Positions 1 through 51,468 of a DNA stretch of 51,468 nt are shown here, piece after piece (positions within the stretch are counted from its first letter, which is position 1; each line of letters begins with the position of its first letter). The translations under genes and the position numbers were made by a program. The DNA comes from Prasinococcaceae sp. CCMP 1430 (Eukaryota; Plantae; Prasinodermophyta), in contig RQSC01000019.1 of assembly GCA_013416795.1 (NCBI GenBank), positions 277,654-329,121 on the forward strand. Reading direction: 5' to 3'. The notes under the pieces are model-generated. The model had not been told where the DNA came from. It did no database searches and saw only the letters and a list, made by a program, of their open reading frames with translations.

Positions 1-18
1 GGCGACCGCGGCGACGCG

Positions 19-2001
19 GTGGGAGCCAGCACGCGCGTCGAGCGCGCGGCCGCCGATGCGTTCGCCGCGCGCGCCGACGCGTGCGTCTGCGTGAACGCGT
101 GGGTCGAGCTCGGCGAGAGCGGCGCGCCCGCCGTGCTCATGCGCTTCGGCTCGCCGCGGCTCGACTTCCCCGACGACGTCACGCGCGTGACCGCCGTGGT
201 CACGGAGCAGCTGTACGCGGCCACCGGCGTGCTGCTCGAGCGCACGGAGGACGGCGCGGCCGCGCTGCCCTTCCCGCTTCCCGCGGGCATCGACGCCGAA
301 GCGCTCGTGGAGCGCATCCAGGCGCTCGCCGAGGCCGAGAGCGTGGTGGCAATCATGGAGAAGGGCTCCGACGACCGCTCCATCTTCACCGGGCCCGACT
401 TCACCAACAAGTACCACACCGGCATGCGGCCCATCGACTGCCCGCGCGAGATGATAAACCGTGGGAGCTGCACGAGCAGCTCGCCGACGCCCGGGGGCCA
501 CGCCGCGGCCGTCCAAACGGCGCGCGCGCTGTGGGAGATCCCCGTCGGCGACGAGGCGGAGGGGGCCCTCATGGGCGACGTCGCCGACCGCATCGTCGCC
601 TCGCTCGGCGGGGGCGGCGACGACGTGCGCGCCGTCGTCTGCCCGAGCGGCACAGATGCCGAAACGATCCCGCTGCTGCGCGCGGTGCTCACGTCGCGTC
701 GGCTGCGCCGGCAGGCGCTCGGCGAGGCCGCCGCCCAGGTGCTGCCCTTCGACTCCGCCGAGCTCCGCGGCAGCGTCACCTCGGTGGTCGCTGCGGCGGG
801 CGAGGTCGGCAGCGGCACCACCAACGCCGCGCGCGGCGAGTACTTCAGCACGCTCTCCCCCATGGGCGGCGGAGTGAGCAAGGACGAGGCGCTGCCCGAG
901 ATGGAGCGCCTCGCCGACTGCCACGCGGTGGAGTGCCTGGGGCGCCAGCCCGGCACGGCGACCGGCGAGCACAGCGCGGCCTGGGCCGACGCCGAGGTGG
1001 ACGCCGCGGCGCGCGCGGCGCTCGAAGCCGACGAGCACGCAGTCGTGGTCGTCCACGTGGTCGCGGGCTCGAAGACGGGCATGTGCACGCCAAGCGAGTC
1101 CGTGGCGGAGGGCCTCGTGGCCGACTACGGCGCCGAGCGCGTGGTGTGCGTGCTGGACGCCTGCCAGGTGCGCCACGGCGAGGCGCTCATGCCGCGCTGG
1201 CTGGCCGCCTACGGCTGCTCCCTCGTCACGAGCTCCAAGTTCTTCGCGGGCCCCTCCTTCGGCGGTGCGGTGCTGCTCTCGGATGACTTCGCCGAAAGGA
1301 TCGAGGCCGACCTCGCGGCCGAGCCCGGCTCCGCGCGCGTGGCCGTCGCCGACGCCGTGCAGTCGTACTTCACCCGCCACGAGCTGGGCGATGCGCTCCC
1401 TGGGCTCCGCTCCCTCCTCGGCGTGGGCGCGTGCAACGCCGGCCTGCTGCTGCGCTGGGCGGCAGGGCTGCACGAGATCGAGACGCTCCAGGAAGCGCAA
1501 TCACTCGCAGGCGGCGAGGCGGCCGCCGGCGCGGCCGTGCGGCGGTGGGTGTCCGCAGTGCGCTCGGAGGTGAGCTCCATGGGGCCATACCTCTCGCTGC
1601 TGCCGGCGGAGCAGTACTCGGACGAGTGGCAGCTGGGCGGCACGTGCTCCATCGTGAGCATGCGGGTGCGGGCAGGCGAGGGCAAGCCGCTCCTGAATGC
1701 CAAGGAGCTGCGCGAGGCTTACCGGCTCATGGCCGATCCAGAGTGCGGGAAGCTGCTACCCGCTGACGCCACCATCACCGAGCGCGCCGCGTGCAACTTC
1801 AAGGTGATGATCGGCCAGCCCGTGGACATCCCCGGCGGCGCGGTGCTGCGCACGTGCATGGGCGCGCCGCAGCTCAAGAACATCCTCCGAGGCACCGACG
1901 CCGAGGCGGATGCCATGGTGGCCGAGCAAGACGTGCCCGTGCTGCGCAAGCTCGCAATTATCGCCAAGTACTCAGAGTCGCTCATCGGGGCGCTCGCGTA
2001 G
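19..2001 (+). CDS. Uncharacterised PLP-dependent (class-V-aminotransferase-like fold) protein, 5'-partial
   Basis: Long ORF with coding-like codon use, open to the window edge. Motifs CPSGTDAE, LDACQVR (D-A-x-Q) and TSSKFFAGPSFGG (Lys at 1237-1239) follow the fold-type-I PLP pattern. Substrate unknown. Confidence 0.6.
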   Translation: MGASTRVERAAADAFAARADACVCVNAWVELGESGAPAVLMRFGSPRLDFPDDVTRVTAVVTEQLYAATGVLLERTEDGAAALPFPLPAGIDAEALVERIQALAEAESVVAIMEKGSDDRSIFTGPDFTNKYHTGMRPIDCPREMINRGSCTSSSPTPGGHAAAVQTARALWEIPVGDEAEGALMGDVADRIVASLGGGGDDVRAVVCPSGTDAETIPLLRAVLTSRRLRRQALGEAAAQVLPFDSAELRGSVTSVVAAAGEVGSGTTNAARGEYFSTLSPMGGGVSKDEALPEMERLADCHAVECLGRQPGTATGEHSAAWADAEVDAAARAALEADEHAVVVVHVVAGSKTGMCTPSESVAEGLVADYGAERVVCVLDACQVRHGEALMPRWLAAYGCSLVTSSKFFAGPSFGGAVLLSDDFAERIEADLAAEPGSARVAVADAVQSYFTRHELGDALPGLRSLLGVGACNAGLLLRWAAGLHEIETLQEAQSLAGGEAAAGAAVRRWVSAVRSEVSSMGPYLSLLPAEQYSDEWQLGGTCSIVSMRVRAGEGKPLLNAKELREAYRLMADPECGKLLPADATITERAACNFKVMIGQPVDIPGGAVLRTCMGAPQLKNILRGTDAEADAMVAEQDVPVLRKLAIIAKYSESLIGALA

Positions 2002-2158
2002 GCGGTGCGCCTGGTGCGGCGTCCGCGGTGTAGCAACTTGACCACCCGTGCACACACTGGCACGTTCTCTGTACTTCCGACGTCGACCGCGCGCTGCTCC
2101 GCGCGCGCGCTCGGTGCGCGCTCCCGCCCCTTGCATGTACAAAAAAATTGCGGCAAAC

Positions 2159-3981
2159 TTACAATCGGAGGCGCTTGTGCTGGCGGCCGCCGCCGCCGCC
2201 TCCGCCTTCCTCCCCGGCGCCGCGCTTTCCTGCTGCTTGTGGCGGCTCGTCCTGCCCGAAGGCCCCCTCGTGTTTCTCGCCGTGCTTCTCCTTGAGCGAA
2301 TTGCGAATTCTGCCCAGCTGCCTGTCGACGTGCGCGTCGTAATTCTTTGTTTTCCCATCGTCTTCCCCCAAGCCGTCGTCGTCCACGTAGCGGCCCATGT
2401 CCACGTCCATGCCGTACTCGTACCCGCCGTCGGCATCATCGGCGTCGAACGCGCCGAAGGCCATGTCGCCCTTGGGCGCCTTTCGCACCTTCTGCGCGGC
2501 CGGCGCAGACGCCGCCGCGAGAGCTGCGGGCGCTGCCTTCGCGGCGGCGCGGTCCCGCTCCCTCTGCTCCGCCTCTTCGGCCTTGGCATGCCGTGCATTG
2601 GCGTCGGTTTTGGCTGACAGGCCCTCGAAGTACGCGGCCTTGGGTGCGGGCGCAGGCTCGGGCGCGGGCGCGAGCTCGGGCGCGGACATGTGCGGCCCGG
2701 CCGCGTCTTCCATCCCGGGCAGACCATAGTCGCCGCCATCGCCGCTCGGCATCTGCGGTCCGGCCGCGTCCTCCATCCCCGGCAAGCCATAGTGACCTGC
2801 GTCTGCGGGTACTGCCGGCCCCTCAAAGCCCTCCAGGCCATAATCGCCACCACTCGAAGGCATCTGCGGTCCCTCGGGCGCCGCAGTCGGCGCGGCGGCA
2901 GGCTCGCAGACGTACTCGTCGTCCCCGACGTCACCAAAGATGTCGTCGTCGATATCGCTGCCGCCGTCGTCGGGCGCGCCGCCAGCGGGCGCGGCCGGGC
3001 CCTGCGCGGCTGCCTGCGCGGCGTGTAGCTGCGGGAGTGGCGGGGGTGGCATGACACCGGGTGGTGGCCCGCGACCCTGGCCCTGCCCCTGTTGGCGCCC
3101 CTCGCCCGTGGGCGGCGGCGGCGGCATTTCCGCGCCGAGGCCCGGCACGTTGTCGATGCCGGCCATCGAGGCGGCCTCCGCGAGCCCCTGCCGCTTCAGC
3201 ATGGCCTCCATTTGCTCGACGGTCATGCCCATGGACTTGGCAACCTTCTCTTTCTTCTTGGAAAACTTGCGGCGCTCGCTGGTAGTGCGCATGTAGCTCA
3301 TGAGTTGGACGATCTTGCTGATGACCAGCGTGTCGGCGCTCACGAGCACACGCTCCTCGTCAGCCTCCCACTCGGCGCGCGGTCGCTGCAGCATGGAGGG
3401 CACGTCCGACGCCACGCCGCCGCTGGCAGCGCCTTCGACCATGTCGAACACGTACGCCGTACGCCCGCGAGTGAAGGTCGCCGCGGCGCGCTCTCGCCTG
3501 GCAGTCGTCGTGCCGTTGACCGCGACCTCGAAGATCGCCTTGGCGGCCTCGCTTTTGAAAGCGGCTGGCCGCTCGCCGTCTGCACCGTCCCCGTCCTCCT
3601 GGCGCGTTTGGCGCTCCATCTCCGCGAGCTCCTCACGCGTGCGCTTGAGCAGCTGCACGTCCAGTCCCTTCACGAGGTGCGTCGTCTCCGCGTCCCCCCC
3701 CAGCAGCTTGCTCTCCTCGACGCTCAGCCCTGCGCGCAGCTCCTCGCCGGCGAATTCGCCCGCGGCAGCGGCGGCCTCTGCGCGCGCTTCCAGAGCGCCC
3801 TCGCGGCGCTCCTTGGCGCGGTCACGGTACCTGGGGCCGTCATCTTCTTCGCCCTCGCCCTCCCCACCCTTCTCCCCGCCCTTCTTCACCAGCTTGCCCT
3901 TGCGCCAGACCATGCCCTTGGGCGTAGGCCTCGCGGCGCGCGGCGCGCTGGGCGGCGCCGGCCGCTCGGCGCCCGTCTGCG
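2159..3981 (-). CDS. RED/IK-like spliceosomal protein (SMU2 family); N-terminus runs into the gap at 3982-4005
   Basis: RED_N motifs PRYRDRAKERREG and SKLLGGDAETTHLVKGLDVQLL, acidic middle, C-terminal RQLGRI segment. TAA at 2161-2159. Confidence 0.85.
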
Positions 3982-4005
3982 NNNNNNNNNNNNNNNNNNN
4001 NNNNN

Positions 4006-4886
4006 GCCCGCCGGTCGCGTGCGCGCGCGCAGCAGGGCGCGCTCGCGCTCGCGCCCGTCCCGGCCGAGGGCGCATCGCCCAAAGCCGAGGCGGTGGTGCT
4101 GCCAAGTGCACCTGCGCAGGTGAGCGTCGGCGCGGGTGCATCCAGCGACGTGGTGGTGCAAGGAACACTCGTGTCGGACGCGCACGCCACGCTCTCTCTT
4201 GAGTCCTCTGGAGCTGTGACCGTCGTGGACAACGGCTCCACCAACGGGAAGTGGGTGCGAGGCAAGCGCATCAACACGGCAACGCTGGTGCGCCTCGGCG
4301 ACATGGTCTCCTTCGCGGGTGCGGACGTGCTCGTGGATGGCTGTGAACCATATCGCCTCGCACCTACTGCCGAGGACGGCCAGCCCGCACTGCGAATGCT
4401 AGGGCGCGTGGCCTTCCCCGGGGCGGTGAAGGCGCCTATTCTGAACGCGAGATTGTACAATTGGGCGAGCACGCTCACGCAGGTACGTCGCGCTTTGTGT
4501 CCACGCGCGCACGCGGTCGTCGGATGCGGCCGCGCCGCACCTTGGCACTCTGCGCTCTCTTGCGAGCGACATTCGCTGACATCTCGCCCGCGCAGGATGG
4601 CAACCTTCCGCTCGTGCTCCCGCTGCGCGTGGACGCCGAAAGCAACGGCGTGCGCCTCGCCCTCTGCACGGACGGCCAGGGCGGCGAGGCGCTCACGGAG
4701 CTTTGCGCACTGCGCATCGTGCTGGAGGAGGGTGCTGGCGATGAGGAGGATCTGTTCGTGAGCATCTGGCTCATGCGGGGGACGAGCAACGAGGCTGCGG
4801 TGCCTGATCTTCCCCTGATCATGTCGTCGCTGCAAACGTTCCTTAAGGCGTCCGTGAACCAGGCCGTACGCGACATGCGCATGTGA
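4006..4886 (+). CDS. FHA-domain protein; exons <4006..4482 and 4596..4886, start lost in gap
   Basis: FHA core VSDAHATL...VDNGSTNGKWVRGKRI...LGDMVSF. Intron 4483-4595 (GTACGT, GCTGAC branch, CGCAG) joins in frame to the 4461..4886 ORF. Confidence 0.75.
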
Positions 4887-5275
4887 GTGCGCGCGCGCAC
4901 GTGTAAAACGTCTTATTAGAGAGAGCCTGCTGTTTGCGCTGCGCACGAGGCGCGCGCGCGCTGCGCTCGTGCGGGCCCTGCTGTGACAACTACATCTCAT
5001 ACTCAATTACACAAAAAAATTGTCTCTGCGTCGTCTGCGCGAGATTGCGATGTCCATGTCCCATCATGCGGGCGCCGTTGCATGTTGTCAACGACGGCGC
5101 GTGTTTCTCACGTGTCCGCGACACAAGGCCCTTGCAGACCGCCAGCAGACTCATGAACGGCCTTGCAGGCACGTGCGCCATCTGTGTCCGTGGATGTCGG
5201 TTCGTCCGTCCGTCCGTTTGTGTGTATGTATGGCACGCGCGCGGGCGCGCGACCTTCAACGCCTGTGCGAATGCG

Positions 5276-6922
5276 TCACTGCGCCTCCGCGCCGCCGTGC
5301 ACCGGGTTTCCCGATGGCCCCATCGACATTGTCCGCGCAAATTGCACGAAGCTGACCCATGCGTCGGGTTTGAATAGCCCTTCCCCCATGCGCAGGAAGG
5401 TCATGGAGCTCATCCTACCCGCGCCACCGGCAGCGGGTCGATAGGCGTTCTGTACCATCTGCGTGTGGGCGTGCGCGTCGTAGCGAGGCAGCGCGTTCTC
5501 GCCGCTGACCTCGACGCCGCAGCGCGCGGCAGCCGAGCACACCTGCTCGAGCAGTCGCTCGGGCGATGAGTGAGCCTCTTGCGGCTGCTCGACGTCGCGC
5601 ATCTCCGCGCAGGTGAAGCTCACGCCGAAGCTGTGCCTTGCAAGCATCTCCAGCACGGGCGTGTAGCCATCCCTCTCACAGGTGTTGTAGAATCCCGCCG
5701 TGAGCTCGGCAGCATGCGCACACGAGTCGTACATCCAGTGTATGCCCGGCAGCTTGGCGTTGAGCCGCACCCCGCTGCCCGCGAACGCCTCGCTCGCCGC
5801 GCTCGCCACGCGCTCGCCGTGCGCGATGAGCGCGCCGCTGTACCAGTCGAGGAACCAATGCCCGTACGGCGTGCGCCAGCTGCCGTGAGCTTCGTCGGTG
5901 AAGAAGTCAGTCTCCCATGGCCGAGAGTTGTACCGGCCCGCATTGTGCGGCCCGCCGTGCCCCCACTTGGGCACACCGTCGAGCTCCGCGCACGCCTCCA
6001 GCGTGCTCAGCATGTACTTGTCGTAGCACTGGAACTCGCCAACGCCCGGGAAGGACCAGCGCGTGTCGCCCTGCGGATACGAGGGGAAGCGCATTTCACC
6101 CGCGGGGCCCATGCCCACGCTCACCTCTTGTATTGTGCCGCTTTCGCCCAGGTAGTCCGCGAACGCGTGCCGGAACGAAGCGCAAAAGTCGGCGTAAACG
6201 TGCACGGGCGTGCGCCCTCGCAGCAGCGGCAGCTCGTCCACGGCGAAGCTGAGGTACTCGCAGTTGCGAGCGCCCTCGCGGTCGGTGAAGAGTATGTCCG
6301 GATTCGCCTCCGCCTCCTCCAACACCCACAGCGGCAGGCTCACCAGGCAGCAATCGTTGACGTTGCCGCCGCACGCGTGGAAGCTCATCACGCACTGCAA
6401 CTTCAGGCCCGCCTCCGTCACCAGCTCGGCGAGCTCGAGGTAGGCGGACCAGTCGTAGACGCCAGGCTCATCGCGCTCCACGACGCCCCACCACACGTCC
6501 ACCATCACCCCTTCGACGCCCACGCTGCGCAGGGCGCGCAGGCCCGCAGCGAGCGCGCGTTTGTAGTTGAGCGTGTTGTCGACGCCAACGGTGTCTAGCG
6601 GCAGCATCACGTTGACCGGCACTGGGCCGTCGGAGCGCGGCGAGGGACCGGCCGACTCGGGCTTTTCGGGGGGTTTCACGCGCGGGCGCTCGGGCGTGCG
6701 CGGTGCCGGCGACGCCAGCGGCGCCTTCAAGGGCGCCGCGGCCGCACCACTGAAGCCCATGCTGCTCAGGTCGAGCGCGTCTGCGATCGCGGCGGACGAG
6801 GTGGACGCCGAAGCCGAGGTGGCGCGCTTGGCGGCGTGCGTGCCGCTAGGAGACGCGTCTGGCGCCGGCGCCTGTTGCTGCACGCCCCGTCGCCGGACGG
6901 GGCAGCGGCCGGGCGCACTGCG
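5276..6922 (-). CDS. BAM: Beta-amylase (GH14); 5' end in the gap at 6923-7247
   Basis: VMLPLDTV, GVMVDVWWGVVE, SFHACGGNVND, and both catalytic Glu motifs (GPAGEMRFPSYP and SGENALPRYD). Confidence 0.95.
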   Translation of the reverse strand, partial: RSAPGRCPVRRRGVQQQAPAPDASPSGTHAAKRATSASASTSSAAIADALDLSSMGFSGAAAAPLKAPLASPAPRTPERPRVKPPEKPESAGPSPRSDGPVPVNVMLPLDTVGVDNTLNYKRALAAGLRALRSVGVEGVMVDVWWGVVERDEPGVYDWSAYLELAELVTEAGLKLQCVMSFHACGGNVNDCCLVSLPLWVLEEAEANPDILFTDREGARNCEYLSFAVDELPLLRGRTPVHVYADFCASFRHAFADYLGESGTIQEVSVGMGPAGEMRFPSYPQGDTRWSFPGVGEFQCYDKYMLSTLEACAELDGVPKWGHGGPHNAGRYNSRPWETDFFTDEAHGSWRTPYGHWFLDWYSGALIAHGERVASAASEAFAGSGVRLNAKLPGIHWMYDSCAHAAELTAGFYNTCERDGYTPVLEMLARHSFGVSFTCAEMRDVEQPQEAHSSPERLLEQVCSAAARCGVEVSGENALPRYDAHAHTQMVQNAYRPAAGGAGRMSSMTFLRMGEGLFKPDAWVSFVQFARTMSMGPSGNPVHGGAEAQ

Positions 6923-7641
6923 NNNNNNNNNNNNNNNNNNNNNNNNNNNNNNNNNNNNNNNNNNNNNNNNNNNNNNNNNNNNNNNNNNNNNNNNNNNNNN
7001 NNNNNNNNNNNNNNNNNNNNNNNNNNNNNNNNNNNNNNNNNNNNNNNNNNNNNNNNNNNNNNNNNNNNNNNNNNNNNNNNNNNNNNNNNNNNNNNNNNNN
7101 NNNNNNNNNNNNNNNNNNNNNNNNNNNNNNNNNNNNNNNNNNNNNNNNNNNNNNNNNNNNNNNNNNNNNNNNNNNNNNNNNNNNNNNNNNNNNNNNNNNN
7201 NNNNNNNNNNNNNNNNNNNNNNNNNNNNNNNNNNNNNNNNNNNNNNNCGCGGCCGCGGCCGGCGGCGCGCGGCCGCGAATCCGACGCCCGGAAGATCAAA
7301 ATCAAATCGTCGGCGGGGGCGCGCGCGCGGCCGCGGCCCGCAGCAGCGGCAATTCCGCCACACCAAAACCGGGAATGGCAGGAAAGAGAAAGAGGGGAAG
7401 GCCACCCACGGGAGCCCAGCCAGTCGTACTGCACTTTCCCCCCGCGAACGATCCCGCTGCGCGCCGCGCCCGCCGCGGCCGCGTCGGCGACGCGCCAGCC
7501 TTCCTCTTTCGCCTTTCGCCATTTTCTGTCTGTCGCCTCGCTCCTTCTTCCCTTGCTGGCTGGTTTGCTTGGTGGTGTCCTCGGCCGAAGCGCGCGGCCG
7601 CCGCACGTTCCTGGCCATTCAATCAAAATCAATCCAACGGC

Positions 7642-7644
<3 letters not shown>

Positions 7645-7674
<30 letters not shown>
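7645..7674. repeat. (CCAG)7 microsatellite in the BAM/AlaAT divergent region
   Basis: Read directly from the sequence. Confidence 0.9.
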
Positions 7675-7710
7675 GGCCACCGGCCGCGGCTAGAGCTCGA
7701 GCCATCCACT

Positions 7711-7778
7711 GTACGGTGTACCATCCGGATGGTACTGTACAGTCTGAGCACCAGGCAAAGACGGTACAGTGTACGTAC
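7711..7778. promoter_or_regulatory. Cluster of 7 GTAC cores including an 18-bp perfect palindrome; candidate SBP-domain (CRR1-type) binding site
   Basis: GTAC at 7711, 7718, 7732, 7737, 7764, 7771 and 7775. Palindrome GTACCATCCGGATGGTAC at 7718-7735. Function inferred. Confidence 0.45.
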
Positions 7779-8150
7779 GTTGGGGTTTGAAGCCGAAAGT
7801 TGAATCCGAATTAGCCGCTGTTCGCGTTGCAATGGGGGGTGCGCGAGGTGCACCTCGATCAAATGCGAGGGAGGGGTCTTCGTGGAGGCGGGAGGAAGGG
7901 AAAAGATCGGCGGCGCGGCGGTGCGCTGCGCACCGGCGGGGGCTTCAGGGGCGGAGGCGGCGGTTGTCGCTTCTGCGTTGGTACGATGGCTGCCCGCGTC
8001 AGTGAAGCGGTTCGCAGCGAGCCAGTCCAAGGCGTTGACCGTGTCATCCGTGACGTCCCCCCACTCCGAGCGCTCCGAGACCCCCCTCGAGGCGCGAGAG
8101 GCAGGAGGCGCCCGTGCGTGCCGCACCGGGCGGGTCGCGCTGAGCGCGCC

Positions 8151-9871
8151 ATGGGCGCAGACGAGGCCACGCCCCACGCCGTGCGCGCGGGGGAGGTCGC
8201 CAACGGTTCCAACGGTGACGCGGGCGACGCCCACGCCGCCAAGCGCCAAAAAGTGAGCGGCTGCGAGGCCGAGGAGAAGGTGCTGTGCCCGTCCAAGGTC
8301 AATGCGAACCTGCGCACGATGCAATACGCCATGCGCGGAGAGCTCTACCTCAAGGCGCAGGCGATGGAGGAGGCCAACCGCGAGGTGATGTACCTCAACC
8401 TTGGCAACCCGCAGGCGCTGGGCCAGAAGCCCTTCACCTTCAACCGGCAGGTGCTCTCGCTCGCGCTGGGCGGCGATGCCGTGCTCGGCCACGAGCGCGT
8501 GGGCGAGCTGTTTCCGCCCGACGTCATCGCACGCGCGAAGGAGCTGCTTAAGGAGACCGCCGGCGGCAGCGTGGGGTCGTACACGGACAGCCGCGGCATC
8601 GGGCTGGTGCGGCGGGACGTCGCCGACTACATCGACGCGCGCGATGGCACGGCCACGTCGCATCCCGCGTGCACCGAGCAGATCTTCCTCACCGACGGCG
8701 CGAGCACGGGCGTCGGGATGATGCTCACGGCCGCCATCCGTGGGCGCGGCGATGGCATACTGGTGCCCGTGCCGCAGTACCCCCTGTACAGCGCGCTGGT
8801 GGAGCTGCACGGTGGCACCTTTCTCGGCTACGAGCTTGACGAGGACGCAGGGTGGGGCTTCAACCTCGAGTTGCTCGAGGGCGTTGTCGCGAAGGCGCGC
8901 GAGAGGGGAGTCACGCCGCGTGCGATGGTTTTCATTAACCCGGGCAACCCCACGGGGCAGTGCCTCTCCCATGAAATGCTAGAGCAGCTCATCAGGTTCG
9001 CCAAGCGTGAGCATCTCGTGCTCATGGCCGACGAGGTGTACCAGAGCAACGTGTGGGTCGACACCAAGAAGTTCATATCGACGCGCAAGGTGCTGCTCGG
9101 GATGGAGGAGGGCATCAGAGATAGTGCGTGGCGCTCGTTCGCGCGCGCGCAATGCGCGCGCGCGAGGCGTGCGAGGGCCGCGTGCACGCTCGGTGTGTGT
9201 GCTGACGCGTCGCGCGCGTGCCCGCCGCACCGCGCCGCGCTCGCACGCAACCGCGCGCCCCTGTGACGCGCGCCGCCGCTCTGAAAGGCGTCGAAGTGAT
9301 CTCGTTTCATACCGTGTCCAAGGGACTGCAGGGGGAGTGCGGCTTGCGTGGCGGCTACCTGGAGCTGCTCAACTTTCACCCCGACACGATGGCCATGGTG
9401 TACAAGATGGCGAGCGTCACGCTGTGCGCCAACGTGCCTGGGCAGCTTGCGGTCTCGCTCATGGTCAAACCCCCGCAACCGGGCGACGCCTCTTACGAGC
9501 TGTACGAGCGCGAATCGACGGAGCTGCGCGAGTCGCTGCGGCGACGCGCGATGCGCCTCGCTGGCGCCTTCAGGGGGCTCGAGGGTATGACCTGCAACGA
9601 CGCCGAGGGTGCGCTGTACATCTTCCCGCAGCTCCACCTGCCCCCGAGGGCTATTGCTGCCGCCAACGGTGCCGGCAGGCAGCCAGACCTGTTCTACTGC
9701 CTCGAGCTGCTCGAGGAGACAGGCATGTGTGTTGTTCCCGGCAGCGGCTTCGGCCAGAAGAACAACACCTACCACATGCGCGCGACGATCCTGCCGCCAG
9801 AGGACAGGTTGCAGGAGGTCATCGACAAGTTTGTCAACTTTCATGTCAAATTCATGGAGCGTTACAGTTGA
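8151..9871 (+). CDS. Alanine aminotransferase / glutamate:glyoxylate aminotransferase-like; join(8151..9123,9288..9871), ~518 aa
   Basis: YAMRGELY, NLGNPQALGQKP, YTDSRG, VFINPGNPTGQ, ADEVYQSN, SFHTVSKG.QGECGLRGGY, VPGSGFGQ. Intron 9124-9287 restores the frame (RDS|VEVISFH). No PTS1 at the C-terminus. Confidence 0.93.
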
Positions 9872-10081
9872 CTCGAGGAAGGTAGCCCCGCCGCGCCGTG
9901 ACCAGGTCGGCCAACCATCGCCAACGACGGCGCGCGCGCGCGACATACTTCGTCCGCACACACCAACGCTCAGCCACACTGCCCGCCACGGCAAGTGCCA
10001 TTGATAATTGCTTTTCTTAATGCTCGCGGGGCGCTTGCACCTGTAGCACAATGGGCCCACGTGGGGAGCCCCACGAGCGAG

Positions 10082-11086
10082 CTAATACCTCCAATCTGGT
10101 TGGCGCAAGGTAGGCGCATGAACGGATGTGCGTGGGCGGCGACGGCGCCGCCGCCTCGGTGGCGTCACGGTGTCCTCGTACGACATCCTCATACTATCCT
10201 TGCTGTGCGGCGCAAGCCTCTGGACGCGCTCCTCGACCTCCGCCAACACCTGCATCTGCTTGAGCACCGAAGCATCCTTGCGCGACTGCGGGCGCACAAT
10301 GTCAGACCCGCGGCCCAACGCGCCCACAAGTTCCGACTGTATGCGCGTGCCAGCAAGGGGCCGCGCACCGCCGCCCGGACGCAGGCTCACCTTCTTCTTC
10401 GCGCTGCCCCTCTCCCGTCCGCGCCCGCGCGCGCGCTCGATACTGTCGACGCCGGTGGGCGACTCGCGCGGGTGCGCGTACGCACCCTGGGCGAGCACGA
10501 GCCCCGCCTCGTCGCGCACCTCATTGACCAGCTTGGCAAGCCCCGCACGCGCGGCAACAGCGGCGCTGCGCCGCACTTCCTGCACGCGCAAGAGGCCAGA
10601 CACATCCTCCTCCAGCGGCGGGTCGCAGAACTTGTGCGAGACGCGCGACACAGGCGAGCGCGAGCCCACGTGCGCGCCCGTGTACCGGGGTGCCGAGCTG
10701 GGTCTCTTTCGCGCACGCGGCGAGCTCCTGGGTGCACTGTGGAACGAGCCAGGGTCCTCCATGTAAGCCACCACGCCCGCCTTTGGGCGCACCATGTGGT
10801 CGCGCAGGCGCCCGCCCCCGAGTGTGCGCGCGTGGTGGACCTGCTCTGCGGGCGGGCCGGCGATGCCCTCGCCTGAGACGCCCTCCGCAAACAAGGTGCG
10901 GCGCAGCTCTTCTGTGGACGACGAGCGCCGCATCGGCGTGTGAGGCAACTCGGACACCGGCGAGCCTGGACGCATTGGTGAGCCACCCGCGTGCTGCGGC
11001 GATTCCGGCCGCCCCGGTGCACCGTGGCCGTAATCGTTGCCACCCCGCAGCGGCGGCAAGCTCTGCCGTCGTGCGCCCTCTACGGC

Positions 11087-11126
<40 letters not shown>

Positions 11127-12524
11127 GGCTGCTCCGGCTGCTCCGGCTGCTCCGGCTGCTCCGGCTGCGTCAGGATGGGCCGCAGCTGTGGTGACTGCGG
11201 CGACGGCGGCTCCAGCTGATGCTCAAACAGCAGCCGGCCCGCTGGCACCGTCGGCTCAGCGAGCGCGACCTGTGCCTGTGCGTCCTTTCGAGGGCCATCC
11301 ACTTGTGAATTCGAGCTGGAGCACCTGGCGTGCGCGTCGCGCATCTCTTTCAGCTCTCCCATGAGCTCGGTGTACATGGCCTCGAGCGACTCGCCAAGCG
11401 TTCGATTGCTCTGCTTGAGCTCGCTCAGACACGTACGGAATGGCGAGGTACCATTGGGGCCGCCAGCCGCGTTGCTGTCGGTGGCAGGACCGGTGCCAGC
11501 GAGCACTGGCGAGGTGTTGGCGTCACCCGCGGCTGTGATGACGTTGTCCGCGCGCACGCGTGCACGCGCGTGCTCCTCCTCCCCCCCCTCGAGCTCAGCC
11601 TTGCGCTCACGCGCAAGCTCTCGCTCTCGCTGCCTGGTGAGCCTCTTGTTGAGACGTTTGTGAAATCGACGCACGCGTTTGGCCTCTGAGCCAGAGGGAA
11701 TCCCGACACCGCGCCCCTCGTTGGTGTACCAGCGCGCCACGCCAACAAGCGCCGCCGGTGCCATCGAGTCTGGCGAGTGGGCGGCGGCCCACTGTCGCTG
11801 GCGTTCGCGCTGGCGGTGCGCGGTGCTGCCAATGGGCGCGTATGGCGCCGCGAACTCGACGTCCGGCTCGTCTGACGAGCCATTGTCGGAGGATGCGCTG
11901 CCGGAGCCACTAGACGCAGGCGTGTCGTCCAAGTCGGGCTGCGCGCGCGAGAGGGTGGGGCGGATGCGTGCGGTTGCGGTCCGGGTGGGGGTTGCGGGAG
12001 GGAGGCCATCAGTCAGAGGCCGCCGCAGATGGCGCACGACAAGGCACACGTTCCCAATCGCGCCAGCGTGATGCGTGCGTTGCGTAGGGAGGGGCCATGC
12101 GCGTCCATGCGTGCCCACGTTTTGGTTTTGCGTGCACACGCAGGGGCGCGGGCGCGCAGGCGCTGGCACGCACCGGCTCGGGTCCATCGTAGGCGCGCGC
12201 TAAGCGACGCGCGACACGTTCGGCGCGCTCGACGACACCGCGCGCCCCTCCCTTCCGTACGGATGATGTGATCGCTGCCTCGTCGAGCGTCACGTGCCCG
12301 CCGATATACCTCTCCGCCTGCTCGACATTCGCGTACATGTCGAGCGCTGCGTCGAGGGTCGGGTCGATTCGGCGCATGCGCGCACGTGCGCGTGTGTGCA
12401 GAGGCGGGCCGGCCGACAGGTACGTCGCCGCTCGCGCGCGTGCGCGCATGCGCGCGGCCTCGGCCTTGTGCCCTGCCGAGAAAGATGGCACCGGGTGTGT
12501 GCTGCTGCCGCGGCCGCGCGCCAT
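10082..12524 (-). CDS. Hypothetical low-complexity protein; probable join(12524..12174,11938..10082)
   Basis: Long ORF with poly-Q and EQP repeats. A phase-0 intron 12173-11939 (GTGCGT...CTGAC...GCAG) links it to an upstream ATG exon. No family recognised. Confidence 0.55.
11088..11168 (-). repeat. Coding (CAG)n and (GAGCAGCCG)n repeats encoding EQPEQP...QQQQ
   Basis: Read directly from the sequence. Confidence 0.85.
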
Positions 12525-13292
12525 CGTCCCTCGCCCCGCCCGGCTGGCCCGCGGCCTTACCCGCGCGGCAGTGCCTGGGCCGCGAGCGCGCGCCCCGCGC
12601 TGCAGTGGCGCAGGGGTGGCGCGACCCTCGCTGCGGTCCCCCCCCCACCCCCCAGCCCCGGCCTCGGGGAACGCACACAGTTGGCAACTGTTGGGCGCGC
12701 AATCGCGCCCGGGCACTTTTGCGCGCTCATCTCCACGATTCCGTGCCGGGACGCAGCCGCTCTCTCCTTCGCCCCCGCGCGCCTCCGCCGCTTCCGCGGC
12801 TGGCGCTCCGCGATTTCGAAACGTCCATCAGATGGCTCTCTCCGCCCGCCGCTGCGCGCAGCGGCGTCGGCGTGTTCACAACGGCAACGGAACGGAACGG
12901 AAGCGGCGTGCGGCGAAAAAAAAAAAAAAAAGGGCGCGGTGGCCGTTCGATCGAGGGTCCGCGGCTGGGCTCGCGCGCGCCCCGCCCGCCGCGCCGTCGC
13001 TGGCCGGCGGGCAGGCCGCGACTGAGCGAAACATTGGCCCGCCGCCGTCGCGCGCGCTCGCGCCCCCCTGCCCGCCCCAACCAACCATCAGACAGAAAAA
13101 CAGCGCTCTGCTTGTTTGGTTGGTGGCCTGCTGTTTGTTGGTGCGCGCGCCGCCGCCGCGCGCGCTCCGCCTCGCGGTGCGGAGATCTCGGTGCGCGCGG
13201 ATCTGGATCTGTCCCCCCACCGTCCCCGCGGCGAGGGGACGGAGCGATGCTGCGGGCCGCGGCGCCATGCGCGGGACCGCGACCGCGGAAAC

Positions 13293-15068
13293 ATGCGCAA
13301 TGTCATGGGCGAAATGGTGCATCTGACGCACGTTGTATCAATGAATAACATGTATTTCTCCAAAACACACGGTATTATGCCCAATCACCGTCACGTGCGC
13401 GTCGCCTGCCGAAATGCGTCCGCGGGAAGTTGCGAGGCGAGGAGGCCGGGAAAAAGCGGCGAGGGTCTGCGCGCGATCCGCTCGGCGGCCGCAGCAGCGG
13501 TCGGCAGCTTCGCCGCCGACGTTGCCGGCGGCGACGCCGTGCGCGTGCGCTTCGCGCCCTCGCCGACCGGCAACCTGCACGTCGGCGGCGCGCGCACGGC
13601 GCTCTTCAACTGGCTGCTCGCCCGCCAGCTCGGCGGCAAGTTCGTGCTGCGCGTCGAGGACACCGACCAGGCGCGCTCGACCAAGGAGTCGGAGGAGGCC
13701 GTGCTGCGCGACCTCAAGTGGCTGGGGCTCGACTGGGACGAGGGGCCGGACGTGGGCGGCGACTACGGCCCGTACCGCCAGACCGAGCGCGCAGACATCT
13801 ACAAGGAGTACGTCGACCGCCTCGTGTCCGAGGGCAAGGCCTACCCGTGCTTCTGCACCGACGAGGAGCTCGAGAAGATGCGCGCCGAGGCCGAGGCCAA
13901 CAAGCTGCCGCCCATCTACCGTGGGCCGTGGGCGACCGCGTCCAAGGAGGAGGTGGACGCCAAGCTCGCCGAGGGCGCGCCGTGCACCTACCGCTTCCGC
14001 GTCCCCAAGGACGAGACCGTCACTATCAGTGACCTCGTGCGCGGCGACGTCAGCTGGTCGACCAACACGCTGGGCGACTTCATCATCCTGCGCTCCAACG
14101 GCCTGCCGGTGTACAACTTCTGCGTGGCGGTGGACGACGCCACGATGGGCATCACGCACGTGCTGCGCGCGGAGGAGCACCTCCCCAACACGCTGCGCCA
14201 GGCGCTCATCTACGACGCGCTCGGATTCGCGCAGCCCGTCTTCGGCCACGTCAGCCTCATCCTCGCGCCCGACCGCTCAAAGCTCTCGAAGCGCCACGGC
14301 GCGACGTCCGTCGGCCAGTTCGCCGAGATGGGCTACCTGCCCGAGGCCATGGTGAACTTCCTCGCCGCGCTGGGCTGGAACGACGGCACGGAGAAAGAGG
14401 TGTACACCGTGCAGGAGCTCATCGAGGGCTTCGGCGTCGACCGCGTCACCAAGAGTGCCGCCGTCTTCGACAACGCCAAGCTCAACTGGATGAACGGTGA
14501 GCACCTCAAGCTCAAGCCCGACGCGGAGAGGCTCGCCCTCATGGGCGAGCGCTGGGCGGAGGCGGGGCTGCTCACGGCCGACGCGGCGACGGGACCAGTC
14601 GGCGAGGCCTGCGTGCCGCTCGTCGAGAGCGGCATGGAGCTCGTCGCCGACTGCGTGCCCGAGCTCGCCTCCATCCTCGCGTACCCGCTGGAGGAGACGT
14701 GCGCGAGCGACAAGGCCAAGGCCTTCGTGGAGGACGGGCTGGGCGACGTCGCGCGGTACGTGGTGGCCGCGCACGAGTCGGGTGAGCTGGGCAAGGCCAT
14801 CGAGGAGTCCACTATGAAGGCGTGGATCAAGGCCGCGGGCAAGGAGATGGACCGCAAGGGAAAGCGGCTCTTCATGCCCCTGCGCATCGTGCTCACCGGC
14901 TCGATGCAAGGGCCGGACGTGGCGCAGCAGGTGGCGATGATCGCGCTGGCAGAGAAGGAGGGTGCGGTTGCGGAGGGCGCGGACTTCAAGGGCGTCGGAG
15001 CGCGCATGGAGGCCCTCAAGGCCTGGGCGGAGACCCAGCCTGTCCACGAGGCCGTCGCCGCCGCGTGA
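13293..15068 (+). CDS. gltX: Organellar (plastid/mitochondrial) glutamyl-tRNA synthetase; start uncertain
   Basis: VRVRFAPSPTGNLHVGG (HIGH), RVEDTDQAR, YNFCVAVDD, KLSKRHG (KMSKS), anticodon domain KGKRLFMPLR. N-terminal transit-like extension. Confidence 0.95.
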   Translation: MRNVMGEMVHLTHVVSMNNMYFSKTHGIMPNHRHVRVACRNASAGSCEARRPGKSGEGLRAIRSAAAAAVGSFAADVAGGDAVRVRFAPSPTGNLHVGGARTALFNWLLARQLGGKFVLRVEDTDQARSTKESEEAVLRDLKWLGLDWDEGPDVGGDYGPYRQTERADIYKEYVDRLVSEGKAYPCFCTDEELEKMRAEAEANKLPPIYRGPWATASKEEVDAKLAEGAPCTYRFRVPKDETVTISDLVRGDVSWSTNTLGDFIILRSNGLPVYNFCVAVDDATMGITHVLRAEEHLPNTLRQALIYDALGFAQPVFGHVSLILAPDRSKLSKRHGATSVGQFAEMGYLPEAMVNFLAALGWNDGTEKEVYTVQELIEGFGVDRVTKSAAVFDNAKLNWMNGEHLKLKPDAERLALMGERWAEAGLLTADAATGPVGEACVPLVESGMELVADCVPELASILAYPLEETCASDKAKAFVEDGLGDVARYVVAAHESGELGKAIEESTMKAWIKAAGKEMDRKGKRLFMPLRIVLTGSMQGPDVAQQVAMIALAEKEGAVAEGADFKGVGARMEALKAWAETQPVHEAVAAA

Positions 15069-15170
15069 GTTTTTTCCCCTCCCCAACCTGCCTGGCGCTT
15101 CAGGATACACCCCATTGTAATTACGCTGGCGGCAGATTGATTACGAAGTACTGCCGCGTCGCGCCCGTCC

Positions 15171-15749
15171 TCAGTCCAGCTCGGGCCCTGCAGGCATGGG
15201 CACCTCCTGCGGCTGTGGCTGCGGCTGCGGGGCGGCCTCGCCCGCGCCCGCGTCAGCACCCGCGTCGGTGACCCCCTCGCCGCGCGCCTCCATCTTGGCG
15301 CGCTTGGCGTTGGCGCGCGCCCTCTCCTTGGACATTTTCTGTCTCTGCCGTTTCTTCTGGTTCTTCTTGAGCCGTGCCTCGTCCTGCTCCTCGCGCTTCG
15401 CCTGCGCGGCTGCAAAGTCCGCCCTCGCGACGGCATCGGCCGCCTCTTGCTCCATCGCCTTGACCCGTGCTTCCTCGAGCCGCCGGTGCTTGTTGTACAG
15501 CGCGTGCGCGCCCGAGCCCTGGCCAGCCGTGGAGCCCGTATTGGAGGCGAAGCGCGTCGCCACCGTGTCGTTGATGTGCTTGAGCTTACGTTCGAGCTCC
15601 TCCGGCGTCAGCTGCGTCTTCGCCGCGCCGGGCACCGCCCCCGCGCCGCCGCTCGCTGCGAGCACCAGCTGCCGGTCGGCGATGCCCGCGCCCGGCGTCG
15701 AGCCATGCAGCACGAGCGCGTGCGTCGCGTCATCGCTTCCGCTCGTCAT
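15171..15749 (-). CDS. PRKRIP1-like (DUF1168) protein
   Basis: STAGQGSGAHALYNKHRRLEEARVKAME matches the SSAGAGSGEFHVYR pattern, followed by a basic coiled coil (KKNQKKRQRQK). Confidence 0.8.
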   Translation of the reverse strand: MTSGSDDATHALVLHGSTPGAGIADRQLVLAASGGAGAVPGAAKTQLTPEELERKLKHINDTVATRFASNTGSTAGQGSGAHALYNKHRRLEEARVKAMEQEAADAVARADFAAAQAKREEQDEARLKKNQKKRQRQKMSKERARANAKRAKMEARGEGVTDAGADAGAGEAAPQPQPQPQEVPMPAGPELD

Positions 15750-16207
15750 CGCGGCGCACGCGCGCGCACGCGCCCCGCCCGCCCCGCCGCCTGCTTTTTG
15801 ATGGCGATTCGCGCCGCGCGAAACAGTTATTACGCCGCCTCGCCCCGCGCGCCGCGGCGGTGAACAGCCCTCGCCGCCGCCGCCGCACCCGTCGCCCCTC
15901 GCTGCGCCGCCTCGCGGGCGCCGTCTGGCACGCGGGTGAGGGCGCGCGCGCGCACGCGCCCTGCCGCCACTCATACACATACCATTTCTAAATCGCGACA
16001 AGATCTTTCGCCGGGAGTCAGAGCGGAAATTCGGACGCATTGGCGGCCGCGCGCGGCGCAGCGCGGCGCGGCGGAGCAGGCGGAGCGACCCGCGGGTCCA
16101 CCCCGCCCACACGGCACGACGCGAGCTACCCGGGCACGCGACCCCGCGGCGTGGCCGCGGGGCTCCAATCTGCCGCCTGCACTTTGCCTCACGCGTCGCG
16201 CGCGAAG

Positions 16208-17185
16208 ATGGCCAACATATTTCGAGGACGGCTGCAGCGCACCGAGGGCGCATACTTCGCCAAAAAGGAGCGCACTGCCGTCGGCGAGGCTGCCGAGAAG
16301 CTACGCGAGGCGGCGGGTGCTAATGCTGCGCGCGTGGCGGCTGCCAACGCCGCGCGCACGGCCAAGGCACCCACCGTGGACATTCTCCCCGAGGTGATGG
16401 GGCATAGCCGCGTCTTCCGCGTGCCGGAAACAGATGCGCCCGACATCAGGAAGATGCTGGGCCTAGACGCGGGGCCGGGCGACGCGGCTGGCGAAGCAGC
16501 ACGACACGACAGGCTCAAGGAGGCCGCACGTAAGGGCAAGGAGGAGGGCCTGGCGTACTACGCGCGCAAGCGCGAGCTCAGCGCCGAACAGCGTGCACTT
16601 GCCGAGTACCGAGCAACCGCGCCGCTGCGCGTCGCCGCCAGGGCGTTTTTCTGGGGCACCGCGCTCGCTATCGGCTCCTTCAGCTGCGCCATCGGCGCGT
16701 TCTGCTCGTACTACGGCATCGGCTCCATCGAGCAGATGCAAGCCTGGACAGACAACGAATTGAGACCTTGGGCAAGAGCCACCATCAGCGTCCCGCTCGG
16801 CGTCGCGCACGTCGTTGACGAGGAAGACGAAGCTTGGGTGGCGGGGCTGGAGATGGAAGAGGAGGAGAGGGCACGGGCACGGGCGCAGGCGCAGCAGCAG
16901 CAACAGCAGCAAGCGCAACAGCAGCAGCAGCATGGGGCGGTTCACAACGAGGCGGTTCCGACGCCTCCTGCATGGAGGCCTCACGGCAGCACGGGGGAGA
17001 GAGTACAGAGAGTACAGATGCGCAAGTCTGAGACGCTGAACGCCAAGGCGGCCGAGATCAAGAGCTTCTTCCGCAGTGCGCTCGGGGTCAAGGCGCCCGC
17101 GGATGCCGAGCCATCCGAGGACGGTAAGGGCGATGCCGCTGGCAAGCCTCAGTATAGTGGGAGGATGTTCAGCGCGCGCGAGTGA
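16208..17185 (+). CDS. Hypothetical membrane protein with an IF1-like N-terminal motif and a TMEM242-like hydrophobic segment
   Basis: ATG 16208, TGA 17183-17185. Motifs FRGRLQRTEGAYF and VAARAFFWGTALAIGSFSCAIGAF...GIGSIEQM. Family assignment is speculative. Confidence 0.6.
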   Translation: MANIFRGRLQRTEGAYFAKKERTAVGEAAEKLREAAGANAARVAAANAARTAKAPTVDILPEVMGHSRVFRVPETDAPDIRKMLGLDAGPGDAAGEAARHDRLKEAARKGKEEGLAYYARKRELSAEQRALAEYRATAPLRVAARAFFWGTALAIGSFSCAIGAFCSYYGIGSIEQMQAWTDNELRPWARATISVPLGVAHVVDEEDEAWVAGLEMEEEERARARAQAQQQQQQQAQQQQQHGAVHNEAVPTPPAWRPHGSTGERVQRVQMRKSETLNAKAAEIKSFFRSALGVKAPADAEPSEDGKGDAAGKPQYSGRMFSARE

Positions 17186-17231
17186 TTCGGGCCATGTGGT
17201 CAACAGGAGCGGTGTTGTCTGTAATGTCTGA

Positions 17232-18590
17232 TTAGAAGCTAGGGCTCCACCTGAGGCCTGGGGACGCGAGCAATGCCTCGCGCGCAGCGAGGTATGTTCG
17301 TGCGCGGGGGTGCTCCCGCGCAGCGCGGCGCGTCAGCTCGCCACCGCCGTAAAGCGCACGCCTGCTCACGGCCGCGGGCTTGCCGCTCGCCGAGAGCGAC
17401 AGGCCGCTCCTACCGTCGATGTGCTCAGCGCACGAGTCGCCCTCCGCCCACGCGAGGGCTCCGACGCTATCGAAGCAAGCGCCTTCGTCGGGCAGGTCAC
17501 CGGCGTCCTGCACGACAGAGGTGCACATCAGCGCTGGGCATCCCGGGGGCTCAAACTTGGCGACGGCGTCGGCGCCCACCCCCCTGTATCGCCGTGCGAA
17601 ACCCTTGCTGCGGCAGCACAGCGCACGCCGCAGGGCGGCCGCATGGAATTTGCGCCCGACGGTCACGCTCGCGGGCCGCACGGGCTCGAGCTCAGCGCTC
17701 AGCGCCGCCCCCTGCAGCCCGAGCGCACACCATATCATCAGCTTGTCACTGCACGTCAGCGTGGAGCCTAGCCCCACCCCGAGCGGCGCGCATCCCGGTG
17801 GTACCGCCGGGCCGAAGTCCTGTTGAGATGCTACCGCCGCGGCCGACGCGCAAGCTTCATGGTTGCCATCGGCAGGCGCTCCTGCATTCGGAGCGGTCGT
17901 TGCCGCCAGCGCTGCGGCCGCTGTGCCGTCACGTTTCGCGAGCATCGCGACCTGGCCGTCCTTCGCGGCCGAAAGGAAGAGCTTCGGATGCGCCTCCACG
18001 GGCCAGCCGAACGCTCCGAGGTCCTCTCGAAAGGTCTCCTTGGCGCCCTTGGCCCACTGCCGCACGCACGCATTGCCGCACGGCGCTGCGCTGATGTACA
18101 TGTGCAAGTGCGCGCCCGCGCGCAGCTGGTACAGAGGCGGCGAAGCGTCGCCGTCGTCGCTCACGCACTGCTCGAGAGCGCACGCCGTATCGCCTGCCCT
18201 CACTAGCACCAGCTGCGCCCTGAGCCAGCGCAACAGCGCGCGGCGTGCGAGCACCTCTGCGTGGCAGTCTCGGACGGCCTCCCCAGCCGCCGTGGCGGCG
18301 CGCTTGGCGGCGTCGGAGAGGAACTTGGTGCCCTCGCCGATGGCGACCGCGCGGAGTACCCCGTCCGCTTGCAGAACAAATCCCGCAACCACAGTCTGCC
18401 CTCTCGGCGCCACGTCCTCGGCGCGCTCGCCCGCCGACAGGCCTCTCAGCGCCTCCCAGCGTGCGAGCGCGCAGCGCGCGACCGCGTCCGCGAGCGCACA
18501 GCTCGAGCGGCGTCGCGACGCCTGCTCTGCGTAGCGCCGGGGCGGTGGCCGTGGCGGTGGCGCAGCATTAAAGGCCGCGCCCCCCTCCAT
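17232..18590 (-). CDS. ADAT1/ADAR-type adenosine deaminase (A_deamin domain only)
   Basis: RDCHAEVLARRALLRWL (HAE), YISAAPCGNAC (PCG), TCSDKLMIW, GLQGAALS. No dsRNA-binding domain seen. Confidence 0.88.
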   Translation of the reverse strand: MEGGAAFNAAPPPRPPPRRYAEQASRRRSSCALADAVARCALARWEALRGLSAGERAEDVAPRGQTVVAGFVLQADGVLRAVAIGEGTKFLSDAAKRAATAAGEAVRDCHAEVLARRALLRWLRAQLVLVRAGDTACALEQCVSDDGDASPPLYQLRAGAHLHMYISAAPCGNACVRQWAKGAKETFREDLGAFGWPVEAHPKLFLSAAKDGQVAMLAKRDGTAAAALAATTAPNAGAPADGNHEACASAAAVASQQDFGPAVPPGCAPLGVGLGSTLTCSDKLMIWCALGLQGAALSAELEPVRPASVTVGRKFHAAALRRALCCRSKGFARRYRGVGADAVAKFEPPGCPALMCTSVVQDAGDLPDEGACFDSVGALAWAEGDSCAEHIDGRSGLSLSASGKPAAVSRRALYGGGELTRRAAREHPRARTYLAAREALLASPGLRWSPSF

Positions 18591-18864
18591 CCGGCCGGCG
18601 GGGCCCGTTACCGCGGCCTGCGCTCCCCCTCTTGCATCGCCCCACGGGCGCCGCCGCGCCCGCGCCCTGTGCCGACCTCGCTCCCCGTCCAACGCACGGC
18701 GTCTGCGGGGTTGTGCCACACAGCTGCCCACGCACTCGCGCACACATTTCAAGCCCCAGCACAAAGGCAGCGGCGATGCAAATGGAGCGCTAGCGCTGCT
18801 CGGAGAGAGGGCACGGGCGGGCGGGGAGGGTCGGGCGCTCAGACGGCAGGTGCCGGCGGCTGGG

Positions 18865-20418
18865 ATGGCGCCCACGCCGGCGGGCGACGTCGTCGGACCC
18901 GCCAACACAAACCGAGACGCAAGCGGCGAAGCCGGCACTGTCGGTTACAGCGGCGCCGAGCTCGAGGCGGCAGCTGAGGCGTCCACGCGCACAGCACTCG
19001 AGGACGCGCTGGAATGTGCGCTGGCGGATGTGTGCGGGGAGGCGTGCAGCGGGAGCGCCGCGCGTGCGCTCGCGCGCCGCGCGCTGCGCCGGGCTCCCAA
19101 GCCGCAAGGCTGGGACTACGAGTTTCCGGCGGTGCGCGGACTCTTCATGAAGCTGCGCGCCGCGTCCGCGGCAGCTGCGTCGACAGATACAAACACGGCG
19201 GACACTGCCGCCAGGTCCACGGCGGTCGCCAGCATCACCGTGCGGCACGCCGAGAGCGAGTTCGGCCCGTCGAAGGAGGTGACGTACGCGACGGCGCATG
19301 CGCTCGCGAGCGACGTTGCCGGCGCACTTGAGGGTGTGTCCGCCGTCCTCGCGCGGGTCGCAGTGGACGAGCGCTGCGTGCTGCTGCTTACGACGACGCT
19401 GCAGCAAGAGCGCCAGCGTGCGATGGGGCGGTTGCCGTGTGCGGCGTGCGGACGCTTCTTCAACGGGTACCGCGGTCTTCGCTGGCACCAGCAAATCTCG
19501 CATGGCGAGAACTACGCCGAAGCTGTGGCCGTCGCCGCCAACGCCAGCAACATGCAACTCGCTTGCGCGCCGCATCACGAGCGCTCCGCGACCGCAAATG
19601 CGCTCCGCGCGCGCTGGGAGGGCACGGAGCGCGAGAGAAGGGCGCGGCGCCTGGCGCTGCCTGCTGGGGCGGCCGCCGCGCGCGCAGGGGACTGCGACGC
19701 GCTGCGTGGACTCGCGATGGCCTCCGGTGGCGGCGCGGACGGCTGGGCTTTCGCCGCCGAGCAGGACTGCGTCCACTGGGCTGCAGGCGAGGGGCACGTC
19801 CACGCGCTGCGGGTGCTCATAGAGGAGGGTGGCTGCGCGCCTGATGGTGTGCAGCGCGCGGCGGGCAGCGTCGGCCGCACGCCGCTGCACTGGGCCGCAC
19901 GAAATGGACACGTAGGGGCGCTTCGCTACCTCTGCGGGGACGCACTCGACGCCGCAGACGCGTCAGTAGGACGACCGAAGTGCAATCCGAACGCCGCCAC
20001 ACCCGATGGGACCACGCCGCTGATGCTGGCAGTGTGGAAGGGACATCGCCGCGCTGCAGACTATCTCATCAGCGCCGGCGCCGACCTGCACGCGCTCAAT
20101 CGCTTCGGATGCAATGCAGCGCAATGGGCGGCGCAGGCCGGCGACGTGGGCATGTGTGCGTGGCTCCGCAAGCGAGGCCTGGACATGCGCGTCATCAACC
20201 ACAACGGCCACTCGGCGTTGCACAAGGCTGCGCAGAAGCAGCAGCGCGAGGTGTGCGAGTGGCTGGTGACCAAGTGCGGCCTCGGCCTCGAGCACATGCG
20301 CCCCGACTCGCACGACAGCAGCACGCCGGGCGACCTTGCGAGAGCCGAGGGCGCCACAGCGCTCGCAGACTGGCTCGACGAGCAGAGGCGCACTCTCGCC
20401 GGCGGAGGCACCCCCTGA
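18865..20418 (+). CDS. Ankyrin-repeat protein with a C2H2 zinc finger
   Basis: C2H2 PCAACGRFFNGYRGLRWHQQISH. Ankyrin repeats VHWAAGEGH, TPLHWAARNGH, TPLMLAVWKGH, NAAQWAAQAGD, SALHKAAQK. Confidence 0.85.
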   Translation: MAPTPAGDVVGPANTNRDASGEAGTVGYSGAELEAAAEASTRTALEDALECALADVCGEACSGSAARALARRALRRAPKPQGWDYEFPAVRGLFMKLRAASAAAASTDTNTADTAARSTAVASITVRHAESEFGPSKEVTYATAHALASDVAGALEGVSAVLARVAVDERCVLLLTTTLQQERQRAMGRLPCAACGRFFNGYRGLRWHQQISHGENYAEAVAVAANASNMQLACAPHHERSATANALRARWEGTERERRARRLALPAGAAAARAGDCDALRGLAMASGGGADGWAFAAEQDCVHWAAGEGHVHALRVLIEEGGCAPDGVQRAAGSVGRTPLHWAARNGHVGALRYLCGDALDAADASVGRPKCNPNAATPDGTTPLMLAVWKGHRRAADYLISAGADLHALNRFGCNAAQWAAQAGDVGMCAWLRKRGLDMRVINHNGHSALHKAAQKQQREVCEWLVTKCGLGLEHMRPDSHDSSTPGDLARAEGATALADWLDEQRRTLAGGGTP

Positions 20419-20466
20419 AATGTACACAAACTACATATGTAACAACATGTACGCGCTTGCACCCGC

Positions 20467-22086
20467 TCAGGCGTTCCCAAACCTCCCGTACCGGTCGGGT
20501 GGCCCTGAGAAAATACCTTGATCCCACACCCAGGGCACGTCTTTGGTGGTGTAGGGCTCGAGAGGCAACTCGTACGGCACAGGCAGCCGAGCAATGGCAA
20601 ACTCGCCCGCGGGTGCGGCGCCACCTCTGAGCGGAAGCATCACCACTCTCGTAGGAGTGTCCGACCCTCCTGATGGCGATCCCTCGAGGGAGCAGCGCCA
20701 CGCTTTCGGTGTGCAGCTGAACTCCGCGGCCGCAGACGCATTCGACAATGTGGTCGGCGTCACCAGCACGCCCGCCTCGTACGACAGCACCTGAAGCTGC
20801 GTCCCCTTCAGTTGGAGCTGCCCCCACGCGGCCTTCGACAGATTTGAACTCGTGAGCAAGTAGAACCTGATCAGCGGCGCCACGGAATTAGCCGCCCTCG
20901 ATTGCATGCGCACGAACGTCTTAATGTGCGGGGTCAGCAGGCGCTTGCCCGCATCGTCGCCATCGCGCGTGAGCCTGTGGTATCGCGCCCTCAGATGAGG
21001 CTTGAGGACGTTCTTGCTGGGGCCAGGAACGGAATTGCCGGAGCTGTACCCCGCGTACGATGTACGTATCTCCTCGACCGTCGGCCAGACGAGCCTCACA
21101 TCACGGACGGGAGCGCCGCCGCCGCACAGGCTCGTCGCTAGCTCATCTGCCAGCCACTGCGAGTCGCCCGTCTTCTTGTCCGGAGCCATGGAACCGCACG
21201 ACGAGTACTGCAAGGCCAGGAGGTCGTCTTTGTCTCCGCCGCCGCCGCCGTCGCGTCGGAGCGCCTCCCGCACCGCGAGGTGCCCCCACTTCTTCAGGCT
21301 CGCGCCCGTGTGGCGCCCCGGGACGCTCGCGACGAACATGGCCGTTGCGTTTACGAAGGAGAATCTTCGGAGGACGCCCACGCTCGCTCGGTCACCATTG
21401 ACAGTGGTGCCCGGCCACTTGGTCGCCTCGAAGTAAGCCACGAGGGCGTCCTCAAACGGCGAGGTCTCGCCAAGCTGATCGAGCGTCTTGAGTGGGAAGT
21501 CCTGCGTCCACAACCCCTGCGCCATGTCGCGCACATCACTGTAGATGAGATTCGAGGTATGCACCACCACGCGCACGCCCTTATCGAAGACTAATACGAA
21601 CAGCTTGGAATGATGGGTGCCGTACTGCAGCGGCAACGGCGGGTAGTACAGCTCGAATGCCGGTGCGCACGCCAGCGCCGGGCCGAGCGTGCTCCTCGGG
21701 CTGTTGCGGCTGTCTGTAAACACGCAGACGCGCCCGCAGCGACCGAGCGCCGGCAGCTCGCGCAGCAAAAACGCAGGGTCAATGAGGTAGTCGCAGACGA
21801 TCGCCCACTCGAAGTCTCCTTCCACGACGTCGGCGAGGCCGACGCGCTCGTCCGGCGCGGCGCAGCGCACGTGCGATGACGTCAGCATCCTCACGGGCTG
21901 CGCGCGCACAGCCGAGCGCGGGATGCCGTCGCCTGCCGCCGCCGCCGCCGGCCTCCCAGCGCTGCCTCCTGCGCCTCCGCCATCTCCCGTCCGCGCGCGC
22001 TTCGCTGCTGGTGCCGCTGGCACCACCACGCAGTCGCCGTCGCTGCTGTCCGAGTCTATGAGGTCGACGACCTCCACGCCCCCCAT
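20467..22086 (-). CDS. TDP1: Tyrosyl-DNA phosphodiesterase 1
   Basis: Two HxK motifs (YGTHHSKL, TPHIKTF), SSNLSKAAWG, SYEAGVL, SVPGRH. SIM-like VEVVDLIDSD at the N-terminus. Confidence 0.93.
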   Translation of the reverse strand: MGGVEVVDLIDSDSSDGDCVVVPAAPAAKRARTGDGGGAGGSAGRPAAAAAGDGIPRSAVRAQPVRMLTSSHVRCAAPDERVGLADVVEGDFEWAIVCDYLIDPAFLLRELPALGRCGRVCVFTDSRNSPRSTLGPALACAPAFELYYPPLPLQYGTHHSKLFVLVFDKGVRVVVHTSNLIYSDVRDMAQGLWTQDFPLKTLDQLGETSPFEDALVAYFEATKWPGTTVNGDRASVGVLRRFSFVNATAMFVASVPGRHTGASLKKWGHLAVREALRRDGGGGGDKDDLLALQYSSCGSMAPDKKTGDSQWLADELATSLCGGGAPVRDVRLVWPTVEEIRTSYAGYSSGNSVPGPSKNVLKPHLRARYHRLTRDGDDAGKRLLTPHIKTFVRMQSRAANSVAPLIRFYLLTSSNLSKAAWGQLQLKGTQLQVLSYEAGVLVTPTTLSNASAAAEFSCTPKAWRCSLEGSPSGGSDTPTRVVMLPLRGGAAPAGEFAIARLPVPYELPLEPYTTKDVPWVWDQGIFSGPPDRYGRFGNA

Positions 22087-22210
22087 TGCGGGGGCCACGG
22101 CACGGCCTTCCGCGGCGCGGCCCCGCGCAGGGGCCGCCGCCACGCCGCGTCGCTGCGGCTCTCGCGCGTTGTGTGGTGGGTCGGGGGGTGGCGAGGCGCG
22201 CGCCGGGCCG

Positions 22211-22241
22211 GGCCCACATAAACCCTAATCCTAAACCCTAA
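22211..22241. promoter_or_regulatory. Site II (GGCCCA) plus two telo-boxes (AAACCCTAA) upstream of TDP1
   Basis: GGCCCA at 22211-22216; AAACCCTAA at 22220-22228 and 22233-22241. This pairing is a known green-plant promoter module. Confidence 0.6.
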
Positions 22242-22738
22242 TATGGGGGCTGTTGACGCATCAGTCAGCAGGCAAGACGAGTTTTTGACGCTGGCGTCGT
22301 GCCGAACGGAAACTTTGGATTTGGAGCACACTGGGAACGACGTCGTCCGTCCGGAACTGAACCGAAACGAGCGCGCCGGAAGGGGGGAAAGGAATTGACG
22401 GATTCCATCCATCCAGCCATTGCAATTGTACCATCTCATCGCATGCCCGCGCTCCCTCTCGCGCGCCCCAGCCAGCGCCGATCGTCTGCTCAGCGGCATT
22501 TCGCGCGCGCGGTGGTGCGCGCGCAGAGGTGTGAAGACACGCAGAAACGACGCCCCCAGCGCATTTCGCGCGCGTGCGGCCGCGGCGGCGCGGCGGTGAC
22601 TGCGGGTGGTGGGAGCGGCGCGGCGCCACGCGGAGCGCGGCGAGCGGGCGCGCCTCCGCACCGTCCCTCCCTCACTCCCTCCGCCCCTGCCTCCCCTGCT
22701 CTTCTGTCTCCCTCCCTTGCGCGCCGCGCCTTTTTTTA

Positions 22739-22812
22739 GATTTTGATTTTGATTTTGATTTTGATTTTGATTTTGATTTAGATTTTTGATGGTTTTGATT
22801 TTGATTTTGATT
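22739..22812 (+). repeat. (GATTTT)n hexamer array upstream of the STY kinase
   Basis: About 11 imperfect units read directly from the sequence. Confidence 0.9.
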
Positions 22813-22860
22813 CTCAAGCGAGGGTTTGAATGCGCTTGCGTTTTGCCATACCCTCCATGC

Positions 22861-25101
22861 ATGCACTCCTACCCCCCCCCCCGCGAGGCGGGCCGAGCCG
22901 AGCGCGACGGCGCGAGCGCGGGCCCACGAAACGATCCGGGGACGGACGAGCCCGGAGCGCGGCCGGCCCCTTCCCCTGTCAGGACGCGTCTGCGGTCCAG
23001 TCCAGGCCGGTGCGGTGCGGTGCGGGGGCGGTGGCGGGGCGGGGCAGCCGGCCGGTACGAGCGGACGCTGAACGCCCACCTGACGCCGGTGCTGGAGAAG
23101 GTGGTGTCGAGCACGCACGATATGACGGGAGAGAGCCGCGACGACCTGCGCGCGCGCTACACCGACCTGCTGCGCGCGATGGGGCAGCGCTTCCTGCGCG
23201 AGGTGCTCGACGACCCCGCCGAGTCCATCCTCGCGGCGGTCGAGCTCATGCAGCGGGCGCGCGCGGGCGGGCCGACCGCGCCGCCCGCCGTGACCATGCG
23301 CGTCGTCACGGAGGAGACCGACTACATGAGCCTGCGATCGTCGTCCTTCGACAGCCTGGCGTCCTCCATGGCGGAGAGCCTGAAGATGGACGACGCGTTC
23401 GACGACGAGGGGCCGCTGTCCCCCCGCAGCGACATCTGCGCGGTGCGCAAGCACTCGGAGGACAACAGCTCGGTTCGCATGGGCCACGAGGTGTACAAGC
23501 GCCACGAGGTCGTGTTCGCGTCGTACGACTTCCCGGGCACGTTCTCCAAGCTCACCCAGGCGACGTCCGAGGCGGGCATGGAGGTCAAGGAGGCGCACTC
23601 GTACGTGACGATGGACCGCATGCTGCTGACAACCTTCGTCGTTGACGGCGTGGACCTGGACGCCCAGGCGCCGGAGGCAATCGAGGAGAGCCTCGGGGCC
23701 GTGCTCGCGCGCGCGCGGTGGGGGCCGCCCGGCGCCGAGGGCAGCGGGGGGAACGGCGTCGGCGGCGTGGATGGCCAGCGCATGCGCATGCCCATGCCCT
23801 CGTCGCAGTTCGGTGCGCCGCTCGCGGGCGCGGGCGGCGTCGCGCTGCCCTCGAGCCCGCCGCAGCAGATCATCAGGGGCGGGCCACAGAACTTCCAAGC
23901 GCAGTCGCTAATGCCCGGCCCGGTCTCGCACGGGGCGGAGGCGGCGATGGACAGAGCGGAGCGTCTGCGCGAGGAGCAGGAGGCCGCGCGGCTTCGCGAG
24001 GAGCTCCTGCGGCATCCGAGCCGCGAGGGGGACATGACGGCCCTGGCGAAGCAGCAGCAGGCCCGCAACGGAGGCATGCGCGCGGCTCTCATCCACCAGC
24101 ACCTGCAGGCGCAGGCGCACGGGCAGGAGCGCAAGGGCGGCATCTCGCAGCAGCAGGGCGGGCACGCGCCCGGCGCGCACGAGCTCGACGGGCACATGTA
24201 CCCCAACGGCGGCGCGTTCGCCGCCGCGCCGCACTACTCGGCGGACAGCAGCCTGGAGTGGCGCGAAATCGTGGCCGAGCGCTGCATGGCGACGGGCAAC
24301 AAGTCGCAGCTGTGGTGCGGCATGTTCAGGGGCCAGCGAGTGGCGATCAAGGTGCTGGAGGGGGTGCCGTCCCTCGAGGCCGAACGCGCGGGGGACTTCG
24401 TGCACGAGGTGGATATGCTACGGCGCCTGAAGCACCCCAACGTCCTCGGCTTCGTAGGCGCCTGCATGCGGCCTGGCGAGCGCTTCGCCATCCTCACCGA
24501 ATTCATGGATGGCGGCTCGGTGCAGAGCCTGCGCGCGACGTACCCGACGCTCGCGGCCGAGCCGGGCGGCTTCCCCGAGCACATGCTGGTGTGCATCGCG
24601 CTCGACGTCGCTCGCGGGCTCAAGTACCTGCACGACAACTCCATAGTGCACCGTGACATCAAGTCCGCGAACCTGCTGTGCGACGCGGCAGGCGTGGTGA
24701 AGGTGGCAGACTTCGGGGTCGCCCGCGAGGTGCGCGCAGGCGAAGAAATGACCGCCGAGACGGGCACCTACCGTTGGATGGCGCCCGAAGTCATCGCGCA
24801 CAAACCCTACGACTGGCGTGCAGACGTGTACTCGTTCGGCGTGCTCATCTGGGAGCTCTTCACGGGCGAGGTGCCGTACAAAGACATGACGCCCATGAAC
24901 GCGGCCGTCGGCGTCGTGCAGCGCGGCCTGCGGCCGGTCATTCCGTACAACTGCCCGCCGTACCTGAATGAGCTGCTGCGCGGGTGCTGGAAAACGGACG
25001 TGAAGGCCAGGCCCACCATGGACTCGGTTGTGGCTCTCTTCGAGGAGAGGATGGCGGCCCTTGGTGGGCGACAGGCGTGCAGGATAAGAGCTAGATACTA
25101 G
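22861..25101 (+). CDS. Raf-like STY kinase with ACT domain (STY8/17/46-like); start uncertain
   Basis: ACT domain HEVVFASYDFPG...EAHSYVT...TFVVDG. Kinase motifs VAIKVL, HRDIKSANLL, DFGVAR, MTAETGTYRWMAPEVI.HKPYD. Confidence 0.9.
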   Translation: MHSYPPPREAGRAERDGASAGPRNDPGTDEPGARPAPSPVRTRLRSSPGRCGAVRGRWRGGAAGRYERTLNAHLTPVLEKVVSSTHDMTGESRDDLRARYTDLLRAMGQRFLREVLDDPAESILAAVELMQRARAGGPTAPPAVTMRVVTEETDYMSLRSSSFDSLASSMAESLKMDDAFDDEGPLSPRSDICAVRKHSEDNSSVRMGHEVYKRHEVVFASYDFPGTFSKLTQATSEAGMEVKEAHSYVTMDRMLLTTFVVDGVDLDAQAPEAIEESLGAVLARARWGPPGAEGSGGNGVGGVDGQRMRMPMPSSQFGAPLAGAGGVALPSSPPQQIIRGGPQNFQAQSLMPGPVSHGAEAAMDRAERLREEQEAARLREELLRHPSREGDMTALAKQQQARNGGMRAALIHQHLQAQAHGQERKGGISQQQGGHAPGAHELDGHMYPNGGAFAAAPHYSADSSLEWREIVAERCMATGNKSQLWCGMFRGQRVAIKVLEGVPSLEAERAGDFVHEVDMLRRLKHPNVLGFVGACMRPGERFAILTEFMDGGSVQSLRATYPTLAAEPGGFPEHMLVCIALDVARGLKYLHDNSIVHRDIKSANLLCDAAGVVKVADFGVAREVRAGEEMTAETGTYRWMAPEVIAHKPYDWRADVYSFGVLIWELFTGEVPYKDMTPMNAAVGVVQRGLRPVIPYNCPPYLNELLRGCWKTDVKARPTMDSVVALFEERMAALGGRQACRIRARY

Positions 25102-25581
25102 TGGCACATGTGTACTTGCAAACGGCACCGAACTTGGTTAATAGCGCCGTTTTTTTGTGACATGCTGCTGGCAGCACGCGGACGCTCGCGGCTGGCGCGC
25201 GGCTGGGCCGGCGCCGACGAGCCAGCGAGTATAGATGATAGCGAAACATTACACATCGACGGACGTCGACAGGACGACCGTCTCCAACGCTGCTATGAAA
25301 GAATGAGCGCGGCGGCCCCGCCGCCGCGCCAGGGCGAGGGGTGCTCCCTCGCCCCGGCTCGGGCGAGCGGGGTGCTTGCGCGCCACACGAGAGGCCCGCC
25401 GCGTGGCAGCCCCGCCCTCGCGTGGGTGTCGCATCCGCGTGCAAATGACAGAGGACGAGCGAAGGCTGAAGGGGATCGGGGTTTGGGGTGCCGGGTGGGT
25501 CGGGGGCATGCTGCCAGCCATGAAGCCTGGGCGGCGTGTGGTTTTGTGTTTCGGGTCACGGCGCCAGCCGCCGAGCGTCGC

Positions 25582-27391
25582 TTACGCGAGGCCGGTGGTG
25601 TCGAAGCCGGGCATGGCGAACTTGACGGCGAAGGCCTCCACGTCGGCGCGCAGCGCAGCGATGTCCTTGTTGTCCACCAGGCCCTTGTTGAAGTCCCTCA
25701 TCATCTTTCCGTGCTCGCCCATGATCTTCAGGCAGATGTCGGCCGCGCGGCCGAGGAACTCGCCGATCTTGACGAAGTCCGCCTCCACGAGGCCACGGCT
25801 GGTCATGGCGGGGGCGCCGATGCGGACGCCGCCGGGGCTCATCGCGGAGGCGTCGCCGAAGACGGCGTTCTTGTTGAGCGTGATGTGGCACAGGTCGCAC
25901 ACCTTCTCCATCTTGTTGCCGGTGAGGCCCAGGCTGCGCAGGTCCCAAAGCAGCAGGTGGTTCTCCGTGCCATCAGTGACCAGCTTGTAGCCCTTCGACA
26001 TGAGCATGTCAGCGAGCGCCTTGGCGTTGGCCTTGACCTGCTGGATGTACACCTTGAAGGCCGGGTCCTGCACCTGCTTGAGCGCGACGGCCAGGCCGCC
26101 GATCTGGTGGTTGTGCGGGCCGCCCTGCAGCGCGGGGAACACCGCGAAGTTGATCTTGTCCTCGAAGTCGTACTGCACGTCATCGGGCTCGCCCTTCTTC
26201 GGCGTGCGCGGCCCCTTGCGGTAGAAGATCATGCCCGAGCGCGGGCCGCGGAGCGACTTGTGCGTCGTGGTCGTCACGATGTCGACGTAGTCGAACGGCG
26301 AGATGTGCTCCTCGGCGGCAACCAGGCCGGAGATGTGCGCCATGTCCATCATGAGGAGCGCGCCCACCTTGTCCGCGATCGCACGGAAGCGCGCGTAGTC
26401 CCAGTCACGCGGGTATGCCGAGCCGCCCATCACGATGAGCTTCGGGCGGAAGTCCAGCGCCTTCTCCTCGAGCTTGTCGTAGTCGAGGTAGCCGGTCTCG
26501 GGGTGGAGCTTGTAAGGGAGCGACTCGAAGTAGATGGAGGTCGCCGAAATCTGCGCGGATGAGCGCGTGCGGGGTGAGGGCAGGCCGGGGCGGGATGAAA
26601 TGGGGGTGGCGGAGGACGGGTGCAGGCGTCGGTAGCCGCTGCCGTGTCAGCCGCCTGGCCTCGCGTGCGGCAGCAGCACATCGAGCGCGGGGGCTGCCGC
26701 CGCGGGCGCACGGCGGAGGGCGGCGAGGCGCATCCATCGGGGGAGAGCGCGAGGGACCATCCATCCTCCCACCCATCTGCGCGGCGCGTGCGCGGCCGCG
26801 CGGCCGCGACAGCGCGCGCGACACGCCGCTGCGCACGCACGCGCATCCGTGCGCGCGGCTTCCGAGACGCCGCGCGCACGCCGCGGAGAGAGGTAGCGCG
26901 AGCGCACACGCGCGGCGGCCTCGAGCGGCGGACGGCGCCTTCGGCGAGCGCACCTTCTTGCCGTTGGCGGTGTAGTAGCCGTGGGTGAGATGGCCGCCCG
27001 AGGGCAGGTCGAGGCCCATGATGCGGTCATGCGGGTTGAGCAGCGCCGTGTACGCCGCAAAGTTCGCCGGCGAGCCCGAGTAGGGCTGCACGTTGACGCC
27101 CCACTTCTCGGGGTCGAGGTGGAACGCACTGAGCGCGCGCTCGCGGCAGATGTTCTCGATGACGTCGATGTTCTCGTTGCCGCCGTAGTAGCGCGCGCCG
27201 GGCAGGCCCTCGGAGTACTTGTTGGTCAGGCACGAGCCGAGGCACTCGATGACGGCCTGCGAGGTGAAGTTCTCCGACGCGATGAGCTCGATGCCCTTGA
27301 ACTGGCGCACCTTCTCCTTCTCGATCAGGCCGTGGATCTCCGGGTCCACCTCCTTCAGGGGGGTCAGGCCCCACTCCGCCACCGACTGCAT
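25582..27391 (-). CDS. SHMT: Cytosolic serine hydroxymethyltransferase (SHM4-like); join(27391..26954,26550..25582), 468 aa
   Basis: [54 protein letters not shown]. 403-bp intron 26953-26551 in frame (NGKK|ISATS). No transit peptide. Confidence 0.97.
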
Positions 27392-28005
27392 CGCGACGGG
27401 CTGAAGGGGGAGGGGGAAGGGGGGAAGGGAGGCGCACGCGAGGTGCGCGGTGTGGCCGGGCTGCGTCGCGGCCTGCACCCGCGGCCCGCCCCCTGCGCGC
27501 GCGCGTCGCGTTTCGGCGCGCGCGAAACCGCCGATCGGCGCGCACCGCGAACTTGCGGCGGTCGGCGCGCCTCGCCCGAAACGGCGGGACCGCCCCCGCG
27601 CAACCGCGCTTTCGCCGCCCCCAATCCGTTTTTATATATCATTTCTGCAAAGGAAAATTCGCGGCGGCGAAATGAACCCCCGTTCCGCGGCCGCAGCTGC
27701 CACCTGCAGCATCCACTCGCGCCCGCCCGCGCGCGAGGTGAAAAAGTGGTGACGTGCAACGCTGCGGGGCGCGAAGGGTTCCGCGAGGGAAGCGACGTTT
27801 AATGTGACGTTTCATTTACCCACGGGAGATCATTTTTATCACGCCGTCCCGCCAGGTGCGACGCAACGCTTTGGCGCCCGAAAGGGTTCCGGAGGGGTTC
27901 CTTTTAAGCTTTTCTGTATACCCTAAAGTCCTTTGTAAAAACCGTAAGTGATGAAACCGTAAGGGGGTGCAGCGCCGGTGCCGCGGCTCGTGCGCTTCCG
28001 AGGCG

Positions 28006-28037
28006 ATGGTATCGTGCGCGGCTGTGCCAGAGGGGCG

Positions 28038-28076
<39 letters not shown>

Positions 28077-29429
28077 TGGGGCGCGGGCGCCGACGCGATC
28101 GCGGCGGCGGGGGAGGCGTCCGAGGCGCCGCTGCGGCTCGGCGGCGACGTCACGTCGGGCGACCTCGCCACGGCGCCGCAGGACGTCGACCTGCTCATCG
28201 TGGGCGCAGGCCTGTCGGGCGCCGTGCTGGCCGAGCGCTGCTCGAAGGAGCTAGGGATGACGAGCGTGGTGATCGACAAGCGCGATCACATCGGCGGGAA
28301 CTGCTACGACTACGTGGACGCGCACGGCATCCGCGCGTCAAAGTACGGCGCGCATCTCTTCCACACCAAGTTCGAGCGCGTGTGGGAGTACGTGCAGCGC
28401 TTCTCGGAGTGGATTCCCTTCGACCACCGAGTGAAGGGCATGGTCGCAGACGTCGACGGCGAGAAGAAGCTCGTGCCCATCCCCCCCACGCAGGAGACTG
28501 TGAACACGCTGCGCCTCGACGCGGGCGAGGGCGGCGTGCACTCCGAGGAGGCCATGCAGGCGTGGTACGACCGCCAGCGAGTGGTGCCACCCGGCGGCGA
28601 GCCCGCGAACGGCGAGGAGGCCGCGCTGTCGCGCGTCGGGCCGCTCCTGTACGAGCGGGTCTTCAAACACTACACGAAGAAACAGTGGGACAAGTACCCG
28701 GCGGAGCTCGATGCGAGCGTGCTCATGCGCCTGCCCTGTCGCACCTCGACCGACGACAGGTACTTCTCTGACGAGTGGCAGGCGCTGCCGAAGCGAGGGT
28801 ACACGCGCATCTTCGAGAACATGCTGCTCAACGACCCCAACATCACCATACGGCTCAACTGCGACTTCTTCGCAGCGCGCGAGGCCAACGCGCTGCCCAG
28901 GCACAAGCTGCTCGTGTACACGGGCCAGATCGACACCTACTACGCCGGCCTGGGCATGCCGCAGCTGGAGTACAGGTCGCTCAGGTTCGAGGAGGAGTAC
29001 GTCGAGGAGCCCGAAGGGGGATTCTTCCAGGAGGCGATGGTGGTGAACCATCCAGGTCCCGACGTTCCCTTCACGCGCATCGTCGAGTACAAGCATGTGC
29101 CAAACCAGCCTACGGAGGTCAAGGAGGGAAAGGTCAAGGGCACGCTCATCGCTCGCGAGTACAGCAAGGCCGGAGGGGAACCGTACTACCCCGTTCCCAA
29201 TCCCGCCAACCGTGAGCTCTACGAGAAGTACGCCGAGATGGCCGCCAAGGAGGAAGGCGTGTGCTTCGTTGGGCGCCTCGCGAGCTACAAGTACTTCAAC
29301 ATGGACCAGGCCATCCTGAACGCCTTGGAGATGTACGACAACTTGCGCGAGACGGGCAGGCTCGAGCCAAAGCGCGCGCCGCACGAGTTCGGGCCCGGCG
29401 ACAACGAGGCCAACGGCGGGCTGAAGTGA
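28006..29429 (+). CDS. glf: UDP-galactopyranose mutase, prokaryote-type; apparent frameshift in a 34-C run near the 5' end
   Basis: IVGAGLSG, KRDHIGGNCYD, YGAHLFHT, YTKKQW, FTRIVEYKH, GEPYYP, GRLASYKYFNMDQ. Confidence 0.93.
28043..28076. repeat. Poly-C homopolymer (34 nt)
   Basis: Read directly from the sequence. It breaks the frame between ATG 28006 and the glf body. Confidence 0.85.
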
Positions 29430-29584
29430 GCAGGCTGCGACCCGGCGCCCCCCGCGCGCGCCGCGCGGCCGCTCAGACGACGCCCGCCGACGGCGCGGCG
29501 GCACTCCCATTGGTTTTTGCGATTGTTTTGGTTATGATTCCCCCCTAGCAACGGCAACCTCGCCCGGCGTCGCACCGCGCGCGT

Positions 29585-32500
29585 TCACGCGGCGCGGAAC
29601 TCCTGCGCCAGCATGGACTCCATCATGTCGGCGCACGCGCTGTCGATCTCCTTCTCCGCGACATCGGCGAGGATCTCCTCGAGCAGGGCTTCGCTTGCTG
29701 CTTCCACCGTCGCCACCAGGTTGAAGCCCTCGTCACCGGCGAGCGCCAGATCGCCCTGCTCCAGCCACGACAGGAACGCATCGCGAGCGCGCGTGATGCG
29801 CTCAGCCTCGATGCGCGACAGCGCCGGCGCAGCTGAAGGCATAGCCGCCCCCACAAAGTCGACCGTGGGCGTGCCACCCGCATCAGCCACCAATGGCCCC
29901 AACTGAGACCCCTGCCTGCTCGAGCCGCCCGCGCCTGGCTCGTGCAGCCACTTCCTCCTGACCTCCGCCTCGAAGCTGTCCACAGCGTCCAACTTCTCCA
30001 GCAGCTCGGCCATAAGCACGCGCTGCTGCTCGGGCGCCATGCTGTCCACTGTGAGCGCCATGTCCACCAGCACGCTCTCGAGGCCCTCGTCTGGTGTTGC
30101 GACCTGCATTTGCGTTGCTGTGGCCGGGGCCGCAACAGCAGCAGCCTTGGGGGGGCTCGTTGCCGCCACCACACTTGGGCCTGGCGGCAGCGTGATCGGA
30201 ACACCTGCAGCTGCAAGCGTGCGCGCAACATCGCTGGCCGACGCTATGTCATCCATGGGCGCCTCACCGACGCCTTGCTCTTGCCCGTCTTGCGCCACAC
30301 TGAAGCCGAATGGATCGAAAGCCTCTCGCTCGAGCGGTGCTCGCGATGACGTCGCGCCAGCGTGTAGCGGCGTCGACGTGATCTCTAGCGGCACCCCGCT
30401 GCGCGCGGGATGCGCGCGAGAGGGGGTGCGCGCCGCCGCCCCTGCTGCGCCAGCCCCTGGCACGCCTAGTTTGGGCGGAGGATTGGATCCCTCAAACACA
30501 CTGAAGAAGTCGCCATCCGGGCCCTTCGGGCCTCTCGACTTCCCCCCCGAGCGCTCGGGCGCCTGTCCCTCCGCTGCTGCCATCGCTACTGCGCGCTGCT
30601 TGTATTGCTCCACGGCTGTCGGTGTCGCGGCCGCGGCTGCCAGCTCCGCCGCAATTGCCGCTGGATCCGCATCAGCGTTGAGATCGCCCGCGCCGGCACC
30701 TTCCATTTCCAAGCCCAAGCGAGGTGTACCCGGCAGCGACGCCCCCCCCTCGTTTCGCGGCTGCTGTTGCAGCGAAAGCTGCGGAGCGGCTGCCACGGCG
30801 AGCGCCGAACCCCCATCGGAGCCTGGGCCTCCCTTGGACGCCGACACATCCGGTACGATCAGCAGCGACCTCGCCGACTCGCCTGCCCCTGCGCCCGATC
30901 CTTGCGCTAGGTCGGCTGGCCGCAGCACCATCGCCGCGCCCGAGCCCGAGCCCGCCGCGAAGAACTCCCGCTCGAGCAGACCGCGGGCGGTGTCAAGGAC
31001 CGCCAGCCACTGACCCTCGCCCGCCGCTATGTAGCCCTCGCGTGCGGGCAGACCGCGACGGGGCTTGGAATAGCGCAGGCCACCGCTCGGGCTCGCTTTG
31101 GCCCTCGGCGAGCGCTCCTCCCTAGTCTTTGCTTGGCGGTCGACCATGGTGTCGGCGTCCCACCCATGCCGCTTGGTGCGCCCGCGCAGCTTTCGAGGGC
31201 GCTCTTCGGCGGCCTCGGCCAGTGACGAGGACGCCTCCGCGCGCGCGGGCTGCCCGACCGCGCCCCTGCCGCTGCCGATACCGGCCCCACGCACGTGCGC
31301 CTTGGCGAGGACATTGGCTACCTCCTCGAGGACCTCTTGGGTGGGCGGCGCGCCCGCCGCGCGGATGCGCCGCAGGAGCGCGACAGCCTCCTTAGCCAAC
31401 CGCGCCGTGTCGGCCTGGCCCGCCGCCTTGGCGGTCATCGCCGCCGCTCGTTTCGCTGCATGCACCGCCGAGCTTTGCGAGCTTTGCGCGCCTGGCCGCT
31501 TGGGCAGCGCCCTCGGCGCGGCCTTGCGCTTGCCTCCCGCGGGACCCCACACGCTCTTGCGCTCCACGGGCAGCGCCGGCAGGTCCTTCGCGTCGACAGA
31601 TTTGGGGGCGGCCGCGGCCACGGCCGCCGCCGCCGCAAAGGCGGCCGCGCCACGCGGCGGCCACGCCGACGCCCCGGCGCCGGCTGACGCACGGTTGTCC
31701 GTGGTGGACCCCGCACCGGAAGCCGCGTCGGAGCCCGCCGCTTGCAGGATGGCGCCCTGCTTCTTCACGAGCGCGTCAATAGCCTCCCGCTGGCGATTGA
31801 GCTGGCGGCCCTGCTCCTGCAGCGCGCTGCTGAGACTCGCGTTCTCGCGCCGCAGGTGCGCCTGGTGCACGCCGAGCGCGGCCTTTGAAGAGGACGCGCC
31901 GCCCGCACGTGTGTGCGTGCGTGCGGCCACGCCGAAGGTCGCCGCGGTGCGCGTAAGCTCCGCGCGCGCGGCGGCAGCCGCCGCGCGTAGTTCCGACGTG
32001 CGCCCCGAGCGCACGCGCGTGTCGCCGTCCCATTCGCCACTGCCGCCCGCATGAGCCGACGTGGTGCCCTCGGCCGCCTCGGCAGCGCGGAGCGCAGCCT
32101 CGCGCGCCATTCGGTGCGCCACATGGTGGCTCGCCGCGCCGCCGACGTACGCCGACGGTGTTGCCACCGCCGCCGCGCGCGCGCCCAAGCGCGCGGCGAA
32201 CTGAACGAGCACATCGTCGAGGGAGGTGCCGGGCGACCGCGTGGGCGCTGGGGTGGCCGCCGCGGGCAGTGGCACATTGATGAACACGCCGCCGCCGCCC
32301 GCGCGCGGCGGCGTCGCCGGGCCGCGCACCCCGCCCGGTGTGTACACCGACGGCGTGTACCCTGCGAGGATCCCTGAGGCACCGCTGCTAGCGCAAACGA
32401 GGCCCACCACCCCTCCGTCGCACACCACACCACACCGCTCCACCCCGCACACACACGCGGCGCAGCAGAGCGCGCGCGCGGTTCGAATTCGCGCGGGCCG

Positions 32501-32607
32501 CCCGCATTTCGGAACGCCCTCTGCGCTTTGCGAAGCTCAGAAGGCATTCCGCGAGAACACGCGGAAATGGATTCGGAAGTGTTTGGACGACGGCGCGTCG
32601 CAGGCAT
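29585..32607 (-). CDS. Large low-complexity protein with a Moonraker/KIAA0753-like C-terminus; 5' structure uncertain (possible intron ~32456-32362)
   Basis: C-terminal GFNLVATVEAASEALLEEILADVAEKEIDSACADMMESMLAQEFRAA and upstream LLEKLDAVDSFEAEVRRKW resemble the KIAA0753 C-terminus as I recall it. Confidence 0.6.
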
Positions 32608-32860
32608 TTAGATGTGCGCGGCCTCGCCGGCGCCGCAAAAAAAATGGCAAAAAAAAAACGGCGGCGCGGAAAGCGCCACGCAGAGCAGCGGGGCGGCAAA
32701 GGGGGGAGGGGGGTGAGGGAGAGGGAGGGTGAGGGGGAGGGGCGGCTCGCCGCCGGGCGCCGCCGAGGCATGCATTGTACAGGTGCGTCTTACGCGTGGA
32801 TACAGACAAATGTGCGGCGCGCCCGGCGGGCGCGCCGCCCAGGCTCCGGCGCGGGCTGGG

Positions 32861-33603
32861 CTAGAGCTCCAGCGCGGACAGCAGGTCCGAGCTGTGGAGC
32901 TCCTGGTAGAGGTCGAGCGAGTCCTCCGCGTCGTCCAGTTGCACGAAAGTGAAGTACACCAGTGGCGGGAAGCCCCACGCGTACGCCGTCGACGCGATGC
33001 CGAACGGGCAGTAGCCGAAGCGCATGCCCGCCAAGAGCATGATGCAGCCGAGTACGTAGGTGGAGTACAGCGCACCGAGCAGCTCTGCGTAGCGCGCGTA
33101 CGTCGGGCGCGCCGGCAGCAGTGCGCGCGCTCGCTCGCTCACGCGGGGGGCAAACGCGTACACCGCGTACACCATCCCCACCAGCAACGAGCGCACGGCC
33201 CAGAATGCCCACACGCCAGGGCTCCCCACGCCATGCGCTGGCGGCACGAACAGCGCCAGCCCGCCGCCGTACACGGCGACAGCCTTGGCGAGCGCATCCA
33301 TGGCCGCGAGCGCGCCCGCCGAGAGCGCCACCCGCGCAGCCGTCTCGTTGGTCGGCGCCGCGTAACCAACGAGGAGATACGCCAGCACGAGGGCTTCAGC
33401 GGCGGTGTCAAACAGGTCCTGCACGAGCCACAGCGTGTCCCAGGTGTTCTCGCGCTCCGCTGCGCGCTCCCCGCGCGCGGCCTGCGCGGCGGCGAGAACA
33501 CAGCGCAGCAGGTTCAACCCCACCACCGCCCACGTGACCGCAAGCGCTGCGCGCGACGCCGGCGGCAGCGCCAGCCCGCCGCCGGCCGCGCGCCGCCTGC
33601 GTA
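32861..33603 (-). CDS. TPRA1/GPR175/CAND2(PMTR1)-like multi-pass membrane protein; 5' end in gap
   Basis: Several TM helices. LPARPTYARY...GMRFGYCPFGIASTAYAWGFPPLVYFTFV parallels the CAND2 C-terminal helices. Confidence 0.75.
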
Positions 33604-33822
33604 NNNNNNNNNNNNNNNNNNNNNNNNNNNNNNNNNNNNNNNNNNNNNNNNNNNNNNNNNNNNNNNNNNNNNNNNNNNNNNNNNNNNNNNNNNNNNNNNN
33701 NNNNNNNNNNNNNNNNNNNNNNNNNNNNNNNNNNNNNNNNNNNNNNNNNNNNNNNNNNNNNNNNNNNNNNNNNNNNNNNNNNNNNNNNNNNNNNNNNNNN
33801 NGCCGCGGGCGCGGGTGAGGCC

Positions 33823-34875
33823 GCGCGCGTCGCGGTCGTGGGCTCGGGCAACTGGGGCTCGGTGGCCGCGCGCATGGTGGCGGCCAACGCCGAGCGCCTC
33901 GCGGGCGTCGAATCGGAGGTGCGCATGTGGGTCCACGAGGAGGCGCTCCCGTCCGGCGAGAAGCTCACCGAGTACATCAATCGCACCGGCCGCAACGACA
34001 AGTACCTGGAGGGCGTGCAGCTGGGCGCCAACGTGCGCGCGGTGCCAGACGTGCGCGAGGCGGTACGCGGCGCCACGCACGTCGTTTTCGTGGCACCGCA
34101 CCAGTTCCTCGGCGGCATCTGTGACACGCTTGTCGGCGACGGCAGCGATGCACTGCTTGCGCCGGGCGCCAAGGCCGTGTCGCTGATCAAGGGCATGGAC
34201 GTCGCACCCAGCGGACCGCGCCTGCTGAGCACGCTCATCGAGGACGCGCTCAGCGTCGAGTGCGGCGTGCTCATGGGCGCCAACATCGCCTCTGAGGTGG
34301 CCGCTGAGCAATTCTCCGAGGCCACGCTGGGTGTTGCTGGCGGCGCCGGCAGCAAGGCGGCAGGCGAGTGGATCGCGCTCTTCGAGCGCCCGTACTTCTC
34401 TGTGCGCGCCACGGGCGATGTCTCGACAGTGGAGATGTGCGGCACCCTCAAAAACGTGGTGGCCATCGCCGCGGGGCTCGTCGACGGGCTCGGGTACGGA
34501 TCGAACAGCAAGAGCGCAATCATGCGCCTCGGACTCCTCGAGATGTACCGCTTCGCCCAGCTGGTCTCGCCTGAAACGGCTGACAAGGGCACCATGTTTG
34601 AGTCGTGCGGCGTTGCAGATCTGATCGCCAGCTGCCTGGGCGGGCGCAACCGCAAGGTCGCCGACGCGTTCGCGCGCGCGGGCGGCAAGCGCTCTTTCGA
34701 GGAGCTGGAGGCCGAGCTGCTGAGCGGGCAGAAGCTGCAGGGCGTGCTCACCGCGCACGAGGTCGCCGAGGCGCTCGATGCCCAGGGCCGGCGCAGCGAG
34801 TTCCCGCTGTTCAGCATGGTCGACCGCATCGCAAAGGGGGAAGAGCCACCCGAGTCAATCGTATCGCTCTCGTAG
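33823..34875 (+). CDS. GPD: NAD-dependent glycerol-3-phosphate dehydrogenase; start in gap
   Basis: VAVVGSGNWGS, MWVHEE, FVAPHQF, SLIKG, GANIASEV, CGTLKNVVAIAAG, ESCGVADLIASC.GGRN, QKLQG. Confidence 0.95.
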   Translation, partial: ARVAVVGSGNWGSVAARMVAANAERLAGVESEVRMWVHEEALPSGEKLTEYINRTGRNDKYLEGVQLGANVRAVPDVREAVRGATHVVFVAPHQFLGGICDTLVGDGSDALLAPGAKAVSLIKGMDVAPSGPRLLSTLIEDALSVECGVLMGANIASEVAAEQFSEATLGVAGGAGSKAAGEWIALFERPYFSVRATGDVSTVEMCGTLKNVVAIAAGLVDGLGYGSNSKSAIMRLGLLEMYRFAQLVSPETADKGTMFESCGVADLIASCLGGRNRKVADAFARAGGKRSFEELEAELLSGQKLQGVLTAHEVAEALDAQGRRSEFPLFSMVDRIAKGEEPPESIVSLS

Positions 34876-35013
34876 TGGGGGGGGGGGGTGCTTTGCACGC
34901 ATATTGGGAGGCGCATTCTCACCCAGCAGGTCATCGTCGCCGCGGATAACACCTACGCACATAGTGGTACACACGTGAAGGGGCATCCACCCTCGAGATT
35001 TTTACGGCCGGCT

Positions 35014-36874
35014 TCAGTACGCCTATTTCAGGCCGCGCCGAGAGCGTGGCAGCGCGGCCAGTTCTGTCAGCGTTGGACTTGCACCTTGGTGCGACACAGC
35101 TAGGGGGGCGCTCGCGCGAAGCGCACAAGAGGCAGCGCATGCAAGCGTCGAGCTGAAAGAGTCGTGCTTTCAGCGGTCCGGGGCCGCTGACACAACGTAC
35201 CTTGGCGAAGATGGCCGTCTCGGCGCCGGCTGCGCCCGTCACGATGCACGCACCGCGCTCATCCGCTGGCGGTTGCTCCAGCGGGAAGCAGCGGAGCGTC
35301 GCTCCAGTCTCCTCCTTCAGGCGCTTCTCGTCTTCGTCGGACCCATCCCACGCGCAGCGCACCCACTTCCCCTCCGCGATGGCCGCCTTGAACTCCTCTT
35401 CGCTGGTGACGTCCTCGATGTTGGAGTCGCGGAATGCTGTGGCGTCCGTCAACATCTGCGCCTGGATGTCTGCCATGAGCTCTTCGACGTGCGCCACCAG
35501 CGCACCCGCCTCCCACGAGACCCCGAAGGTCTTGCCCTCCTTGCCTGGCCTGTCGCGGCGCGCCACCACCACCGCCTCCTTCTCCACGTCCTTGGGCCCC
35601 ACTTCGATGCGCACAGGCACGCCGCGCATCTCGTACTGGTTGAATTTCCAACCGGGGCGCTCCTTCTCCGAGGCGTCCATGTCCACGCGCACGCCCGCGG
35701 CCTTCAGCTTGTCGGTGACGTCCGTGGCGGCCGCCACGACTGCCTCGCGCTGCTTCTCCTTCTGCCAGATGGGCACGACCACCACCTGCGTGGGCGCGAT
35801 GGAGGGCGGCAGGCGCAGCCCCGTGTCGTCGCCGTGGGTCATGATGAGCCCGCCAACCATGCGCGTGGAGACGCCCCACGAGGTCTGGTACACGTGGCGC
35901 TGCTCGCCCTCCTCGTCCAGGAACTGCGTGCCGAAAGCCTTGGCGAAGTTCTGGCCGAGGTTGTGCGAGGTGCCCGCCTGCAGCGCCTTGCGGTCGCCCA
36001 TCATGGCCTCGATGGTGTACGTGTGCTCGGCGCCAGCGAACTTCTCGATTCGGCTCTTGCGGCCGCAGATGACGGGCATGGCCAGCACTCCCTCGGCGAG
36101 CTCGCGGTAGACCTCGAGCATCTGCAGCGTCTCGGCCTCGGCCTCCTCGGCCGTGGCGTGCGCGGTGTGGCCCTCCTGCCAGAGGAACTCGAGCGTGCGC
36201 ACGAAGGGCCGCGTGCGCATCTCCCAGCGCACCACATTGGCCCACTGGTTGACCAGGAGCGGCAGGTCGCGGTACGAGCTCACCCACTGCGAGAACATGT
36301 GGTTCACGATGGTCTCGGAGGTGGGGCGCACCACCAGGGGCTCCTCGAGCTCCTTGCCGCCTCCCTGCGTCACCAGCGCGAGCTCCGGCGCGAAGCCCTC
36401 CACGTGGTCGGCCTCCTTGGCGATGAACGAGTACGGGATGAAGCTGGGGAAATACGCGTTCTTGTGACCGGTCTCCTTGAACCTCGCGTCAAGGAACGAC
36501 TGGATGCCCTCCCACAGCGCGTACCCGTAGGGCCGGATGACCATCGTCCCGCGCACGGGGCCGTAGTCGGCGAGCTCGGCGGTCTTGATGAGGTCGAGGT
36601 ACCACGCCGAGAAGTCCTCCGAGCGCGGCGTGATGCCACCCTCGCCCTTTCCCAGCTTCTTCTCGCCCTTCCCCTTGGCCTTGCCCGCGGCGGCATCGCC
36701 TCCCTTGCCGCCCGCGCCGGCCGCCTCGGTGGCGACCGCCGCGGCCGCGNACGAGATGGCAGCACCCGCGACGAGGGTGGATGCAGTGGAGGCCGCCGCG
36801 GCGCGCGTGCAGTACGCGCTATGCACGCGCTCGGTGTGGCATCGATGCCCCAACACCAACTTTCGAGTTCTCAT
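35014..36874 (-). CDS. proS: Organellar prolyl-tRNA synthetase (eukaryote/archaeal-like type); join(~36874..35201,35022..35014), start uncertain (N at 36750)
   Basis: YGPVRGTMVIRPYG, VRPTSET, NVVRWEMRTRPFVRTLEFLWQEGHTAH, LQAGTSHNLGQNF, SWGVSTR. Intron 35200-35023 gives the terminal AK|AY*. Confidence 0.95.
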
Positions 36875-37270
36875 AGTCCGACAGTTCCTCCGGTGAGTGA
36901 GAGGAGATATCATGGATGGAATCCGAATCCTGGTCAAAGTGAGACAGAAAAAACGCGCGAGCAAGCGAAGCGCTTACTATCCCGTTGGCTTGATCGCTTG
37001 CAAACGCCAGTGCTTGCTCGGGCGCGAACGGTCGCGACAACCCTACAAACGGCAACTCCGATCTCAAATTTTAGTGTTCACCATGCGCACGCGCACAACA
37101 CCATGCATGTTGATTGCGGCGCGTCTCGCCGGCGGCCATGATCAGGTGGTGCATGGTGGACCAGAGCGTTCCCGGTCTTTCGCGAATGCCTTTGACGTTT
37201 GAAATGCTTCGTGAGCGGCCGGCACCGAGCAGGACCGAAGGCGAAGACCATCATGTCATGTGCGCGCAGG

Positions 37271-38209
37271 ATGTCCGGCGCGGGCCACGCGGCCGCGCCG
37301 CCCGTGAGGCTATGGTCGTCGAAGGTGCGCCGCCGCGGGGCGTGTGTACGTGGCTGGGCGGTGCGGCCGCGCGAGGCTCAGCTGCCGCCGCGCGCGGGGC
37401 TGACGCGCCCGCACGCTCACGCGTGTGCGCTCCACCTCCCTGCTCTCCCTCGCACACACACTGCGCCTCCGTGCGTGTGTAGGCCGAGCGCGAGCACTAC
37501 GAGAACTCCGCCGACCTGTTCGCCATCATCAAGTCTGCAGAGAAGCTCGAGAAGGCGTTTCAGCGCGATGCAGTGACCACCGCCGAGTACGAGGCTGCGT
37601 GCTCGAAGCTCATCGCGCAGTTCAAGACAGTCCGGTCCGCGCTTGGCAAGTCCGTTGCGGTGAGTGCCCTTCGGGCGGCGGCGCGGCGGGCTCGCGCGGG
37701 CATTGGGCGTCTCCCGGTGCGCAGGCAGCTGACGCCTCAGCGATGTGACCCGCCCACCCCACCCCACCTTCGCGCGCGCACGCCAGGACGTGGAGAGCTT
37801 CATGGCGACGTACAATATGCACTGCCCGTACGCGCGCCAGCGCCTGCTCGTCTCGGGCATGCCCGCCACCATCGAGCACTCGGTGCGCGCGGCGTCCCAG
37901 GCCGACAATGCGCAAGCAGCAAAAGCCGCGGCAGAGTGCACGCAGTTCTTCATCACCGCCATGGATGCGCTCAAGATGAACATGGTTGCGGTGGACACCG
38001 TGCATCCGCTGCTCACGGATGTGGTGGGTAGCCTCAACAGACTGCGCCTGAAGGGGAGCTTCGAAGGGCTCGAGAAGATAAAGCAGTGGGCGGCGACCCT
38101 CAACCGACGGTCCGCGGCCGACGAGCTCAGCGAGGAGGAGGTGCGCCAGCTGCTGTTCGAGCTCGAGACGGCGTACAACGCATTCCACACCATGCTTGGG
38201 GCCGGCTGA
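37271..38209 (+). CDS. VPS28: ESCRT-I subunit VPS28; join(37271..37324,37483..37659,37787..38209), 217 aa
   Basis: PVRLWSSK|AEREHYENSADLFAII..EKLEKAF.RD, GMPATIEH, FITAMDALK, ELSEEEVRQLLFELE. Both introns are canonical and phase 0. Confidence 0.93.
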
Positions 38210-38431
38210 GGCTGAGCTCGCTCGCGCGTGCGGCCGAAGCGGCGACAGCGCGCGCCAACTTTGTCCAACGCGCGTGTGCGTGGGATTCGCTCGAGGCATC
38301 TCGTCGCGATGTACACTATGTCACTCTGTCAAGTCCCAGACGCACACGTGCGCCCGCATAGCGCCCGCGGCGTGTTGCGAGCTCGAGCGCTCGGGGCGAT
38401 GCGACGCGGTGAAATTCGAGTCAGACAACTA

Positions 38432-39115
38432 TTAGATCAGGGGCCTGAGCGCACTCAGGTCCTGCTTCCTGCCGAAGTTCATCCTTTGCATGTCGGCCAT
38501 GTTGCGCGCTCGCGCATCCTCAAACGACACCGAGCCGTCCGTGGCGCGCACGCCCTGCGTTTCACCCGTCCCGCGCACGAGGCGGCCGTCGCGCATCACG
38601 TAGGTGCCGCCCACCTCGTCGCGTGCGCGACGCGAGCGCGCAGGCGTAACCATGCGAAGGAAGCCGCTGCGCGCCGCCAGTCGCCGCAACTCGTCCAGTG
38701 CTCGGTCCTGCGCGCGAGAGCGCGCACCCAAGCGAATTGAGAGCGCGGCGCGACAAGAGGCCCCCCTGTCAGCGCCCTGCGCGCGCTCAGGACCACCGTG
38801 TGCTGCGCACGCCTTGGCCTTCGGTGTGCGTGCGCGTGTGCGTGTGTTTGGCACACAAGACAGGGACGAGTGCGAGCGCGGCGGCCGCGCCGAGGGAACA
38901 GAGCGGGAGGGCGCCATCCACACACACACACACCACGCGGCGGCCCATCTCACCTCCTCCTTCAGCCCCGCGTGTGCGCGCATCTCCGCACGCAGTCCCG
39001 CGAGCGCCGTCTCGCGCTCGGCGGCGGCCGGCAACGCCGCGCTGAGGCGCAGCGCGGTGCGGTATTCGGCCAGCACGCGCGCCCGCCACGCGGCCGACCC
39101 CAGCGCCGCCGCCAT
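38432..39115 (-). CDS. Small LYR-motif (Complex1_LYR-like) mitochondrial protein; join(39115..38954,38707..38432), ~145 aa
   Basis: RVLAEYRTALR...LRAEMRAH, then FLRMVTP. Intron 38953-38708 (GTGAGA...CGCAG). Confidence 0.65.
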   Translation of the reverse strand: MAAALGSAAWRARVLAEYRTALRLSAALPAAAERETALAGLRAEMRAHAGLKEEVRWAAAWCVCVWMAPSRSVPSARPPRSHSSLSCVPNTRTRARTPKAKACAAHGGPERAQGADRGASCRAALSIRLGARSRAQDRALDELRRLAARSGFLRMVTPARSRRARDEVGGTYVMRDGRLVRGTGETQGVRATDGSVSFEDARARNMADMQRMNFGRKQDLSALRPLI

Positions 39116-39337
39116 GCGGCGCGGCCTGCGCCGTGCGCGGGCCCGCCAAAAGAGCGGCACGGAGGACCCAGCCCCCTCCGCCCTTCCCTCTCCTGCGCCC
39201 TCAACCAGTGGCGTCCGTGGGTGCTGCGCGTCGGGGGCGTCTCCAGTGCGTGTGCGCGCGCGTGTGGGTGGTGGTGGTTGGGTGTGTGTGTGTGTACTGA
39301 TTGTCGGCGTCGAGATTGACGAGCGCGCGGCGAGGGC

Positions 39338-41028
39338 ATGCGCGGCGGCGGCGGCGGCGGCGGCGCGGCGGCGGGGGGCAGGTGCGTCGGCGCGCGTAAG
39401 CGCGTGCGCGCATCCGCCCGCGGGCATGCGGAGGGGACGCACGCTCAGGCCGTGGTCATCACACCCGTGCGCGCGACCCTCCAGCGTGAGAGGGGGTGAG
39501 TGTGGTCTCAATACGTCGTGGGCGCCCGCGCTGACTGCTCGCGGACAACTGACCTTTGCTCACTCGCGCACGCTCCCGCGGCCTTGATAAACGTGCGCAC
39601 GCACCTGTACCCCCGCGCACGCACGCACGCACGAATGCGCGCCCGCGCGCGCGCACAACAGCGGCGGGCAACGACAGCATTCTCAACAGCCGCAGGGCCG
39701 CACGCATCAGATCCAGCAGCAACAAGAGCAGCAGCAGCGCCGCCCGCCCATCCGCGAATCGGCGCGCAAGCGCCGACGCGCAGCCTTCGACCTCAAGACC
39801 GACTTCGAGCTGCAGGGAAAGGTCGGCGAGGGCACTTTCGGTGTTGTGTACGTCGCGAGACCCAACCCCGCGGCGGCAGTTGGCGCGGCCAAGAAGGGCA
39901 AGGCGTCGACGGGAAAGGGCGCGCACCACCCACCGCCGTCGTCGTCGCACTCGCACTCGCTCGTCGCACTCAAGGAGTTCAAGAAGGCCACCAAGGAGGG
40001 CGATGGCGTGAGCCCGACCGCCGTGCGTGAGATCATGCTGCTGCGCGAGCTGCGCCACGAGAACATCATCCGCCTCTGCGGCGTGCACCTGTCACACCGC
40101 GACTCGACGCTCTTCCTGAGCTTTGAGTACGCCGAGCACGACCTCTTCGAAATGATCCGCTTTCATCGCGAGTCCATGCAGCCCATGGCGCTGTACACGG
40201 TCAAGAGCGTGCTCTGGCAGCTCCTGGCGGGCATGGATTACCTGCACTCCAATTGGATCATGCACAGGGACTTGAAGCCCGCCAACATCATGGTTATGGG
40301 CGCGGGTCCGCACGCGGGCGAGGTCAAAGTGGCCGACTTTGGGCTGGCGAGGATCTTTCAGTCGCCACTGAAGCCGCTGAGCGAGAACGGCGTAGTCGTG
40401 ACCATCTGGTACCGCGCGCCCGAGCTGCTGTTGGGCGCACGCCACTACACTCGCGCGGTGGACATATGGGCGCTGGGGTGCATCTTCGGCGAGATGCTCG
40501 CACTGCACCCCATCTTTCAGGCGCACGAGGACAAGGGCCCCAACGCGCCCTTCCAGGTGGAACAGCTCATGAAGATCTGCCAAGTGCTCGGGCCGCTCTC
40601 CACGGAGCGGTGGCCAGCGCTCAGCCACATGCCCAGCTGGATCAACGATGAGAAGGGCGTGCGGCGTCGGATGGCAGGGCTCACGCCGCTCGGCCTCGAG
40701 ACCACCATCGCAAACGTGAGTGCGCGCGAGCGAGCAGGCCCTCGCAAGTGGCGTGGTTTGCGGAGCGATGTGTCGCGCGTGCGAGCGGCGCGCTGACAGA
40801 CAACGCACGCGCTCGCGCACGCGCCGGCTCCGGCAGCTGAGCGCCGTCGGCACGCAGCTCAAGTCTGCAGAGGCCAAGGACCTCATGATGCGCATGCTCG
40901 AGTACGATCCCACCAAGCGCATCACCGCTAAGGAGGCGCTCGCACACCCCTTCTTCGGAGAGGATCCGCTGCCTGGAAAGAACTGCATGCAGATGAAGTA
41001 CCCGCCCCGAACGCGGAGGGAGGTGTGA
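39338..41028 (+). CDS. CDKE1: Cyclin-dependent kinase CDK8/CDKE; join(39338..39381,39662..40715,40837..41028), ~429 aa
   Basis: [62 protein letters not shown]. Intron phases are consistent. Confidence 0.93.
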
Positions 41029-41305
41029 GCCGGGCCCAGCACGCGCTCCAAACGCACCCCTGTAGCATTGTACCATATGGCATACGCTCCCAGCTCTTCC
41101 ACTCTGCGTGCAGCTAGCGGGACGACGCTGCGCGTGGCCCCGTGCGTGGCCCCGCGCGCGGCAGGGCGCCGAGTGCGCTGCCAATAGAATGTGAAAGGGC
41201 GATCTCTACAAGTCGCGGGCTGCCGAGGGTGGCATCCCGACGTGCGCGCGCGGGAAATCGCAGCGCAGCTGAGGCGATCGCGGTATTATGAGCAGTGCGC
41301 TCACA

Positions 41306-42100
<795 letters not shown>

Positions 42101-42371
42101 CTATCATCGCATCCTCGCGCGCGGCTGGCCATGCAAGTGCTCTCGCGCGGCGGGTGCAACACCACGCAAGCGCAAAGCTAGGGTTGGACCAGGCGAGCGG
42201 CCACAAAGAGAGCGCACGGGCGCGCGGTTGCGTCGGCAGCTGGTCGCGCGCGCGGGCGAGGTGCGGCGGGGAGCACCGGCGGCTGCGGAGCTGGCTCGCT
42301 CGCGGGCGTACGGTCCGCCTCAATTCCGCCCTCGCCTCGCTGGCGCGCCCGGTGGCCGCGTCGCGACGGCA

Positions 42372-42489
42372 GCCGCTGCGCTCCATTGACGACTTCGAAC
42401 GAGTCGCCAAGATCGGAGAGGGGACGTATTCAATCGTGTACAAGGGCGTGGACCGAGCCTCAGGCGAAGTGGTCGCTCTGAAGAGGGTG
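42372..42489 (+). CDS. CDK N-terminal fragment (CDK9/CDKC- or CDK10/11-like), truncated at the N at 42490
   Basis: PLRSIDDFERVAKIGEGTYSIVYKGVDRASGEVVALKRV; the frame is open back to ATG 41926. Could be a gene fragment, a pseudogene or an assembly join. Confidence 0.6.
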
Positions 42490-43125
42490 NCGCGCGCCAA
42501 CCCAAACCGCCGTCGGGCGCAGCGGCGCCGCCGCGCGGCCAGAAACGTTCACAATGACGTGACACACAAACGATTCTAAACCCTTCGTGCGATCCAACCT
42601 CAACACCCCCGCGCGTGGCCGGCGCGCGCGCACCCGCCCGCGCGCACCCCACCGCGGCGCAATTCAGGTCAGAGTAATCAGGGTCCATTACATTCGTCAG
42701 AAGACGTGCGTCATTGCACGCATTTGACGCGATGAGGTTTGGGGATGCCCCGCGGCCGGCTTCATCGAAAGCGCGCCCGGAGCGCGCGGGCGTTCGATTT
42801 TGATTTTGATTTTTTTTACTTTCCCTTTTCATTTTTTTTGCTTTTTTTCTTGCCGACGGAGCCAGGCGAGGGGGAGGTCGAGGGCGGTCGAGCGCCCGCA
42901 GCGCTTTTTTTTTTTTTTTTAACGATCAAAGGGCGTCGATTGGACCTCGCGCATGCACCAACGAGAGCGTTCGAATGCATATGAGTCGCCCGTGGGTACA
43001 TATGACTTCCATGGAGAGGTGAGATCCGATCGGCGCGGCACCGGCGCCGGCGCTGGCACCGGAAGGGTTTATTTTGATCCTTTGTCCCCCATATATTCAA
43101 ATCTGAATCGAGTGCGGTCTATCCT

Positions 43126-44635
43126 ATGCCCGCGCTTGACCCTTACTGTAAGCATGTGTTTGGGTTTGGGGTTTGGCTTTCGCGCGCGCCACCTCAGCGC
43201 GCGGATTTATTGGGGCGCACTTTTTCGGCGCGGGGGCGCTGGCAGCGTGTGCGGGGTGGGCGCGGGCCCGCCACACCGATCGCGCCGCGCGCGCCAGCGC
43301 GACCCGGGTCCGAGCCGCGCCGAGCGCAGGGCGAGGCTCCCTCGCGGCCGCGACAGAGGCGGTCGGCCCATCCGATCGCGACGTCGGCGGCGCGCGGCCC
43401 CCACGGCGGCACGCGCGGGCGCGCCGCCTCCGTCGCCGCCAGGGCCGCAAACCACAACGTCCTCTCCGTCGAGGTCAAGGACGGGGCTGGCGGCGACGAC
43501 AGCGATGCCATCCAGGGAGTCGAGCGCCCCGTCATCCTCGGCGTGACGCTACCCGAGGACCGCCAGACGCAGTTCCTCATAATGGCGGCCGGCGCGCTGA
43601 CGTGCTCGCTGGGCTTCGCCGCCCTGCAGGAGTCGGTGTTTCGCATCCCCGGATTTACGTACCCGGGCTTCATGACGCTGGTCACGTCGGCGTGCTATGC
43701 CGCGTGCGGATTCATCGAGATGGGGATCAGCACGAAGGGAAAGTTCACTCGCAACGGCACGTGGAAGAACTACTGGATATTGTCCACGATGACGTTCGGA
43801 GGCATGTTCCTGACCAACTTCGCGCTCAAGTTCCTCAACTACGCCACGCGCATCGTGTTCAAGTCGGCGAAGGTGATCCCGGTGATGCTGTTCGCCACGA
43901 TCGTCAACAAGAAGACCTACAGCCCGCTGGAGTACTTTTCGGCATTCACGCTGGTGACCGGCGTGGCGCTCTTCACGCTGGGCGACGCGGCGGGCGGCTC
44001 GGTCAACTTCAACCCCATCGGCGTGGTGCTCATCACGCTCGCACTTTGCGTTGACGCGCTCACGTCCAACTTCGAGGAAAAGGTCTTCTTCCGCGTGGGT
44101 AAGCCCTCTTCGCAGGCAGAGGTGCTCGGGTACGCATCCCTGCTGGGCTGCTTCTGGTCTCTCATCCAGAACATTTCCCAGGGCGAGCTCGGGCCCGCGC
44201 TGGCCCACGCCTCAGAGCACTCCCGCGTCATTCCTTCGATCTGTGCCTTCTCTGTGCTTGGGTATGTGAGCGTTGGCTTCGTGCTCTCTCTCATCAAATA
44301 CTTTGGCGCGACAGGTACGCACGAACGCGCCGCCGCGTCAGCGCGGACCGCATGTTAAATGCGCCGCCCGTGCTTTGGTTGCGTGCGGCGGGTCGCGCCC
44401 GCCGGCAGTGGCTACAGTTCTGACACGCGCTCGCGGTCGGGCGCACATTGCAGAGGCGGAGATCGTCAAGACCCTGCGCAAGGTGCTTTCGATCATCATC
44501 TCCTTCGCGCTCTTTCCGAAGCCGCTGAACTGGCAGTACGTCGTCGGCTTCGCCGTGGTATGCGCGTCCATCTATCTCACAACCAAGGCGAAGAAGATCA
44601 AGCGCGAGCAGAAGGCCCTCGCCGGCGGCGCGTGA
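43126..44635 (+). CDS. Nucleotide-sugar/PAPS transporter (UAA family, UTR2/4 or SLC35B3-like); intron 44315..44453, possible intron 43148..43297
   Basis: LTNFALKFLNYATRIVFKSAKVIPVM, KKTYSPLEY, LFTLGDA, DALTSNFEEKVF, KTLRKVLSIIISFALFPKP. Multiple TM helices. Confidence 0.88.
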
Positions 44636-45110
44636 TCTCCCAACTCGTCCGACGATTGTTCAAACCCTGCCATCGCTGGCAGGGCGGCAGACACGGCAAC
44701 GCTTCCTCGAGCGTGGAGTCATCATGGTGCCCTCATACACCTACACTACATACGCCTTCGTTACAGATATCAACGCACCCTGCGTGTCGAAAGAGTCTCC
44801 CTAAAATGGGCAGCAGCAGGTCGCTCTAGAGCACAATACGAACGGTGCCCACTAACGCCATCCATCCCCAGGGGTAGAGGCAACCGCGGGATTGCGGTCC
44901 AGTACAGCAGCGAGAGCCTCGAACCGCACGACTATCATACGTGCCGAACGAGATGCCCGTCATCGATGCCACGCCTGCCCTCGCGCGCGCGCGCGCGATT
45001 GACGAGTCCTGCGGTGGCCTCGTGCACAGGCATGTTAGCTAGGCGGTAACTATCTATGAGTGCTACTGTTTTATACTGGGGGGATGGCAGTGCTGTGCGC
45101 ATGCCCCGAC

Positions 45111-45347
45111 CTATTTCGGAGCGCAACCCCCCTTTTTCCTGAACTTGCAGTTCGTCTTAGCGTCGCCTTTCCTGCACTTCTTCTTCGACTTGGCCTTCTT
45201 GCAAAGCTTCTTGACCTGCTTGGCGGAGAGCCTGGCCTTCTTGCGCTTCCTGGCCTTCTTCTTGGCCTCCTTCTTGGCCTCCTTCTTGGCCTTCTTCTTG
45301 GCCTTTTGGGACTCTTTCGACTCCTTGCTCTTCTCGCTCGTGGCCAC
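45111..45347 (-). CDS. Lys/Cys-rich coding exon downstream of the TEP stop; probably an alternative TEP C-terminus
   Basis: VATSEKSKESKESQKAKKKAKKEAKK...LCKKAKSKKKCRKGDAKTNCKFRKKGGCAPK*, with strong AAG/GAG/GCC codon bias. Preceded by canonical intron 45462-45348. No ATG of its own. Confidence 0.55.
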   Translation of the reverse strand: MATSEKSKESKESQKAKKKAKKEAKKEAKKKARKRKKARLSAKQVKKLCKKAKSKKKCRKGDAKTNCKFRKKGGCAPK

Positions 45348-45476
45348 CTTCGGATGGGGCAGGAAAGACAGGGACCACGGGCGCGCATGCAGCGTCAGCA
45401 CGCGGTGGTACGCCCCCCACACGTACAGTATGACTGTGTGCTGCCGCGGCGCGCGCGCTCACCTCACGCCCGGCGT

Positions 45477-48400
45477 CTACGGGCGAAGGAGCTGCGGCAC
45501 GGCGAGCGCGAGTGTCGTGCCCGCGAGCAACGCCAGGGGCGGGGCGACCGCCGCGGCGGCAGCGGGGCTGTCCGAGGCCTCTTCATCGTCCTCAACGACG
45601 ACGACCTTGCCATCCACACGCACCGGATTATCGATGATCACCTCACCGTGGGCGCTCTCCACGCTGTCCGCCCCCACGCTCCCCGCGCCCGCCAGCTCGG
45701 GCACGTAGTACGCGAACATGTCTGATGTGGCCGGAGCGAGGTCATGCACCGCCGCCGAACGCTCCGCGCGAAAGCTCAGACACGTTTCTTCCTGGCCCAC
45801 ACCGGCGAGGTAGATCTCGGCGCCACCCTCGGCCGCAGGATCGGCGCGCTTCACCACCGAGGGGGCGCTCGACGCCAGCGACGCCAGCGAGGCGGGGTCG
45901 GCAGCGTAGCCCGAAAAGACGCCCGCGCGCAGCAGCACCATGCCCGAATGCTCGGCCTGCGCCGCGTTTGGCGAGCTACCGTCAACGCTCGCACAGGCCG
46001 TCACCGAGAGCGCACCGCCAGCAGGCCTGGACGTGTCGTTGACGTATCTCATGCGCAGAGTGTACGTGGGTGCGATGGGCGGCGCTATGGTGTTGTAGCG
46101 CAGCGAGAGCTGCACCAGCGCAATGCCGTCGCCTGACCCAGACAGCGAGACCGAGCCGCCGGGGGAGACGCTCGCACGCTGCAGCACGAGCGCGTTTTCG
46201 CGGTTCACCTCGAAAGTGGCTGTTGCGGCAGTGCCGCCGTCGCTGGCGGTGATCCGCACTGTGCCCTGCGTAGCAGCCAGGGCAGCGGCGTACTCCGAAA
46301 GCGCCTCGAGTGCCACCACAGTGTCCTGCGTTGAAGAGAAGCCACCCTGTGAGTTGCGCTGTGCGAGCAGCCACCGCGCGGCGGGCGCCGCATCCGCGGC
46401 GCGCCCCGCCGCCAGCAATGCCTGCAGCGCGTAACCCGTTGCTTCGACCTCCGACGAGCTCGAGTGCGGGGCATAGGGCAGGGCGTCTGCCGCGAAGAGA
46501 TCAAATGTCGGGGCACTGCCGGTGGGCCAGTACGCCGTGCCGCTGTCGCCGGCGACAGAAGCGGCCAGGAGCGTGTTCACGGCGTCGTCGACGATGCCCG
46601 ATGGGCACGACTCAACGGCCGTGTCCGCGTTCGCACACGCCTTGACGAGCGCGGCGCAGGCAATGGTGAGCGGGTAGCCCGTGAGCCGGTTCAAAGCGTC
46701 GGCCAGCACATCGACTGCGGCCTCAGCGGCAGCCCCTGCCGCGTTGCGCAGCGAGGGGATGCGGCGCGCCTCAGCAAGGGCTGTCAGAACGAAAGCGGTG
46801 AGCGCATCGCCTGGGTTCGCCGCCCCGCCCTGCATCTCAGTGTGGATCACGTCGCCCACCTCGTCAAAGTGGCCGTCGCGCTCCTGGGTGTTTGCGAGGA
46901 AGGCCGAGGCCTGCGAGAGCACGCCGGTGTCCACCGCGATGAACTCGTATGGCTCGGCGGCCGCCTGCGCGAAGACCTTGAGCACGAACGCCGTCAGCCA
47001 TGTCGACGCAGACTGGTCCTGCGTGCCGAAAGCAGAGAAGCCGCCATCGGGGTGGCGGTAGTTGAGCTCGCGCTGGTATCCCACCATCATGTTGCTCACT
47101 GCGCGCGTCTCGGTGTCCGAGTCAAGCTTGTTGACCGCGCTGAGGTAGCTGGCGACGTACACGTTGGGCGCTAGCCCGATCATGTTCTGCTCGCCGCAGC
47201 CGGATGGCATGCGCAGCAGTGACTCGAGGCCCTGCAAAGTGGGGCCCATCACGTCGCCTACCACGCTCAGGTAGGCGCGCGCAGAGCCTTCAACGACGTC
47301 GCCTGGCAAAGACGCATCGAACGTGTACTCTGTAGAGGCGTCTGCGTTGGCCTCATCGCGCAAGTCTATGAGCACGTTCTGCACGGTCTCGCGTTCGAAG
47401 CCCTCCGCGCGCACGACAACTGCGCGCGTGACTGCGTCGGAGAGTCCCACAGCCGCCGGCGTCGTTGCCTGTAGCGAGAGGCCCACCGCCCCAAGCTCGG
47501 TGAAGCGCACGAGCAGCTCGATGGCTGCCGAGCCACCGGCAGGCAGTTCGAGCGCCCCGCCATCGGGAAACCCTGCGACAACCTCCACGCCAGGCGAGTC
47601 GCGCAGCGCCAGCGTGACGGCGATGTCCTCGGCTCCGTAATTGTACACGCCGACGGGGACGGTGAGCGCCTCGCCCCGCACAACGCTGTACGGCAGTCGC
47701 GGCGAGAGGAACAACTCTTTCTTGACCACCAGCTCAGCCGAGGCTACGCCAGCGGTCGCAGCGACGCCCAGCCCGACATCAGGGGCCGACGCGAAGGCGC
47801 TCAGCTCCCACGTCGTGATGGAGTCCGGGGCGGACTGCGCCAGCGACAGAGCGCCATCGGTTCCCACGTCTGCGCTCATCCACACCCATGACTCCGGAAA
47901 GAACTTGCGCACGCGCTTGACCGAAGTCTGCGCGGCACCTGTACTCTTGCCGGCACTTTCCTCGGCCCCAGCGGTTGTAGCCTGGGGTGCACCTTCGTCG
48001 AAGGCGACGTCCGCGGCGCCGTCGGCGAAGGCGGCGCGCTCAATGGCAGCGACGGGCATAGCCTCAGCCACTTCAGCGTCGTCAAAGAGGTATCCGAAAT
48101 ACCCGCCCCCGCTGTACGAATTCAGCTGGCACTCGGTAACGACTGTGGTCTCTGGAGCCGCCAGCGAAACGCCTGCCTGTGCGAGCACCGACGTCGCCCA
48201 ACGCCGCGCGCAGCTGGGGCGGCTGGGCAGCTCCGCCGCGCCAGTCTGCGCCTCAAGCACGCGCTCGGCGGTGAGCGCCGAGCTTCCACCAAGCAGGCTC
48301 ACTGCGCGGTCTACGGCCAGTACAAAGGCACGCGCGCCCGGCGCCGCCTCAACATTGATCGCTATGCGCTCCCCGGGGCGCGCCACGCTCGTGTTGAATG

Positions 48401-50439
48401 AGGCCGCAGCGCTGTGGGCCCCATCGACCGCAGCGGCAGTCACGTCGAACGCCATTTCGTCAGCAACGAGCTCGCCGTCGGGTCCTGCGTACACCGCCAG
48501 CAACGAGCTGGAGGGCGCCATGGCATCAGTGGCGACGAAGCTGATCATGGTGGCGGTGGCACTGGCGGCGGTGGCAGCACCGGCGGCGACCACGCCTCCC
48601 TTGGCTGCCACGACAAAGTACGACACGTCAGCAGTTCCAGCGGCCGTGGAATAGAGCGCGGAGACACTGAACGTCTCACCCGAGGGCACTGTCGCACCGC
48701 CAGCGATGTCGTGCGACGTCGCCGCTAGCAGCAGACCGCTGCCCGACACCGACAGCGCGCGGGAGGAACTAGTGCTGGCGTACACACCGCTGACGGAGCT
48801 TTCCAAGTAAAATCTCGCGCGCGTGTAGCAGCACCCACGAGCGACAGGCTCGGTGCCGCTGCCACTGCCGTATGGCCACGCGGCCCCCTCTTCAACCCCC
48901 TCCCCGGCCGTCGTGTCGTAAACACAAGTCGCCGAGTCGTCAGGCGCCTCAAAAGTCAGCGTCGCGCTTCCGTCGGCGGCCGTTCGCACTGTCCCGGAGA
49001 CCTCCACGCTTTGCGTGCGCTGGCACGTACGCCAGTCGTAGTCCTGCGAGAACGCGCCGCGAATGGTCAACCGTTCGCCGACGTGACCACCACCGCCCGC
49101 GGCCGTGGCCAAAACAGACACGCTCACTGGCACCCCCGGCGAAAAGTGGCGGTCGGCGGAGAGCTCCACACTGTAGGCGTTGCGCTTGGCGTCCACGTTG
49201 GCGCTCGCCTGTGCCACGGCACCAGTTGCAGCCTCAGTGACCTGAGCCTCGACGATGAGCGGGTTGCCGCTGTCAAATATGCTGTCGTACGCCTCGGCAC
49301 CCGCGGCGGTGAGCGCGAGCTCGAGCTGCGCACTGCCGTCAATGGCGCCCTCGAACGTCGCGATGAGCGTACCAACGGCGCCATTTGACCTTGTCGACGT
49401 GCCGCCGACGTCGCTCCCGACGCCTTTCTCTGCGAATTCCGGGAAGCCGCCCCAGTAGTGGTAGTAGCTCTCGTCGGCGTACACGCTCACAGACACCGTG
49501 CCCTCGACGGGCTCGCCGTAGGTGTACGTGGCGCTAACAGTACCGTCAAGCGTCTGATCGCCCTTCACAACGGCAGCAGCGAGGTCGAGGTCGACCTCAA
49601 ATTTGGGCAGCACGTACTCGTCCACAGAGAATTTGGCTGACGCCGACGAACCGGACTCTGGAGCCTATGTGCGCACGCGTGATGGCGGGCGCAACTCGCG
49701 CTTGCAGCGTCAGACTCGCGCACGCACATCCATAACCCAGCCTGCGCGCACGCCCTCAGTCCACACGCACCTCAACGTCGACGGTGTAGATGCCGAGCGC
49801 GGGCTCGGCAGCCGTGGGCAACACGATCTCAACGGCGCCTACCAGGTCGGCATTGCGTACCCAGCGAGCAATGATGACGCCGTCTGGGTTCGAGACGGTC
49901 ACGTGAATCTCCTCACCGGCACCAACCGGCACGAGCGCGGCATCCATAGCGAGCGCGCGAATGCGCACGCTTTGACCGGGCTTGTACACGGGCTTGTCTA
50001 TCTCGATGAGCACGATGGGCGACGCCGGCTCGAGCACAGTGATGGTCGCGTGCACGTCATCAGCACCGGGTGCGGTGGCGATGAGCTCAAAGTTGCCCGC
50101 GGGGAGGTTCGCTGGGAATTCCAGACTACGGAGATCAGGCGCGATCCCGCCACCCCACGTGACCTCCCACGTCGCGCTTGGCGTCGGTGCGTCGTCGCCT
50201 TCCCCGTCGTCGGTGTCTGTGTACAGCCTGAGCAAGATCCGGGTCTCGACGGCTTCCACCGCCCCGAGGGTGCCGAGCGCGGGCGCGACGGCGATGCCCG
50301 CGCGTTCGCCAGCGCGCACGTGTGAGGGTGCGACCACCATAAATCGCGCGGGAGCGGCCTCGGCGGCGAGCGCCGCCAGCGCCGCCGCGTTGACCGCGAG
50401 CGACGCCGCCGCGATGGCGATCCACGCATCCGCGGCCAT
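45477..50439 (-). CDS. Thioester-containing protein, alpha-2-macroglobulin/CD109/TEP family; join(50439..49771,49664..45477), ~1618 aa
   Basis: Signal peptide, DKPVYKPGQSV, FSVDEYVLPKFEV, RKFFPESWVW, PDSITTW, LPYSVVRGE, LRMPSGCGEQNM, HPDGGFSAFG, VIHTEMQGG, GGFSSTQDTVVALEALSEY, YYVPE, hydrophobic tail. 106-bp phase-0 intron. Confidence 0.93.
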
Positions 50440-50677
50440 GGCGGCGGCCCGCGCCGCTCTGGCGCCGCGCCCCTTCCCCCGGCGACGCGCGCGCACTACG
50501 TACTGTTAAGCGTGGGTCGGAGAATATGCTCGATAATCTTTCCGAAATCCTTCCAAAATACGATTTATGGCGCTGGTAAATATATAAGATAAGACTTATA
50601 CCCACAAAACGACGGAGTTTTAATGCGCCGCCCGGCCTGCACTTCCTTCCATCAAGTGCGCTCCGCCCCTGCCTACT

Positions 50678-51425
50678 CTACTCTGCCTTCTTCTTCTTCT
50701 TCGCGGGCGCGACGTGCGCGTACCACACGATCTGCAGCGCCATGGCGGCGTTGGTCGCGGTGCCCAGGCCGTACGCCATGAGCATCGACGAGCTGCCGCC
50801 CTCCTGCATCTGCGGGCGACCCCGCCAGCGCGCGCGTGGCGGAACGGCGAGTGTCGGTGGACGTGTTGGGTGCCGGGGGGGGGGAGACGCGCGTCGGGGG
50901 TTGCGTCAGCCAGCGGCGCTCGCTGGCATGCACTGCCCGGCTAGAGAGGAGCGCGTCCGCGCCCTCAGCACCTACCGTGGTGAAGATGCGCACGAGGCCG
51001 CCCGCCACCATGAGCGCAGTGGTCACTAGGCTCAGCTGGCCCGTCGAGCCGTTCGCAAAGTTTGCGTACACTTGCGGCAGGCGCGCTGCCAGCAGGAGCG
51101 CGTTCTGCGAGCTGAAGAGCGTCTCGAGGAGGCCGTCGGTGACGAGCTCTGGCTTCAGCGCCGCATATGCGGTCGCCGGCAGGCCGACCGCCATGACCAT
51201 CGCGCGCAGGCTGGATCCCTTCGCGCCCGCGTACATGTGCAGCAGCATCACGATGATGTAGCTCTGCACGGCGATGAAGGCCGTCTCTCCCCACGCGTTG
51301 AAGGGCAGCCCCGAGCGGAACGCGTAGCCCAAGCTGAAGGAGTAGCACAGCGTCTCGATCTCGAACATCGACAGCGAGAGGCCCTCGCCCGAGCGCGCGG
51401 ACACGATGGCGAATATTTGGGGGAG
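50678..51425 (-). CDS. MPDU1: MPDU1/Lec35-like PQ-loop protein, 5'-partial; exons 51425..50976 and 50809..50678
   Basis: Two PQ loops (LPQIFAI...SGEGLS; RLPQVYANFANGSTGQLS), PFNAWGETAF, and a KKKKKAE* ER-retrieval-like end. Confidence 0.85.
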
Positions 51426-51468
51426 CTGCCCGCGCGCGCGCGCACGCACGCGCGCCGCGCGCGGCCGC

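What the first reader, a model, noticed from the sequence alone, without database searches (positions are those of the whole stretch)
45111..45660. Two possible C-termini for the TEP: a GPI-like tail versus a spliced Lys/Cys-rich exon
Seen: the main frame ends with a spacer and hydrophobic tail (DSPAAAAAVAPPLALLAGTTLALAVPQLLRP*), CD109-like. 14 nt after the TAG a canonical intron opens (45462-45348; GTGAGC, GCTGAC, AAG), followed by a strongly coding-biased 78-aa poly-Lys exon with four Cys. An alternative frame overlapping the tail (PGVARGHDTRARRAAAPSPVDAGRE) is open into this donor in phase 0, and in-frame donor-like sites exist upstream (DNP|GTGCGT, DGK|GTC). Inference: alternative splicing could switch between a membrane-anchored form and a polycationic form that binds anionic wall or microbial surfaces.
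Basis: partly seen in the sequence, partly recalled or inferred. Interest (0 to 1): 0.72.

Follow-up and report, generated by a model that had tools for sequence, protein, structure and literature searches.

The report
Algal thioester protein switches its tail
The complement-like thioester protein gene of a marine green alga is spliced two ways, giving either a lipid-anchor-type hydrophobic tail or a lysine-rich four-cysteine tail, and that second tail is an undescribed end-module shared by many secreted proteins of this lineage.

Summary
The minus-strand CD109-like thioester protein gene of Prasinoderma coloniale (PRCOL_00004231) ends in a GPI-signal-like tail with TAG at 45479-45477.

- **Post-stop intron.** Ocean metatranscriptome contigs remove the predicted 115-nt intron (45462-45348). 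This keeps the hydrophobic tail and leaves the Lys/Cys exon as 3' UTR.
- **In-frame splice.** This fuses the 78-aa Lys/Cys exon in frame.
- **Sister species.** In an ortholog 57% identical, both forms exist as full-length transcripts identical except for a 169-nt GT..AG segment. One ends in a hydrophobic tail, the other in a homologous Lys/Cys tail with all four Cys aligned. The spliced form recurs in a second sample.
- **Population variants.** They keep the Lys frame open through +39 and +27 nt in-frame indels.
- **New module.** The last 39 aa form a conserved four-Cys module. It sits at the extreme C-terminus of about 20 other secretory-type proteins (chitinase, leishmanolysin, M60 peptidase, copper monooxygenases, FG-GAP/LNR). 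It has no Pfam or PDB sequence match.

GPI anchoring and polyanion binding remain inferred.

The parts
45480..49664 (-). Coding exon 2 of the TEP/CD109-like gene (residues 216-1610 of model PRCOL_00004231-RA). It carries MG3, bait-region, A2M, TED (GCGEQ) and receptor-binding domains.
   Evidence: tblastn of P0034 on the window gives 100% identity. Pfam domains. Cluster member name.
45618..45623 (-). Distal (upstream) alternative donor GTGCGT, phase 0, directly after ...IIDNP. Using it skips the tail cassette.
   Evidence: Joint 45344->45621 (cut +3, GT..AG on the minus strand, skips 276 nt) in run X3. The X3 contigs also break at 45621-45650, as expected at an assembly-graph branch (table 8). 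Phase shown. The site is conserved in 11 population variants.
45477..45623 (-). Tail cassette: 48 codons (acidic linker VVVVEDDEEASDS, then an Ala/Pro spacer and hydrophobic end) plus TAG. It is coding in the anchor-type isoform and intronic in the Lys/Cys isoform.
   Evidence: Translation. Hydropathy. Hydrophobic ends also occur in the ortholog P0002 and in more distant relatives P0003 and P0004.
45480..45566 (-). GPI-signal-like segment: small residues (S-D-S), a spacer of about 10 residues and a hydrophobic stretch of about 17 residues, ending 2 residues before the stop.
   Evidence: Sequence inspection and Kyte-Doolittle profile. No GPI predictor was available.
45348..45462 (-). Proximal 115-nt intron, beginning 14 nt after the TAG (GTGAGC ... 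GCTGAC ... AAG). Removing it gives the anchor-type mRNA, with the Lys/Cys exon as 3' UTR.
   Evidence: Joint 45344->45460 (cut +3) in X1 (a 2192-nt contig continuous from 46900, side 69) and in X3. Splice sites are conserved in population variants.
45231..45347 (-). First part of the last exon: a poly-Lys/Ala/Glu/Ser spacer of 39 codons, predicted to be a long helix.
   Evidence: Ocean variants carry in-frame +39 and +27 nt indels here.
45114..45230 (-). 39-residue four-Cys, Lys-rich C-terminal module (..KKLCKKAKSKKKC..C.F..KKGGCAPK).
   Evidence: Aligned with 24 other copies in alignment A4, with four invariant Cys. The profile search places it at the extreme C-terminus of other proteins. AF2 mean pLDDT is 88.9.
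45111..45113 (-). Stop codon of the Lys/Cys frame.
   Evidence: Its position is conserved in all full-length variants.

Best explanation
The 3' end of the P. coloniale thioester-protein gene is an alternative 5'-splice-site switch with one shared acceptor (45348/45347).

- Proximal donor: the site at 45462, 14 nt past the TAG, gives an mRNA for the annotated 1610-aa protein. Its last 48 residues are an acidic linker plus a GPI-signal-like hydrophobic tail. In this form the last exon is 3' UTR.
- Distal donor: the site at 45623, after ...IIDNP, removes the tail cassette and stop codon. It fuses the last exon in phase 0. The predicted product is about 1640 aa with no membrane-anchor signal. It ends in a polylysine spacer plus a compact 39-aa four-Cys module.
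- Sister species: the same switch works as retention or removal of a single 169-nt intron.

Shown: both junctions, both isoforms in the sister species, protein-level conservation of the Lys/Cys frame, and recurrence of the module at the C-terminus of many secretory-type proteins.

Inferred: the hydrophobic tail directs GPI anchoring, as in CD109. The Lys/Cys module acts as a non-covalent, electrostatic retention or targeting device for an anionic wall, matrix or foreign surface. On that reading, splice choice moves the protein between a plasma-membrane pool and a wall/matrix-bound pool.
For: **Junctions in P. coloniale-like transcripts**
- the intron 45462-45348 is removed in X1 (2192-nt contig, 69 nt beyond the joint) and in X3.
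- a second joint runs from 45623 to the same acceptor in X3 (depth 3.1 against 9.5). X3 contigs break exactly at that donor.
- both the donor at 45623 and the acceptor are in phase 0.

**Sister species**
- ortholog contigs L002 (5208 nt, ending in an A-run) and L003 (5039 nt) come from one sample. They are identical except for 169 nt with GT..AG ends.
- P0002 (1583 aa) ends in a hydrophobic tail. P0061 (1603 aa) ends in a Lys/Cys tail.
- L004, from a second sample, carries the same spliced junction.
- the orthologs are 57% identical over 1535 aa.

**Protein-level conservation of the Lys/Cys frame**
- the tails align at score 148, against 84.8 +/- 8.2 for 2000 shuffles, none of which reached it. 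All four Cys align.
- 10 synonymous codon differences, including TCG/AGC for Ser.
- population variants keep the frame through +39 and +27 nt indels. Their changes are mostly R/K and F/Y. The four Cys, the stop and all three splice sites are unchanged.
- GC3 is 0.88 in the Lys frame only.

**The module on other proteins**
- 24 library proteins match at E <= 1e-3 (best 5e-14). In nearly all the match is the last ~40-85 residues.
- carriers include GH19 chitinase, leishmanolysin, peptidase M60, DOMON/Cu monooxygenases and FG-GAP+LNR proteins.
- several carriers start with signal-peptide-like N-termini.

**The hydrophobic tail**
- more distant CD109-like relatives also end in hydrophobic tails.
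Against: - Within P. coloniale the in-frame junction rests on one short metatranscriptome contig. It has 26 nt on its shorter side and low depth, and the tool flags 'between: not known'.
- All runs were contigs, not raw reads, so isoform ratios are unknown.
- The likely culture transcriptome (X6) did not cover the gene.
- The annotated model, and every database protein at 90% identity or more, uses the hydrophobic tail. Most of these are gene calls on genomic DNA.
- No protein-level evidence exists for either end.
- No GPI predictor or assay was available.
- The wall chemistry of P. coloniale is unknown (PMC7455551), so an anionic binding partner is conjecture.
Confidence: 0.75

Rival explanations
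1. There is only one protein isoform, with the hydrophobic tail. The last exon is merely a 3' UTR that follows a 3'-UTR intron, and the rare upstream junction is splicing noise.
For: - The post-stop junction is the better supported one in P. coloniale-like transcripts (X1 and X3).
- The annotated model ends at the TAG.
- All three frames of the AAG-rich exon are open, so an open frame alone is uninformative.
Against: - A mere UTR would not keep a four-Cys peptide across 57%-identical orthologs.
- It would not restrict indels to multiples of three, nor substitutions to mostly R/K and F/Y.
- It would not show GC3 of 0.88 in one frame only.
- It would not match a peptide module that ends about 20 other proteins.
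- A full-length spliced transcript exists in the sister species, in two samples.
Confidence: 0.1
2. The Lys/Cys exon belongs to a separate small gene or transcript lying downstream of the thioester-protein gene.
For: Gene callers on metagenome contigs report a separate 112-116-aa ORF there. In L002 a 64-aa ORF is called.
Against: - There is no in-frame ATG in the Lys/Cys frame in either species. The called ORFs begin in intron sequence at non-ATG codons.
- The exon begins at a canonical acceptor.
- It is physically joined to the TEP coding sequence in transcript contigs of both species.
- Everywhere else the module is the C-terminal end of a larger protein.
Confidence: 0.03
3. The Lys/Cys form is the main product. 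The hydrophobic tail is only read-through of a retained intron and has no function.
For: In the sister species the hydrophobic tail lies wholly inside the 169-nt retained segment. The sequence of the tail cassette is poorly conserved between the two species.
Against: - P. coloniale has a dedicated donor 14 nt after the TAG. It yields a properly spliced mRNA that keeps the tail ORF, and this is the dominant junction seen.
- L002 has its upstream intron removed and ends in an A-run, so it is a processed mRNA.
- Both species, and more distant CD109-like relatives P0003 and P0004, end in a spacer plus a hydrophobic stretch at the very C-terminus. This is the CD109 family's arrangement.
Confidence: 0.07
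4. Both isoforms exist, but the Lys/Cys tail is not a retention device. It is a precursor of a cationic, disulfide-stabilised peptide released at dibasic sites (antimicrobial-like or silaffin-like), or a sorting signal.
For: - The tail has a net charge of +31, many KK/KR/RK pairs and four Cys.
- Carriers include defence-type enzymes such as chitinase and TEP.
- An unchecked scan note reports another secreted lysine polycation in this genome (s1-389906).
Against: - No processing site is conserved between spacer and module in alignment A4. The spacer varies freely in length, as a linker would.
- The module is always terminal on large enzymes, which fits a domain that travels with its cargo.
- None of this was tested.
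Confidence: 0.15

Closest known systems
CD109 and GPI-anchored invertebrate TEPs (thioester-containing protein superfamily)
   Same: - Same domain set, MG/bait/A2M/TED/receptor-binding.
- Intact GCGEQ motif.
- Signal-peptide-like N-terminus.
- A C-terminal spacer and hydrophobic stretch with no cytosolic tail.
- JGI names relatives P0003, P0005 and P0007 'CD109 antigen'.
   Different: - The host is a green alga.
- Alternative splicing described for TEPs concerns the bait or hypervariable region (PMC7016707), not the C-terminal anchor.
- No TEP known to me carries a polylysine/four-Cys end.
Alternative C-terminal exons that swap a GPI signal for another tail, such as acetylcholinesterase H versus T forms and NCAM-120 versus TM forms (own knowledge, not tested here)
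   Same: One gene makes two mRNAs that differ only at the 3' coding end. One encodes a GPI-type signal. The other encodes a tail that mediates a different kind of attachment.
   Different: - Here the switch is alternative 5' splice-site choice onto one shared last exon. That exon is coding in one form and UTR in the other. In the sister species the switch is simple intron retention.
- The alternative tail is a polycation with a disulfide module, not a transmembrane or oligomerisation peptide.
Basic, Cys-containing heparin-binding C-terminal exons of VEGF-A, and the retention motifs of PDGF (own knowledge)
   Same: Alternative splicing adds a strongly basic C-terminal peptide. In VEGF it is disulfide-rich. 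It tethers a secreted protein to an anionic extracellular matrix.
   Different: No sequence relationship. The binding partner in the alga is unknown. Here the alternative to the basic tail is a lipid anchor rather than free diffusion.
C-terminal domains of trypanosome variant surface glycoproteins (PDB 5m4t, 2jwg)
   Same: These are the best structural matches to the AF2 model of the 39-aa module by two aligners.
- Foldseek: TM 0.71 by query, E 1.5.
- VIA-align: Z 3.9, rmsd 1.7 A over 37 residues for 5m4t, and Z 3.5 for 2jwg.
- Both are small, Lys-rich, four-Cys helix-plus-hairpin units at the membrane-proximal end of surface proteins.
   Different: - The scores are below what the tools treat as reliable.
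- There is no sequence-profile match to any PDB chain.
- VSG domains are followed by a GPI signal, whereas the algal module ends the protein.
- This is a resemblance only.

Membership tests
Thioester-containing protein / alpha-2-macroglobulin superfamily, CD109-like branch | MG, bait-region, A2M, TED and receptor-binding domains in order | tested here: met
   Pfam: TED_complement 1.7e-77, A2M 8.5e-21, A2M_BRD 3.4e-17, MG3 1.6e-13, A2M_recep 1.3e-10.
Thioester-containing protein / alpha-2-macroglobulin superfamily, CD109-like branch | Intact thioester motif GCGEQ | tested here: met
   PSGCGEQNMI is present in the translated ORF and conserved in the ortholog.
Thioester-containing protein / alpha-2-macroglobulin superfamily, CD109-like branch | C-terminal GPI attachment signal: small omega residues, a spacer, and a terminal hydrophobic stretch with no cytosolic tail | tested here: inconclusive
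   The rule-of-thumb pattern is met in P0034 and P0002. No GPI predictor or biochemical test was available.
Alternatively spliced C-terminal anchor switch (AChE H/T type) | Two processed mRNAs from one gene that differ only in the 3' coding end | tested here: met
   Sister species: L002 and L003 are identical but for 169 nt. P. coloniale: two joints share one acceptor, and the in-frame one is weakly supported.
Alternatively spliced C-terminal anchor switch (AChE H/T type) | Both protein forms are made and are located differently | not testable with these tools
   This needs proteomics or localisation experiments.
Any described domain family for the 39-aa Lys/Cys module | Significant match to a Pfam model or to a solved-structure sequence | tested here: not met
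   - Pfam: only noise, E 0.29 or worse.
- PDB profile search: no hit at E <= 1.
- ESM Atlas by features: no usable hit.
- A full-text search for a fragment of the motif found no paper.
Trypanosome VSG C-terminal domain | Shared fold with statistical support, and a sequence relationship | tested here: inconclusive
   It is the top hit by two aligners, but weakly (Foldseek E 1.5, VIA Z 3.9). There is no sequence-level match.
Trypanosome VSG C-terminal domain | The domain is followed by a GPI signal peptide | tested here: not met
   In 22 of the 24 library hits, and in the TEP isoform, the protein ends 2-4 residues after the fourth Cys.
CaaX prenylation box (the tails end C-x-P-K) | A cytosolic protein ending in Cys-aliphatic-aliphatic-X | tested here: not met
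   Carriers have signal-peptide-like N-termini and extracellular-type domains. Position a2 is Pro. The Cys is one of four invariant Cys in a compact predicted fold.

The most novel reading that the evidence does not exclude
The 39-aa four-Cys polylysine module is a previously undescribed, lineage-restricted C-terminal surface-retention domain of Prasinodermophyta. It holds secreted enzymes and immune-type proteins on an anionic wall or matrix, or on foreign cells. It is functionally interchangeable with a GPI anchor. On this reading the thioester-protein gene uses regulated splice-site choice to move one complement-like effector between the plasma membrane and the wall or exterior. That would be an anchor switch conserved since the two Prasinoderma-like species diverged.
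Probability: 0.35. Interest if true: 0.78.

Novelty: new variant of a known kind. Interest (0 to 1): 0.64.

Why it matters
- **Deployment of an algal TEP.** Thioester proteins are core innate-immunity effectors of animals. Here a unicellular green alga of the deepest green-plant phylum has one, and a conserved splice switch appears to control how it is deployed: lipid-anchored, or carrying a polycationic end-module.
- **A new sequence handle.** The same module ends chitinase, leishmanolysin, M60 peptidase, copper monooxygenases and integrin/Notch-like repeat proteins. This defines a domain for the extracellular proteome of an alga whose wall chemistry is unknown (PMC7455551).
- **A practical tool.** If the module tethers proteins to the wall, it could serve as a tag for surface display in these algae.
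- **Annotation.** The current gene model records only one isoform. A second carrier, PRCOL_00006675, appears to have its lysine spacer spliced out by the annotation.

Tried and rejected
- **Word search, Lys/Cys exon alone:** 1618 candidates, none at E <= 0.01. The exon is short and low in complexity, so this says nothing about absence. The later exhaustive profile search did find relatives.
- **Word search, last 240 aa of the main frame:** nothing. The search was swamped by Ala-rich words.
- **BLASTP of the two tails:** no alignment, because of composition filters. I replaced it with a Smith-Waterman test against shuffled sequences.
- **The search for related loci with the two-tail alignment on metagenome contigs:** the tool chose poly-Lys patterns and nothing was confirmed.
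- **Degenerate DNA pattern for KKLCKKA..KKKC on the same collection:** no match. Not even L002's sample matched, so the collection evidently lacks it.
- **L001 (TARA metagenome scaffold):** it is DNA and ends 55 nt after the stop, so it is uninformative.
- **P0003's locus:** another gene starts 44 nt after its stop and there is no Lys-rich frame. The switch is therefore not seen in that more distant relative.
- **ESM Atlas, by features and by shape:** nothing usable.
- **Stop-codon read-through, rejected:** the main frame reads the exon in the Arg/Pro frame, not the Lys frame.
- **Use of the overlapping alternative frame, rejected:** it would need a frameshift, and the in-frame donor explains the data.
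- **Other donor-like sites, not supported:** no transcript supports DGK|GTC, ACG|GTGAGG (phase 1) or GAG|GTGATC.
- **CaaX prenylation and KKXX retrieval, rejected:** the carriers are lumenal or extracellular, and the K/C isoform has no membrane span.
- **Joined isoform not built:** Its exons were handled separately by reference. The ortholog's spliced protein (P0061) came from the database.
Full report
**What is in the sequence**

The finding lies on the minus strand. A 1382-codon open frame (49625-45477) carries the MG3, bait-region, A2M, TED and receptor-binding domains of the alpha-2-macroglobulin/TEP superfamily, with an intact GCGEQ motif.

Its 90%-identity cluster contains the EukProt entry EP00793_Prasinoderma_coloniale_P005757 / PRCOL_00004231-RA (1610 aa). 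This names the organism. That model maps to the window as two coding exons, about 50415-49771 and 49664-45480.

The frame ends in an acidic linker, an Ala/Pro spacer and a hydrophobic stretch two residues before TAG (45479-45477).
- Fourteen nucleotides after the stop there is a GTGAGC donor at 45462.
- The intron is 115 nt, with GCTGAC and a pyrimidine tract, ending at AAG|GTG (45348/45347).
- A 78-codon frame follows (32 Lys, 5 Arg, four Cys, net +31), stopping at 45113-45111.

GC3 is 0.88 in that frame against 0.35 and 0.42 in the other two, and 0.79 in the TEP exon. All three frames are open in this AAG-rich stretch, so an open frame alone proves nothing. The frame has no in-frame ATG.

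**Transcripts of P. coloniale-like populations**

Only assembled contigs of public runs were available.
- In marine metatranscriptome X1, a 2192-nt contig runs unbroken from 46900 to 45463. It then jumps to 45347 and continues for 69 nt. X3 shows the same joint. The skipped piece has GT..AG ends on the minus strand and matches the predicted intron exactly.
- This mRNA keeps the hydrophobic tail and its TAG, so the Lys/Cys exon is 3' UTR there. The stop lies only 14 nt before the junction. By the usual 50-55-nt rule that would not trigger nonsense-mediated decay (own knowledge).
- X3 also has a second joint to the same acceptor, from 45624|45623. It skips 276 nt, at depth 3.1 against 9.5, with 26 nt on the shorter side.
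- X3's contigs also break at 45621-45650. That is where an assembly graph would branch if reads diverge at that donor.
- Donor and acceptor are both in phase 0. This joint therefore replaces the last 48 residues with the 78-residue Lys/Cys exon, for a predicted length of 1640 aa.
- This is thin evidence for P. coloniale on its own. It is one short contig, and the tool warns about such joints in metagenomes.

Its exons were treated separately by reference.

**The sister species settles the principle**

The C-terminal word search found P0002, a full-length ortholog of 1583 aa with a signal peptide. The two orthologs are 57% identical over 1535 aa.
- Its contig L002 (JGI sample 3300016798, 5208 nt, ending in an A-run) has a main frame ending in a different but again hydrophobic tail.
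- Forty nucleotides later, after ...ccttgcag, comes a Lys-rich frame with four Cys.
- The same cluster holds P0061 (1603 aa) on L003 (5039 nt, same sample) and P0053 on L004 (a second sample, 3300018879). Both read ...DDGGSS|GTAEDSKSK... through to the Lys/Cys end.
- L002 and L003 are identical apart from 169 nt (L002 4696-4864). That segment starts GTGAGT, ends CAG, and is in phase 0 at both ends.
- L002 is not genomic contamination. Genomic gene calls of this species are interrupted near residue 135 by an intron that L002 lacks.

So this relative makes both a tail-retaining mRNA and a spliced mRNA, encoding the two kinds of C-terminus. In it the switch is intron retention. In P. coloniale it is a choice between two donors.

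**The Lys/Cys frame is under protein-level constraint**
- The two species' tails align with all four Cys in register. The Smith-Waterman score is 148 against 84.8 +/- 8.2 for 2000 shuffles, none of which reached it. For the Cys part alone it is 101 against 44.5 +/- 6.7.
- Of 53 aligned codons, 21 are identical, 10 differ synonymously (including TCG/AGC for Ser) and 22 differ non-synonymously, 5 of these R/K.
- Ten TARA/Logan genomic contigs of P. coloniale-like populations (L008-L017) add two further haplotype groups. They have +39 and +27 nt insertions in the lysine spacer, both in frame.
- Their substitutions are mostly R/K and F/Y, with T-to-K and two K/E exchanges.
- The four Cys, the stop position, both donors and the acceptor are unchanged.

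**The tail is a recurrent module**

A profile of four tails was searched against 1.84 billion representatives. It gave 24 proteins at E <= 1e-3 (best 5e-14). In almost all, the match is the last 40-85 residues of the protein.

Aligned in A4, they define a 39-residue unit. It has four invariant Cys, a near-invariant leading Leu, a 'GDAK' turn, an aromatic residue two positions after the third Cys, and a C-x-P-K end. A variable Lys/Ser/Ala spacer precedes it. One protein (P0062) has two copies in tandem.

Carriers include:
- a GH19 chitinase;
- a leishmanolysin, whose cluster contains P. coloniale PRCOL_00006675-RA;
- an M60 peptidase;
- Temptin/Cu-monooxygenase and DOMON/Cu-monooxygenase proteins;
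- an FG-GAP plus Notch-LNR repeat protein.

Several full-length carriers start with signal-peptide-like N-termini. The module has no Pfam match, no PDB sequence match and no hit in the literature search for a fragment of the motif.

AlphaFold2 on A4 gives a confident compact model (pLDDT 88.9) of three short helices and a hairpin. Its best structural neighbours by two aligners are the C-terminal domains of trypanosome VSGs. For 5m4t, Foldseek gives TM 0.71 and E 1.5, and VIA-align gives Z 3.9 and rmsd 1.7 A over 37 residues. For 2jwg, Z is 3.5. PSI domains follow at Z 2.1-2.6. These scores are too weak to claim kinship. I record them as a lead.

**How it most likely works**

Shown:
- one shared acceptor, with two donors in P. 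coloniale, or one retained or removed intron in the relative;
- two mRNAs;
- two reading-frame outcomes;
- conservation of both kinds of end.

Inferred:
- The hydrophobic end is a GPI signal. It fits the rule of thumb in both species: small residues, then a spacer of 8-10 residues, then 17-18 hydrophobic residues with essentially no cytosolic tail. More distant CD109-like relatives also end this way.
- The polylysine spacer plus four-Cys module tethers its cargo non-covalently to something anionic. The carrier list of surface or extracellular enzymes and adhesin-like proteins fits a retention or targeting domain. It does not identify the partner. The genome paper states that the wall's composition is unknown (PMC7455551).

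A processing-to-peptide role is the main functional rival.

**Comparison with what is known**

TEP alternative splicing is documented for the bait or variable region, and GPI signals are known for CD109-like TEPs (PMC7016707). I found no report of a C-terminal anchor switch in a TEP, and no paper linking Prasinoderma to these proteins.

Swapping a GPI signal for another tail by splicing is well known in animals, for example acetylcholinesterase and NCAM. So is adding a basic matrix-binding exon, as in VEGF and PDGF (own knowledge). This case is therefore a new variant of a known kind, joined to an apparently undescribed domain.

**Earlier scan notes**

Notes on this window gave the organism name and the TEP reading. 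I confirmed both independently. Another unchecked note reports a secreted lysine polycation elsewhere in this genome. I could not examine it.

**Verdict**

Alternative C-termini are supported strongly in the lineage and moderately in P. coloniale itself. The anchor and binding functions remain inferred.

Noticed in passing
window 44451-45073 (+ strand gene): A 1107-nt contig from run X6 (organism A, probably a culture transcriptome) covers the last exon and 3' UTR of the convergent plus-strand gene up to 45073. That gene is a UAA-type nucleotide-sugar transporter by Pfam on the matching TARA contig. Its end is only 38 nt from the stop of the Lys/Cys exon at 45111, so the two convergent transcripts very probably overlap at their 3' ends.
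   Followed up: partly
window 45231-45300; L008 and L016 equivalents: The lysine spacer is length-polymorphic in ocean populations (+39 nt and +27 nt relative to the window), always in frame. It behaves like a variable-length linker built from AAG/GCC/GAG repeats.
   Followed up: yes
P0117 (PRCOL_00006675-RA) versus P0069: The annotated P. coloniale leishmanolysin model is 714 aa and jumps from ...GGSET straight into the four-Cys module. Metagenome contigs encode a continuous 762-aa ORF that includes a 48-residue Lys-rich spacer. The annotation may have spliced out low-complexity coding sequence as a false intron.
   Followed up: partly
L005-L007 (P0052, 1625 aa) versus L002 (P0002, 1583 aa): In the sister species the first intron (about 126 nt, near residue 135) appears to be open in frame. 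Genomic gene calls read straight through it and produce a protein 42 residues longer. I did not inspect the insert site directly.
   Followed up: no
model me4b2d429208a (window 45114-45230): The best structural neighbours of the 39-aa module are trypanosome VSG C-terminal domains (5m4t, 2jwg). These are also small, Lys-rich, four-Cys units next to a surface anchor. The scores are weak and there is no sequence match.
   Followed up: partly
L002 5110-5145: There is a (CA)n microsatellite in the 3' UTR of the sister-species transcript. P0062, another module carrier, begins with a translated CA-repeat, which suggests a mis-called start.
   Followed up: no
window 45257-45343: Metatranscriptome depth here is inflated more than 100-fold by contigs of unrelated Lys-rich transcripts, with many loose ends and 'goes back' joints. 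Depth in this stretch cannot be used as a measure of expression.
   Followed up: yes

What the first reader, a model, noticed from the sequence alone, without database searches (positions are those of the whole stretch)
45477..50439. Animal-type thioester protein (A2M/CD109/TEP) with an intact GCGEQ motif in a green alga
Seen: a complete ~1618-aa secreted protein with MG domains, a bait-like region, the thioester LRMPSGCGEQNMIGLAPN (47201-47181), a TED domain and an RBD-like tail. Established: EYVLPKFEV, FPE.W.W, GCGEQNM and GGF.STQDTVVAL.AL are hallmarks of metazoan innate-immunity TEPs (complement C3, A2M, CD109, insect TEP), and land plants and model chlorophytes are not known for them. Inference: a complement-like covalent tagging or defence protein at an algal cell surface (against proteases, bacteria, viruses or grazers), from HGT or ancient retention. 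It has an intron in host style, so it looks domesticated rather than contaminant.
Basis: partly seen in the sequence, partly recalled or inferred. Interest (0 to 1): 0.92.

Follow-up and report, generated by a model that had tools for sequence, protein, structure and literature searches.

The report
Thioester defence protein in green alga
This green alga has an intact, expressed gene for a thioester protein of the kind animals use to trap proteases and tag microbes; it belongs to a so far undescribed branch of that family shared by several marine algae and other protists, so the family is older and wider than the animal-plus-bacteria picture in reviews.

Summary
On the minus strand, 50439-45477, lies a 1618-aa secreted protein with MG2, MG3, bait-region domain, A2M, TED and receptor-binding domains, an intact GCGEQ thioester and the C3-type catalytic histidine. 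It has one 106-nt coding intron. Marine metatranscriptome contigs show the gene spliced.

It is a host nuclear gene. It shares the neighbours' GC content and sits among eukaryotic genes, including a Viridiplantae-type ProRS.

It is not animal-derived. In a careful tree it falls in a fully supported microbial-eukaryote clade. Its closest kin are other prasinophyte-grade green algae (Cymbomonas, Pyramimonas), then uncultured picoeukaryotes and dinoflagellates. This clade is separate from Metazoa, from choanoflagellates and from a large Chloroflexota/Actinomycetota clade with the same architecture. It is far from E. coli YfhM.

The closest solved structure is native human CD109.

Alternative splicing gives two C-termini, and a related alga has both forms too. 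One is a hydrophobic GPI-like tail. The other is a 78-aa Lys/Cys-rich tail.

Most likely it is a surface-tethered, bait-triggered protease trap and covalent tagger. That function is inferred, not shown.

I found no paper on algal or protist TEPs. I rate it a new member of a known kind, of moderately high interest.

The parts
45477..50439 (-). TEP gene, isoform A coding span (ATG 50439 to stop 45477-45479); 1618 aa
49771..50439 (-). Coding exon 1 (223 aa). Holds the signal-peptide-like N-terminus (about residues 1-28; hydrophobic core at residues 5-27), MG1 and the MG2 domain (49774-50001).
49665..49770 (-). Intron 1, 106 nt, GTGCGT...ATAG, phase 0
   Evidence: A metatranscriptome contig skips it. 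The intron-less relative's transcript aligns across the junction.
49476..49619 (-). MG3 domain, with the EYVLPKFEV motif just upstream
48291..48689 (-). A2M bait-region domain (MG6 scaffold)
47934..48176 (-). Bait-like region, about residues 720-800. It is predicted disordered and is the most divergent, indel-rich stretch against the orthologue.
   Evidence: pLDDT is below 50 at model residues 302-380. Identity to P0002 is 0.28-0.33 with gaps in 20-38% of positions.
47607..47891 (-). A2M domain, starting at the conserved RVRKFFPESWVW motif
46290..47267 (-). Thioester domain (TED_complement)
   Evidence: 1.7e-77; all-helical in the model
47187..47201 (-). GCGEQ thioester motif (Cys1046, Gln1049)
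   Evidence: The G, C, G, E and Q columns are invariant in the 39-sequence alignment.
46842..46844 (-). His1164, which aligns with the catalytic His1126 of human C3
   Evidence: HMMER alignment to C3d and C3 chains; conserved in all 36 clade members
45696..45950 (-). A2M receptor-binding domain (MG8)
45480..45563 (-). Isoform A C-terminal hydrophobic, GPI-signal-like tail (residues 1591-1618). It follows an acidic Ser/Asp-rich stretch.
   Evidence: Hydropathy. Similar tails occur in most clade members and in animal CD109.
45348..45462 (-). 3'-UTR intron of isoform A (GTGAGC...GAAG), 115 nt
   Evidence: Contig joints in three RNA runs of one study; splice sites read.
45348..45623 (-). Alternative intron of isoform B. 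The donor is CCG|GTGCGT after residue 1570 and the acceptor is the same as in isoform A. It removes the last 48 aa, including the hydrophobic tail.
   Evidence: Contig joints in two RNA runs, on short contigs with 26 nt on the shorter side; sequence read.
45111..45347 (-). Alternative last coding exon: a 78-aa Lys/Cys-rich tail plus stop (isoform B, 1648 aa)
   Evidence: It is in frame. The related alga conserves it as an ORF after its stop codon and has a full-length isoform carrying it (P0134).

Best explanation
A nuclear gene of a GC-rich green alga encodes a monomeric, CD109-like thioester-containing protein (TEP) that is exported to the cell surface.

Shown:
- The full TEP domain set.
- An intact GCGEQ thioester motif.
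- The C3-type catalytic histidine.
- A disordered, fast-evolving bait region.
- A signal peptide.
- Splicing and transcription in the sea.
- Two alternatively spliced C-termini, also present in a related alga.

Inferred mechanism:
1. The protein folds with the Cys1046-Gln1049 thioester buried.
2. A foreign protease (from an algicidal bacterium, a grazer or a parasite) or an endogenous one cuts the bait region, about residues 720-800.
3. The molecule rearranges and exposes the thioester.
4. With help from His1164, the thioester reacts with hydroxyl or amino groups within reach. This links the TEP covalently to the protease, inhibiting it sterically, or to a nearby microbial surface.
5. Isoform A would keep the reaction at the plasma membrane through a GPI-type or tail anchor.
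6. Isoform B swaps that tail for a strongly basic Cys-containing tail, which would hold it on anionic wall or mucilage polymers or on microbial surfaces.
7. I saw no polybasic furin-type site ahead of MG8, unlike CD109. The complex would therefore stay tethered rather than be shed.

Evolution: the gene belongs to an old microbial-eukaryote TEP clade. It is not a recent import from animals or bacteria.
For: - Architecture and motifs.
- Closest solved relatives by sequence: human CD109 (1.1e-119), then A2M and A2ML1. No bacterial A2M (ECAM or Salmonella type) appears among the 60 rows shown, out of 66 matches.
- Closest fold: the AlphaFold2 model of residues 419-1618 (pLDDT 76.8) best matches native human CD109 8s3o, and matches native forms better than activated ones.
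- His1164 aligns with C3 His1126.
- The bait region is disordered and hypervariable.
- There are only two hydrophobic segments, at the N-terminus and the extreme C-terminus.
- Hydrophobic C-terminal tails recur across the clade and in animal CD109 and insect TEPs.
- Splice joints appear in marine metatranscriptome contigs.
- A relative has full-length forms of both isoforms, P0002 and P0134.
- Against a 99.2%-identical Tara strain there are 23 synonymous and 11 non-synonymous differences. This suggests purifying selection.
- Host context: GC content like the neighbours', flanking PQ-loop and UAA-transporter genes, and a Viridiplantae-type ProRS.
- Phylogeny: each of the four groups has 100% bootstrap support, and the green-algal subclade has 99/98.
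- CD109 mechanism: PMC12927315.
Against: - No biochemical evidence exists for thioester formation, bait cleavage, a GPI anchor or any target.
- The GPI signal is judged by pattern only. The tail could equally be a plain C-terminal membrane anchor.
- Isoform B rests on short junction contigs from two runs of one study, plus the relative's transcript.
- The catalytic His fits surface tagging (C3/C4B chemistry) as well as protease trapping.
- Expression evidence comes from environmental strains about 99% identical, not from this strain. Assembled contigs cannot give expression levels.
Confidence: 0.6

Rival explanations
1. Opsonin or complement-like tagger. The main job would be covalent marking or agglutination of bacteria or other particles, not protease inhibition. 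The marking might serve capture, uptake or exclusion.
For: - The C3-type catalytic His, which permits ester bonds to surface carbohydrates, is conserved in all 36 clade members.
- Named clade members and neighbours are largely particle feeders by general knowledge, which I did not test here: Cymbomonas, Pyramimonas, dinoflagellates and choanoflagellates.
- The polybasic tail of isoform B could bind anionic microbial surfaces.
Against: - There is no anaphylatoxin or C345C/NTR domain.
- The closest solved relatives are the protease inhibitors CD109, A2M and A2ML1.
- No convertase or receptor partner is known here.
- I know of no report of this alga feeding on particles.
Confidence: 0.2
2. Housekeeping regulator of the alga's own extracellular proteolysis or matrix. 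Possible roles are wall or mucilage remodelling, colony cohesion or signalling. It would have no defence role, much as CD109 also acts in signalling.
For: - Two conserved modes of surface or matrix attachment.
- Purifying selection.
- The gene appears in RNA contigs from several marine samples without any known challenge.
Against: - The bait region evolves fastest and with indels, as expected under pressure from foreign proteases.
- The family is patchy among green algae, which is unusual for a core wall function.
Confidence: 0.12
3. Contaminant, or recent horizontal transfer from an animal or a bacterium.
For: - Identity to metazoan CD109 (33-36%) is similar to identity to Chloroflexota/Actinomycetota proteins (34-37%).
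- The family is patchy in eukaryotes.
Against: - Spliced introns are confirmed by RNA.
- GC content and neighbours match the host.
- A 99.2%-identical genomic scaffold, with the intron, occurs in a Tara metagenome.
- The tree puts the gene with other green algae. Metazoa, choanoflagellates and bacteria are each excluded at 100% bootstrap.
- No relatives were found in viral contigs.
Confidence: 0.03

Closest known systems
Human CD109 (GPI-anchored monomeric alpha-macroglobulin protease inhibitor; PDB 8s3o, 9fx2/9fx3)
   Same: - Best sequence match in the PDB (1.1e-119) and best fold match.
- Same domain order, without anaphylatoxin or C345C domains.
- A GCGEQ thioester and a bait region.
- A C-terminal hydrophobic signal directly after MG8.
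   Different: - It sits in a separate clade rather than the metazoan CD109 group.
- Identity over the aligned part is about 26-36%.
- I saw no polybasic furin-type site before MG8 (read from the sequence).
- It is about 170 aa longer.
- It has an alternatively spliced polybasic tail.
Insect and invertebrate TEPs (Anopheles TEP1; iTEP, CD109-like)
   Same: Same architecture, thioester and catalytic His. Many also have hydrophobic C-tails.
   Different: They lie in the Metazoa clade. TEP1 is a soluble haemolymph opsonin that works with LRIM1/APL1C partners (my knowledge, not tested here).
Complement C3/C4
   Same: The TED, with its thioester and the catalytic His (His1164 aligns with C3 His1126).
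   Different: No ANA or C345C/NTR domain. Sequence scores are much lower than for CD109 and A2M.
Bacterial A2M of the YfhM/ECAM type (E. coli b2520)
   Same: A large MG-domain protein with a CxEQ thioester, anchored at a membrane surface.
   Different: - BLASTP aligns only about 90 residues around the thioester.
- It forms a very long branch of 3.4 changes per column.
- The motif is CLEQ, not CGEQ.
- It is absent from the 60 PDB rows shown, of 66 matches.
- It sits next to pbpC in E. coli.
Eukaryote-architecture TEPs of Chloroflexota/Actinomycetota (MAGs; 382 stretches found)
   Same: 34-37% identity over about 750 aa, with GCGEQ, His, and TED_complement plus A2M_recep domains.
   Different: - A separate clade with 100% support on a long stem.
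- Lipobox-like N-terminal signals were seen in five of the seven N-termini printed.
- None of the 15 examined has a C-terminal tail.
- They have no introns.

Membership tests
Thioester-containing protein / alpha-2-macroglobulin superfamily | Chain of macroglobulin domains with a bait-region domain | tested here: met
   Pfam finds MG2, MG3, A2M_BRD and A2M above cut-off. The model is beta-sandwich rich and aligns over 1100 columns to CD109.
Thioester-containing protein / alpha-2-macroglobulin superfamily | TED domain carrying the CGEQ thioester motif | tested here: met
   TED_complement at 1.7e-77. GCGEQ lies at residues 1045-1049 and is invariant in the alignment.
Thioester-containing protein / alpha-2-macroglobulin superfamily | C-terminal MG8 / receptor-binding domain | tested here: met
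   A2M_recep at 1.3e-10.
Thioester-containing protein / alpha-2-macroglobulin superfamily | A thioester bond that actually forms and reacts (methylamine-sensitive) | not testable with these tools
   This needs protein chemistry.
Metazoan CD109 orthogroup | Placement inside the metazoan CD109 clade | tested here: not met
   The careful tree puts it in a separate microbial-eukaryote clade. Metazoa are monophyletic at 100/99.
Metazoan CD109 orthogroup | GPI anchor | tested here: inconclusive
   The C-terminus runs small Ser/Asp residues, a spacer, then about 20 hydrophobic residues to the end. No GPI predictor or experiment was available.
Metazoan CD109 orthogroup | Furin site before MG8 that allows release after activation | tested here: not met
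   I saw no polybasic site between the TED and MG8 in the translated sequence. The CD109 feature is described in PMC12927315.
Complement C3/C4/C5 | Anaphylatoxin domain and C345C/NTR domain | tested here: not met
   Pfam reports neither, at E-values up to 0.01.
Complement C3/C4/C5 | Catalytic His that converts the thioester to an acyl-imidazole | tested here: met
   His1164 aligns with C3 His1126.
Bacterial YfhM/ECAM-type A2M | Close sequence kinship with YfhM, an N-terminal lipoprotein signal, and a bacterial gene setting (next to pbpC) | tested here: not met
   Only about 90 residues align with E. coli YfhM. The gene has spliced introns and eukaryotic neighbours. The E. coli yfhM-pbpC arrangement is shown.

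The most novel reading that the evidence does not exclude
Thioester-based covalent surface defence would not be an animal invention, with bacterial copies as a side story. Instead it would be an ancient eukaryotic system that survives in a distinct protist clade covering prasinophyte green algae, uncultured picoeukaryotes and dinoflagellates, with a sister set in choanoflagellates.

In this alga it would work as a real innate-immune effector against algicidal bacteria, parasites or grazers. Conserved alternative splicing would switch it between a membrane-anchored form and a matrix- or microbe-binding polybasic form.
Probability: 0.3. Interest if true: 0.85.

Novelty: new member of a known kind. 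Interest (0 to 1): 0.62.

Why it matters
Reviews up to 2026 describe thioester proteins as proteins of animals, with homologues in bacteria that may have been acquired from animal hosts (PMC13069473).

Here an intact, expressed, spliced TEP lies in a green-lineage nuclear genome. It has kin in other green algae, dinoflagellates and choanoflagellates, and there is a large separate clade in free-living Chloroflexota and Actinomycetota.

This moves the origin of the complement/A2M scaffold well before animals. It also weakens the 'bacteria took it from metazoan hosts' idea.

It gives phytoplankton biology a concrete candidate for surface defence against algicidal proteases or microbes. The conserved switch between a lipid-type tail and a polybasic tail is a testable way of placing the same effector on the membrane or in the wall.

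Tried and rejected
- **Contaminant or bacterial origin:** rejected. The evidence is RNA-confirmed introns, host-like GC content and neighbours, and the tree.
- **Transfer from animals:** rejected by the tree.
- **KRVRK before FFPESW as a furin-type processing site:** rejected. RVR.FFPETW.W is the family-wide consensus of the A2M domain start.
- **CAGE complex** (bioRxiv 2025.09.22.677704), which mentions macroglobulin-like domains in protists: a different family with no thioester.
- **Giant-virus vector:** no relatives in viral contigs. This search only finds close relatives.
- **Are the picoeukaryote contigs carrying P0146 and P0198 known Mamiellales?** Their genes look like those of a compact flagellate green alga (a rhodopsin-histidine-kinase, DAAF9, CFAP96), but the TEP has only environmental relatives and no named ones. 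The label stays a guess.
- **Literature:** six searches for algal, protist or choanoflagellate TEPs found nothing relevant. Subscription journals are not covered.
- **Technical failure:** a full-length L-INS-i alignment timed out and was replaced by FFT-NS-2.
- **Rooting:** with YfhM as outgroup the order of the three large groups has only 44-79 support, so the deep order is left open.
Full report
**1. What is in the sequence**

The minus strand between 50439 and 45477 carries one long gene.

- The ORF from 49625 down to 45477 already gives 1382 aa.
- The frame continues upstream to an AG acceptor at 49665. A second ORF (50496-49756) holds an ATG at 50439 and ends at a GTGCGT donor.
- Joining 50439-49771 to 49664-45477 removes a 106-nt phase-0 intron and yields 1618 aa without a stop.

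Pfam places six domains, all above the curated cut-offs: MG2 on exon 1, and MG3, A2M_BRD, A2M, TED_complement (1.7e-77) and A2M_recep on exon 2. No anaphylatoxin or NTR domain is reported. NCBIfam, a bacterial and archaeal library, gives only a sub-threshold squalene-cyclase hit in the TED.

GCGEQNM lies at 47201-47181 as stated.

**2. The gene model is backed by RNA and by a relative**

- A Tara Oceans metagenome scaffold (L001) is 99.2% identical over 4968 nt and includes the intron.
- Marine metatranscriptome runs hold much of the gene. One contig skips exactly the 106 nt, with GT..AG ends on the minus strand.
- A polyadenylated, intron-less transcript contig from a JGI data set (L002, protein P0002) is 57% identical over 1535 aa. 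It aligns straight across the exon junction.
- Between the window and the Tara strain the coding sequence differs at 23 synonymous and 11 non-synonymous sites. This suggests purifying selection.

**3. Two C-termini**

The same RNA contigs show two further joints that share one acceptor; the next exon starts at 45347.

- **Major form.** It keeps the stop at 45477 and removes a 115-nt intron from the 3' UTR (45462-45348). It was seen in three runs of one study.
- **Minor form.** It uses the donor CCG|GTGCGT after residue 1570, so the intron is 45623-45348. It was seen in two runs, on short contigs with only 26 nt on one side.

Isoform A ends in ...EEASDSPAAAAAVAPPLALLAGTTLALAVPQLLRP. This is the only hydrophobic stretch in the protein apart from the signal peptide.

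Isoform B replaces the last 48 aa with a 78-aa tail rich in Lys and holding several Cys.

The related alga has the same arrangement:
- an in-frame GTGAGT donor;
- the hydrophobic tail inside the optional intron;
- a conserved ...KKLCKKA.SKKKC... ORF after the stop.

Its transcript assemblies contain both full-length forms, P0002 and P0134. The switch is therefore conserved.

**4. It is a host gene of a green-lineage organism**

- GC content over the gene (0.63-0.67) is like the rest of the window (0.57-0.73).
- The flanking genes are eukaryotic: a PQ-loop (MPDU1-like) gene upstream and a UAA nucleotide-sugar transporter downstream.
- The window also carries a GH14 beta-amylase, Tdp1, ADAT-type deaminase, RED and a protein kinase.
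- Its ProRS is the Viridiplantae organellar type. The best named matches are Chlorella, Closterium, Tetraselmis, Chloropicon and land plants.

I could not verify the species name, only the green-lineage affinity.

**5. Relatives**

The word-indexed search found one 99% and one 67% environmental relative. Next came Pyramimonas transcriptome proteins at about 41-42%, other protist transcriptome proteins, many metazoan CD109/TEP/A2M proteins at 32-36%, and metagenomic or MAG proteins at about 36%.

The exhaustive representative search found 7302 cluster representatives at E-values up to 1e-3, and 1360 at up to 1e-30.

Cluster look-ups named these members:
- Pyramimonas obovata, whose protein UniRef A0A7S0R6R6 is auto-named 'Alpha-2-macroglobulin';
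- Cymbomonas tetramitiformis (KAK3238016.1, hypothetical protein);
- the dinoflagellates Gymnodinium smaydae and Polykrikos kofoidii;
- the choanoflagellates Salpingoeca urceolata and Diaphanoeca grandis.

Polarella glacialis was named directly in the homologue search.

Two further members (P0146, P0198) lie intron-less on 128-213 kb marine contigs. They show conserved synteny, and the contigs carry flagellar genes and a rhodopsin-histidine-kinase. This suggests an uncultured compact green flagellate, but no named relative exists.

A scan of one genome per bacterial and archaeal species found 382 encoding stretches. The best 80 come almost all from Chloroflexota and Actinomycetota MAGs, several of them closed chromosomes. 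All 80 have a thioester motif in a single uninterrupted ORF. Five of the seven N-termini I printed show a lipobox-like signal.

**6. Phylogeny**

A FastTree of 341 sequences (A2M-to-RBD region, 697 columns, E. coli YfhM as outgroup) gave these groups:
- a protist clade of 52 (support 98) that holds the window protein;
- a bacterial clade of 126 (support 96);
- a metazoan clade of 155 (support 98), with a small choanoflagellate clade beside it.

A careful IQ-TREE run used LG+C20+F+G4 by PMSF, with ultrafast bootstrap and SH-aLRT, on 78 sequences and 686 columns. It made each of the four groups one side of a branch, with support of 100/99 to 100/100 and in 100% of bootstrap trees.

Inside the protist clade:
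- The window protein joins its 68%-identical relative (100/100).
- These two join Cymbomonas and three Pyramimonas-type sequences (99/98).
- A 13-member set (99/93) adds the picoeukaryote contigs.
- Dinoflagellates fall in the other half.

The order of the large groups is not resolved (support 44-79). The tree excludes recent transfer from animals or from the sampled bacteria. It cannot decide between vertical descent with many losses and old transfers among protists.

**7. Features that bear on mechanism**

- All 36 members of the clade keep GCGEQ and the motif V-I-H-x-E/D-M-x-G-G.
- HMMER aligns this segment with human C3d and C3, so that His1164 matches C3 residue 1126. To my knowledge that is the histidine which turns the thioester into an acyl-imidazole able to esterify hydroxyl groups.
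- The stretch between the bait-region domain and the conserved RVRKFFPESWVW is the least conserved part against the orthologue: identity 0.28-0.33, with gaps in 20-38% of positions.
- That stretch is predicted disordered (pLDDT below 50, model residues 302-380) in an AlphaFold2 model of residues 419-1618 with mean pLDDT 76.8 and pTM 0.66.
- The model's best structural matches are native human CD109, native A2ML1 and native A2M. Activated forms fit worse.
- By sequence, CD109 is also the best solved relative (1.1e-119). No bacterial A2M appears among the 60 rows shown.
- Most clade members, like animal CD109 and several insect TEPs, end in a hydrophobic tail. The 15 bacterial ones examined end right after MG8. 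Two choanoflagellate proteins end in Lys/Arg/Cys-rich tails that recall isoform B.

**8. Most likely working**

CD109 is a monomeric alpha-macroglobulin. Bait cleavage triggers a conformational change that exposes the thioester, which then conjugates and so inhibits the protease at the cell surface (PMC12927315). The algal protein has every sequence requirement for the same cycle, so I take this as the best model.

It has two local twists:
- I saw no furin-type site before MG8, so the complex would stay tethered.
- A spliced choice exists between a lipid or tail anchor and a polybasic tail, which would bind anionic wall or mucilage polymers or microbial surfaces.

The catalytic His leaves C3-like tagging of carbohydrate surfaces open as the main rival. 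All functional steps are inferred.

**9. Novelty**

Six literature searches found no description of TEPs in algae, other protists or choanoflagellates. A 2026 review speaks only of metazoans and bacteria, and repeats the idea that bacteria took the gene from metazoan hosts.

The family and its mechanism are well known. What is new is the lineage, the distinct protist clade, the conserved anchor switch and the evolutionary implication. Automatic annotation of at least one orthologue already exists, which tempers the surprise.

Noticed in passing
L005-L084 (bacterial and archaeal genome contigs): A large monophyletic set of TEPs with the eukaryote-type architecture (TED_complement + A2M_recep, GCGEQ, catalytic His). 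They occur in free-living Chloroflexota (Dehalococcoidia, Chloroflexia, Anaerolineae) and Actinomycetota (Gaiellales/Thermoleophilia) MAGs, plus one Halobacteria-labelled MAG. Five of seven printed N-termini show a lipobox-like signal. In all, 382 stretches were found. This fits poorly with the idea that bacterial A2Ms belong to host-associated Gram-negatives.
   Followed up: partly
P0014, P0158, P0228 and kin (no loci): Choanoflagellates (Salpingoeca urceolata, Diaphanoeca grandis) have their own TEP clade beside Metazoa. Two members end in Lys/Arg/Cys-rich tails that recall isoform B of the algal protein.
   Followed up: partly
L086:2362-23831 and L087:3923-24042: Two uncultured marine picoeukaryote contigs share the gene order TIG protein - unknown gene - cyclophilin - TEP - large gene (a rhodopsin-histidine-kinase in L087) - L-type-lectin-like protein. 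The TEP there has no intron. No named relatives were found.
   Followed up: partly
window 45560 and 50362: Contigs of RNA runs X1 and X2 diverge from the window at these two points, with GC-rich loose ends of 17-48 nt. Both points lie in Ala-rich coding stretches: the C-terminal tail and the signal-peptide region. This may be strain variation or an assembly break.
   Followed up: no
window 50520-50640: A short AT-rich island lies in the roughly 230-nt gap between the upstream PQ-loop (MPDU1-like) gene and the TEP start codon. It probably holds the upstream gene's 3' end and the TEP promoter.
   Followed up: no
window 5276-7618 (-), 34931-36964 (-): A GH14 beta-amylase with a 330-aa N-terminal extension, and an organellar-type ProRS whose best named hit is Chlorella sorokiniana at 73%. 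Both fit a green-lineage genome.
   Followed up: partly
L003 (JGI contig Ga0372799_0093104, 179 kb): Another CD109-like TEP (P0026) lies on a long metagenome contig with eukaryote-looking genes: split ribosomal L18, an RTC-Methyltransf_16 fusion and a pectinacetylesterase. Many metagenome proteins labelled 'CD109 antigen' may therefore come from microbial eukaryotes.
   Followed up: no
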